Positions 1-34,016 of a stretch of 34,016 bases of DNA are shown here, in pieces. The position numbers and the translations under genes were made by a program. A model generated the notes under the pieces. It made no database searches, was not told where the DNA came from, and worked only from the letters and a program-made list of their open reading frames with translations. The stretch lies in contig CALDLU010000075.1 in NCBI GenBank assembly GCA_937915245.1, positions 1 to 34,016 on the forward strand, written 5' to 3'. The DNA comes from an uncultured Clostridia bacterium (GTDB lineage: Bacteria > Bacillota > Clostridia > Christensenellales > UBA1242). Positions within the stretch are counted from its first letter, which is position 1, and every line of letters begins with the position of its first letter.

Positions 1-159
1 GAATGCACTACCACTTATTGTTGTCAATGCTGGTAGATTTATACTTGTTAATGAATAACAACTAGAGAATGCACTACCACTTATTGTTGTCAATGCTGGT
101 AGATTTATACTTGTTAATGAATAACAACTAGAGAATGTACTACTACTTATTGTTGTCAT
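1..159. repeat. 66-bp in-frame tandem repeat (1-66 and 67-132 identical; third copy from 133 diverges after about 27 nt)
   Basis: Direct comparison of the first three lines of sequence. The period of 66 nt equals one 22-aa LRR unit of the minus-strand CDS. Confidence 0.95.
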
Positions 160-795
160 ATTAGTGTTTTCAGTACATTTAAAATTTAATATATATTTAT
201 TGCTTTGTATAATTATTTGTTTTGATGAACTAGTAGGTACAGTTAATTTATCTACTATCATTTCCATAACTTTTACATCTGTTTTGAAATCAATATTTGC
301 ATTTAATTCAGCATTTATCATATACACTATAACATATCGTGTACTATACCCTAAACTACAAGGTTTATCTTTACTAACATCCCAAGTATGAGTTTGATTT
401 CCTACATATAGTGTATCGGGTTCATCACTAAACACAAATGCATCTCCTTGTGAGGCATTACCACTTGCAGTCTTTGACATTGTTGTGCTTATATCTGTAT
501 TTGGTAACAACATAATATAAGTTGGATGATAAGTTACACCATCTTGTTCAATATCTTGTGCATTTCTAATTATATCTTCGGTATCCCACCAATCATTTGG
601 TCTTTGCCAACCTCCTCCAACTTCTGGGTTATTTGGATTTATAAATTCAGTATTATTTTGTTCTAAAAATAAATTTCCTATATTAAATATGTCCATATCA
701 TCAGTTGCTGGTAAGTTCGCAAGTTTTGCATTTTTAATACAATTTTGTCTACCTTTTTCTACATTTTCTAACACATTTAAAATATTACTAGCCAT
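1..795 (-). CDS. BspA/TpLRR-type leucine-rich-repeat protein; start codon at 795, 3' end beyond the left window edge
   Basis: ATG at 795-793 is preceded by AGGAGGAATGAATC. My hand translation stays open to position 1 (MASNILNVLENVEKGRQNC...). The last part reads FSSCYSLTSINLPALTTISGSAF repeated, matching the 22-aa F-x-x-C-x-x-L-x-x-I-x-L-P consensus of BspA-like LRRs. It is absent from the ORF track because no stop lies in the window. Confidence 0.75.
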   Translation of the reverse strand, partial: MASNILNVLENVEKGRQNCIKNAKLANLPATDDMDIFNIGNLFLEQNNTEFINPNNPEVGGGWQRPNDWWDTEDIIRNAQDIEQDGVTYHPTYIMLLPNTDISTTMSKTASGNASQGDAFVFSDEPDTLYVGNQTHTWDVSKDKPCSLGYSTRYVIVYMINAELNANIDFKTDVKVMEMIVDKLTVPTSSSKQIIIQSNKYILNFKCTENTNMTTISSSTFSSCYSLTSINLPALTTISGSAFSSCYSLTSINLPALTTISGSAF

Positions 796-1330
796 GATTC
801 ATTCCTCCTAAAATATTTATTAATTCTTTAACTCTATTTACTTGGTCTTGTGTATATAATAAGTCCATAGGTTCATATTGAAAATTAGCACCATACTTAA
901 ATTCTAAATCACTTTCTATCATATATTGCTTCATATCAATATCTATTTGAACATCTGCTATTACTTCACTATAACCATCTAAATTGTCATCTATTGCTTT
1001 GTATGTACCGTTTGAAGTTATTGTTTTTGTACCAAACTTCTTTTCAGGCACATTAACTTTAGCACTTGCCTTATCGGTTACATCATAAATCCCATTTTTG
1101 GTAAATTCTACTTCTCCATTTGGAACTATATATTCACTTGGAATGGGTTCTACTGTTACTTTAGATAAACCCGTATAATCTTTATCGGGTTCTACAATTT
1201 GAGTTTCTTTTGTAGGTGTAACTTCTTTTTCTTGAGTAATTGGTTTTAAAACTTCAATTGTTTTACTTAACTGCCCAGTAAGAACTTCATCTTGGCTAAT
1301 ATAACCAGTTAATTCTTGTGCTTCTATCAT
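788..1330 (-). CDS. distal tail / fibre-associated protein (hypothetical)
   Basis: 180-aa ORF that overlaps the next gene start by 8 nt. It contains the module KEVTPTKETQIVEPDKDYTGLSKVTVEPIP, which I recognise from tail-fibre-like proteins of Firmicute prophages. Function is unproven. Confidence 0.5.
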   Translation of the reverse strand: MIEAQELTGYISQDEVLTGQLSKTIEVLKPITQEKEVTPTKETQIVEPDKDYTGLSKVTVEPIPSEYIVPNGEVEFTKNGIYDVTDKASAKVNVPEKKFGTKTITSNGTYKAIDDNLDGYSEVIADVQIDIDMKQYMIESDLEFKYGANFQYEPMDLLYTQDQVNRVKELINILGGMNHG

Positions 1331-1701
1331 TTAATATCACTGCCTTCTGGGTATAAAATAAATTCTTTAGCACCATCCTCATCATAGCCAATTATTGTAT
1401 TACCATTTAATTGGATTTCATACCAATATGTTACAGGTTTATTAATTAACTCGCCAATAGTTAAATCTTCTTTATCAAAAAAAATTTCAATTTTTTTAGT
1501 TTCAACTGCAACTTCATATTCTTTTAATAACATGGCATTTTCATTCAATTTATTTGCTTCATATACACCAAATTTTACAATATCTCCAATTTGAAAAGTA
1601 TAACTTTCTAAATCAGAAGTTGGAATAGAAAAAGAAAAACTTTGGTTTTCATCTCCTCTATTTACTGATATGGTTTTATATAAATTATCTACTTTTAGCA
1701 T
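1327..1701 (-). CDS. small beta-rich tail accessory protein (BppU N-terminal-domain-like)
   Basis: The track gives 1327..1749, but the ATG at 1701 (MLKVDNLYK...) follows AAAGGTGG. There is an ATGA overlap with the next gene at 1327-1330. The domain call rests on weak pattern similarity only. Confidence 0.45.
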   Translation of the reverse strand: MLKVDNLYKTISVNRGDENQSFSFSIPTSDLESYTFQIGDIVKFGVYEANKLNENAMLLKEYEVAVETKKIEIFFDKEDLTIGELINKPVTYWYEIQLNGNTIIGYDEDGAKEFILYPEGSDIK

Positions 1702-1749
1702 AATATTCCACCTTTCTATAGTAATTATAACATAACTTTTAAATAACAC

Positions 1750-1774
1750 AAAAAAATACCAATAAATGGTATCC
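1750..1774 (-). terminator. intrinsic terminator ending the ORF-free 1750-2296 unit
   Basis: The minus strand reads GGATACCA-TTTAT-TGGTATTT followed by TTTTTG. The stem is 8 bp including two basal G-U pairs that would be A-C mismatches on the plus strand. Confidence 0.6.
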
Positions 1775-2296
1775 CTTTGATAATTAATTCAAGGAGGTTG
1801 TCAATGAATTAATAGTAAAAGTTCATATCGCAATGGCATTGAATTTCTTCAATGCGATATGAAAAATGATATGCTATTCAACACCTAGGATTATTTATCA
1901 CATATCATAGCATTGTGCTTTAGTCTTATTTCCACACGGGAGAATAAGCATACTTATTAGCACCATATTAAGCAAATCTGATGCATAAGGGTTCAAACCT
2001 TATTTATTAAACGCTCATATAATCGGCACCCGATTAACTTAATATGCTACCAGCAAGGTAGCGGTATAAATCACACCTACTTAATCGCAACGAGAAACCA
2101 TAAGTAGCAATGTGGTTTAATTATATCTGCTTTTGCTCGCTGTCTAGGGTATTAGCAGCATTCCCCACCTCTAAATTAGGACTTCGTTACTGCTACTAGC
2201 GGAACTAATGACTTCACGACTTCCATATAAACACAGGATTTTATGTGTTTGCCCAACAATTTAATAATATAAACACAACCTTGTAAATTGCATTTA
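1750..2296 (-). ncRNA. candidate large structured non-coding RNA (about 550 nt), class unknown
   Basis: No ORF of 60 aa or more on either strand between a promoter (2304-2332) and a terminator (1750-1774). There are many local hairpins: 1824-1861, 1985-2003, 2022-2034, 2046-2062, 2095-2118 and 2229-2250. G+C is visibly raised (27/60 in 2161-2220 by my count) in an otherwise very AT-rich genome. Confidence 0.45.
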
Positions 2297-2303
2297 CATA
2301 TTT

Positions 2304-2332
2304 AATATAACATAAATGATATTAAAAATCAA
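2304..2332 (-). promoter_or_regulatory. sigma-A-type promoter TTGATT-17-TATATT
   Basis: -35 at 2332-2327 and -10 at 2309-2304 on the minus strand, with a 17-nt spacer. Confidence 0.5.
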
Positions 2333-2424
2333 TAATGGAGTTCCTATATGGAATTGCACCATAATCTAGGTTTTTGCAGAACCTTGTCCTACTTTTAGAC
2401 GATAGGAACATCAAATAGAAGAAG

Positions 2425-2784
2425 TTAATCTTCTATTTTCCAAACACATCGCATAGTACGATTTGAACAGTCAAATGTGTCATATATGCAACCATCTATT
2501 ATACAAGTGATATGTCCTATCATAGTACATAAATATACTCCTTTAGGGTGTTCTTCTAAAAATTCCCCTATAGTTTTTGAATAATGGCATTCTCTTGGAT
2601 ATTTATTGTCTAAATATTCTTCAATAAAGTCGACACTATCCATCATTTGTCCTTGCTCTCTTGCTAAATTACTTAATTTATCATAAGTAATATCCCAAGA
2701 TGTATTTTCGGCTAAAGATATGGCACGAGTAGTGCAATCTGCCACTCTATTATTTAATGGATTTGCATTGTAATATTTGAACAT
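2425..2784 (-). CDS. small papain-fold (Cys-His) protein, putative peptidase/transglutaminase-like
   Basis: 119 aa. It has an N-terminal NNRVADCTTRAISLA motif (candidate nucleophile Cys) and a C-terminal GHITCIIDGCIYDTFD motif (candidate His/Asp). This layout is typical of NlpC/P60 or papain-like minidomains that are widespread in Firmicute phages. Confidence 0.45.
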   Translation of the reverse strand: MFKYYNANPLNNRVADCTTRAISLAENTSWDITYDKLSNLAREQGQMMDSVDFIEEYLDNKYPRECHYSKTIGEFLEEHPKGVYLCTMIGHITCIIDGCIYDTFDCSNRTMRCVWKIED

Positions 2785-2786
2785 AA

Positions 2787-3287
2787 TTACATTCTTGCCA
2801 TTTCATCAATTGCTTGGTTTAAGATTTGAACTTCTTCATTTGAAGAGGCATTTTCTTTTAAATGTTTGTAATAGTCTTTAAATGATTTAACCATGTATTT
2901 AAAACTTTCCATAGTTTTACCATCATTTCCGTACATTTCTTTTCCCTCACTATAATCTTCATAGTTTTGGTACATATCGTTCATTATTTCTTCACCACGA
3001 TATCTTCCTCTTCCTGTTCCCGGAACTCCACGGCGACCATAACTATCCATAAAACGACCTCTACTATCTCTTGAACGACCACCACTATAATTATCGTAAT
3101 CTCTATACATATTTTCTTTCTCCTTCCAATATTTTTCGTTTTCGATATCTTTGTGGATATCTATTAATTTATAAAGCACATCAACATTGGCATTTTGTAA
3201 GCCATTTTCAGTTGTTTGTTTTATAAGTTTTTCTACTTCTTCTTTTGCTTTTACTAAAACATTTTGTTCTGTTTTTTCTTCTTCCAT
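2787..3287 (-). CDS. acidic protein with central Arg/Gly/Tyr-rich low-complexity segment (unknown function)
   Basis: 166 aa with RBS AAAGGTGA. The central segment is GGRSRDSRGRFMDSYGRRGVPGTGRGRYRG, flanked by helical Glu/Lys-rich regions. Confidence 0.6.
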   Translation of the reverse strand: MEEEKTEQNVLVKAKEEVEKLIKQTTENGLQNANVDVLYKLIDIHKDIENEKYWKEKENMYRDYDNYSGGRSRDSRGRFMDSYGRRGVPGTGRGRYRGEEIMNDMYQNYEDYSEGKEMYGNDGKTMESFKYMVKSFKDYYKHLKENASSNEEVQILNQAIDEMARM

Positions 3288-3291
3288 CTAA

Positions 3292-3465
3292 TCACCTTTC
3301 TTTTAATAACTCGATTATTTTTTCATATTGTTCATCTTGCTTATTCAAATGATTTTCTAGTTTTTCTATTTGCTTATCATTTAAGTTTAAATTTTCAACA
3401 CCAATTATGAAAGACAATATATTTATTAAGTCTAATAAGTAATCGTTGTTATTGTCAGTATTCAT
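3292..3465 (-). CDS. 57-aa hypothetical protein (below ORF-track size cut-off)
   Basis: TAATG overlap with the upstream stop at 3465-3467. Translation: MNTDNNNDYLLDLINILSFIIGVENLNLNDKQIEKLENHLNKQDEQYEKIIELLKER. Its TGA at 3292-3294 lies inside the RBS of the next gene. Confidence 0.55.
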   Translation of the reverse strand: MNTDNNNDYLLDLINILSFIIGVENLNLNDKQIEKLENHLNKQDEQYEKIIELLKER

Positions 3466-3917
3466 TATGCTCTTTTGCTAATCCCAAGAATAGCATTAGT
3501 AATAATAGGTACTTGTGTCGCAGTAGATGTCGTACCTGTCGCACCAGCATTAACATTTGGCACAGAAGCAATAGTTAAAGTAGTATTAGCCTTGCAACAT
3601 ACTCTTATTTTCTTGTTAAAAGATAAATTAGCAAGACCACCAGCAGTTACAGTTGAGGCACTAATTGTTGATGGTATTAAAATTCCATCTTGATATAGTC
3701 CAAGAGCAACAATACCAGCAGTTCCACTAGTTGCTACTGCACTTAAATCTATCTCGTAAGTTCCTCCTTGTAATATTTTATAAAGTGGAGAACCTTGTGT
3801 ATGTTGAAGCCAACCACAACAATTTGCTGAACGACTTCTATAATCATCTAGTGGGAAAGTTACCACACTATTATTCGCAGTTAGAGCAAGTGTAGAATTA
3901 ATTACACTTTCTATCAT
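3465..3917 (-). CDS. BclA C-terminal-domain-like (C1q/TNF-type jelly-roll) protein
   Basis: 150 aa. Alternating beta-strand pattern: GGTYEIDLSAVATSGTAGIVALGLYQDG...LANLSFNKKIRV...TLTIASVPN. It resembles the globular C-terminal domain of exosporium BclA-type proteins but has no collagen-like repeats. The call is from pattern memory only. Confidence 0.4.
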   Translation of the reverse strand: MIESVINSTLALTANNSVVTFPLDDYRSRSANCCGWLQHTQGSPLYKILQGGTYEIDLSAVATSGTAGIVALGLYQDGILIPSTISASTVTAGGLANLSFNKKIRVCCKANTTLTIASVPNVNAGATGTTSTATQVPIITNAILGISKRA

Positions 3918-4000
3918 TTTTTATCATTCCTTTCTATATTTTTTACATTTTTGCAATTTTTTTACAATTATTGGCAAAATAATGTGTAAAATACAATTAT

Positions 4001-4030
4001 TTTTAAAAAGATAGGTTTTTAGCCTATCTT
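4001..4030 (-). terminator. intrinsic terminator after the Cys/Gly-rich gene (A-tract/T-tract flanked, possibly bidirectional)
   Basis: 8-bp stem AAGATAGG (4008-4015) / CCTATCTT (4023-4030) with a T-run on the minus strand. It is preceded on the minus strand by two further hairpins (TTCCCCTTAAAGGGGAA and CTCTGATTACAGAG). Confidence 0.6.
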
Positions 4031-4093
4031 TCGATTTTCCCCTTTAAGGGGAAAGCAATTCTCTGTAATCAGAGTTCCTTTATAGGCTCATGC

Positions 4094-4867
4094 TTAGATA
4101 ATTGTCGAACCATTACCACATCCGCAACCATATCCGCTAGTTACCGAATAATTGTAGCAACAATTTGGATTTGGCACGATGTAACTTGGTGAAGGGCAAG
4201 GTTTTAATTGGTCTATTAAGTAAGTATTTTGTCTTTCTTGTGATGCTGCTAATCTCAACGCATTAATTTCATTTTGTTGAGCAGTGATTTGAGCGTTTTT
4301 ATCTTCAAGTCTGTTTGCAATTATTTCATCGTGTAATGCACGATAATTGCAATTTACTGCATCAATTATATCTCTAGTGTTTTGAGTAGCATTATTAGTA
4401 ATAGCACAAGTATTTGTAGCCATATTATAATTTACACCATCAATTGCTCTTTGAGTTTCACAGCAACAACTTGCTAATTGACTTGAAACACCATTTATAG
4501 CATTTCTAGTTTCAAACCCATTAGTCATAATAGCATTGTTTGTTCCTGCAAATCCATTTAATAGGCTAGTGTTCATAGCATAGAAGCCATCACATAGTCC
4601 ATTCTGAATGTATCTGCTTTGGGCAGTTAAATCACCGAAACCATCACTAAGTTGTCTTTGAATTGTAGCAAAATCTGAGGCTAGAACATAATTATCAGCA
4701 ACAGAACCATTACCATTGCCTCTGTTTCCACCGAAACCATTTCCCCATCCGCCTAAAGCAAAGATAAGAAATATGATAATCCAAGCAGACCAATCGCCAT
4801 TACCAAATCCACTATTTCCGTTATTTGTTCCAACATCCATTACTGGAACAATTCCATCTCCTCTCAT
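4094..4867 (-). CDS. membrane-anchored Gly/Asn- and Cys-rich protein with coiled-coil segment (unknown function)
   Basis: 257 aa. There is one TM segment (WSAWIIIFLIFALGGWG) flanked by GNG repeats. CCC and CC clusters are present, plus the coiled-coil AQITAQQNEINALRLAASQ and a C-terminal NPNCCYNYSVTSGYGCGCGNG. Confidence 0.6.
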   Translation of the reverse strand: MRGDGIVPVMDVGTNNGNSGFGNGDWSAWIIIFLIFALGGWGNGFGGNRGNGNGSVADNYVLASDFATIQRQLSDGFGDLTAQSRYIQNGLCDGFYAMNTSLLNGFAGTNNAIMTNGFETRNAINGVSSQLASCCCETQRAIDGVNYNMATNTCAITNNATQNTRDIIDAVNCNYRALHDEIIANRLEDKNAQITAQQNEINALRLAASQERQNTYLIDQLKPCPSPSYIVPNPNCCYNYSVTSGYGCGCGNGSTII

Positions 4868-4898
4868 GTTTATTTCTCCTTTCTTCTATTTAAACCTA

Positions 4899-4927
4899 TT
4901 GAATACTTTAACCTACCATGGTATAAT
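4899..4927 (+). promoter_or_regulatory. near-consensus promoter TTGAAT-17-TGgTATAAT for the homing-endonuclease gene
   Basis: -35 at 4899-4904, a 17-nt spacer ending in TGG, and a perfect -10 TATAAT at 4922-4927. It is followed by a 12-bp leader stem (4934-4945 / 4974-4985, one G-U that fits the plus strand). Confidence 0.65.
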
Positions 4928-5036
4928 TAATTAGTCGAGGTAATCATTAATAGATTTATATAAGTATCAAAGAGATTATCTCGACAATAAAAACTTTGGT
5001 ACTTGTATAAGTCTATTTTTTTTATAGGAGATTTTT

Positions 5037-5579
5037 ATGAAAGAAATATGGAAAGATATTAAAGGATATGAGGGGTTATATCAAGCAAGTAATCTAGGTA
5101 GGATAAAAAGTATTAGCAAAATGGTTAATGGTTCAAATCAATTTGGAGTTAAATTTAAATATTTAAAGAAAGATAAAATATTAAAACCTGTAATCAATAA
5201 CCACGATTATTTGCAAGTGTCTTTGTACAAAAATAATAAGAAAGTTGAAATAAGAATACACCAACTTGTTGCTCAAACATTTTTGCCCAATCCTAATAAT
5301 TATAAGATTATTAATCATAAAGATGGAAACAAACACAACAATTGTATTGAAAATTTAGAATATTGCACTCAATCTCACAATGTTAATGAAAGTTATCGAT
5401 TAAGATTGCAAACGCCTATCACTAAACGAGTTAATCAATATGATTTAAATAACAATTTTATCAAAACATGGGATAGTATCAATGATGCTAGAAAACATTA
5501 TAATAACTCACATATATCAGATTGTTGCAATGGTCATAGAAAAACCGCCACTGGTTATATTTGGAGATATACAGATTAG
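5037..5579 (+). CDS. free-standing HNH homing endonuclease (NUMOD4 + HNH_3 + C-terminal IENR1-like HTH, I-HmuI type)
   Basis: The N-terminus WKDIKGYEGLYQASNLGRIKS is a NUMOD4 motif. INHKDGNKHNNCIENLEYCTQSHN is the HNH motif. The C-terminal part (WDSINDARKHYNNSHISDCCNGHRKTATGYIWRY) looks like a DNA-binding module. It is the only plus-strand gene inside the late region. Confidence 0.85.
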   Translation: MKEIWKDIKGYEGLYQASNLGRIKSISKMVNGSNQFGVKFKYLKKDKILKPVINNHDYLQVSLYKNNKKVEIRIHQLVAQTFLPNPNNYKIINHKDGNKHNNCIENLEYCTQSHNVNESYRLRLQTPITKRVNQYDLNNNFIKTWDSINDARKHYNNSHISDCCNGHRKTATGYIWRYTD

Positions 5580-5591
5580 TGCATATCTCTT

Positions 5592-5819
5592 TTATTTTTT
5601 AAATTTATTCATAAATTCTCCAAATTGTTTATCAAAATCAATGTTTTTTTCTTTACATATATTTCTTGCAAATTGTTTTATTCCTTTATCATCTCCTTTT
5701 TCCATCATTTGTGTTAAATTCGCAAATATTGGGTTTGAATTATTTTTTAACATATTCATCGCTATATTTTTAGGGTTCATATTACCCATTAACCCTTTTA
5801 GCATATTTATTGGGTTCAT
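5592..5819 (-). CDS. 75-aa hypothetical protein
   Basis: RBS AGGAGGGG. Met/Asn-rich N-terminus with the internal repeat NMLKG / NMLKN. Confidence 0.55.
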   Translation of the reverse strand: MNPINMLKGLMGNMNPKNIAMNMLKNNSNPIFANLTQMMEKGDDKGIKQFARNICKEKNIDFDKQFGEFMNKFKK

Positions 5820-5820
5820 A

Positions 5821-6243
5821 TTACCCCTCCTTATTTGATTTTAATTTAGATTTAATTTCCTTTAATTCTTCTTTTATTTCTCTTTTAAAGGCTATTAAAT
5901 TTTCTTGTATATCATCAAGTTTATTGAAATCAAACTTTTCTTCTTTGGTTTCTTTTTGTTCTTTAGGTTCATATATTGTTATTTTACTTGTTCCATCTTG
6001 TTGCAATTGTTTTGTTACTATTGCACTACCATTAGCAATTGGAAAATAACTTATTGACCCATCTAATGGTATATCCATAGATTTTACTGTTTCTACACTG
6101 TCTACTTGTTTACCATTTAAGAATGTTCTATTTATTCCCATCTGTGGAATATTTTGCTGCTGCATAGGCATTTCCATTGGTTGTGGTATATTTGGTTGTT
6201 GTCCATAATATCTATTCATATAAGGGTTATATTGGTTATACAT
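5821..6243 (-). CDS. Tyr/Gln/Pro-rich low-complexity N-terminus plus beta domain and Lys/Glu tail (unknown function)
   Basis: The track start 6258 contains the RBS itself. The ATG at 6243 (MYNQYNPYMNRYYGQQPNIPQP...) follows GGAGGA with a 7-nt spacer. Confidence 0.6.
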   Translation of the reverse strand: MYNQYNPYMNRYYGQQPNIPQPMEMPMQQQNIPQMGINRTFLNGKQVDSVETVKSMDIPLDGSISYFPIANGSAIVTKQLQQDGTSKITIYEPKEQKETKEEKFDFNKLDDIQENLIAFKREIKEELKEIKSKLKSNKEG

Positions 6244-6269
6244 TTTCTTTTCCTCCATATCTGTTTATA

Positions 6270-6328
6270 AAATGCAAAAGAGAAATAGTAAACCACACTT
6301 GTTTTAAAAATGCTTTAAACTATTTCTC
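6270..6328 (-). terminator. terminator-like hairpin immediately upstream of the 6243 gene RBS
   Basis: 10-bp stem (6280-6289 / 6319-6328) with a large 29-nt loop. It is followed on the minus strand by TTTTGCATTTT. Confidence 0.35.
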
Positions 6329-6386
6329 CTTTCTGTAATCACTCTTGTACAAGTTGAGTACTCTTGTTCTTACATTTTTATTCTAT

Positions 6387-6419
6387 CAAAGAAAAAGAAA
6401 TGAATTTTACTCATTTCTT
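6387..6419 (-). terminator. intrinsic terminator
   Basis: 9-bp stem AAGAAATGA (6395-6403) / TCATTTCTT (6411-6419) with a 7-nt loop. It is followed on the minus strand by TTTTCTTTG. The stem is AT-rich. Confidence 0.5.
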
Positions 6420-6903
6420 ACACAATTATTGTAATTTATGTTTTATTTCGTTTACTTATTGTTTATATATCTATCTACATTTATATTTTTTATTTATTTT
6501 TTTATATATTTTAGTACATTTATATTGACTTTTCTATATATATCAATTACTTTTTTCGAGACTAGATTGGAAGCCTAATATGTTTTTTGGGTACAAAAAC
6601 CCCTTGGAAAGCAAGAGATTTACATTTTATAACTACTTTTTTCTCAACTGAGTTGTTGAGCCATAAAATGGTCTTTGTTATACAAGTATAGTTATTATTC
6701 TGTCCATAACACTTGTATACCCCATTCCAGAAATCCACCAAGATTATTTTTTAGAGTTAGTTCACTTTTCCTAACTTGAAGATAAACAAAATAAAGACCT
6801 CTTTTGTTGTACCTAACTTTTTCTAATGCGTGAGCAAAGTTAAACTTCCTAGTTTTTTGATAACGGTGAAACTAGAGCAAAGAAAACACCTTGCGAAACA
6901 AAT
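6420..6903 (-). ncRNA. ORF-free, hairpin-rich transcript segment between two terminators (candidate ncRNA or long structured leader)
   Basis: No ORF of 60 aa or more on either strand. Hairpins include 6677-6720 (10 bp + 5 bp), 6643-6660, 6757-6778 and 6850-6876. A 6-bp stem at 6873-6890 has a G-U pair that fits only the minus strand. Confidence 0.3.
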
Positions 6904-6992
6904 AAAAAAAGAATACTTATAGACAAGTAGAGTTTTTAAAACGAAGTGAATGGCTCTACCCATCTATAAATATTCTTTCTATTCACTTCGTT
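6904..6992 (-). promoter_or_regulatory. antiterminator/terminator switch (transcription attenuator)
   Basis: On the minus strand, a 12-bp hairpin (6981-6992 with 6940-6951) competes with a 22-bp helix (6954-6975 with 6911-6932). The 22-bp helix has 18 Watson-Crick and 4 G-U pairs and is followed directly by T7 (6904-6910). The 3' arm of the first hairpin lies in the loop of the second. The G-U pairs would be A-C mismatches on the plus strand. Confidence 0.6.
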
Positions 6993-7008
6993 ATTCTTAT
7001 ACAAGTCA

Positions 7009-7037
7009 AGTATACTATAAATAAAAGAATAAATCAA
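7009..7037 (-). promoter_or_regulatory. sigma-A-type promoter TTGATT-17-TATACT
   Basis: -35 at 7037-7032 and -10 at 7014-7009. The predicted start lies about 10 nt upstream of the attenuator. Confidence 0.5.
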
Positions 7038-7177
7038 GTAGTAAAATTAAAAAAATAAATATCTTAATAAACATAGTTTTAAGAAAGATTTGTTAAAAGG
7101 CATAGAATTACACTAGAAATATGAAAACATTGCTCTAAATGGCTAAAAATGAGTAATTTGGGCATAAAAAAAGATAA

Positions 7178-7378
7178 CTACAATATCTTCATTATCTTTT
7201 TCTTAATTTTATGTATTTCTTTACTGATTAAACTCTCACTACAATTTTCTTTCATAGCCATTTGAACTATGGACATATTCTTAATCCTATACTCGAATAT
7301 TCTCTTTTGAAAATCATTTAGCATTAGTTCTTCACATATTTTATTATATTCTGTTCTTGTAAAATCTAGTTTAAGCAT
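7178..7378 (-). CDS. 66-aa sigma-70 region-4 / LuxR-type HTH protein (putative transcription regulator)
   Basis: LNDFQKRIFEYRIKNMSIVQMAMKENCSESLISKEIHKIKKKI matches the region-4 HTH pattern (x-Q-x-x-i-...-s-x-x-e-i-A-...-V-x-x-x-i). There is a TAATG overlap with the upstream small ORF. Confidence 0.55.
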   Translation of the reverse strand: MLKLDFTRTEYNKICEELMLNDFQKRIFEYRIKNMSIVQMAMKENCSESLISKEIHKIKKKIMKIL

Positions 7379-7500
7379 TATTTATGCCCCATATACTTAC
7401 CACAAAGTTTACATCTTCTTCGACCTTGTTTGTCTTTTTTGGTGTTAGATTTGCGATATTTGGTTGTACGAGTTGTTTTATTTATTTTCAATGTTGCCAT
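7378..7500 (-). CDS. 40-aa highly basic peptide with a CxxC motif (below ORF-track cut-off)
   Basis: ATG at 7500 follows AGGTGG with an 8-nt spacer. Translation: MATLKINKTTRTTKYRKSNTKKDKQGRRRCKLCGKYMGHK. It is translationally coupled (TAATG) to the HTH gene. Confidence 0.45.
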   Translation of the reverse strand: MATLKINKTTRTTKYRKSNTKKDKQGRRRCKLCGKYMGHK

Positions 7501-7774
7501 TATTGTTTCCACCTATAAAATTATTATTACCATTCTCAGTATTCATATCATAAGTTTCAGTTGTAGTAGTTTCTACACCTATGTCATTAAGGGTGTGAAT
7601 TAAGTAACCAACTGTTCCTATAAATGCTATGAATGTTATAATCCAAATGATGAATAATCTTTTAGTTTGTTTCTTATAATCTTTGATAAGTTCTAGTGCT
7701 AAACTTTCTTCTTGTATTTCTTCTACTTGGTGTTTTATATCTTCTATTTCTGCTTTATCACTTTTTATTGACAT
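7478..7774 (-). CDS. XhlA-like membrane protein (N-terminal coiled coil, one TM) - lysis-associated candidate
   Basis: 98 aa with RBS AAAGGGGA. A coiled coil is followed by the TM segment LFIIWIITFIAFIGTVGYLI. It sits directly after the tail fibre gene. Confidence 0.45.
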   Translation of the reverse strand: MSIKSDKAEIEDIKHQVEEIQEESLALELIKDYKKQTKRLFIIWIITFIAFIGTVGYLIHTLNDIGVETTTTETYDMNTENGNNNFIGGNNNGNIENK

Positions 7775-7816
7775 ATTTTTTCCCCTTTCTTGGTAATATA
7801 CTATATCACTAAATAT

Positions 7817-8086
7817 TTATTTTTCAAGTATTTTTATATGATATTCTCGAATATGATGGTCTAATGCAATATTTATTCTTTCATCCATATCTTTTTCATA
7901 ACAATCTAATTTATTTTCTATTTTTTCAAGTTTATCCATTATGTTTTTTAGCATTTGGTCTGTTTGACCTTGTTTATAACTCGTATCACTTGCTTTTTTG
8001 TTGTCATCTTTCTTATCATTCCTAAAAAACGATATAACTGATAATATAGAACCTATTATTGCTATTGCTAAAGTTATGTATTGCAT
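7817..8086 (-). CDS. BhlA/UviB-type holin-like protein (N-terminal TM plus coiled coil)
   Basis: The track start 8104 is a TTG lying inside the RBS GAGGAG. The ATG at 8086 gives MQYITLAIAIIGSILSVISFF followed by a charged coiled-coil tail. Confidence 0.45.
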   Translation of the reverse strand: MQYITLAIAIIGSILSVISFFRNDKKDDNKKASDTSYKQGQTDQMLKNIMDKLEKIENKLDCYEKDMDERINIALDHHIREYHIKILEK

Positions 8087-8144
8087 AGTATCTATTCTCC
8101 TCAATATTATATTATCATATTATTTTCATTTTGTAAAATTTCCA

Positions 8145-10067
8145 TTATCCTGTTCTTTCCCACATATTAACTGCATAATATGGTGGCATGTTATTATGTG
8201 AAGAATTTGCACTTTGACCACCGATATCAATATAGTGATTATTTGAAAGTGAAGTAGTGTTTGTAGAAGTCCAAGCAGTAGTATCTTTACCTTGTGTGGA
8301 GTTACTGGTAGCAATAGAATAAGCACCAGCAGCACTACCTGCAGCATATGAGTAACCACCAGTACTAAGGTCATGATAGTGAGATAGGTCGGAAGTCGAA
8401 GTCCATATACGGCCCAAATTCTTTTGACCAGTTTCATCTGATGTCAATTGATGTCTGCATTCTCCTCCTCTTTCATACAACGGAGTATTATATTGCTCTG
8501 CAGCCATACTACCCCAGTAATCAGTTGAATTTGCTGCATTTGGACCTGTTGCTAATAAAAATCTACCAGTTATTTTTGCCCAAGTTCCACCAAATAACGT
8601 TGCTGGATTTGCATTATTAACTGAAATATATATTGAACCAATTGGGTATACTAAATCAAGTGTTGCGAGCTTACCATCGGTTTTTCCATCGTAGACCCCG
8701 TCTTTGTTCCACCAAAATATTGGTTTACCATAAGATATTGATTTGTCTACATATTCATCAATAATTTTATCTTTGTAATAAAATCTAAATTCATATTGTT
8801 TAGTATAGTCAAATGTACCTTCAAGTTGGATAATTCTATTTGTAGCCGAAGTACCTGAATATACTTTGTTACCATCTAAATAATAACCACCCTCAAGTGA
8901 AACACTTTCTATATCATCCCAAGAAGTTGATGACCCTTTTTCTCTTGATTTAAAACTTAATTCAAGTGTATTTGCAGTATTACCAAATGTATCATTAAAG
9001 TAATTACCCTCAAATGTAAGACCTACTTCACCAGTTGTTGGTTTAATTCGATAGAAATTAATTGGGTCAATTCTTAATCTAACATAATCAACCAATGGGT
9101 TTGAGGTATTTGTTGTACTAGTGCTATTTGAAAAACCCCTTGTATCGGTAGCAATAAGTGTGAATATATTTGTTGTTGCATTATTAACTAGATATGGGCT
9201 TGTACTAACACTTGTACCATTAATAGTATTACTTCTAATTGAAGCATATTGTTTTGAAGTCGAACTCCATGTTACTTGAGCGTTAGAAAAGCCTTTAACA
9301 ATTATATTGCTTTCCTCTGTACCACTTGTTAATTGAGCAGTAATTGGATTAATATCTTTTGCACTTATACTAACACTTGGCTTAGTTTCATTTTGATTTG
9401 CATATATTGTTGCAGTTGTTGAACTAGAACCAATTAAAGTTCCACCATTGTATGTATCACAATTAATTGTTATTGTACCACTTGAAGCATTTGGTATTTG
9501 TGAATAGAAATTAGTAGGAATAGTCCAACCATAAGAATATTTTACTCCCGTAGCAATTGTGCCATTTAAATTCCCAAATGAATAACTTAAAGTATGAGTA
9601 AAACTATCACTTTTTTGATTAATATTGATTGAACAAGCCGTTCCTATAGTTGTATTCGTTGCAGTTACGGTTGATTTTCTAGGAATAGTTGGAAGTGAAA
9701 CTGTTGTACTTAATGTTTTATTTAACTTTAAATAACCATTATATAATGTAGTTGTTATTGTTACACTTGCTGTTCCATCATCATTATGTTGAACGTATTG
9801 GTCTGAGTTAGTTTCCGTAATTGTTTTAGTACCGAAATAATATACACCGCTACCCTCAACTGTTGGTGCATAATCACAAGTAAATTTATAACCAGTACCT
9901 CCAGCAGTACCACCACTTAATACTGACCTTAACCTTGTATAAATTTGTGTCCTATTATTAGTAATGTCTTGGTTGCCAATTCTAGCATCAACATAGAAGT
10001 CTACCCATTGACTTGATACAACATTCCATCTCCAATAAATAAGATTTTGCCATGAATTATTTAACAT
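8145..10067 (-). CDS. tail fibre / receptor-binding protein
   Basis: 640 aa, Ser/Thr/Asn-rich beta-type sequence located after the Tal-position gene. The conserved C-terminal block YPIGSIYIS...FGGTWAKITGRFL...HNNMPPYYAVNMWERT is typical of Firmicute phage baseplate/fibre distal domains. Confidence 0.75.
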   Translation of the reverse strand: MLNNSWQNLIYWRWNVVSSQWVDFYVDARIGNQDITNNRTQIYTRLRSVLSGGTAGGTGYKFTCDYAPTVEGSGVYYFGTKTITETNSDQYVQHNDDGTASVTITTTLYNGYLKLNKTLSTTVSLPTIPRKSTVTATNTTIGTACSININQKSDSFTHTLSYSFGNLNGTIATGVKYSYGWTIPTNFYSQIPNASSGTITINCDTYNGGTLIGSSSTTATIYANQNETKPSVSISAKDINPITAQLTSGTEESNIIVKGFSNAQVTWSSTSKQYASIRSNTINGTSVSTSPYLVNNATTNIFTLIATDTRGFSNSTSTTNTSNPLVDYVRLRIDPINFYRIKPTTGEVGLTFEGNYFNDTFGNTANTLELSFKSREKGSSTSWDDIESVSLEGGYYLDGNKVYSGTSATNRIIQLEGTFDYTKQYEFRFYYKDKIIDEYVDKSISYGKPIFWWNKDGVYDGKTDGKLATLDLVYPIGSIYISVNNANPATLFGGTWAKITGRFLLATGPNAANSTDYWGSMAAEQYNTPLYERGGECRHQLTSDETGQKNLGRIWTSTSDLSHYHDLSTGGYSYAAGSAAGAYSIATSNSTQGKDTTAWTSTNTTSLSNNHYIDIGGQSANSSHNNMPPYYAVNMWERTG

Positions 10068-10079
10068 AACTTATTCCTC

Positions 10080-11702
10080 CTAATCTCCTACCCAGTATAC
10101 ACCAGTGCCATCTGAGTAATCTTCTAATCTTGACCTGCCTTGCAATACAAAGAAGTGTTTAACTTCCATATTATCACTTCGCACTACTGTTTGTTTAGTT
10201 TCTTTATCATATCCTGCAAATAGTAATTCAGTGTTATTAGCAGCATTATTAACTTTTACACCTATTTCATTTATTCTTGTATTAGTAGGTGCATTTGTTT
10301 TCTCATATAACATACCATTTTCATCAAATGTTCCACTTGTTGTTTGTACTATTTCACTGACAATTTTATTGCCATCTTCATCATAAAATTCACCTTTTAA
10401 TATTTTATTAACTTCTGTTTTCTTATAAGTATCAGTTTGGAGAGTTCTAACACTTTCTTCTAATGTAAGTACATCACTCGCAGGTGCGTAATTATCAAGC
10501 ATACCTATTATTTCTTGCTTATTTTGATTTATAGTAACATCAAGTTCACTCGTTTTTGCCGTAATTGTTTCAACTGTACCCTCTAGTAAATCAACTTGTG
10601 TTTTAACTATTCTTCGTTCAGTTATCGGATTATCCGAAACATTTGTAGTTACTTGTTGTTGTTCAGTTGGTATTTTTAAATCAACTTTTGACATTATTGT
10701 CATTTCATAAGTAATTGTATTGTCATATAACCCATAATAATGTCTATCATATCTATCAAAATATTTTATATCATCCCAACAATCTAAAGTAATATCACCA
10801 TAATTTTCAGTAGTTATTGAATAAGCAGTAAAATTTTTTACTATATTATAAATATTATCAATAGTAGTTTGGTCTTTTATAAATGGATTATCTTGTCTAA
10901 TAATTAATGTGTTATAAACTGTACTAGGTTCTGTGCTTGGAGCAGTAAAATTTCTTTTAGCATCAAAATATGTTACTTTTGATATTTGATATTTTTCTCC
11001 TACTTTCCAAGATTTGCTTTTAAGATAGTTTATACCTATTTCTCCACCGTTTTTCAACTCTTTTAATACAAGTTTACCATCTCTATCTATTTTTGCGTTA
11101 CAACCCTTTATTTCGGCTATATAACTAATCCATCTTTTACCACTTACGGAACTATCATACATACTTGTTTCAATATCACCATTTGTAGTTGGATATTCTC
11201 CAAGTTCTACACCACATTGTGTACATATATATTGAAGTATAGTATCTACTGTTGCTTTACCATCTACAAAACACGGGCTATAGTCTATTGCATCTTTAAA
11301 AAATATTGCACTATCTAAACAAGTTATTTCACAAGTTTCGTGATAATTTGCACCTAATTCATCTATGTAGTATATACCAATAGGAACATATACATAATCT
11401 TGTACACTATCAATATATTGTCCTATTTCTAATTTAACTTCTTTACCACTAACTATGTTTAAATTATATAAATTTTTAAATTTGATAGTTATTTGTTGTG
11501 ATACAAAACTTCCCAATGTAAATACTTTGTCATTTTTATTTATTATTGGGCTTGATATTGTTATTTTACTAATTTGAGAATTAGGAACTAAATCACCCCC
11601 TATAGTTAGTTTCGCTTTGTATTGTGATGAACCACTAAATGATTTAGCCCTAAATTCTTCTGTTATATCATTTCCACTACTATCTTTTACAATATATGCC
11701 AT
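10080..11702 (-). CDS. tail-associated (Tal-position) baseplate hub protein
   Basis: 540 aa, in the second position after the tape measure. It has a C-terminal coiled-coil extension. Confidence 0.65.
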   Translation of the reverse strand: MAYIVKDSSGNDITEEFRAKSFSGSSQYKAKLTIGGDLVPNSQISKITISSPIINKNDKVFTLGSFVSQQITIKFKNLYNLNIVSGKEVKLEIGQYIDSVQDYVYVPIGIYYIDELGANYHETCEITCLDSAIFFKDAIDYSPCFVDGKATVDTILQYICTQCGVELGEYPTTNGDIETSMYDSSVSGKRWISYIAEIKGCNAKIDRDGKLVLKELKNGGEIGINYLKSKSWKVGEKYQISKVTYFDAKRNFTAPSTEPSTVYNTLIIRQDNPFIKDQTTIDNIYNIVKNFTAYSITTENYGDITLDCWDDIKYFDRYDRHYYGLYDNTITYEMTIMSKVDLKIPTEQQQVTTNVSDNPITERRIVKTQVDLLEGTVETITAKTSELDVTINQNKQEIIGMLDNYAPASDVLTLEESVRTLQTDTYKKTEVNKILKGEFYDEDGNKIVSEIVQTTSGTFDENGMLYEKTNAPTNTRINEIGVKVNNAANNTELLFAGYDKETKQTVVRSDNMEVKHFFVLQGRSRLEDYSDGTGVYWVGD

Positions 11703-11705
11703 AGA

Positions 11706-12155
11706 TTATTCCTCCACTAATGAAAATGTCATTGCTTCATCTTCCTCATGCCAATTACCTTCTTCATCTTTCCATATTCTTTTAGTATCAAATTCTTTAT
11801 CACTTGCATACATTTTATGTATTGATTTTTGCTTTGTTTTTTTATCAGTTAATTCTACATATATCCACTCTGGGCTTATTCTATTTAATATATAAGCAAT
11901 ATCATCATCACTTAATATAGGATATGCAACTTCAAAATCTTCTGCATCGTGTCTTACTCTATTTCTATGAGTATAACCCTCTAAATCAGTAAAGGCATCT
12001 TTATCTACATCATGCAAACTCCTGTGCATAGAAGATGGAGTAGGAAAATCTTCTAAATCAGTACAAGTATAAGTGTGATTTTCACCCTCTACTCCATTAT
12101 GACCTATTCTTATAAAATTTTCATATTTGTTATAATTTCTTACTAATTTTACCAT
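11706..12155 (-). CDS. distal tail protein (Dit-position), short form
   Basis: 149 aa, immediately downstream of the tape measure. The call is by synteny only. Confidence 0.5.
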   Translation of the reverse strand: MVKLVRNYNKYENFIRIGHNGVEGENHTYTCTDLEDFPTPSSMHRSLHDVDKDAFTDLEGYTHRNRVRHDAEDFEVAYPILSDDDIAYILNRISPEWIYVELTDKKTKQKSIHKMYASDKEFDTKRIWKDEEGNWHEEDEAMTFSLVEE

Positions 12156-12169
12156 ATTTTCCTACCTTT

Positions 12170-15100
12170 CTATAAATCGTATTGTCTATCTTTTTGTTTT
12201 TGTTTAAATGTTATGAAATCTAATAGACCTTCAGTATCTCCTTGTGCAACAATATTTACTTGAACATTTTGGTTGCCTGTTGACATAAAGGCATCTAACA
12301 TACCTTCTTTTGTTGCTTGTCTAATACCCGTAACAATTTGATTTTGGTTTGCTACAGCAGTTTTTCCATCTAATGTTCCTATCATTTCAGCACCTTTTTC
12401 ATTTGCTTGGAATATTTGACCTTTTTCAACAAAACCACCTGATGCTTGTGGGTAAATAGTACGACCACCTAATACAGGCCCATAAAAATCATCACTACTC
12501 AAATTTGGAGTTTGGACACCAACTTTAACTTTAACATCAATTTTATTTAATCCCTTTTGTAGTTCATCACTAATTTTATAACCTTGTTCTTGCATTTTGT
12601 CAATTACTTCGGTTTGAACATTACTTGGTAATTTTTGAATATATTCTATAAATTTATCAACGGAAGTTTCTCCCATTTTTCCCCATTCATCAATAGTTTC
12701 AGTTGAGATTTTCCCATTGGTTGTTGCTAACAGTAATTTTAATTCTTCCATTTTAGTACTAGCCAAGTCTATTTGATTTTGGTAAGATTTTTTCAAATTG
12801 TCATAAGTTATATCATCATAACTCGACCTATTTCTTTCCAAATCTTCAAGATAACGAGTATTTGTAGTTGTAACATCGTTCCAATATGTATTTTGTTCAG
12901 TAAGACTTTTATTTCTTAAATTTCTTTCATGGTCAAAATATAAATTTATTGCTTCCATGTTATTTTCTGTTGCTAATTGTGTTAAATATTCCCAATCACT
13001 TATTGTAGTATTATACCCATCTAATGTTGTTTTTGTCTTATTGTATTCATCTTGTTGTTTTTCTAATGCTTTAGTTTGATTTCTCATAGCAATTTTTATA
13101 CTACCAAGTTTATCAGCAATTTTACCATATTCTATTCCTAATCTTTGTGATAATTCATAGCCTGTTTCATTGCCTTGTACAAAATTTACTAATTCTTCTG
13201 CATTTAAATTATACATTTCTGCTTGTTTTGCTAATTTTTTGTTAAAATTATCTTGAGCATCAGTTAGGTCTTTATACGCATTGCTTTCATCTTCTCTTGC
13301 TTTAGTTATTTTTTTAATCGCAATTTGGGCTTCTTCTTCAATTGCATTTAACTTAATCATTGCAGTTTTTTTCTCAATTATTTGTTCAATAGATTGTTTT
13401 AACTCATCATATTTTTGAACTACACCATCTACAATATTAATTTCAATACCTAAAGCATCAGATAATGTTGAAACAATGAAATTCGCTCTAGTTTCATAAC
13501 CATCTTGAATTTTACCATTTTCATCAGTTATTGATTGCAATTCATTCCATAATTTCTTGTAATAATCTTCTTCGGCAGTCGATGTTGAATATGTTTCATT
13601 AAGCCTTTCTACTGATTGTTGCCAGTTTGAATACATTGCATCTATTTCTTTAGAATGGGCTTCTATTGTACTCATATTGGTATTTAATACACGGTCAGTT
13701 TCATCCATATAAGCCCATATTGTTGTAATACCACCTAGTACCATACCAATAATACCACCAGTAGCACCACCAACAGCGGCTCCAGCAAGACCACCACCTA
13801 TAACTCCAGCAAGACCGCTTAATGAAGTTGTTAATATATTTGTTGCATTTACACCTTCTTCTGCCATATTTTTAGCGGATGCTTGAGCAAGTTTAAATCC
13901 TGCAACAATTCCAACACCACCAAGTAATACTGTTTGTAATTTTTGTGTGGTTGTTAATAGATTACTCCATTCATTTGTAGCAGTTGCTACATTGCCGAAA
14001 TTGAACTTATCGAATTTTTTCAAAAGTCCAAATTGTTCAACCAATAGTTGAGTAGGTGTCAAGGCATCCATCATATTTTTAACAAGTTTAGTTCTACCGA
14101 ATAGACCAATTAAATTCTTGATATTATTAAATAAAATCTTGCCCGCAAGAACTGTCATAAAGCCAACAAATATTTTTGCTTTAGGGTTTAAATCTTTAAA
14201 GTTTGTATAGATATTTTTTAAACTTTCACCTATACCTCCATATTTCCATTCCCATTGCCCAGTTTCTTCATTTAATTCTTTATGGAAACCAAGTAATTCC
14301 CTCATTTTATCGGCAATTTGTTTTGATTTATTTCTTGCATTATCTAAATGTAAATTATATTCTTTCATTTTGGCAAGAATATCTTCACTTACACCACCAG
14401 TTAATCCTCCAGCACCAGCACCACTTGTTGTTTTTTGGGGTGTTCTTATTACATTTAATTTATCAAAACTACGAAGTGATTTATTTAATTTTTCGTTTGC
14501 TCCTGTTGCACCATTTAGGCTATCTTCAAAATCATCTACATAACCACTTGCAATACCAAATTCATCTGCCCATTTTTCCACATCAATTCCAAGTAATCCT
14601 AATATTGAACTTACTATGGTATTTGTTGTCATTAAAATAGCATTTAAATAAGGTAATATGGTTTGCAATATAGGAATAAATACTGAACCAAGCTGTCTTG
14701 ATAACATATTCCATTGTTCTTGCATGATTTTTGTTTGGTTTGATACACTATTAATAGTTTTTGCTAAATCTCCATTTGCATTGGCTAATTGTTTTTCAAG
14801 TGTAAGATATATTAAAATAGTTTTTTCTGCTCTATTCATTTCATCAACAGATTTTTTAATTCCAAGATTTAATGCAGTTTGAGCAAGAGAAGTTTCAGTT
14901 ATATCTCCACCCAATGCTCTAATTGACTTGGTATTACCACTCATTGTTACTTGTAGTATTTGACCTGTTCTCGCAAAATCTAAATTATATAATGAAGAAA
15001 TATCAGCTTGCATTTTAAGTAAATTTTCACTTAATAATGCACTTGCATCTCCTGCAATTCCCATTGCACTTGACATTTGTTTATATACACCAAGTGATTT

Positions 15101-15433
15101 TACTAATGATTGTTGGTCTAAACCTATTATATCACTCATTGTATTAACAAGTTTTTTACCACTATTGTTAGTATTACCATAAGCAACATCAAGTAGGTTT
15201 AAATCTTCCATGTATTCAGTCTGTCTTTTGCTTAATTTAACCATTGCATTAGTTAAATGTTGAACAGTGCCTACATAATCTAATAAAGCACTTGATTTTA
15301 AAAGCATATTGGTTGTATCTATCAAATCTTTTGTAGCAGCCTTTTGACCTAGTATAGATTTGGTTAGATTTTTAAGTTCTCTTTCACCCTTTGCTTTTAT
15401 TTCGATAATTGTTTTTACACCATTTTGTGCCAT
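12170..15433 (-). CDS. tail tape measure protein
   Basis: 1087 aa, mostly helical, with a Gly-rich hydrophobic core (GGLAGAAVGGATGGIIGMVLGGITTIWAY). It lies downstream of the G/G-T chaperone pair. Confidence 0.9.
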   Translation of the reverse strand: MAQNGVKTIIEIKAKGERELKNLTKSILGQKAATKDLIDTTNMLLKSSALLDYVGTVQHLTNAMVKLSKRQTEYMEDLNLLDVAYGNTNNSGKKLVNTMSDIIGLDQQSLVKSLGVYKQMSSAMGIAGDASALLSENLLKMQADISSLYNLDFARTGQILQVTMSGNTKSIRALGGDITETSLAQTALNLGIKKSVDEMNRAEKTILIYLTLEKQLANANGDLAKTINSVSNQTKIMQEQWNMLSRQLGSVFIPILQTILPYLNAILMTTNTIVSSILGLLGIDVEKWADEFGIASGYVDDFEDSLNGATGANEKLNKSLRSFDKLNVIRTPQKTTSGAGAGGLTGGVSEDILAKMKEYNLHLDNARNKSKQIADKMRELLGFHKELNEETGQWEWKYGGIGESLKNIYTNFKDLNPKAKIFVGFMTVLAGKILFNNIKNLIGLFGRTKLVKNMMDALTPTQLLVEQFGLLKKFDKFNFGNVATATNEWSNLLTTTQKLQTVLLGGVGIVAGFKLAQASAKNMAEEGVNATNILTTSLSGLAGVIGGGLAGAAVGGATGGIIGMVLGGITTIWAYMDETDRVLNTNMSTIEAHSKEIDAMYSNWQQSVERLNETYSTSTAEEDYYKKLWNELQSITDENGKIQDGYETRANFIVSTLSDALGIEINIVDGVVQKYDELKQSIEQIIEKKTAMIKLNAIEEEAQIAIKKITKAREDESNAYKDLTDAQDNFNKKLAKQAEMYNLNAEELVNFVQGNETGYELSQRLGIEYGKIADKLGSIKIAMRNQTKALEKQQDEYNKTKTTLDGYNTTISDWEYLTQLATENNMEAINLYFDHERNLRNKSLTEQNTYWNDVTTTNTRYLEDLERNRSSYDDITYDNLKKSYQNQIDLASTKMEELKLLLATTNGKISTETIDEWGKMGETSVDKFIEYIQKLPSNVQTEVIDKMQEQGYKISDELQKGLNKIDVKVKVGVQTPNLSSDDFYGPVLGGRTIYPQASGGFVEKGQIFQANEKGAEMIGTLDGKTAVANQNQIVTGIRQATKEGMLDAFMSTGNQNVQVNIVAQGDTEGLLDFITFKQKQKDRQYDL

Positions 15434-15450
15434 ATTATCTCCTTTCTAGG

Positions 15451-16319
15451 TTAATATCTAGCCCAAGCATTAAATAGTTCTTGTTCCATAATATTAGCCT
15501 CTTGTTTTGTTAATTTTTTTAGTTTTTTATTTTCTTTTTGTTCTTCCTCATTTTTGAATATCTTATCATAAGTTGGATATTCTTTTGCTTGTTTTGAGAA
15601 AGCATTATTTAAAGCAACGGAAGTTGCAATATAATTAGTATATCCATTCAACCAAGAATTATATTTTGAAACTTCAACTTGTATTTTCTTTTCCTCTTCC
15701 ATTTTCTTTAAATAAAAAATTCGGTATGACCAATATAGTTGAGGGTCATCTTCCCAAAACTCTTTATCAGACATACCGAACATTATAGCACTAGGGTATA
15801 ACTCATTAAGATAAAATTCAGTAAGAGTTTCATAGTTCTTGCTATTATCTTCACTTAATTTTTGCTTGGTCGTAGTGCCTTCAAGTTTTTTAATTGTTTA
15901 TCTTTATTAACTAAATTAGTGTTTGCATCTTCAATCATTTGCACTGCCAAAGCCATTAGTTGTCCTTCTCCATATTCTTCGCAAGCACTTTCATATAGTT
16001 TACTTACTTCCTCTAATGACATTTTATATTCTGTATAAAGCATTATCCAATATAGTTTTTTATACATTTTTGTCATTAGTTTTCTATCTTCTGAAACATT
16101 ATCTAAATCATCTAACCCCTCAAATGGGTTTGTTTCATTAGTTATTTCTTCGATTTTTTCTTGATTTTCAATTAATTTTGCATATTCATTTTGGTGTTTA
16201 TCCCAAATTTCTTGCTCTTCCTTGCGATATTTCTCCCAAGCAACAATTCCTTTTCGATTAAGGAATAAAGTATATTCCTTACCATCAATTTCTATTACTT
16301 CTTTACTAAATTCTTTCAT
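15451..16319 (-). CDS. tail assembly chaperone G-T fusion made by -1 programmed frameshift
   Basis: The frame of ORF 15451..15783 stays open upstream as far as the slippery site, and it is the -1 frame relative to 15855..16319. Confidence 0.7.
15855..16319 (-). CDS. tail assembly chaperone (gpG-like)
   Basis: 154-aa acidic protein between the tail tube and tape measure genes. Confidence 0.75.
   Translation of the reverse strand: MKEFSKEVIEIDGKEYTLFLNRKGIVAWEKYRKEEQEIWDKHQNEYAKLIENQEKIEEITNETNPFEGLDDLDNVSEDRKLMTKMYKKLYWIMLYTEYKMSLEEVSKLYESACEEYGEGQLMALAVQMIEDANTNLVNKDKQLKNLKALRPSKN
15885..15891 (-). promoter_or_regulatory. -1 ribosomal frameshift slippery heptamer A_AAA_AAC
   Basis: The minus strand reads CAA TTA AAA AAC TTG in the G frame. 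In the -1 frame, ATT AAA AAA CTT continues without a stop into the T ORF. Confidence 0.7.
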
Positions 16320-16346
16320 AAATCATTCTCCCTTTCATTTTTTTAA

Positions 16347-17045
16347 TTATTCGCCATCATTAGTTACTTCAACAGCAATAGTTCTATATGAAGTTGCTTC
16401 ATTAGTTGCAGATACAGTAAGTTCTATCATAGCAAATCCTGCCGCAACACCTGTAATAGTTAATTTATTTCCTACAACACTTGCAGTAGCCGTACTAGTA
16501 GAAGAACTCGTTGCAGCAACAGTGGCATTTGGGCTTGTTTCAAGTTGTACTATGTATGTACCCTCTTTATCTACAACAACATCATCTAATGGTGTAGTAA
16601 TAATTGCAGTAGGTTTCATTAAGTCTCTTACATCATCAATTGCATCTTCATCAGCACTTGATACAGTTACGTAAATAGTACCTTGAACAATACCATTAAC
16701 TGATAATGAACTTCTTGAATAAGTTAATGTACCTTTATATCTCTCACCAGTATTATCTGGGTTTCTTTCAAGAAATGTTAATTCTTTTCCTTTTATTTTC
16801 TTTAAGGCTCTTATATTATCTCTATGATAGTTAAATGTATATTGTTTAGCATCAGTTCCTTGTAGACCTTCTGCATAAGTATAACCACCATCACTTAAAA
16901 CTGTTTTGTCAACTTGGTCTGGTGCAGTTCTAGTTTCTGGCATTTCGCTTACAGGTAATAGCATACTAAATTTACTATCATCACCTAGTATATTTAATGT
17001 GGCATATTTAGAGATAAAACCTTTATCAGTATAAACTCTTTCCAT
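16347..17045 (-). CDS. major tail (tube) protein with C-terminal Ig-like (Big_2-type) domain
   Basis: 232 aa, located upstream of the chaperones. The C-terminal 80 aa (...ATVAATSSSTSTATASVVGNKLTITGVAAGFAMIELTVSATN...) have the Big_2 pattern. Confidence 0.7.
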   Translation of the reverse strand: MERVYTDKGFISKYATLNILGDDSKFSMLLPVSEMPETRTAPDQVDKTVLSDGGYTYAEGLQGTDAKQYTFNYHRDNIRALKKIKGKELTFLERNPDNTGERYKGTLTYSRSSLSVNGIVQGTIYVTVSSADEDAIDDVRDLMKPTAIITTPLDDVVVDKEGTYIVQLETSPNATVAATSSSTSTATASVVGNKLTITGVAAGFAMIELTVSATNEATSYRTIAVEVTNDGE

Positions 17046-17064
17046 AATTTTTTATTCCTCCTTA

Positions 17065-17493
17065 TTAGTATATACTTTTATTCCAACTATTTACACTTCC
17101 ACTAAATAGTAATGTTCTTCTTTTAACACTTATGTCCATATATTCACTTGGAACATCGCTTTCTCTAGTAAAACTTATTCCTCTAAAGAAATCGTGAATT
17201 AAAAATCTTAATTCATTGATTATATCTCTAGCATTGTATTCTTTACCGTTAAAAATAACATTTTTGGTGTATATATCAACTTGATATGTTAAATTATTAC
17301 CATATTCTATTCTATCTAGTGTTAGTGTGTTTAAATCATCATTATTACCATTTTCTCTTATTACGATTACTGGTATATTTTCTTTAAAAAAAGATTGAGG
17401 GGTAGTTGGAACTACTTTTAATATGCTACCAAAAGTAGATTTTGATTTGATATATGTATTAAATAAATTTAATATATCATTTTCAATATTCAT
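17065..17493 (-). CDS. tail terminator / tail completion protein (by position)
   Basis: The track start 17508 is a TTG inside the RBS GAGGAGG. The ATG at 17493 gives MNIENDILNLF... Confidence 0.5.
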   Translation of the reverse strand: MNIENDILNLFNTYIKSKSTFGSILKVVPTTPQSFFKENIPVIVIRENGNNDDLNTLTLDRIEYGNNLTYQVDIYTKNVIFNGKEYNARDIINELRFLIHDFFRGISFTRESDVPSEYMDISVKRRTLLFSGSVNSWNKSIY

Positions 17494-17504
17494 TTTATTC
17501 CTCC

Positions 17505-18071
17505 TCAATTCTTTGTTATTTTATCTATGTATTCTTTAATCCAACTAGATATATTGACTTCTATTTGTTGTTTTAACTTGTAAAAGATTAATTTACCCTC
17601 AAAACCATTAGTCCAAAATACATTTCCTTGCCAATCTTTAAAATACCACCCTTTATGTCCGTGATTATTGACATCGTATGCCCATTCACCACTATCTGGC
17701 AATATTTCAGTATTTATAGCACCAGTATAACCAATACCATATTCTACTATTTTAGCAAGTGATAAACCTCCAATATAGTGGGCTTTAGTTTCCTCACTCA
17801 TATTTTTGGTTTCTATATTTACTTCACTATTATTATATAAAATTATTTGATTACCCTCTATTTTTAACTTATGTTCACTATAGTAATAACTTGTATCAAG
17901 TTCTTCTTGAGTTGCATAAGATAAGTTTTCAAGAGTGATTTCTTGCAATAATTTCATTGCTTTATTTCCAATAAATTCCATAAATTCTGGTGAAGTTAAA
18001 CTTTCTTCTATAACTTCTAGTTCTTTTATGAGAGTATCATAACCTGTAGAACTTATTTTAACTTCATACAT
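17505..18071 (-). CDS. HK97 gp10-like head-tail joining protein (by position and size)
   Basis: 188 aa within the connector gene block. Confidence 0.45.
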   Translation of the reverse strand: MYEVKISSTGYDTLIKELEVIEESLTSPEFMEFIGNKAMKLLQEITLENLSYATQEELDTSYYYSEHKLKIEGNQIILYNNSEVNIETKNMSEETKAHYIGGLSLAKIVEYGIGYTGAINTEILPDSGEWAYDVNNHGHKGWYFKDWQGNVFWTNGFEGKLIFYKLKQQIEVNISSWIKEYIDKITKN

Positions 18072-18244
18072 TAGTCTTTATCTTCTTTTGTATTAATTGG
18101 TTTAAAGTTTACTTTTGGCTCCTTTTTCTTCTCAAATTTTTTCCATCCCATATTTATATACATTGAATATAAATTGTATGGTATTTCTTTGATAATTTTG
18201 TCACCATCTTCGTTGATTTTCTCAACTTTAATTAGTTTTTCCAT
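18071..18244 (-). CDS. 57-aa hypothetical protein (below ORF-track cut-off)
   Basis: Strong RBS TAAGGAGGAAATA before the ATG at 18244. Translation: MEKLIKVEKINEDGDKIIKEIPYNLYSMYINMGWKKFEKKKEPKVNFKPINTKEDKD. There is a TAATG overlap with the next gene. Confidence 0.6.
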   Translation of the reverse strand: MEKLIKVEKINEDGDKIIKEIPYNLYSMYINMGWKKFEKKKEPKVNFKPINTKEDKD

Positions 18245-18254
18245 TATTTCCTCC

Positions 18255-18632
18255 TTATTTTACAAGTTTCCTGATATATATTCTTATACTTGTATTTTGG
18301 TTCCTTATAGAGTAAATTCTATAGTCTGCATTATCACCGGGATGCAATTCTTCATCTGGTGTTGTGTTTACATAAACCTTATCAAATTCCATAAATTTGA
18401 ATAGATATTTGTTTTTTTCGGTAATGGAAATTACCAACATGTCATTGGCAAGTTCTCCAAATTCCCTTATTTCACTATCAGAACTTATAACTTGTACATT
18501 AAATCTATATTTAACTGGCTTACTAAATATTTCATATTCATTTAAATTATTATCTTGCATTGTGCCAAGTTTTTTTGAGATATATATAGTTGATTTTACA
18601 TCATGTATATTTTGTCTATTAACATTATACAT
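18255..18632 (-). CDS. head closure / head-tail adaptor protein (by position)
   Basis: The ATG at 18632 (MYNVNRQ...) is 9 nt after AAAGAGG and overlaps the upstream stop by 8 nt. The longer track start 18668 lacks an RBS. Confidence 0.5.
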   Translation of the reverse strand: MYNVNRQNIHDVKSTIYISKKLGTMQDNNLNEYEIFSKPVKYRFNVQVISSDSEIREFGELANDMLVISITEKNKYLFKFMEFDKVYVNTTPDEELHPGDNADYRIYSIRNQNTSIRIYIRKLVK

Positions 18633-19005
18633 TACTATCATCCTCTTTACTTGATTTTGGAACTCCAATTTTTGGGATTAATTTACTCATTAAGTCTTGT
18701 GATAGACCATCAGTTAATTTACTCCAAGAAAGTGAATTTTCACTATAATTAGTTATCCCTTGTTTGTCAGCAAGATTATAAAGTTCTATGCAACATCTTA
18801 TTTGCCAATTATAATATTTTTTTGGAAGTAAGTAATCACTATAATCATCATAAGGGAATAATGTTTCAAGGCATACAGCCTTACTATCTTCTAACAAGTT
18901 TGTTAGAATTTGTTCCCAAATTGCATTTGTTTCAAATATATCCTCATCATAAGGTATTCTTAACTTCAATTTTGGTAATTGAATTTGTAATTCTTTTCTA
19001 TCCAT
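18625..19005 (-). CDS. gp6-like head-tail connector protein
   Basis: 126 aa, directly after the major capsid gene. The N-terminal pattern LPKLKLRIPYDEDIFETNAIWEQIL is typical of this family. Confidence 0.55.
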   Translation of the reverse strand: MDRKELQIQLPKLKLRIPYDEDIFETNAIWEQILTNLLEDSKAVCLETLFPYDDYSDYLLPKKYYNWQIRCCIELYNLADKQGITNYSENSLSWSKLTDGLSQDLMSKLIPKIGVPKSSKEDDSNV

Positions 19006-19037
19006 AACATTATCCTCCTTATAATATTATTTTTTTA

Positions 19038-20183
19038 TTATCCTCTTGAAATGATTTGAACAACAGGAATTAATTTGTCGCTAACATATACTTTATTTGA
19101 AGTATCATTATTGTTAGCAAGTTCCCAGTTTGTGCCTTTTTCAAAGTCTGCATTATCTGGTGATAATTTAGAAGTATCTTTGTATGAAATATACATAGGA
19201 ACAATCATTTCTCTTATTCTTGAAACTAAATCAGTATGACCACCATTTTCAGTAGCCTTTCTATCTAATTCACTAGGTACTTTAACTCCTAATTCTTCAA
19301 ATTCAAAGAAACCATTTTTAAACATATATGTAATATATTTAGAAGCAGCAACTACATAATCATCTGCTTTAACTCCTGCTGGATAGAAGTCTGCTTTTTT
19401 AACATCAGCAAGATTAATTTGTCCTGCAGTAGCACCACTTGCAACTACTTTTAATGCACCACTTGCATCAGCAGTTGAAGCATCATAACCATCTAGAACT
19501 GGCATTTCATCATCAACGATAACTGTTTTACCATTGTATGTACCAATAGTTAAATCTCTTGTAATACCATCTTTGTCAGTATATTTCATAAATTCAATTA
19601 GATTTAAACCTTCTAAGTTAGTTGATACCATTGAGTGCATAAATGATACATTAAGATTTGCTTTGCTATCTCCTAATGCTTTTTGAGATGCTCTATTGCA
19701 TGCGTCAGCAGTTAAATTACCATCAACTTCGTAAGTATGTTTACTAGCGAAGTCATTTGAACCAGTCATAGCAAAGATACCTTTTAAAATTGAAAGTGTA
19801 GTACTTTGTCTTTGTTCTTCCCAATATTCTTTAACTTCGCTTGCCTCAGCCATAAAGTTTTCACCAGTGATTTCAGTTACAAAGTCATCTTCTCCCCAAG
19901 CATTTGCTCTACCATAACATATTTTAGTTTGATAGAAAGTATCTCTTGAAGTTGAAGTAATATCAGTCTTACCATCATAGTTTACAGGTGTTCCACCAAT
20001 TCTTCCTTTAATTGGTTCTACAACAAAGTATCCACCTGCTTGTTCACTCATTTTATTTTTGTATTTATTTACTACTGTAAATAAAGAATTTTTTACAAGT
20101 TCATTTTTCTTAGTACTTGGTAGAGTTTTTAAATATCTTTCAAATACTTCATTGTTAAAAATTTTTCCATTAAATTTTAGCAT
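19038..20183 (-). CDS. major capsid protein
   Basis: 381 aa, directly after the scaffold gene, with a strong RBS. The call rests on position and size. Confidence 0.75.
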   Translation of the reverse strand: MLKFNGKIFNNEVFERYLKTLPSTKKNELVKNSLFTVVNKYKNKMSEQAGGYFVVEPIKGRIGGTPVNYDGKTDITSTSRDTFYQTKICYGRANAWGEDDFVTEITGENFMAEASEVKEYWEEQRQSTTLSILKGIFAMTGSNDFASKHTYEVDGNLTADACNRASQKALGDSKANLNVSFMHSMVSTNLEGLNLIEFMKYTDKDGITRDLTIGTYNGKTVIVDDEMPVLDGYDASTADASGALKVVASGATAGQINLADVKKADFYPAGVKADDYVVAASKYITYMFKNGFFEFEELGVKVPSELDRKATENGGHTDLVSRIREMIVPMYISYKDTSKLSPDNADFEKGTNWELANNNDTSNKVYVSDKLIPVVQIISRG

Positions 20184-20207
20184 AATTTAATTTTCCTTCC
20201 TTTCTTG

Positions 20208-20792
20208 TTATTTTAAATTTTCAAATTCTGCTGGATGTTCATTTATGAATTTTTCTTGTTCAATAGAACTCATTTTTGAAAATCTTTCCCAATTCATTGC
20301 ATTATCATCCCTTTGTGGAATATTTGTAGCACTTGGTTTTACATCAATTGTAGTAATTGCTTCTTTAGTTTCCTTTACAACATTATCTTTGTAATTTGTA
20401 AATGTGCTTTTTAATAAATTTGCTCTTTGAATAGTAGCATTTTCATCTTCACTTACTAAAGTATCAATTAGGCTATCATCAATGTTTAAACCTCCTAAAA
20501 CTTCTTTCGCTTTTGCTTTATTAACAATTATTTTTGACTGTTTATAATTGTTCTCAGTTTCTTTTTTCATTGCTTCAAACTTTTCTTGTTCAGTCATATT
20601 TGCTTTGTTAATTTCTTCAAGTTTTGCATTTGCTTCATTGTATTTTGTTTCAAATTCGCTTTTCTGTAAAACTTCACTTTGCAAATCTGCAATTTTTTTG
20701 TCTTTTTCTTTGTTTATACCATGAAATGTATTAAGTAAATCAGTTACTTGTTCCTCAGTATAACCTTTTGCTAACAAATCTTCTCTACGCAT
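20208..20792 (-). CDS. scaffolding protein (GP20-type)
   Basis: The ATG at 20792 (MRREDLLAKGYTEEQVTDLL...) follows AAAGGGAG. The protein is a helical Glu/Lys-rich coiled coil. Confidence 0.7.
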   Translation of the reverse strand: MRREDLLAKGYTEEQVTDLLNTFHGINKEKDKKIADLQSEVLQKSEFETKYNEANAKLEEINKANMTEQEKFEAMKKETENNYKQSKIIVNKAKAKEVLGGLNIDDSLIDTLVSEDENATIQRANLLKSTFTNYKDNVVKETKEAITTIDVKPSATNIPQRDDNAMNWERFSKMSSIEQEKFINEHPAEFENLK

Positions 20793-20980
20793 ATTATCAT
20801 CTCCCTTTCCTACAGTGATTTTACGGTTCACCAACCTTGAATAGAGATTTATGTATTGTCATTTGTTTACGCACAAATGTTAAAGCCTTTATTATTGGCA
20901 CAGGTTCTAGGCTATGCTCCCAGTTTTTTGGTTTTGGAGACCAATGTTTTTCTAATTAAACTAAACCCACATCTAAAGGG

Positions 20981-22537
20981 CTATTGCCCTTGATTATCTA
21001 ATTCACTTTTATTTGTTATTTCATTATTTTGAAAATTTGCCATATCTTCGGCATTTGTTGTTTCTCCATTTGTTCCAAAATCATTTGAACTACTACCTTT
21101 ATCTTGTTGTGATACTTGGTTGCCAAATAGTTTTTGTTGTTCTTGTGATACTTTTGCACTATCTCCAAATAGATTAACTATGCTATTTGCTATTTCTCTA
21201 GGAATATCGCAACTATATAGATTTTGTAGTGCTTGTGTCTTAACAAGAATGTTATCTGACATATCTCTTTGGAATTTTGGTTCTACTTCACTAACTTTCA
21301 GTGTTGTTATTCCACTATTAGGAGTATTTCTACATATTGCAAGTATTACTTTTAATGCTTTTAAATCACACATACCAAACATACACTCATCACCTTCCGC
21401 TCTAATTCCTGCAGAAGTAAATCCTTGCCCTGTAAGTTTAGCCTTTCCAGTATCTCCACTTGTTACTGTTCCACTATCACTCGCTATTGGTATTGCAAGT
21501 ATTTGGTGAAGTGAAGTAAGTAATCTATTGTAATATGTTTGTGTATCTTGAGCATTTAATCTTCCTTGTAATAGGTCTACACTTGCTTTCTTTTGTTCTG
21601 TAGAACTAATACATACTGCTCCCATTTCTTTGATATCATCTAAATCTTCTTTTGATACTTCGGCATTTGTGAATACCATAATAGCGTTTACAAATTGTTC
21701 CATATCATCTTTATCAAGACTTTCTAGGTAATTTATATCGTTAAATAAGTCTTTACCTAGTTCAATTAATGATATTCTCTTTCTGTTTATGTAACTTTCA
21801 ATAATTATATGTTCATTCCATATCAAGGGTTGTGGTTTCCCAATTCTTTGTAATGACCCACCTTTGTTAGAATATGTTAATACTTTATTTCTTAAATATA
21901 CTTGGTATACATCGTATAAGACAGTTTTTAATACTTCTACTCCATTATCTCCCATACTTGGTTGATAATCGTACATTGGTGTATCAATAAATGCAAATAA
22001 TTGCTCATTCCCTAGCCTACTTGAATATACTACCTCGGTATCTTCTACTGGGCAATTAATAATTTCAAATGGTGCTTCATCTTCACTACCAACTTTATCT
22101 TTATTAATATATCTAAAGCCTCTACCACAGACAAGGACATCTTCAAATAAGTCCATATCTTTGGCTTTTTTATTTTCATATCTCACAAATTTATTTAAAG
22201 TTGATATTTCAGCACTATCAGAACTATTAAATTGAACATATTGAATAGGTTTCCCTAAAAGAAATGTTTTTTTGAAGTCTACACAAGCATAAGCCCAGTT
22301 TTCAACTGTTTTATTGTTTATTTCTGGTCTTGTTTGCTTAACTTTGTTTTTTATATCTTGGTCGCCATAGTAGAAACTCTTTAAATATTCACTATCTTGT
22401 CTATTCTTGTCATGCAATGGTTTGCTATTTTCTAATATTTCAATTATGGCTTCATCTTGCTTCTTTTGACCTAAACTTAACAATTCTTTTTCGGTTATAT
22501 TTGCAAGTAAGGTTATTCTTCCATAAGTTTTTTCCAA
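20981..22537 (-). CDS. portal protein
   Basis: 518 aa, downstream of terL. It has an apparent TTG start 10 nt after GGAGG and an acidic, Asn/Gln-rich C-terminal tail. Confidence 0.8.
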   Translation of the reverse strand: MEKTYGRITLLANITEKELLSLGQKKQDEAIIEILENSKPLHDKNRQDSEYLKSFYYGDQDIKNKVKQTRPEINNKTVENWAYACVDFKKTFLLGKPIQYVQFNSSDSAEISTLNKFVRYENKKAKDMDLFEDVLVCGRGFRYINKDKVGSEDEAPFEIINCPVEDTEVVYSSRLGNEQLFAFIDTPMYDYQPSMGDNGVEVLKTVLYDVYQVYLRNKVLTYSNKGGSLQRIGKPQPLIWNEHIIIESYINRKRISLIELGKDLFNDINYLESLDKDDMEQFVNAIMVFTNAEVSKEDLDDIKEMGAVCISSTEQKKASVDLLQGRLNAQDTQTYYNRLLTSLHQILAIPIASDSGTVTSGDTGKAKLTGQGFTSAGIRAEGDECMFGMCDLKALKVILAICRNTPNSGITTLKVSEVEPKFQRDMSDNILVKTQALQNLYSCDIPREIANSIVNLFGDSAKVSQEQQKLFGNQVSQQDKGSSSNDFGTNGETTNAEDMANFQNNEITNKSELDNQGQ

Positions 22538-22567
22538 TTTTACCCTACCTCCTACTATTCATTTTAA

Positions 22568-22596
22568 ATTATACCTAGATTAGTTATTTTTGTCAA
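22568..22596 (-). promoter_or_regulatory. perfect consensus promoter TTGACA-17-TATAAT in front of the portal gene
   Basis: Minus strand: TTGACA at 22596-22591, a 17-nt spacer, and TATAAT at 22573-22568. Confidence 0.7.
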
Positions 22597-22604
22597 ATAT
22601 AAGC

Positions 22605-22645
22605 AATAAAAAAGAGAAAATAGTATAAATATACTATCTTCTCTA
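22605..22645 (-). terminator. intrinsic terminator after terL
   Basis: Imperfect stem of about 14 bp (22613-22627 / 22630-22644), followed on the minus strand by TTTTTATT. Confidence 0.55.
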
Positions 22646-22653
22646 AATGTTTC

Positions 22654-24426
22654 TTAAAATGGTCTAAAAATAGGTTTTACTCTTTGAGGTTTAGAACTAC
22701 CCTCTATAAACTCACGAGTTGCTAAAGCAAGACTGTCTATGCTATCCTCGTTTGGGTTCCTTCCATTATCATTATATAGTGTTAAATTTTCCATAAATTT
22801 ACCCATATCAGTATTTACACCAAACACATTTTTTTGTGGGAATACTATACATCTTAAAACATTTCCTTTTTGGTCTTGTATTCTTATTTTTTTATTCTCG
22901 CAGTTATACTTTTCTCTTATAATGCAATAATTTACACCATTTTGTTTCAAAATCATATCTATATTTTGTTTTAATTCACTTGTTACATTACTTTCTATTA
23001 CAAGTTCTACTATATGATGTTCAATTATCTTATTACATACTTCTTCGTACATATCTTTTGTGGCTGTTCTTGTAAATATACAATCTTCCAAATAATAGTC
23101 CATATTTTCCCCATTTGGTACTTTTGCAAGTATTGGCATTGAGAAAAAGTCTTTACCACTCTTTCTTGTAGCATCTATTGTAGCATATCTTCCTATATAT
23201 TCCGTTTTAGGAATTGTTTCATATACTCTTAATTTATTATAACTAAAGAATAGACTTTCTGGGTCTGTTGGTATTTGTTGAAAGTTAGTTTGCCATAAAT
23301 AATCATCTATATCTTGCTTTTCTAATAATAATTCTTTCGTTGTTTTAAGTTCTGGGCATGTTGACAAGCCTGTTTCATAATCTAATGCTGGTACTTGAAT
23401 TATTACTATAGAGCCATCTTCGCTAACATAAGTATATTTATATTTTGGATGCTTATGAAATTGGAAATGTTTCTTACAATTTTCAATTAATAAAGCAATA
23501 AAATCACCACTAGCCCATAATGTACCCGTTACAACTACTTTAGGTATCTCATTTTGGACAAATCTTTTCTTCCATACTGTATTATATTTATTAAAATAAT
23601 ATTCATTTAATGATTGAACTAAAGCCTCTTTATAATCGGCATATAAGTCATCTATATGTATTCTTTGGCTTGCTCTTACACCTACTACATTGCTTTGCGT
23701 TGTTTTTGCATAGTAACTAGCATTTAATTTACATTTTTTAAGTTTCCAAGTGCCTTCTGTTTCCTTTAAAAAGTAATTTCTATCATTTTCATCGTATTTC
23801 ATATCTGGAAATACTTCACCAAACCAATCACTTTTTATTTCATCTAATACTACTCTACTACCACCCTTTACAACATCTTCATTTGAACATAGTGATAGTA
23901 CTGTTTTAGTTGGGTCTACACCAAAAGCCCATGCCTCACTTACTTTTTCTGGGAACGTTTTGCCGAAGCCGGACATCGCGTTAAAAATAAGTAGTCTAAA
24001 GTTAGGATTTGTTACTATTTCTTCTAAATAATGGATATACCCTATTATTGCCTCATATCTTGGGGCAAAAAACTTATTACTTGGTTCATCATCCCACTCT
24101 CTATAGATAAAATAGTGTTCTAGGCTTGTTCTTGCCCCTATTCTATAGGCATTATGGAGTTGTTTTTCATATTCCACCTTATTTTTTATGTCTATTTTAT
24201 ACATTAAGTTAAGTAATGGAATATATTTCTTGACACATAGTTTACTTGCTCCTACTTGATTTAGTTCAAAATATCTATTAAATAAGGCATATAAGTCATT
24301 TAACATATCCAATATGTCATTATAATTCATTTTATTTTTTGTTTTTACATCAAAATTCTTATTTAATATGTCAAAAATTTCAGTAATATACTTTAAAACT
24401 TCACTTTCATTTAGTTCATTTTGCAT
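22654..24426 (-). CDS. terL: terminase large subunit
   Basis: 590 aa between terS and portal. It has a Walker-A-like SGFGKT and a C-terminal nuclease-type YATIDATRKSGKDFFS. Confidence 0.85.
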   Translation of the reverse strand: MQNELNESEVLKYITEIFDILNKNFDVKTKNKMNYNDILDMLNDLYALFNRYFELNQVGASKLCVKKYIPLLNLMYKIDIKNKVEYEKQLHNAYRIGARTSLEHYFIYREWDDEPSNKFFAPRYEAIIGYIHYLEEIVTNPNFRLLIFNAMSGFGKTFPEKVSEAWAFGVDPTKTVLSLCSNEDVVKGGSRVVLDEIKSDWFGEVFPDMKYDENDRNYFLKETEGTWKLKKCKLNASYYAKTTQSNVVGVRASQRIHIDDLYADYKEALVQSLNEYYFNKYNTVWKKRFVQNEIPKVVVTGTLWASGDFIALLIENCKKHFQFHKHPKYKYTYVSEDGSIVIIQVPALDYETGLSTCPELKTTKELLLEKQDIDDYLWQTNFQQIPTDPESLFFSYNKLRVYETIPKTEYIGRYATIDATRKSGKDFFSMPILAKVPNGENMDYYLEDCIFTRTATKDMYEEVCNKIIEHHIVELVIESNVTSELKQNIDMILKQNGVNYCIIREKYNCENKKIRIQDQKGNVLRCIVFPQKNVFGVNTDMGKFMENLTLYNDNGRNPNEDSIDSLALATREFIEGSSKPQRVKPIFRPF

Positions 24427-24437
24427 ATAATACCTCC

Positions 24438-25106
24438 TTATTTACCCTTTTTATCTAATAATTCCTTGTATTTTGCTAATTTACTATCTATTTTATCAGT
24501 ATTTATGACTTCTTTATATGTAATATTGACATTTGGTTGGGCTTTTTCCACCATTTCATGCTCTGCTTTTAGTCTAAATAGTGTACTTCTTTCTTTTGTA
24601 TACCCCATTTGTGAGAACATTAGGTTTTCTTCCCCTATTTCATCATATATTTTATTTACTATTTCTCTCATATCTGCATCACTACTGTTTTTTAAGTTCC
24701 TTAACACCCCTGTACTTATCCCTATAAACTTACAAAACCCCGTTAATGTTGGTAAATAATCTCCTACATTCGCATTTACTTGTGTTACTAGAAATGTATA
24801 ATAGTCAAAAAATATCGCTAATTGCTCTGGACTATATTGAGGTGTCTTACTTCCTAGTGGATTTACACTCCTAAAAAAGTAATTCGTTATTATTAATGGA
24901 TTTATTCTCTTATCATATCTTTCACTAAACTCTATTATTTCTTTTACTTTTTCTTCTTTTAACTCGTTTATTGCCCTAGAAAGTCCCTCTACTTTCCCAT
25001 CTACATAAAACTGTTCTAGTTCCTTTAATTCTAATTTATTATTTGCTATTATTTCTTTATTTTTTTTGCTTATTTTTTCTTTTTCACCCACTATTGTCTT
25101 TTTCAT
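24438..25106 (-). CDS. terS: terminase small subunit
   Basis: 222 aa, directly upstream of terL. The HTH-like segment PTLTGFCKFIGISTGVLRNLKN is typical of Terminase_2-type small subunits. Confidence 0.7.
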   Translation of the reverse strand: MKKTIVGEKEKISKKNKEIIANNKLELKELEQFYVDGKVEGLSRAINELKEEKVKEIIEFSERYDKRINPLIITNYFFRSVNPLGSKTPQYSPEQLAIFFDYYTFLVTQVNANVGDYLPTLTGFCKFIGISTGVLRNLKNSSDADMREIVNKIYDEIGEENLMFSQMGYTKERSTLFRLKAEHEMVEKAQPNVNITYKEVINTDKIDSKLAKYKELLDKKGK

Positions 25107-25123
25107 ACACTCTCTTACCTTTC

Positions 25124-25151
25124 TTGATTATTATACCATATTTGCTATAAT
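25124..25151 (+). promoter_or_regulatory. promoter TTGATT-16-TATAAT for rusA
   Basis: -35 at 25124-25129 and a perfect -10 at 25146-25151, about 19 nt before the RBS AGGAGG. Confidence 0.55.
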
Positions 25152-25170
25152 TATTCTAGGAGGCTATATT

Positions 25171-25563
25171 ATGAACGATATTTTATCTTTTTCTATTCCA
25201 CTTAACCCTATTACTAAAAAAAACCATGGGCAAATCATTATGTGCAAAGGACACCCTATTATGCTACCCTCTAAACCTTACATTGAATATGAAAAGGCTT
25301 GCAAACCTTTTATGCCTACTTTAAACCACCCTATTGATTACCCTATTAACCTAAAATGTACTTTCTATATGAAAACTAAAAGAAAAGTCGATTTGTCTAA
25401 TCTTATCTCTGCTATCTCTGATATCCTTTCTAAATACAATGTTATCCTAGATGATAATAGGAATATTATTGCTTCTTACGATGGCTCTTTAGTTCTATAT
25501 GACAAGGTTAACCCTAGAACTGACATAGAAATTTCTATCAAATCTGATTACCTATCTTGGTAA
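25171..25563 (+). CDS. rusA: RusA-family Holliday junction resolvase
   Basis: ATG at 25171 after AGGAGGCTATATT. VDLSNLISAISDILSKYNVILDDNRNIIASYDGS matches the RusA D-x-D-N / acidic catalytic block. Size is about 130 aa. Confidence 0.75.
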   Translation: MNDILSFSIPLNPITKKNHGQIIMCKGHPIMLPSKPYIEYEKACKPFMPTLNHPIDYPINLKCTFYMKTKRKVDLSNLISAISDILSKYNVILDDNRNIIASYDGSLVLYDKVNPRTDIEISIKSDYLSW

Positions 25564-25582
25564 TCTTTTTTTATATCACTAT

Positions 25583-25608
25583 AAAAGAGTATATTGCTAT
25601 ACTCTTTT
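25583..25608. terminator. bidirectional intrinsic terminator
   Basis: AAAAGAGTATA-TTGC-TATACTCTTTT: an 11-bp stem including flanking A- and T-tracts, between convergent rusA and the 25714..25980 gene. Confidence 0.6.
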
Positions 25609-25713
25609 AAAAGGGGTGAATTCTACATTCCTTTTGGTAAAGGTGTATATGAGAAGCAATCTTTTACAATTGCATCTACATTATATCACTTACCCTTTTT
25701 TTATGTCAATTTT

Positions 25714-25980
25714 TTAGCACATCTCTACTAACTGCACTATTCCATATACTTTTTCTTCTTTATCTACGTCTAGTTCCACCATCGGTACATACTTGTCTTT
25801 CCTATTTCCTATTTTTACTCTTATTTTCTCTCTCTTACATTCCAGATACTTTAGTTCTTCTCCATATATCTTCTCTAGTATATTTATTATATGTATTCCT
25901 CCAGATAATTCTATTACTCCTACTGGATATACTTTCCCCCCTATTATTATCTCTTTTTCACTTTTTAATTCTATTTTCAT
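25714..25980 (-). CDS. 88-aa hypothetical protein
   Basis: The ATG at 25980 (MKIELKSEKE...) follows AAAGGAGAGAGAGATA. The longer track start lacks an RBS. Confidence 0.55.
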   Translation of the reverse strand: MKIELKSEKEIIIGGKVYPVGVIELSGGIHIINILEKIYGEELKYLECKREKIRVKIGNRKDKYVPMVELDVDKEEKVYGIVQLVEMC

Positions 25981-26233
25981 TATCTCTCTCTCCTTTGCAT
26001 TCAATATTATCACAAGTTTTTATCTTTTGCAATATGTATCTCGTAAAAAAATTATTGGAATTGTGGAAGGGGGTAACAAAGCCCATTTTTCACTCCTGTA
26101 ATTGGGTGGGGTGTGCCTCCAGATACACCAAAAAAGGATTTAATTATCTTCAATGTGCATAATTGATATAATTATAAACGTTAAAATTTTATAAAAAAAT
26201 AAAAATATTTATATATTACTTTACGTAAAGTGT

Positions 26234-26260
26234 AAAAAAAGATTGTAAGCCCCCTTACAA
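26234..26260 (-). terminator. intrinsic terminator facing leftward transcription out of the AT-rich region
   Basis: 7-bp stem TTGTAAG/CTTACAA with a CCCC loop (26243-26260), followed on the minus strand by TCTTTTTTT. Confidence 0.5.
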
Positions 26261-26269
26261 AAAATATGT

Positions 26270-26640
26270 ATATATCTATATAAATATATATACTAAACAT
26301 ATAACATAACAAATAAATAATAAATGTACTATATATATATATATATAGTACTACATAATTAAATATACATATTACATAATACTAATAGTATATATACTAA
26401 ATAAAACACATACTATATACACTATATATATAGTACTAATAATATATATACTATACTATGCTTTAGTATATACTAATACTAATAATTTAATACTATAATA
26501 CTAAAATATAGTATGATACTAAGATTTATCAAATAATTAGAATAAATGGGAATATATAATAATAATATGTAAATATATAGATACTAAATATCATATATAT
26601 GATAATAATTAATAATAAAATATAATAAAATACAAAAAAA
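26270..26640. repeat. AT-rich low-complexity region with about 7 degenerate ATATATA(G)TACTAA iteron-like copies
   Basis: Copies lie near 26283, 26337, 26383, 26424, 26443, 26466 and 26574. The only ORF on the track here is an implausible Ile/Tyr/Phe-rich one. Confidence 0.6.
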
Positions 26641-26643
26641 GTA

Positions 26644-26689
26644 TTGCAATTTACAATATAATGTGATACAATTATATTGTAATTGAGAG
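26644..26689 (+). promoter_or_regulatory. early promoter TTGCAA-17-TGaTACAAT overlapped by a 12-bp inverted repeat (operator candidate)
   Basis: -35 at 26644-26649 and extended -10 at 26664-26672. Inverted-repeat arms are TTACAATATAAT (26651-26662) and ATTATATTGTAA (26671-26682). Confidence 0.65.
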
Positions 26690-26703
26690 AGGATTGATAA
26701 ATA

Positions 26704-26895
26704 ATGATTTTAAAAATCAAAAGAAAAAAATTAAAGTTAAAAAGAAAGGTCAAGCAGATAATATATATACTAATATGTATTACTATACTAATTATATTAT
26801 ATTATATAGTTAATAATATAACTAATAATAATTATAATAAATGTGTAAAATATAATAGTGATGTATCATTTATCTGTGAAGATTTAAAAAAATAA
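26704..26895 (+). CDS. 63-aa small membrane protein (basic N-terminus, one TM)
   Basis: RBS GAGAGAGGA. Sequence: KRKKLKLKRKVK followed by IIYILICITILIILYYIV. Confidence 0.5.
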   Translation: MILKIKRKKLKLKRKVKQIIYILICITILIILYYIVNNITNNNYNKCVKYNSDVSFICEDLKK

Positions 26896-26909
26896 AGGAG
26901 GTGAAAAAG

Positions 26910-27056
26910 ATGATGCAATATAAAATTGATTTATATTTTGACAACAAAATAATATTTACAAATGATTTAAAAGAATATAAAAGCATATTACAAAATAATC
27001 CGTTTAAATTATACATAAAAATTAAAAATAAATATATTTTAGACGGTATTTACTAA
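26910..27056 (+). CDS. 48-aa hypothetical protein (below ORF-track cut-off)
   Basis: Strong RBS AAAGGAGGTGAAAAAG before the ATG at 26910. Translation: MMQYKIDLYFDNKIIFTNDLKEYKSILQNNPFKLYIKIKNKYILDGIY. Confidence 0.55.
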   Translation: MMQYKIDLYFDNKIIFTNDLKEYKSILQNNPFKLYIKIKNKYILDGIY

Positions 27057-27086
27057 ATTTTTAAAAAAAGGAAGGGATGAAAAAAT

Positions 27087-27272
27087 ATGAAAGATTTAGA
27101 AAAAAAGCAAAATGATGTAATTGTTTTATATGATTTATATCTAACATTATTTACAAATAAATTACTAAGTGATACTGATATAAATTATATATATAGTTTA
27201 GATAGTGATGAGTTAGATTTGTTTGTTAAATCAATTCAAAAAAAATTAGGAGGTGTTGAAAATGAAAAATAA
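27087..27272 (+). CDS. 61-aa hypothetical early protein
   Basis: Preceded by the duplicated GGAAGGGATGAAAAAAT initiation cassette. Confidence 0.55.
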   Translation: MKDLEKKQNDVIVLYDLYLTLFTNKLLSDTDINYIYSLDSDELDLFVKSIQKKLGGVENEK

Positions 27273-27684
27273 AGAATATTTTAAAATAAAAAACTTATAT
27301 AGTTTGAATAATTTAAATGATAAATGCAAAATATTATTAAATAATAGTAATAAATTAAGTGATGATATTAACCCAGATTTTTATGATTTTTATTTTTTAA
27401 ATAGTCTAGATTGGTTAATTGAAAATCAAAAAAAAATAAATAATGATTTTTATAATAATTTAGACAAATTAAAATTTGATGTAATATTTAGTAATTTAGA
27501 TGAGCGAGTAAATATCATTTTAAATATTAAAGATTTGGATGAATTTGCACAATATGTAAGCATTGCACCGTTTAAATTTTTAAAGAAAAAAAGACAAAAT
27601 GAAGTTTTAAAGCAATTTAACGAATTTATAAAAATTAAAAATCAATATAAAAAAATTAAATATTTTGACAGCATTAAAAGATAA
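27262..27684 (+). CDS. 140-aa hypothetical early protein
   Basis: ATG at 27262, 8 nt after AGGAGG. The protein is Asn/Lys/Asp-rich. Confidence 0.55.
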   Translation: MKNKEYFKIKNLYSLNNLNDKCKILLNNSNKLSDDINPDFYDFYFLNSLDWLIENQKKINNDFYNNLDKLKFDVIFSNLDERVNIILNIKDLDEFAQYVSIAPFKFLKKKRQNEVLKQFNEFIKIKNQYKKIKYFDSIKR

Positions 27685-27712
27685 TTTTTTAAAAAAAGGA
27701 AGGGATGAAAAA

Positions 27713-28204
27713 ATGAGAAAATTATTAATTGAAAATTTAATGAAAGATTTAAAAACTAGGCTCGATGATGAGGTGCTAGACTTATTTAGCTCAGGGGTTG
27801 AATACAGTAAAGACTGGTCTATTTATGATATTATTAGTGATGTAGCAGATAATAGCGTTGATATTTATAATGACGATTTGTTAGAATGGTGTAAGTATAA
27901 TTACACTTATGTTGAAAACGCTATCAGCGAGTTTGGTATTGCTACTGATACCGATAATAATCCAGATTTTATAAAATTGATTATGCAAGGACAGTTTTAT
28001 TGTCATGAACAATTATTTTATAATAATTTAGATGAATTTATATTGTATTATAAATTATATTATTTATTAAATAATAATGTAATTGAAATTAACGAAAATA
28101 AACTTGAAGATTTACAAAATACTTTTTGTGATAATAATAGCACTTTACAAGATGTTATTGATGAAATTAATGATATTTTAGAAAAAAACGGGGGTGTTGA
28201 ATAA
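27713..28204 (+). CDS. 163-aa acidic hypothetical early protein
   Basis: The ATG at 27713 follows the second copy of the GGAAGGGATGAAAAA cassette. Confidence 0.55.
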   Translation: MRKLLIENLMKDLKTRLDDEVLDLFSSGVEYSKDWSIYDIISDVADNSVDIYNDDLLEWCKYNYTYVENAISEFGIATDTDNNPDFIKLIMQGQFYCHEQLFYNNLDEFILYYKLYYLLNNNVIEINENKLEDLQNTFCDNNSTLQDVIDEINDILEKNGGVE

Positions 28205-28701
28205 TGAGCAAGATTTTTTTAGAAAATATAGAAAAATATTTTAAAAAAGACACAAGAAATAGAAAAATTATTTTTGAATATGAAAACAAAATAATTTTAA
28301 GTAATGCATACAGCATAATTATTTTGTTTAAAAATAATTTAAAAATTAGAGATGATAAAAAAATAAATGATTTAGTAAAAAAATATAATATAAAAAAATA
28401 TGATGATTTAGATTATTTGATAAAATATGGAAATGTATCTACGATTTTAAATTATTATAAAATGCTAGAAGATGTTGATTTTATTGATAAAATAGAAATT
28501 AATAATAAAATAAAATGTTTTTTCTTAAATAAAAAACAAGATATAAGTTATTTTATTGATGCATCATTTTTAAATAGTATAAATAAAATTATAAATAATA
28601 AATCTGGGATAATATTTAATAATATTGATAATGATTTTATTAATGTAAATGGTAATTCTGGTTATGCTTACATTTTAAAATGCAAAAATTATAAGGACTA
28701 A
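28204..28701 (+). CDS. 165-aa hypothetical early protein
   Basis: ATAATG overlap with the upstream stop. RBS GGGGGTG. Confidence 0.55.
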   Translation: MSKIFLENIEKYFKKDTRNRKIIFEYENKIILSNAYSIIILFKNNLKIRDDKKINDLVKKYNIKKYDDLDYLIKYGNVSTILNYYKMLEDVDFIDKIEINNKIKCFFLNKKQDISYFIDASFLNSINKIINNKSGIIFNNIDNDFINVNGNSGYAYILKCKNYKD

Positions 28702-28704
28702 CAA

Positions 28705-29166
28705 ATGAAAAACAGCCTGAATATCTTAACTCAGCAAAAACAACAAGAAATTGACGATAAAATTAAAGAAAAACAAAATAAAGAGATTTTACAATCTTTA
28801 AAAAAAGATATTATTATAATTTTAGATGATAAAATTAAAAAATATTATAATAAATATGGGGCATTTTACATTTTAAATAATGAGCAGGATATCATTGATG
28901 AAGTATTACAAAAATTAAATAAACTGTCAAATGATTATATTACTCATAATGTAGATTGTGATTATAACACTCTACCTGAATTAACCAAAATTGATTTGAT
29001 AAATGATTTATTTTATAATGAATTTAAAAAAATTAGACAAAGAGAAAAAGAAATCGAAAAAATAAAAAAAGAGATGGAAGAGCAAGAGGAATTGCCTAAA
29101 ATTGATGTACCTTTTCACACAAAAATGCATATAATAAGCAAATTAATAGATAAAATGATAAAATAA
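28705..29166 (+). CDS. 153-aa hypothetical early protein (coiled-coil rich)
   Basis: RBS AAGGA. This is the last gene of the plus-strand operon. Confidence 0.55.
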   Translation: MKNSLNILTQQKQQEIDDKIKEKQNKEILQSLKKDIIIILDDKIKKYYNKYGAFYILNNEQDIIDEVLQKLNKLSNDYITHNVDCDYNTLPELTKIDLINDLFYNEFKKIRQREKEIEKIKKEMEEQEELPKIDVPFHTKMHIISKLIDKMIK

Positions 29167-29187
29167 CCTTTAATTAGGTTATTTTTT
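29164..29187 (+). terminator. intrinsic terminator of the plus-strand early operon
   Basis: TAACCT-TTAATT-AGGTTA followed by TTTTTT. It overlaps the stop codon. Confidence 0.6.
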
Positions 29188-29392
29188 AATGTTTTAAAAT
29201 ACAACATTTTTAGCCATTTTACGAGGTTTTTACATTTTCTAATATAGTTAATCCTTTTTAATAAAAACATTCAAATTAAGCATATAAAAATATATAAAAA
29301 ACATATTATAAAAAATCACTAACAAATCATACTTGATAATGGTAACATTTGTTACGGTAACATTTGTTTCCATAACTCCCCTACCCTATCGC

Positions 29393-29420
29393 TTGACATT
29401 TTTTATTTTTTTGATATTTT
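29393..29420 (+). promoter_or_regulatory. orphan promoter TTGACA-16-TGaTATTTT
   Basis: Perfect -35 at 29393-29398 and an extended -10 at 29412-29420. It points rightward, antisense to the 29662..29883 gene, and no plus-strand ORF follows. Confidence 0.4.
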
Positions 29421-29614
29421 TCGTTCTTTTTTTACTTCTCTGGCACTTCTTGGAATGGAAAAAATAAAAATGGAATTTCCTTTTTGTGAAATTTTTTACT
29501 TTTGTCGTGGACTTCTCCCCAAAATTTTTTGGTTGTCGTTGGTAAGTGTTTATATATAGTGTTTTTTTTAATGTTTTGAGTACTTCTATATATATAAAAA
29601 ATAAAAATTTCTAT

Positions 29615-29657
29615 AAAAAAAAGACTATTTCAAGAATAATTTTCTCTTAAAATAGTC
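29615..29657 (-). terminator. intrinsic terminator of the minus-strand cluster
   Basis: 8-bp stem GACTATTT (29623-29630) / AAATAGTC (29650-29657), followed on the minus strand by T8 (29615-29622). Confidence 0.6.
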
Positions 29658-29661
29658 AAAA

Positions 29662-29883
29662 TTAACTGTTTTTGTGTGCTTTTTTGTAATCACGAGCATA
29701 TTTTCTTTTTTTGCTTCGATAATCTGGTTCAGCCCAATAATATTTTTTACTTTGTTTTGCTTCTTCTTTTTTATGAGATTTAGCATATGCAAGTCTATCT
29801 GCTTTCTTTTCTTCTCTATATTTTTTATTTTTCTTGTAATATTCTCTTGATTTTTTTGCGTTTTCTTTTTTAGATAAAGCCAT
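29662..29883 (-). CDS. 73-aa highly basic Lys/Tyr-repeat protein (possible nucleic-acid binder)
   Basis: RBS AAAGGAGAAATATT. It has repeated YYKKNKKYREEKK / SKKYYW / RKYARDYKK units. The overlapping 29625..29900 frame has no RBS. Confidence 0.6.
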   Translation of the reverse strand: MALSKKENAKKSREYYKKNKKYREEKKADRLAYAKSHKKEEAKQSKKYYWAEPDYRSKKRKYARDYKKAHKNS

Positions 29884-29939
29884 AATATTTCTCCTTTCAC
29901 ATATATTTTATCATATCTTCCATTAGTTTCTATGTTCTA

Positions 29940-30203
29940 TCATAGTATTATATCTTCTGGAGCATTAAGAAATTCCCAAATATACTCTTTCTTTGCTTGA
30001 GATATATTACCTTTTGAAAAGATGTAATACATATATAAGTGCTTTTCTTTGTATCCACATCTAACAAAGTTTCTTTTAAGTATATTCTTGTTTTCCATAA
30101 AATCTTTGTAACTGTAGAAACATAAAAAATCTTCTACAAATACGCAAGATTTATACCACTTATCAATTTCCTTTTGCCATTCATTTCCCTTTTTATTCAT
30201 CAT
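29940..30203 (-). CDS. 87-aa hypothetical protein
   Basis: ORF with an ATGA overlap to the upstream gene stop at 30200-30203. Confidence 0.5.
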   Translation of the reverse strand: MMNKKGNEWQKEIDKWYKSCVFVEDFLCFYSYKDFMENKNILKRNFVRCGYKEKHLYMYYIFSKGNISQAKKEYIWEFLNAPEDIIL

Positions 30204-30622
30204 AATTTAATCCTTCTCCTTACATATTCTTCTCTAATTAATGAATAACCTTTCTTTGTTCTAACACCACAATATTCTTTTTCAAAACTGCATAGACAAC
30301 TATGTATTCTACATAAGTTAGCATATAATATTTGTCTTCGTTCATTTTCATCAACTAATTCATTTGTAATATAATTAAATCTATCTTCATCAGTTCTCTG
30401 TATTGTATGCAAGTAATCGTGTGAAGTTTTTTGGTTTAATATAGCACCATTTTCTAATATATAGCCCTCATTAGGTAAGTGATATATCTTACTTTCTTGA
30501 TGGCTATAGATTAAATGATGGAAAGATAGGTCTTGCAATCTATTATAATGATAACCCATCATATCATAACCTAATTTATCTATTTTTAGTTCTTCTATTA
30601 ATATCTTTGTTTCTATTCTCAT
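30200..30622 (-). CDS. HNH nuclease
   Basis: LSFHHLIYSHQ...NGAILNQKTSHDYLH is an H-N-H pattern. I take the start as the ATG at 30622 (MRIETK...); the longer GTG start at 30655 has no RBS. Confidence 0.55.
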   Translation of the reverse strand: MRIETKILIEELKIDKLGYDMMGYHYNRLQDLSFHHLIYSHQESKIYHLPNEGYILENGAILNQKTSHDYLHTIQRTDEDRFNYITNELVDENERRQILYANLCRIHSCLCSFEKEYCGVRTKKGYSLIREEYVRRRIKL

Positions 30623-30737
30623 TAGATATTTTCCATAAATAATGCCTTTTAGCACTTGCTATAATACATAAAAAAATGGCAAAGAACCCCACTATGCCTA
30701 CTAAAATAATAGAGATAATGAACTTTACTATTGCCAT
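30576..30737 (-). CDS. 53-aa small membrane protein (below ORF-track cut-off)
   Basis: RBS AGGAGAATTAAT before the ATG at 30737. Translation: MAIVKFIISIILVGIVGFFAIFLCIIASAKRHYLWKISNENRNKDINRRTKNR. It overlaps the HNH start in another frame. Confidence 0.45.
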   Translation of the reverse strand: MAIVKFIISIILVGIVGFFAIFLCIIASAKRHYLWKISNENRNKDINRRTKNR

Positions 30738-30874
30738 ATTAATTCTCCTAAATTAAGGGAAAAAGCCATAAAACCCTATGAAAAGATAACTCGAGAGATA
30801 ACGATTGATAAACTCGTTACTTGGCTTTTTTAGTGATTGTTATGAATATCAAATTCTACACTTGATACTCTTTA

Positions 30875-30903
30875 AGTATATATCTTTTTTATTGAAAAGT
30901 CAA
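30875..30903 (-). promoter_or_regulatory. promoter TTGACT-17-TATACT
   Basis: Minus strand: -35 at 30903-30898 and -10 at 30880-30875, between the RHH gene and the small membrane/HNH genes. Confidence 0.5.
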
Positions 30904-30933
30904 TGACTAGAGATTGTAAGCCATTTGACAATA

Positions 30934-31146
30934 TTAATAATATCTATTTGTGTTTAGATATTTATTTCTCTTGGCTAATTCTTCTTTTTCTATTTTCTCT
31001 TTCTTTTCAATATCTTCTTCCATTAATCTTCTGATTTGTTTTTGATATGTTTTTGGATAATATGACCTAAATAACTCAAGAAATTTAGCATTAATATTAA
31101 ATGTTACTCTTGTATTTAGGTTATTTAATTCATTTTTATTTAACAT
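30934..31146 (-). CDS. ribbon-helix-helix (Arc/CopG-like) DNA-binding protein
   Basis: 70 aa. The N-terminal TRVTFNINAKFLELFRSYY fits the RHH beta-strand plus helix pattern. Confidence 0.45.
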   Translation of the reverse strand: MLNKNELNNLNTRVTFNINAKFLELFRSYYPKTYQKQIRRLMEEDIEKKEKIEKEELAKRNKYLNTNRYY

Positions 31147-31148
31147 TA

Positions 31149-31784
31149 TTATTCTCCTTTATGTTCAGTATCAGAATATTCTATAATTTTGTTGTTTTTC
31201 ATCCTTACATATTTAGTTACTATGTTCTTATAATTAATTACAAAACCCTCAACACTTCTATTAACTTTAGAACAATACTTTTCATAGATACTATCTAAAT
31301 ATTCCTTATTAGGTAAAACTTGTAATTCAGTAACTTCTGGAACTATACCAATAAAATTTGGAATTACATTACTAATAAATGGATATATAAATAATTCATG
31401 GTCATATATTAAATTATATAATTCAAAATCATCATTAACATTTGCTTTTGCAAACATATACCATCTTTTATCAAAAGTACCAATATCATATTTAATAGCC
31501 CCCATACCTAACCATTCACCACAAATAGCAGCATTATTGTATAATTCTCTATCAAGCACTTCTTTATTATCTAAAAGCCATTGATATAACCCTTTGTATA
31601 ATATACCCTTTTGTTCTTCTATCTCCGAAACTAAAATAATATTATTTCTTTGTGCTATGTATAATTCATCAAATTTTTTAAATATAACTAAATTACTACC
31701 ATCTAATTTTTCAGTTAAATATACTTTATCTCCTAAAATACTTATTCTTTTTGTTTTAGGATACATTGATTTTTTTATCATCAT
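31149..31784 (-). CDS. stand-alone Rnl2-like RNA ligase (nucleotidyltransferase domain only)
   Basis: Candidate motifs are I TEKLDGSN, III ICGEWLG, IV VEGFVINY and V KYVRMKNNK, in the canonical order and spacing of the RNA_ligase/Rnl2 adenylyltransferase fold. Size is 211 aa. Confidence 0.6.
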   Translation of the reverse strand: MMIKKSMYPKTKRISILGDKVYLTEKLDGSNLVIFKKFDELYIAQRNNIILVSEIEEQKGILYKGLYQWLLDNKEVLDRELYNNAAICGEWLGMGAIKYDIGTFDKRWYMFAKANVNDDFELYNLIYDHELFIYPFISNVIPNFIGIVPEVTELQVLPNKEYLDSIYEKYCSKVNRSVEGFVINYKNIVTKYVRMKNNKIIEYSDTEHKGE

Positions 31785-31999
31785 TTTTCATTCACCTCAT
31801 AACTTTCTAACCAATTTTTAAAATCAACAAAAACTTCATAATCAATATCTTTTGTATCATAAAAATCATTTAAATCTTCTAAATCTCTTAAAATTACTGA
31901 TTTTACCCTCTCATTGATTAATTGAGGGTTATTTTTAATATAATCGCATATTTGGAAAGTAACATAAGTTCTTCTCCCTAAAGCATATCTAAATGCCAT
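31781..31999 (-). CDS. 72-aa phage protein with RYALGRRTY motif (unknown function)
   Basis: The N-terminal FRYALGRRTYV motif recurs in many phage hypothetical proteins. Confidence 0.5.
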   Translation of the reverse strand: MAFRYALGRRTYVTFQICDYIKNNPQLINERVKSVILRDLEDLNDFYDTKDIDYEVFVDFKNWLESYEVNEK

Positions 32000-32024
32000 T
32001 AATACAATATCCTGTAATTCATAA

Positions 32025-32384
32025 TTAATCTCTAGCGCTTGGTTTTACACCTCTTTTCAACACTTCTAATGTTCCATGCCTCCAAAGTCTACAATAGCAA
32101 GCCCTACAATAACCTTTTGCATAATGCTCTTCTTTGCCACAATATGAGCATTTATTTTTGTATTTCCTATTTTTTAACCCCATATTGTGTTTAGCAATAG
32201 TTTGTAAACAACCACATGAACGAGTTCTGCCATAAAGAACATTCCATAGTGGAACTACTTTTATATTACCACATTCACATTGAACTTGGCATATTCTTCT
32301 ACCATCTTCATCTTTACCTAAATCTTCTATAATAGTCAGTTTTCCAGATTTAAAACCAACATAACTTCTACTTATCTTTCCCAT
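32025..32384 (-). CDS. double zinc-ribbon protein (putative DNA-binding)
   Basis: CECGN...SCGC and CSYCG...GYCRACYCRLWRHG Cys clusters. The N-terminal GKLTIIEDLG...C-x-C-x-CGN...SCGC layout is common in phage proteins. Confidence 0.5.
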   Translation of the reverse strand: MGKISRSYVGFKSGKLTIIEDLGKDEDGRRICQVQCECGNIKVVPLWNVLYGRTRSCGCLQTIAKHNMGLKNRKYKNKCSYCGKEEHYAKGYCRACYCRLWRHGTLEVLKRGVKPSARD

Positions 32385-32676
32385 TTTTATCCTTTCTTTG
32401 TTCTAACACACTTTTATAATAATCTATAGCACCTTCAATATATCTTTTTGTAAAACTCAATTTTTCTATTGCATATTCTGGGTGTATTTCTTTATCTTCA
32501 ACATACACTTCTAATACTGCTTGTATTCCCAATATGCTATCTACTGCATCTTTTAGAAATGCACTATCTCTTGAATGTGTTTCGTGATATTCTTTTATAA
32601 CTTCTAAATAATTCACGATTAAATCATGAAAATCGTTTCGCATAGAGATATACGTATTCATTTCTTCATTACTCAT
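32368..32676 (-). CDS. 102-aa hypothetical protein
   Basis: ORF in the operon with RBS GGAGGAATAAATTTT. No recognisable motif. Confidence 0.5.
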   Translation of the reverse strand: MSNEEMNTYISMRNDFHDLIVNYLEVIKEYHETHSRDSAFLKDAVDSILGIQAVLEVYVEDKEIHPEYAIEKLSFTKRYIEGAIDYYKSVLEQRKDKNGKDK

Positions 32677-32700
32677 AAAATTTATTCCTCCTTCCTACCA

Positions 32701-33018
32701 CTATAATCCAAAATGTACTAATTTAAGTAAATCATACATTTCATTCTTTAATTCCACTAATGTTGCCCCATCTTCACCAAAGTAATAATCTTCGTTTGAC
32801 AACGCACCTGTTATATCTATTAACTTTTTTACAATTTGTTCTAATGTATAAGTTTTTCCTTTATATTTATACTTATGATAAGTCATATCAATAACTTTAT
32901 TTGCATAGTCATAATATGCTTTGAGATGTTTATTCAACCATTTAATTAATGTGTAATCTAAAGAATAAGTTTCTTCTTTTAATATTTTTTCTTCTTTTTT
33001 CTTAGTTATTATTTTCAT
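32701..33018 (-). CDS. 105-aa hypothetical protein
   Basis: ORF with an ATGA overlap to the upstream gene. No recognisable motif. Confidence 0.5.
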   Translation of the reverse strand: MKIITKKKEEKILKEETYSLDYTLIKWLNKHLKAYYDYANKVIDMTYHKYKYKGKTYTLEQIVKKLIDITGALSNEDYYFGEDGATLVELKNEMYDLLKLVHFGL

Positions 33019-33302
33019 TTACTGCTCCTTGTCAAATATATTCTAAAAGTTCCTGTATCTTCATCTTTTGTAAAATCTATAACTTTAGTATTTAATAATT
33101 TTTTGGTTAAAGTATCATTTATTATTTCCATCTTGTAATCTTTTGAACCTAAATCATAAATACCAAATTCAAACCATTTTGTTTCACTAAATTCATCATA
33201 ATAAATACGAATAATATCAGTATCAGTCATATTTTTTTCTAATTTAACATTTTCATTATATCGACCAAAACTATATTTTTCTAAAACATCAATTAATTTC
33301 AT
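33015..33302 (-). CDS. 95-aa hypothetical protein
   Basis: ORF abutting the upstream stop. No recognisable motif. Confidence 0.5.
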   Translation of the reverse strand: MKLIDVLEKYSFGRYNENVKLEKNMTDTDIIRIYYDEFSETKWFEFGIYDLGSKDYKMEIINDTLTKKLLNTKVIDFTKDEDTGTFRIYLTRSSK

Positions 33303-33644
33303 TTATTCCTCCTCTATTAAACATTTAAATCCTATATTTTCGGTTTCTTTTGCCGTTTCACATATACCCTTAACCAATTCTGCTACATTTGAACTTACTA
33401 ATACCACATTTGTTATTTTTATTGCGACTAGATTAATCTTTTCTTCTTCATTTATTAGCAAGTAGCTATCATACATGTATTTTGTACAATCTATATTGTT
33501 AATTTTACAATATTCTTCCATATCTCCCTTATTTGCGAATATATAACACGTTAGTTTTTTTCTGCCCTTTTTATAGTTCGTTAACCTACATTTGAAAAAC
33601 ATTATATACCAATAGACTAACGATTTCAACTCAAGTCTGTTCAT
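33303..33644 (-). CDS. 113-aa hypothetical protein
   Basis: ORF in the operon. No recognisable motif. Confidence 0.5.
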   Translation of the reverse strand: MNRLELKSLVYWYIMFFKCRLTNYKKGRKKLTCYIFANKGDMEEYCKINNIDCTKYMYDSYLLINEEEKINLVAIKITNVVLVSSNVAELVKGICETAKETENIGFKCLIEEE

Positions 33645-33646
33645 TT

Positions 33647-33802
33647 TTATTTACCGCCCCCTACAACAATATCTTTCCATGTGATAGCAGTAACTAGGCT
33701 CATTAATCTATGTTCTTTTTCTGCTATCTTAATTAATCTGCATTTTAGTGCTTTCATTTCATCAAATAATTCTTTAATAGTTAATTTTTTCTCTAATATC
33801 AC
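33647..33802 (-). CDS. 51-aa hypothetical protein, GTG start (below ORF-track cut-off)
   Basis: GGAGGTTAA precedes the GTG at 33802. Translation: (M)ILEKKLTIKELFDEMKALKCRLIKIAEKEHRLMSLVTAITWKDIVVGGGK. The stop lies 2 nt before the next ATG. Confidence 0.4.
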   Translation of the reverse strand: MILEKKLTIKELFDEMKALKCRLIKIAEKEHRLMSLVTAITWKDIVVGGGK

Positions 33803-33810
33803 TTAACCTC

Positions 33811-34016
33811 CTACCAGTGAAAGTCTATAACAGTGATGAATTTATTATTTAAAGATAAATTTGAAATTTCCTTATTAAATTGTTTTTCATTGTTAATCCA
33901 ATGATTGCCATCCCAAAATTCACTTAAAATTATCTTATTTTCAGTAATAACTACATAACAATCATTTAATTTAAAATCAATTATATCTTCATAATAGCCA
34001 CCATCAACATATAATA
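33811..34016 (-). CDS. hypothetical protein, 5'-truncated by right window edge
   Basis: Hand translation is open from the window edge to the TAG at 33811-33813: ...LYVDGGYYEDIIDFKLNDCYVVITENKIILSEFWDGNHWINNEKQFNKEISNLSLNNKFITVIDFHW. Confidence 0.55.
   Translation of the reverse strand, partial: LYVDGGYYEDIIDFKLNDCYVVITENKIILSEFWDGNHWINNEKQFNKEISNLSLNNKFITVIDFHW

Follow-up and report, generated by a model that had tools for sequence, protein, structure and literature searches.

A candidate phage RNA family in the niche of ROOL and GOLLD, built from a pseudoknotted core and a clamp module

What is encoded in a gap of about 720 bp between two co-oriented genes of a phage tail-region operon? The gap occupies positions 1702–2424 of the window, the 34,016-nt stretch of contig CALDLU010000075.1 (assembly GCA_937915245.1) analysed here. 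Its sequence is identical in six of six independent assemblies, and gene callers leave the ~724 nt uncalled in all six. Samples such as ERZ808299, ERZ27300204, and SRR29834418 contain this phage at 67–169x coverage. No ORF of at least 60 aa is present in 1750–2424 on either strand, as the initial annotation of this DNA had stated, and each frame of 1750–2335 is interrupted by 13–20 stops, with a longest open run of 41 codons. The segment 1702–2424 has no coding potential.

The initial annotation had proposed a structured non-coding RNA on the phage minus strand with its own promoter and terminator, and had noted multiple hairpins and a G+C content above the surroundings. The proposal is supported for a predicted transcript, and the two observations hold. 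The MFE z-scores of the region are −3.7 for the minus strand and −4.75 for the plus strand. The count of 27 G+C among the 60 nt of 2161–2220 is exact, and the core described below has a G+C content of 40% versus 28% for the whole window. The locus is structured at the RNA level on the minus strand, is modular in its make-up and belongs to none of the known Rfam families. The best reading is a new RNA family that occupies the niche of ROOL and GOLLD. We consider it probable that the gap represents a phage locus of the tRNA-island type for non-coding RNA, read on the minus strand, with a core from a family outside Rfam and a clamp at the 3′ end of this core.

One part of the gap is a familiar gene. 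A tRNA-Cys with anticodon GCA and an encoded CCA lies at 2336–2409 on the minus strand and starts 15 nt past the stop of the upstream gene (2425–2784). It was called by ARAGORN and is a member of the Rfam tRNA family (RF00005; 53.6 bits, E = 1.5e-10, threshold 29). The description of the gap as empty was therefore right as to ORFs but overlooked this tRNA, and about 75 nt of the gap are an ordinary tRNA gene. A tRNA-Cys stands at the same place in the close relatives L020 and L021. Locus L069 lacks it, yet keeps the promoter and the downstream RNA. The tRNA-Cys of the window probably shares a transcript with the tail-region genes that precede it, and would be followed by a separate promoter-to-terminator unit of ~550 nt.

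The promoter of this unit is of the sigma-70 type and was found by consensus scan at 2304–2332 on the minus strand, with a −35 TTGATT, a 17-nt spacer and an extended −10 TGT-TATATT. Transcription is predicted to start near 2297 on the same strand. The scan confirms the TTGATT-17-TATATT element annotated initially at 2332–2304 and adds the TG of the extended −10. L069, L020, and L021 retain the −35 and −10 hexamers, the TG and a spacing of 17 nt, with varying spacer letters, and homology among these three loci and the window begins just upstream of the promoter, at CUCCA-UUAUUGA. The region as a whole shows no excess of promoter-like sites (9 found vs 11.2 expected), so the promoter call rests on conservation and not on the scan. 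The site at 2304–2332 presumably functions as a sigma-70 promoter.

At the other end of the unit, a terminator scan places an intrinsic terminator at 1749–1779 on the minus strand, in agreement with the 1774–1750 given before. It consists of a stem with G-U pairs (GGGAUACCA/UGGUAUUUU) and a U-run, and is conserved in L020 and L021. Two terminator-like sites were found in the region, and 0.6 were expected from shuffles. Past the terminator, a separate extended −10 of the next gene (TGTTATAAT, 1732–1724) and its RBS and ATG (1717–1700) can be read from the minus-strand sequence. By scan and conservation, the predicted unit thus carries both a sigma-70 promoter consensus and an intrinsic terminator consensus; the RNA itself, where it starts and stops, and how abundant it is are predicted.

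The promoter-to-terminator span of ~550 nt stands as first described, but the unit has no uniformly conserved 550-nt architecture and is a mosaic instead, in which four lineage-specific hairpins accompany the conserved promoter, a core, a clamp and the intrinsic terminator. Distant relatives share only the core of ~200 nt and the clamp of ~110 nt. Neither the 5′ leader nor the last ~200 nt towards the 3′ end occurs outside the closest relatives. The leader (2260–2298, minus strand) contains a hairpin, UGUAAAUGCAAUUUACA (2298–2282), and an upstream TGTGTTT (2277–2271). It is present in the window, L069, L020, and L021 only, and distant homologues begin at the core.

The core (2054–2259, minus strand) is ~200 nt long and contains about seven helices and two pseudoknots, as derived from an alignment of 29 homologues. 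In H1, AAACACA (2250–2244) pairs with UGUGUUU (2235–2229) and encloses the invariant loop UAAAAUCC. H2 is a hairpin of variable length (~2224–2178) with a GGA/UCC closing stem and an AG/AG internal loop. H3 joins the invariant UUUAGAGGUGGGG (2175–2163) to UAAUACCCUAGA (~2154–2143) in one of two possible registers. H4 is a pseudoknot between CUGC (~2158–2155) and GCAG (~2130–2127). H5 is formed by CAGCGAG (2142–2136) and CUCGUUG (2094–2088), and H6 by AAACCA (2118–2113) and UGGUUU (2100–2095). The other pseudoknot, H7, pairs CUACUUA (2107–2101) with UAAGUAG (2083–2077).

The 29 distinct core homologues come from viral and metagenome contigs (nhmmer; 145–214 bits with model R1). Weak R1 matches of 17–21 bits, one in a further locus and three as second matches, were inspected and are spurious. 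In the model-fitted alignment A6, the 41 pairs of the core are 90.4% paired, compared with 39–45% (~42%) in slid controls. Sixteen pairs show changes on both sides, and none of 500 shuffles matches the observed values on any measure. H4 (98.6% paired, four of five pairs covarying) and H7 (six covarying pairs) are, with H1 and the base of H2, the helices to which A6 was fitted, so that the counts for these four lean towards the model. H5 and H3 lie outside the fitted model. H5 is 99.5% paired and has three covarying pairs. All nine differing H2 sequences fold as a hairpin on the common closing stem. For H3, two register models were compared and neither has a double change. Because the 29 cores show modest divergence and fall into a few clades, with 55 invariant columns in the first alignment, H1 and H3 are among the helices that rest on conservation and not on covariation. 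Covariation had been named as a check at the outset, and compensatory changes are present in the core, with its 16 double-change pairs, and in the clamp, which is 95% paired; in both modules they go beyond controls, as is the case for a structured RNA.

The alignment also bears on the competing pairings that had been read into this region. The upstream TGTGTTT is restricted to the closest relatives, and the one pairing of AAACACA (2250–2244) with TGTGTTT (2235–2229) is kept in 29 of 29 homologues, which does not agree with competing TGTGTTT partners. The claim of several TAGCAG/CTGCT sites survives in part: of the three sites, covariation backs only the CUGC–GCAG pairing of H4, and the site near 2191 falls in a variable hairpin tip. 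A riboswitch-like alternative pairing of the duplicated TGTGTTT and the three CTGC/GCAG sites was considered and rejected, as the extra partners are not conserved.

In nearly every mapped locus, the core is directly followed by the 5′ strand of the clamp. L092 lacks the strand at this place. In the window and its closest relatives, it was missed by a strict motif scan and is visible in the alignment. The clamp module (1949–2061, minus strand) is a long helix of ~24 bp, defined by the MFE fold (z = −3.07) and by 102 modules. Its 5′ strand, CUACCUUGCUGGUA-G-CAUAUUAAGUUAAUC (2061–2032), and its 3′ strand, GAUUUGCUUAAUAUG-G-UGCUAAUAAGUAUG (1978–1949), face each other around a central G-G mismatch. 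The apical cargo of the window's clamp is ~53 nt long and includes a T-arm-like hairpin, AUAAGG-UUUGAAC-CCUUAU (2003–1985).

The 102 distinct clamp modules found elsewhere are 95.1% paired over 25 positions, against 27–48% when shifted; modules were selected for at least six of eight pairs at inner positions 4–11, which inflates the pairing there and nowhere else. A G-G mismatch interrupts the stem in 99 of the 102, and several positions alternate among three pair types. G-U pairs are frequent, for example at outer positions 1–2 and inner position 6 (60–77 of 102 modules). Read on the opposite strand, these would turn into A-C mismatches; the clamp structure is therefore strand-specific and lies on the tRNA strand. 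The modules are 77–326 nt long, occur one to four in tandem and have variable tips. Most clamps occur without ROOL and without the core, so the view that core and clamp form one unit is drawn from their adjacency.

The cargos are varied. That of the window also follows a genuine ROOL in L098, where the sequences show a compensatory change from GGUGC/GCAUC to GGUGU/ACAUC. Two clamps enclose genuine tRNAs, a tRNA-Trp with encoded CCA (L094, cassette at 6240–6371) and a tRNA-Arg (L086). A T-loop-like motif occurs in 7 of 104 clamp modules. The idea that the cargo is a cryptic tRNA was discarded, as ARAGORN calls a tRNA in only 2 of 104 modules and does not call one in the window's cargo.

A small hairpin, CUUAUU-CUCCCGUGUGGA-AAUAAG (1925–1948, minus strand), abuts the 3′ strand of the clamp and is found directly past this strand in eight other contexts. 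In addition, the MFE fold of the minus strand contains the hairpins AUGAUAUG...CAUAUCAU (1908–1866), CAUAUCGCA...UGCGAUAUG (1861–1824), and UUAAUUCA-UUGACAACCUCC-UUGAAUUAA (1812–1784), the last with CCUCC in its loop. These three hairpins (1784–1908) are lineage-specific and occur in the window, L021, L069, and L020 only. The hairpin at 1861–1824 shows one compensatory change, from CGC/GCG in the window to CAC/GUG in L020.

Does the RNA belong to a known family? The initial annotation had pointed to ROOL and GOLLD, with a new class as a fallback, and had named Rfam and BLAST searches as checks. Rfam 15 was searched with the whole window at gathering score and with 1600–2550 (951 nt, permissive filters) at E ≤ 10; only tRNA matches came up, and no ROOL, GOLLD, OLE, HEARO, or raiA was found. 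The GOLLD, OLE, HEARO, and raiA models had no match in five close loci at E ≤ 1. On ~100 related loci, Rfam identified tRNAs only, plus ROOL in L078 (169.9 bits) and L098 (159 bits). These two loci, well above the gathering threshold of 99.1 bits, are positive controls for the ROOL model. Conversely, the core model R1 had no match to the ROOL loci at E ≤ 1. Membership of ROOL or GOLLD is thus unsupported, and the absence of any matching Rfam family favours the fallback.

BLAST searches of GenBank phages and PLSDB plasmids returned no match for the region, for core plus clamp or for the island of L076; core and clamp therefore have no match in Rfam 15 or in these two collections. The sole match of the window's first 12 kb to phages is a 94-nt HNH segment. 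The large terminase has its nearest matches, with identities of no more than 24%, in phages of Eggerthella, Fusobacterium, and Terrisporobacter and in uncultured faecal phages. A scan of genome contigs with the core motif gave nine matches in Acidobacteriota, Bacteroidota, and Marinobacter, all unrelated and non-gut. They were judged to be chance matches, and a prophage host was not found among them. A literature search with sequence strings from core and clamp gave no relevant paper. A catalogue that lists 10,006 candidate structured RNAs of viruses (PMC10690425) could include fragments of core or clamp modules.

The core exchanges position exactly with ROOL between near-identical phage genomes. 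L050, L098, and L078 share the order tRNA-Gln, core (L050) or ROOL (L098 and L078), the same clamps, and tRNA-Leu. The flanks of L050 are 85–98% identical to those of L098 and L078. The core lies between tRNAs in L051 as well as in L050. The exchange shows a common insertion slot, not a common function. In four other phages, a gene for a nick-sealing-type RNA ligase (PF09414) is located 0.6–0.7 kb upstream of the RNA island. The window has a 211-aa ligase of its own (31149–31784).

The core might still be a divergent ROOL (or GOLLD) RNA that escapes the Rfam models because these are too narrow. The two RNAs share a niche in phages beside tRNAs (PMC5737381, PMC12286853) and a slot in syntenic genomes, and a short look-alike is seen between UUAGAGG...CUAAUAC in the L078 ROOL and UUUAGAGG...CUAAUAC in the core. 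We regard such membership as quite unlikely, since ROOLs from the same phage group score 159–170 bits and the window has no ROOL or GOLLD match even at E ≤ 10. The lack of a match between the core model and the ROOL loci at E ≤ 1 also argues against it, as does the build of the core, ~200 nt with two pseudoknots and without ROOL's GGUCGCUCC hairpin or long terminal helix. The location between co-oriented tail-region genes would also suit a protein gene in decay or a leader that regulates the downstream gene (1702 leftwards) in cis. Such an origin is hardly credible. The frames are closed by 13–20 stops each, and tblastn detects no similarity to ORFs past the homologous upstream gene in L001. 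No intact ORF among 147 loci can be aligned to 1750–2300, and substitutions keep base pairs rather than codons. The terminator, followed by a fresh promoter and RBS, precedes the downstream gene. Elsewhere, the core sits between tRNAs or before a small terminase gene and not before a homologous gene.

Mosaicism invites another explanation, in which the clamps are DNA-level elements: as conserved inverted repeats, they would be sites of recombination or mobility at which short cassettes without coding function move between phages. The window's cargo recurs in L098, that of L021 in L103, and an insert of L020 in L093 and L101; L020 carries two extra modules exactly between both clamp halves, and the clamp stems are conserved in sequence besides pairing. 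However, the G-U pairs fit one strand only, the tRNA strand, and covariation is free in the inner clamp stems, where several positions use three pair types. The clamps contain complete tRNAs in the transcribed orientation, the core pseudoknots covary, and no integrase or transposase gene lies beside the island in loci with listed genes. A DNA-level element is unlikely on these grounds, and recombination at the clamps is in any case compatible with an RNA function. The clamps could also serve as reverse-transcriptase templates that yield short cDNA hairpins, in the manner of UG27 ncRNA arrays. These arrays are made of variable tandem hairpin units of ~135–167 nt in gut phages, which are diverse in sequence, conserved in structure and gained or lost, and conserved AUCNNNNNNNUANAG and UUYA motifs bracket the central hairpin of the ncRNA (bioRxiv 10.64898/2026.09.22.753630). 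The clamp modules are alike in length range (77–326 nt), in their one to four tandem copies and in their variable tips. The UG27 reading was nevertheless rejected as very unlikely. A UG27 array shares its locus or phage with the UG27 reverse transcriptase, a bORF and an sORF. The ~40 ORFs of the window and the called genes of the adjoining 20 kb (L147), which together cover ~43 of the ~46 kb genome, include neither a reverse transcriptase nor another UG27 protein. Just 1 of 104 modules contains the defining motif AUCN7UANAG, and 1701–2424 of the window lacks it on both strands.

A new RNA family in the ROOL/GOLLD niche is the reading that we carry forward. The core would be joined at its 3′ end to the clamp, which would carry a variable apical cargo, in the window a small junction with the T-arm-like hairpin. 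Lineage-specific hairpins and the intrinsic terminator would complete the unit. Core plus clamp may be produced during infection as a stable RNA with extensive structure that acts in trans, and may do ROOL's job in these tRNA islands. The invariant loops (UAAAAUCC, AGAGG, and UAAUACCCUAGAC) could make tertiary, RNA–RNA or protein contacts. The clamp may be a leader–trailer stalk that stabilises, presents or directs the processing of its cargo, as it would for the tRNAs in L094 and L086. More tentatively, core plus clamp might constitute a new phage RNA class able to replace ROOL, a compact solution that possibly self-assembles from RNA only; the clamps might be a general cassette system whose ~24-bp stalk, conserved in sequence and with its G-G mismatch, displays or processes interchangeable cargos, tRNAs included, and might be serviced by the PF09414 ligase of the phage.

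To our knowledge, few RNAs of bacteria and phages that lack a known function are as large as ROOL and GOLLD, and the sole functional clues are their place beside phage tRNA islands and the cages that they form. A non-homologous RNA, three times smaller, in ROOL's position in near-identical phages amounts to a natural swap experiment. Features common to the core and ROOL, be they partners, localisation, oligomeric state or an effect on tRNAs or ribosomes, are likely to be tied to function. The more than 100 clamp variants, some with real tRNAs, hint at ways in which small structured RNAs are packaged, stabilised or processed by phages. With covariance models of core and clamp, a region that is recurrently left blank in gut and rumen viromes could be annotated.

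Several known systems resemble parts of the locus. In rRNA and tRNA precursors, sequences flanking a structured RNA form a long leader–trailer helix that serves as a processing stalk. The clamp is similar in that it flanks a complete tRNA in L094 and L086, but its sequence around the G-G mismatch is conserved over more than 100 cassettes with unrelated cargos. YrlA-type bacterial Y RNAs reportedly possess a conserved basal stem of their 5′ and 3′ ends and a variable, sometimes tRNA-like apical module, and can occur in tandem copies. The clamp shares the conserved basal stem, the variable apical module and the tandem copies, but its stem sequence and G-G mismatch are not known to correspond to the Ro-binding helix. 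The Y RNA reading was rejected, as no Rfam Y-RNA match was obtained and no Ro/TROVE protein is present in the scanned ORFs. UG27 arrays are likewise tandem, modular hairpin units of gut phages with diverse sequence, conserved structure, and gain and loss of units. The clamp differs from them in its highly sequence-conserved stems with a G-G mismatch, where UG27 has an asymmetric internal loop.

GOLLD is a large structured phage RNA near tRNA islands, and its variable linker sometimes holds embedded tRNAs (PMC12286853), which recall the tRNA-enclosing clamps. However, GOLLD exceeds 800 nt, its conserved 3′ domain is unrelated to the core, and its Rfam model has no match here. ROOL (RF03087) is a phage-encoded, non-coding, pseudoknotted RNA that adjoins tRNA genes (PMC5737381, PMC12286853), and it forms an RNA-only homo-oligomeric nanocage (PMC12286853). 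The core locus shares the phage location near tRNA genes, with tRNA-Cys directly upstream. Searches in both directions detect no homology of sequence or structure between core and ROOL, and the conserved GGUCGCUCC hairpin and long terminal helix of ROOL have no counterpart in the core. Unlike ROOL, the core is a compact RNA with about seven helices, two pseudoknots and a length of ~200 nt, set in a 550-nt unit of which the rest is lineage-specific.

The window is part of the genome of a siphovirus-type phage and is AT-rich (28% GC), with genes for an SPP1-type portal, large terminase, tape-measure protein and tail proteins. No close relative was found among GenBank phages, and the best matches of the large terminase are at most 24% identical. 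A gap of 723 nt separates the minus-strand genes 2425-2784 and 1327-1702. Its sequence is identical across six independent assemblies (phage coverage there 67-169×), in all of which gene callers leave it empty. The gap lacks any ORF of 60 aa or more, as the initial annotation stated. Every frame of 1750-2335 contains 13-20 stops. The 27 G+C counted in the 60 nt of 2161-2220 were also confirmed.

The gap contains a conserved ~200-nt RNA, the core (2259-2054, minus strand), defined by covariance model R1 and model-fitted alignment A6, with 40% G+C versus 28% in the window. An nhmmer profile followed by R1 yielded 29 distinct versions (145-214 bits), which represent a few clades, the first alignment having 55 invariant columns. 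H1 pairs AAACACA (2250-2244) with UGUGUUU (2235-2229) around the invariant loop UAAAAUCC and is 100% paired. H2 (~2224/~2178) is a hairpin of variable length; each of its nine sequence variants (30-66 nt) folds onto a common closing stem. H3 (UUUAGAGGUGGGG, 2175-2163, with UAAUACCCUAGA) is invariant in sequence and fits two registers equally well. H5 joins CAGCGAG (2142-2136) to CUCGUUG (2094-2088), with 99.5% pairing and three covarying pairs. The H6 hairpin (AAACCA 2118-2113, UGGUUU 2100-2095) differs in sequence and register among relatives. H4, between CUGC (~2158-2155) and GCAG (~2130-2127), pairs the H3 loop with the H5 loop (98.6% paired; 4 of 5 pairs covary). H7, between CUACUUA (2107-2101) and UAAGUAG (2083-2077), pairs the H6 loop with the 3' flank of H5, and six of its pairs covary. 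H4 and H7 thus create two pseudoknots.

Pairing was scored on A6 for a 41-pair structure annotated by hand, H6 being left out; A6 was fitted to H1, the base of H2, H4 and H7, with H5 and H3 outside the model. Paired cells amount to 90.4%, compared with 39-45% after sliding of the 3' partners. The covariation that the initial annotation had proposed to look for is present, with double-sided changes at 16 pairs and 0 of 500 shuffles matching the observed value on any of five measures. The competing partners it had listed, an upstream TGTGTTT and a TAGCAG near 2191, are not conserved and are confined to close relatives or the variable tip. The RNA is very probably a real structured ncRNA: the alignments show a pseudoknotted, covarying and strand-specific fold joined to a conserved stalk.

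This stalk, the clamp (2061-1949, minus strand), is a long hairpin directly 3' of the core. The same order occurs in nearly every mapped locus; at one, L092, no clamp 5' strand directly follows. For the window and its nearest relatives, a strict motif scan missed the 5' strand, which is visible by alignment. Conserved sequence marks the base (UAGGUA-G-YRUA on the 5' strand, UAYR-G-URYCUA on the 3' strand), and the tip, or cargo, varies from 38 to 287 nt. Among 102 distinct modules, 95.1% of cells are paired over 9 outer and 16 inner positions versus 27-48% when shifted, a figure biased only at inner positions 4-11, where module selection demanded pairing. A central G-G mismatch is kept in 99 of the 102, three pair types alternate at several positions, and G-U pairs (60-77 of 102 modules) are compatible with the tRNA strand only.

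Clamps occur singly or in tandem, up to four per run, and usually beside tRNAs. Two contain genuine tRNAs: a tRNA-Trp with encoded CCA (L094 6240-6371; Rfam 61.8 bits) and a tRNA-Arg (L086 6022-6114, in the module at minus-strand position 2665). Both tRNAs are complete and enclosed by the clamp helix, which thus makes a ~24-bp leader-trailer duplex around a tRNA. The window's own cargo includes a T-arm-like hairpin (2003-1985). Eight other distinct contexts, including L047, L052, L076, L090, L103 and L128, share with the window a small hairpin (1925-1948, minus strand) whose loop, CUCCCGUGUGGA, is conserved; it always directly adjoins a clamp 3' strand, before or after the core.

The gap also holds a tRNA-Cys(GCA) overlooked by the initial annotation (2409-2336, minus strand; ARAGORN, Rfam 53.6 bits), whose encoded CCA ends 4 nt short of the -35 box. 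It is strongly diverged from its counterparts at L021 3352-3426 (40/77 aligned positions identical) and L020 2955-3031 (48/82); all three keep the GCA anticodon and precede near-identical RNA units. The same place in L069 has no tRNA. A second tRNA of the window, a tRNA-Trp (CCA; 20896-20970, minus strand), stands alone between the portal and scaffold genes, with neither clamp nor core beside it. Another stretch, of ~1.1 kb (26100-27250), has short ORFs only (at most 74 aa) between divergently oriented gene blocks and probably serves in regulation or as an origin; neither a core nor a clamp was detected in it. Within the tail-to-lysis region, an HNH/NUMOD homing-endonuclease gene (5037-5579, plus strand) is oriented the opposite way. 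The only GenBank phage DNA match for the first 12 kb is a 94-nt piece of it, 84% identical to a PinkBerry-associated phage. Past the window's left end there is another HNH gene (L147 11615-12277).

On the minus strand, the predicted promoter TTGATT-17-TATATT (2332-2304) was found together with an upstream TG, and the predicted terminator corresponds to a terminator-like site at 1779-1749. Scanning IMG/VR and metagenome contigs with protein and motif anchors gave 147 loci. The proposed ~550-nt unit, with its own promoter and terminator signals, aligns over its full length only in L020, L021 and L069; distant loci share just the core and the clamp. These three conserve both hexamers, the TG and a spacing of 17 nt, the spacer sequence varying. 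L069 has promoter and RNA without the tRNA, with homology starting at CUCCA-UUAUUGA. These observations support an independent promoter-to-terminator unit. On the plus strand, 1791-1812 carries a strong Shine-Dalgarno AAGGAGG, a 6-nt spacer and a two-codon ATG-AAT-TAA mini-ORF, kept in L020 and L021; read on the minus strand, these bases make up the CCUCC-containing loop of hairpin 1812-1784.

The stops in every frame (13-20) and the order of signals exclude both a decayed gene and a cis-regulatory leader: the extended -10 of the next gene (TGTTATAAT, 1732-1724) and its RBS and ATG (1717-1700) follow the terminator. A repeat acting purely at the DNA level is unlikely, because pairing is strand-specific and clamps enclose tRNAs. 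Recombination at clamps is evident all the same. Compared with the window and L021, L020 carries an insertion of ~450 nt (3325-3778) in which two additional clamp modules exactly separate the two strands of the ancestral clamp, as would be expected if conserved clamp sequences had recombined.

The suggested ROOL or GOLLD membership was not borne out, as Rfam 15 returned only tRNAs on the window, at gathering score and at E<=10. As positive control, the Rfam ROOL model scored L078 at 169.9 bits and L098 at 159 bits, and R1 matched neither locus. BLAST against GenBank phages and PLSDB left the region without a match; across these and Rfam 15, core and clamp are unmatched and only the tRNA is recognized. 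The flanks of L050 are 85-98% identical to those of L098 and L078, and all three loci read tRNA-Gln, core or ROOL, shared clamp modules, tRNA-Leu. The slot holds the core in L050 (1414-1608) and ROOL (about 600 nt) in L098 and L078. Here one RNA is cleanly replaced by a non-homologous smaller one. The cargo found in the window also follows genuine ROOL in L098, where it differs by one compensatory change. The unit carries conserved promoter and terminator signals and is exchangeable with ROOL in position. There is good reason to regard the core as a new family, neither ROOL nor GOLLD. Slot replacement, mainly, suggests a related purpose, short of proof; full functional equivalence to ROOL is conceivable, though somewhat doubtful.

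The RNA would be stable, trans-acting and made during infection. Its invariant core loops may contact RNA or protein partners, and the clamp could be a leader-trailer stalk with a role in stabilizing its cargo, presenting it or guiding its processing. No Ro protein was found among the ORFs scanned, and no Y-RNA match in Rfam. An RNA ligase of 211 aa is encoded in the window (31149-31784, minus strand; Pfam PF09414, adenylyltransferase domain alone). Homologues 65-74% identical occur on four other distinct contigs (L052 889-1509, L076 3876-4508, L088 7968-7357, L128 2584-2126), each 0.6-0.7 kb upstream of a clamp-core-clamp RNA island just ahead of the small terminase gene. Ligase and island may be functionally linked.

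The closest published phage ncRNA arrays are those of UG27 reverse transcriptases, recently described in gut phages (bioRxiv 10.64898/2026.09.22.753630). Assignment to them was rejected, as about 43 of the ~46 kb of this phage genome scanned contain no RT and the defining UG27 motif is absent. The locus is richer than a single 550-nt RNA, comprising the overlooked tRNA, the double-pseudoknot family and a widespread clamp cassette. Compared with ROOL, the core is non-homologous and three-fold smaller and occupies the same genomic slot; this ~200-nt double-pseudoknot RNA very probably represents a new RNA family.

Follow-up and report, generated by a model that had tools for sequence, protein, structure and literature searches.

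Introduction

To our knowledge, the regulation of free-standing homing endonuclease genes is known almost solely from T4-like phages. Hairpins or terminators lie ahead of phage homing-endonuclease genes in T4 (I-TevI, I-TevII, I-TevIII and segB), in Aeh1 (mobE) and in Aeromonas phage 25 (seg43(25)) (PMC2988022). In phage P4, the CI RNA is made from the very leader that it controls, and its pairing with the segments seqA and seqC causes termination (PMC4825925). In pT181 and pIP501, which are regulated by antisense attenuation, a leader with alternative folds chooses between termination and read-through into the cargo gene (PMC2879508).

Here, we analysed a gap between two phage genes (positions 6244-7177) in a window of 34,016 nucleotides, i.e. 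the whole stretch of DNA under study, which is contig CALDLU010000075.1 from the assembly of an uncultured Clostridia bacterium. Our best explanation, to which we give as a whole a probability of about 0.6, is that the gap combines two transcription units, one inserted as a cassette and the other resident. The inserted, gene-free cassette would fill part of the gap and be headed by an uncatalogued kind of RNA leader, which would act as a co-transcriptional attenuator. The features of the locus are listed in Table 1.

Results

Composition of the gap

The first-pass annotation of this DNA had described the gap as some 930 bp devoid of ORFs of at least 60 aa. This is indeed the case, since the longest ORF on either strand has 59 aa. 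TAA, TAG and TGA codons are abundant in all six frames, so that reassigning any one stop codon would not free a frame, and no alternative-code ORF was found in the gap. The tRNAs of the phage (Cys-GCA and Trp-CCA) are not suppressors. The same annotation knew of no described element that matches the sequence, and a covariance-model search of Rfam agrees with it. In the window, the sole match at the gathering threshold is a tRNA located elsewhere, and neither the leader nor the gap reaches the gathering threshold of any family. At E ≤ 10 the gap gave nothing relevant, the top match being a plant microRNA model with 29.7 bits for a threshold of 72. Searches of GenBank phages and PLSDB plasmids revealed no DNA similar to the gap.

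Comparisons with related phages are informative on the history of the region. The two flanking genes are 150-350 bp apart in the relatives L001-L004. In the relative L017, exactly 7056-6437 is replaced by 1477 bp encoding two ORFs, and the flanks are the same: the right flank (6437-6264) is 95% identical between the two phages even though they bear different cargo. Judged by these alignments, 7056-6437 was inserted, and relatives either do without it or have other cargo in its place. This affects the interpretation of the hairpins located downstream of the leader. The two that had been placed at 6419-6387 and 6328-6270 do exist, at 6419-6388 and 6334-6276, and are both conserved in relatives. 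Together with the hairpin of the leader they had been regarded as three terminators in series behind one promoter, possibly involved in the processive antitermination of the downstream cassette. The serial arrangement has to be abandoned because a second putative promoter, TGATAGAAT (6388-6380), lies between the second and the third hairpins, here as in relatives. Processive antitermination fares no better: the insertion is absent or replaced in relatives, and the last hairpin is part of a resident promoter-leader unit that is present in most of them.

We thus propose a partition of the gap in two. Unit 1 (around 7056-6437, minus strand) would include a sigma-A-type promoter and the 87-nt leader; the conserved RNA that follows (about 350 nt) is devoid of ORFs and gives way to an AT-rich spacer, and the terminator at 6419-6388 would close the unit. 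Unit 2 would consist of the phage's own promoter and the H3 leader hairpin that precedes the 6243 gene. The practical correction is that a 930-bp 'intergenic region' would turn out to be two transcription units plus an insertion. The resident unit is widespread: H3 is found upstream of homologues of the 6243 gene at about 30 loci, and these homologues start at the equivalent ATG. The outer helix of H3 is kept with covariation in 15 relatives, where its UUUAAAAC loop is nearly invariant. In relatives, H3 is preceded by a terminator U-run and then by a -10-like hexamer, which is of the TGnTAnAAT type in L004, L025 and L026 and lacks the TG in others (e.g. TATACT in L044-L046). The motif UUAAAAC does not behave as a general signal, as it occurs 20 times in the window for 21 expected.

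Table 1. Positions of the features of the cassette, of the resident unit and of the second leader copy in the window.
Feature	Positions	Strand	Basis
Left flank of the insertion site	7057-7160	-	conserved non-coding, common to L017 despite its other cargo
Putative promoter P1 of the cassette: -35 TTGATT (7037-7032), 17-nt spacer, -10 TATACT (7014-7009)	7009-7037	-	consensus scan
Arm A (AACGAAGUGAAU), 5' side of the short helix	6981-6992	-	12/12 pairs with A'
Arm B, 5' side of the long terminator-like helix, in the A:A' loop	6954-6980	-	fold; covaries across 16 leaders
Helix arm A' (AUUCACUUCGUU), in the B:B' loop	6940-6951	-	fold and structure search
A-rich linker UUAAAAA after A'	6933-6939	-	every version has a short, A-rich linker
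Arm B', continuous with the U7 tract (6910-6904)	6904-6932	-	fold, structure search, alignment
Conserved ORF-free cargo, candidate structured RNA	6560-6903	-	identity to L016 (see text)
Variable AT-rich spacer containing two direct repeats of 29 nt (6459-6487, 6498-6526)	6438-6559	-	sequence
Terminator-like hairpin T2 (AAGAAAUGA / UCAUUUCUU and U-run), predicted end of the cassette transcript	6388-6419	-	fold; kept in L016, L035, L038
Putative resident promoter P2, extended -10 TGATAGAAT, abutting the T2 U-run	6380-6388	-	read from sequence
H3 leader: small 5' hairpin (6367-6349) and long hairpin	6276-6367	-	fold
H3 long hairpin, Shine-Dalgarno-like 5' arm AGAAAGGAGAAAUAGU	6319-6334	-	fold
H3 long hairpin, loop UUAAAAC	6301-6307	-	fold
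H3 long hairpin, 3' arm ACUAUUUCUCUUUU, then U-rich sequence	6276-6289	-	fold
6243 gene: RBS GGAGG (6256-6252), likely true start ATG 6243-6241 (MYNQYNPY...)	6241-6256	-	sequence
Second leader copy: extended -10 TGGTATAAT (4919-4927), leader 4934-5017	4919-5036	+	structure search, sequence
Second copy, arm A	4934-4945	+	structure search
Second copy, arm B	4949-4972	+	structure search
Second copy, arm A'	4974-4985	+	structure search
Second copy, arm B'	4994-5017	+	structure search

Promoter and interleaved helices of the leader

The putative promoter TTGATT-17-TATACT described in the first pass is present and is kept in the close relatives L016, L035 and L038, with a transcript start predicted near 7001. 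The promoter scan found 16 promoter-like sites for 20 expected, so that P1 taken alone is not above chance, but a -10 element occurs at the equivalent position ahead of all 16 related leaders (see below). The element sits, as had been proposed, between a promoter and what it controls.

The short helix (A:A', 6992-6981 with 6951-6940) has the 12 Watson-Crick pairs out of 12 that had been reported. The long helix (B:B') is also real, contains four G-U pairs and runs into T7, but the reported length of 22 bp is an underestimate: it spans 6980-6954 and 6932-6906 and has 25-27 pairs. B' includes a conserved UAUAAGU, whose G makes a U-G wobble with B; 14 of the 16 leaders retain this wobble. We considered that the corresponding TATAAGT might be an internal late promoter and rejected it (15 occurrences in the window for 16 expected). 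A search for the architecture of interleaved helices retrieved none in five shuffles of the whole window. The minus-strand RNA of the leader folds with -33.3 kcal/mol (z = -5.6), versus -23.2 for the plus strand. The claim that the element is specific to the minus-strand RNA was confirmed: each of the 16 versions has two to six G-U pairs in B:B', which fixes the transcribed strand, and the covariance model scores 95 bits in sense and 41 in antisense. On the other hand, we found no grounds for a riboswitch-like element. The transcript is predicted to start at A or a few nt from it in relatives and about 10 nt upstream here, leaving no room for an aptamer; there is no conserved aptamer upstream, and helix A is hypervariable.

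A recurrent class of leaders in related phages

We identified 16 distinct versions of the leader in related phages, including the second copy in the window. They share the same layout. From the 5' end, a -10 element (mostly TGnTATAAT) precedes A, which has 11-14 nt and is separated by 0-4 nt from B. The latter has 23-32 nt, and A' comes 0-3 nt after it; an A-rich linker of 4-8 nt then leads to B', which is followed by the U-run. The spacing between the -10 and A is 5-7 nt in most leaders and around 16-27 nt in the window's own lineage. Wherever the cargo is a gene, an RBS is found within about 30 nt of the leader. Seven of the 16 leaders precede NUMOD4/HNH genes (the window copy at 4934, L026, L056, L064, L052, L060 and the minus-strand copy of L017), while those with other gene cargo precede ORFs of 103-252 aa. 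In the second copy of the window, the U-run is followed by an RBS and by the ATG (5037) of a NUMOD4/HNH endonuclease gene identified by Pfam. This copy matches the covariance model with E = 6.7e-6, its sequence being outside the training set. The model was built from nine leaders, and it recovered untrained copies with E-values from 7e-6 to 6e-4.

Covariation in both helices had been suggested as a check on the element, and we analysed it in two ways, i.e. with arms registered by hand in a script and with the full elements aligned separately by MAFFT. Registering the arms by hand gives 100% pairing in A:A' and 99% in B:B' for the 16 leaders. None of 1000 shuffles reaches these values, but they are inflated, like all percentages of pairing given here, because it was our search for this architecture that brought up several of the leaders. 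Double-sided changes affect 11 of 11 pairs in A:A' and 22 of 23 in B:B', and no shuffle out of 1000 equals this. In the unfitted MAFFT alignment, 92% of the cells are paired (with the same inflation), against 72% in shuffles and 38-55% when partners are slid, and double-sided changes are found in 25 of 33 pairs (12/12 in A:A', 13/21 in B:B'; 0/500 shuffles match). The comparisons of the window with L016, L035, L038 and L017, as well as the matches of the covariance model, are free of this search bias. The presence of double-sided changes in each helix reveals selection on both. The leader is one representative of a class of cis-acting leader RNAs that recurs between the promoter and the RBS of inserted genes. 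These genes are mostly free-standing HNH homing endonucleases. The class is found in a family of uncultivated animal-gut phages, where it probably throttles the transcription of the inserted genes.

Folding order and predicted attenuation

Co-transcriptional attenuation is the most likely mode of action of the leader. The helix A:A' would form once A' exits the polymerase. The loop of A:A' would then contain B, and the zipping of B' onto B would begin at the apex. The linkers of 0-4 nt imply that closure of the base of B:B', which is AU-rich, contains wobbles and lies beside the U-run, would require the opening of A:A'. The competition between the two helices would set the fraction of polymerases terminating at the U-run relative to those reading into the cargo. 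As an outcome, expression of the cassette would be low or conditional and the neighbouring phage genes would be insulated.

A comparison of the energies of the two conformers, which the first-pass annotation had recommended, predicts that the short helix forms first, in line with this model, and that the long helix wins at full length. The nascent RNA up to A' folds as A:A' in all nine leaders tested (-14 to -22 kcal/mol), and the stacking of A:A' (-17 to -22) equals or exceeds that of the 8-12 bp at the base of B:B' (-9 to -17). When only nested structures are allowed in the window leader, A:A' is the minimum-energy fold at 60-78 nt and B:B' from 84 nt. At this length the minimum of B:B' is -15.5, i.e. 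about 1 kcal/mol below the A:A' fold (-14.5 up to 78 nt). The full-length values are -33.3 kcal/mol for B:B' and -16.8 for the best nested structure keeping A:A'. Since B:B' is then far more stable, the terminator should win at equilibrium, which speaks against the model, and any anti-termination must be kinetic or factor-assisted.

The two helices had been described as mutually exclusive. They are indeed not complete at the same time, but they share no nucleotides and are interleaved in pseudoknot order, so the exclusion would be steric and probably partial. The arms follow the order S1a-S2a-S1b-S2b of H-type pseudoknots and both stems covary. We infer from the short linkers around a 25-bp helix that full coexistence of both stems is disfavoured. 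As in classical attenuators, the alternative helix forms early and is energetically comparable at the decision point, but A and A' have no overlap with B or B', whereas in classical attenuators the nucleotides of the 5' arm of the terminator are shared. As in intrinsic terminators, the stem-loop is directly before a U-tract (U7 here, a T-run in all 16 versions). Instead of a short G+C-rich stem of around 5-12 bp with a small loop, B:B' has an AU-rich stem of 25-32 bp and a loop of about 21 nt, and the consensus scan made no terminator call. Termination at the U-run is predicted from the sequence, as are read-through and the promoter. We also considered leader-peptide attenuation. Short ORFs start from B in some versions, but they are absent in those associated with HNH genes, and in the window's lineage the length of the U-run varies and breaks the frame. 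We therefore rejected this mechanism.

The ORF-free cargo

The cargo is 97-100% identical to that of L016, for a genome average of around 88%, and is more conserved than the coding genes. The further hairpins noted in the first pass are predicted in it (6894-6877, around 6876-6850 and 6720-6677). In L035 and L038, four adjacent double compensatory changes maintain the pairing of a long-range helix (6799-6793 with 6676-6670). The support for structure in the cargo consists of this one helix in four sequence variants, with an overall folding z of around -2 and equal scores for both strands. A tblastx comparison with every related locus and with the remainder of the window, which could have revealed a decayed gene, only matched AT-rich low-complexity spacer, and we discarded this possibility. 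The 59-aa ORF starts with TTG, lacks an RBS and, according to a hand translation of the variants, has mostly non-synonymous substitutions.

We searched for further homologues of the cargo. There are no matches in Rfam or among GenBank phages and plasmids, and nhmmer on all fetched loci retrieved none outside the lineage. Two exact-pattern scans of IMG/VR only returned contig 146054. A degenerate scan of JGI metagenomes returned one true match, whose cargo-profile score equals that of the L016 variant, and 14 chance matches in high-GC contigs. In our model, the cargo would be a structured non-coding RNA made only upon read-through. The spacer that follows it has deletions of 10 nt in L016 and of 32 nt in L035/L038.

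Diversification of the short helix and alternative readings

There are four alleles of A/A' in near-identical phages, in a non-coding context that is otherwise 94-97% identical. All the differences are compensated and pairing is kept at 100%. A and A' differ at 41-73% of their positions, when the surrounding non-coding DNA of the same phages differs at 3-6.5% and the third codon positions of the adjacent gene at 6-10%. The excess of divergence in A/A' is significant in five of the six phage pairs (Fisher test, p ≤ 1e-8). This hypervariability is limited to the window's own lineage, as A/A' differ by just 1-3 nt among HNH-associated leaders. In these phages the short helix diversifies far faster than the local neutral rate while remaining paired, which hints at RNA-based self/non-self discrimination between phages. 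Such helices, diversifying but paired, are otherwise known from immunity and incompatibility RNAs.

A self-specific loop of RNA-RNA control like those of phage P4 immunity or P1/P7 c4 is another reading of the leader, which we think unlikely. The terminated fold leaves A' in the 21-nt apical loop of the long hairpin and A as an unpaired 5' tail. The helix A:A' could then be an address label determining specificity: through either A or A', terminated RNAs would pair in trans only with leaders having the same label, be they nascent transcripts of the same cassette or those of a co-infecting or resident relative, and would enforce termination by preventing the formation of A:A'. The ORF-free cargo would be a structured RNA under the control of this switch, and A would diversify so that related phages avoid cross-regulation. 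If true, this would be a self-recognising RNA switch borne by mobile cassettes, and would amount to copy-number-like feedback or to phage-versus-phage exclusion, as in P4 or P1/P7 immunity, within a pseudoknot-versus-terminator fold. The rapid divergence of paired arms fits this possibility, which has precedents in the P4 CI RNA and in the antisense attenuation of pT181 and pIP501. Furthermore, the first ORF of the L017 cargo (252 aa) resembles a replisome organiser on a reading of its N-terminus, although NCBIfam gives no match. Yet the hypervariability is confined to one lineage and four alleles, and the window has no second site matching A or A' beyond chance. The latter also argues against the terminated RNA of around 95 nt being itself the product, with the downstream cargo as a separate feature or meaningless read-through. 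A promoter, a highly structured RNA and a U7 do make a complete small-RNA gene, no ORF follows this copy, and the hypervariable arms could be a seed. We nevertheless find this improbable, because 12 of the 16 versions have an RBS and an ORF downstream (at around 70 nt in the plus-strand copy of L017, within about 30 nt in the others) with no promoter of their own in between, as expected for a 5' UTR, and the cargo is more conserved than the coding genes.

The leader could also be the site of a phage-encoded antiterminator or RNA-binding protein, N/nut- or Q-like, whose binding would allow the RNA polymerase to pass this terminator and the following ones. The candidates are a 66-aa HTH protein resembling sigma region 4 and a 40-aa basic CxxC peptide, whose genes are conserved neighbours directly upstream of the leaders in the relatives checked. 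The HTH protein and its profile were also run on the GTDB representative genomes in two scans aimed at the host, which gave no match. The linker preceding B' (UAAAAAC-like) resembles the UUUAAAAC loop of the H3 leaders, and there is a weak Pfam match to Phage_antitermQ (E = 0.058, below threshold). However, all similarities are below family thresholds and point equally to generic sigma-70 region 4 or GerE-type HTH domains. Phages that differ in A:A' have identical peptide and HTH sequences, which therefore do not co-vary with helix A, the second leader copy of the window is on the opposite strand and far from both genes, and UUAAAAC is not enriched in the window. All this makes the involvement of such a protein doubtful. 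Finally, the interleaved repeats could act as DNA, either as a recombination or homing target or as an attC-like single-strand fold marking the ends of cassettes. The element is associated with inserted, exchangeable cassettes and homing endonuclease genes, and its structure is conserved while its sequence varies, as in attC sites. But it is always located between promoter and RBS, in sense to the cargo and with a U-run at its end, and the wobbles of the long helices, all on the transcribed strand, are something that DNA repeats or half-sites do not need. There is no adjacent recombinase gene, and the cassette boundary in L017 (7056) is upstream of the promoter, not at the element. We regard a role as DNA as very improbable.

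Discussion

The co-transcriptional attenuator that we favour would have an unusual design, in which the anti-terminating helix is threaded through the terminator and shares none of its nucleotides. If our interpretation is correct, this is an uncatalogued RNA leader motif, supported by covariation, which homing-endonuclease and other inserted cassettes of uncultivated gut phages carry with them. The 16 leader sequences are now available as the basis of a searchable model.

Several known systems resemble parts of this locus. The platforms of the preQ1-I and fluoride riboswitches have the same H-type order of arms, a short junction, an A-rich third loop and a terminator directly after. The leader differs from them by one hypervariable stem, a second 'stem' of 25-32 bp, and the lack of a conserved ligand pocket and of an Rfam match. 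Lambda nut/N, HK022 put and lambdoid Q/qut also place a promoter-proximal structured RNA followed by terminators in the late region of phages. Here, in contrast, there is no boxA/boxB or put-like two-hairpin layout, the downstream 'terminators' are in separate units with their own promoters, and the similarity to Q is below threshold. The attenuation of rep genes in pT181, pIP501 and pAMbeta1 is of a Firmicutes type and also uses alternative folds to gate a cargo gene (PMC2879508). These systems need a counter-transcript from the opposite strand, and a consensus scan of 6670-7078 found no promoter-like site on the plus strand. Their pre-emptor helix shares nucleotides with the terminator, unlike that of the leader.

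In P4 and in the c4 system of P1/P7, as here, complementary segments are in one leader transcript, and the output, in our case a predicted one, is premature termination. The heteroimmune relatives P1 and P7 differ by compensated changes in exactly those segments, and we found allele-specific, compensated differences between close relatives in A and A'. The systems differ in host and phage type, and in the leader the complementary segment is within the loop of the terminator itself. Their sequences are not similar, and the leader matches no Rfam family. The comparison with the hairpins of T4-like phages concerns the same type of gene. The leader differs from these hairpins by its U-run end and its second interleaved helix, and shows neither an internal promoter signal nor a sequence relationship with them. 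T4-type hairpins sequester the RBS and are bypassed via an internal late promoter (PMC2988022), whereas here the RBS is 8-25 nt past the hairpin and is not sequestered in the copy at 4934 and in others. The hairpin of seg43(25) is closer in this respect, since it also lies just upstream of the RBS without covering it (PMC2988022). In both groups of phages, a very stable hairpin is found directly upstream of a free-standing or intron-borne endonuclease gene, an arrangement thought to limit the expression of this gene and to protect its neighbours (PMC2988022).

The gap is a composite of an inserted cassette and a resident unit

Most of one tailed-phage genome of low G+C content makes up the window, its late genes lying on the minus strand. 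No GenBank phage has a large terminase more than about 25% identical to the one encoded here, and the DNA of the gap at 6244-7177 had no match among GenBank phages and PLSDB plasmids. The close relatives were recovered from gut metagenomes, including those of pigs, and no relative was found in GTDB representative genomes. The sole hint of a host is one member of the phage family named from a Candidatus Onthovivens MAG.

All the elements that the first-pass annotation had placed in this gap are present in the sequence, including the 12-bp short hairpin (A:A') and the long helix (B:B'). The gap is indeed free of ORFs (the longest has 59 aa), and no reassigned code rescues one because all three stop codons are abundant in each of the six frames. 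We searched the window for the architecture of the leader, i.e. a long helix with a U-run and a second helix linking its 5' flank to its loop. This gave two real copies and one low-complexity match, with none in five shuffles. Folding energies are -33.3 kcal/mol (z -5.6) for RNA of the minus strand and -23.2 for the plus strand.

Features of the gap and of related elements in the window
Feature	Position	Strand	Remarks
66-aa HTH gene	7378-7178	-	upstream neighbour of the gap
Cassette	7056-6437	-	inserted
P1	7037-7009	-	predicted cassette promoter
A:A'	6992-6981 with 6951-6940	-	12 Watson-Crick pairs
B:B'	6980-6954 with 6932-6906	-	25-27 pairs, 4 G-U, running into T7
Cargo	6903-6560	-	ORF-free
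Putative spacer	6559-6438	-	AT-rich, with indels
Terminator-like hairpin	6419-6388	-	resident part, right of cassette
Extended -10 TGATAGAAT	6388-6380	-	abuts U-run of the preceding hairpin
H3, long hairpin	6334-6276	-	Shine-Dalgarno-like 5' arm, near-invariant UUUAAAAC loop, pyrimidine-rich 3' arm, then U's
phrog_21718 gene	likely start ATG at 6243		downstream neighbour of the gap
Second leader copy	4934-5017	+	TGGTATAAT upstream (4919-4927); then RBS and ATG (5037) of NUMOD4/HNH endonuclease gene
tRNA-Cys(GCA)	2336-2409	-	
tRNA-Trp(CCA)	20896-20970	-	
RNA ligase family gene (PF09414)	31149-31784	-	

The two flanking genes are just 150-350 bp apart in four related phage loci (L001-L004), and in another, L017, exactly the segment 7056-6437 is swapped for 1477 bp with two ORFs, both flanks being retained. 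The short spacing and the exact replacement identify this segment as a cassette inserted at a hot spot. The right-hand remainder (terminator-like hairpin, extended -10, small hairpin and H3) is present in most relatives. Since the gap thus combines an inserted cassette with a resident promoter-leader, we dropped the proposal of three terminators in series behind one promoter: there are two promoter-leader units in tandem, and the last hairpins are resident. The suggested regulation of the downstream operon fails as well, the regulated entity being the inserted cassette.

The outer H3 helix shows covariation in 15 relatives. Its leader (6276-6367, minus strand; about 30 related loci, e.g. L001 3920-3994 and L022 3290-3393) lies directly before the real RBS, and the 3' arm that pairs with the 5' arm AGAAAGGAG reads CUCUUUU, similar to the 3' end of 16S rRNA. 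No Rfam family matches this leader, and H3 may be a terminator or a ribosome-interacting element.

Several observations concern the surroundings. About 100 nt of conserved non-coding DNA (7057-7160, minus strand) separate the HTH-gene terminator from the cassette; they are also found in L017 despite its different cargo, and are absent from cassette-free relatives. The L017 ORFs (252 and 182 aa; 4519-5812, plus strand) lie where the window's cassette is inserted, and a leader of this kind precedes them as well. The longer one, which has no match in NCBIfam, has an N-terminus suggestive, by sequence, of a winged helix of the DnaD type or of a phage replisome organiser. The 66-aa gene product resembles sigma-70 region 4 and GerE-type HTH domains only weakly, below threshold. 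A conserved, very basic peptide of 29-44 aa is always encoded immediately upstream of it (7378-7500, minus strand, in the window; same position in L001-L003 and L013-L015), ending in most relatives in a CxxCG(K/R)(F/Y)M motif. No family match was found for this peptide; it has the look of an RNA-binding peptide of the arginine-rich kind or of the N-terminal part of a small zinc-ribbon ribosomal protein. Three minus-strand sites, 83-84% identical to one another, share an imperfect 18-nt motif (core ACTTGTAyAA): over the P1 -10/start site (7012-6995), inside the cargo hairpin 6720-6677 (6692-6675) and within the small hairpin immediately preceding H3 (6360-6343). It might be a protein-binding site or the trace of a duplication.

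The phage tRNA-Cys, tRNA-Trp and RNA ligase genes may provide tRNA supply and repair against host anticodon nucleases. Six relatives (L046 2960-3230, L051 2640-2900, L055 3050-3330, L058 3080-3330, L061 3540-3770, L065 3105-3400) also carry a tRNA gene whose anticodon, read by eye as GCA, makes it tRNA-Cys. In most of them it is followed by a strong promoter (TTGACA...TATAAT); then come a leader that forms a long-range hairpin (GAACTAGA...TCTAGTTC) whose core is C-rich, and a terminator and TGnTATAAT before holin and lysin genes. The phage family has in it a further conserved structured leader.

The leader belongs to a recurrent class of RNA

We gathered related contigs by looking up exact protein matches of the HTH gene and of homologous genes. 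A structure search recovered the A-B-A'-B'-U-run layout in these contigs, in sequences that are largely unrelated, as did a covariance model that was trained on nine leader copies and encodes B:B' only. The second copy in the window, unseen in training, scored E 6.7e-6; with its extended -10 (4919-5036, plus strand) it directly precedes a free-standing NUMOD4/HNH gene (5037-5579) whose direction of transcription is opposite to that of the late genes around it. In all, 16 distinct versions share a constant layout: -10 (mostly TGnTATAAT), 5-7 nt, A (11-14 nt), 0-4 nt, B (23-32 nt), 0-3 nt, A', an A-rich linker of 4-8 nt, B' and the U-run. The window's own lineage is an exception, with the -10 about 16-27 nt upstream of A. 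Most copies with a gene as cargo have an RBS within about 30 nt. HNH endonuclease genes lie behind seven of the 16 versions and ORFs of 103-252 aa behind others; an ORF-free cargo is specific to the window's lineage.

With the arms registered by hand, pairing is 100% in A:A' and 99% in B:B', with double-sided changes at 11/11 and 22/23 pairs (values reached by 0 of 1000 column shuffles), and a MAFFT alignment not fitted to structure gives 92% paired cells (72% in shuffles, 38-55% with partners slid by 1-3 columns) and double-sided changes at 25 of 33 pairs (0/500 shuffles); these figures are biased, because some copies were recovered by the architecture search itself, and the bias-free comparisons are those of homologous positions (window versus L016, L035, L038 and L017) and of model hits. 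Long helices contain 2-6 G-U pairs, one U-G wobble being retained in 14 of 16 copies, and with the model the sense strand reaches about double the score of the antisense. Both facts identify the leader as an RNA signal on the cargo-carrying strand, in agreement with the strand-specific element first proposed. We regard it as a new and well-supported class of RNA motif within a general kind already known; its mechanism, like the function of the cargo, is inferred.

Rapid change of the short helix and conservation of the cargo

Three relatives (L016, L035, L038) carry the window's cassette. The non-coding DNA around it differs by 3-6.5% from that of the window, and the adjacent HTH gene by 6-10% at third codon positions. 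Among these phages 41-73% of the positions of A and A' differ, always compensated (Fisher p <= 1e-8 for five of six pairs), and the B arm is identical to within one base. Change in A/A' outpaces the local neutral rate. Either diversifying selection or an import of diverged alleles is indicated for this helix, which is required to stay paired. The pattern was not seen in HNH-associated copies, and neither the basic peptide nor the HTH protein changes with the A allele.

The cargo is 97-100% identical between the window and L016, versus a genome average of about 88%. Its four sequence variants differ at 25 of 357 columns, and eight of these form four adjacent, fully compensated pairs (GGUC/GACC to ACCA/UGGU, 6799-6796 with 6673-6670) within a 7-bp long-range helix (6799-6793/6676-6670). 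The other substitutions fall mainly in predicted minus-strand loops, a prediction that used the same sequences. For the fold as a whole, the z-score is no better than about -2, whichever strand is taken. We detected no protein signal in the cargo and no homologue outside the window's lineage in any collection scanned, and we read it as a putative lineage-specific structured RNA that would be made on read-through. Alternatively, its high identity could be due to a recent spread of the cassette.

A kinetic attenuator is the most economical reading

The helices had been described as mutually exclusive. Competition between them stands; an antiterminator and a terminator sharing a strand do not, as A:A' and B:B' have no common nucleotides. 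A' lies in the B:B' loop and B in the A:A' loop, which is the order of an H-type pseudoknot. From geometry, a complete B helix of 25 bp (about 70 Å) would separate the two ends of B by more than the innermost A:A' pairs could span, and these would be lost because the junctions are just 0-4 nt. In each of the nine versions tested, RNA transcribed as far as A' folds into A:A' (-14 to -22 kcal/mol), and A:A' stacking (-17 to -22) equals or exceeds that of the basal 8-12 AU-rich B:B' pairs (-9 to -17). In a nested-only model of the growing window transcript, A:A' is the best fold at 60-78 nt and B:B' is ahead only at >= 84 nt, when the polymerase (footprint about 12-14 nt) would already be in or past the U-run. 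In the full-length leader B:B' is preferred by a wide margin (-33.3 vs -16.8). Given this folding order and energy balance, a kinetic attenuator is the most economical reading: A:A' would delay closing of the base of the terminator helix, and its balance with B:B' would set the number of polymerases entering the cargo. The idea that the leader controls what follows thus holds as an interpretation. Its riboswitch-like character does not, since an aptamer would have no space, one of the stems is hypervariable and there is no matching Rfam family.

Comparison with known systems

Antisense attenuation of the pT181 type was ruled out by the lack of an opposite-strand promoter-like site in a consensus scan of 6670-7078, and an RBS-sequestering hairpin of the T4 type by the position of the leader's RBS beyond the helix. 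The compensated, allele-specific A/A' variation recalls the leader-derived antisense control of phage P4 and also c4 of P1/P7. In P4, the CI RNA pairs with seqA and seqC, causing termination (PMC4825925). The plasmid attenuation of pT181/pIP501 (PMC2879508) has its output in common with the leader, but not its parts. The nearest functional analogues are in T4-like phages, where hairpins and terminators restrain homing-endonuclease genes; the seg43(25) hairpin lies just upstream of an uncovered RBS (PMC2988022). We assign the leader to none of these systems: its defining parts differ from those of each family tested, and its proposed working is attenuator-like.
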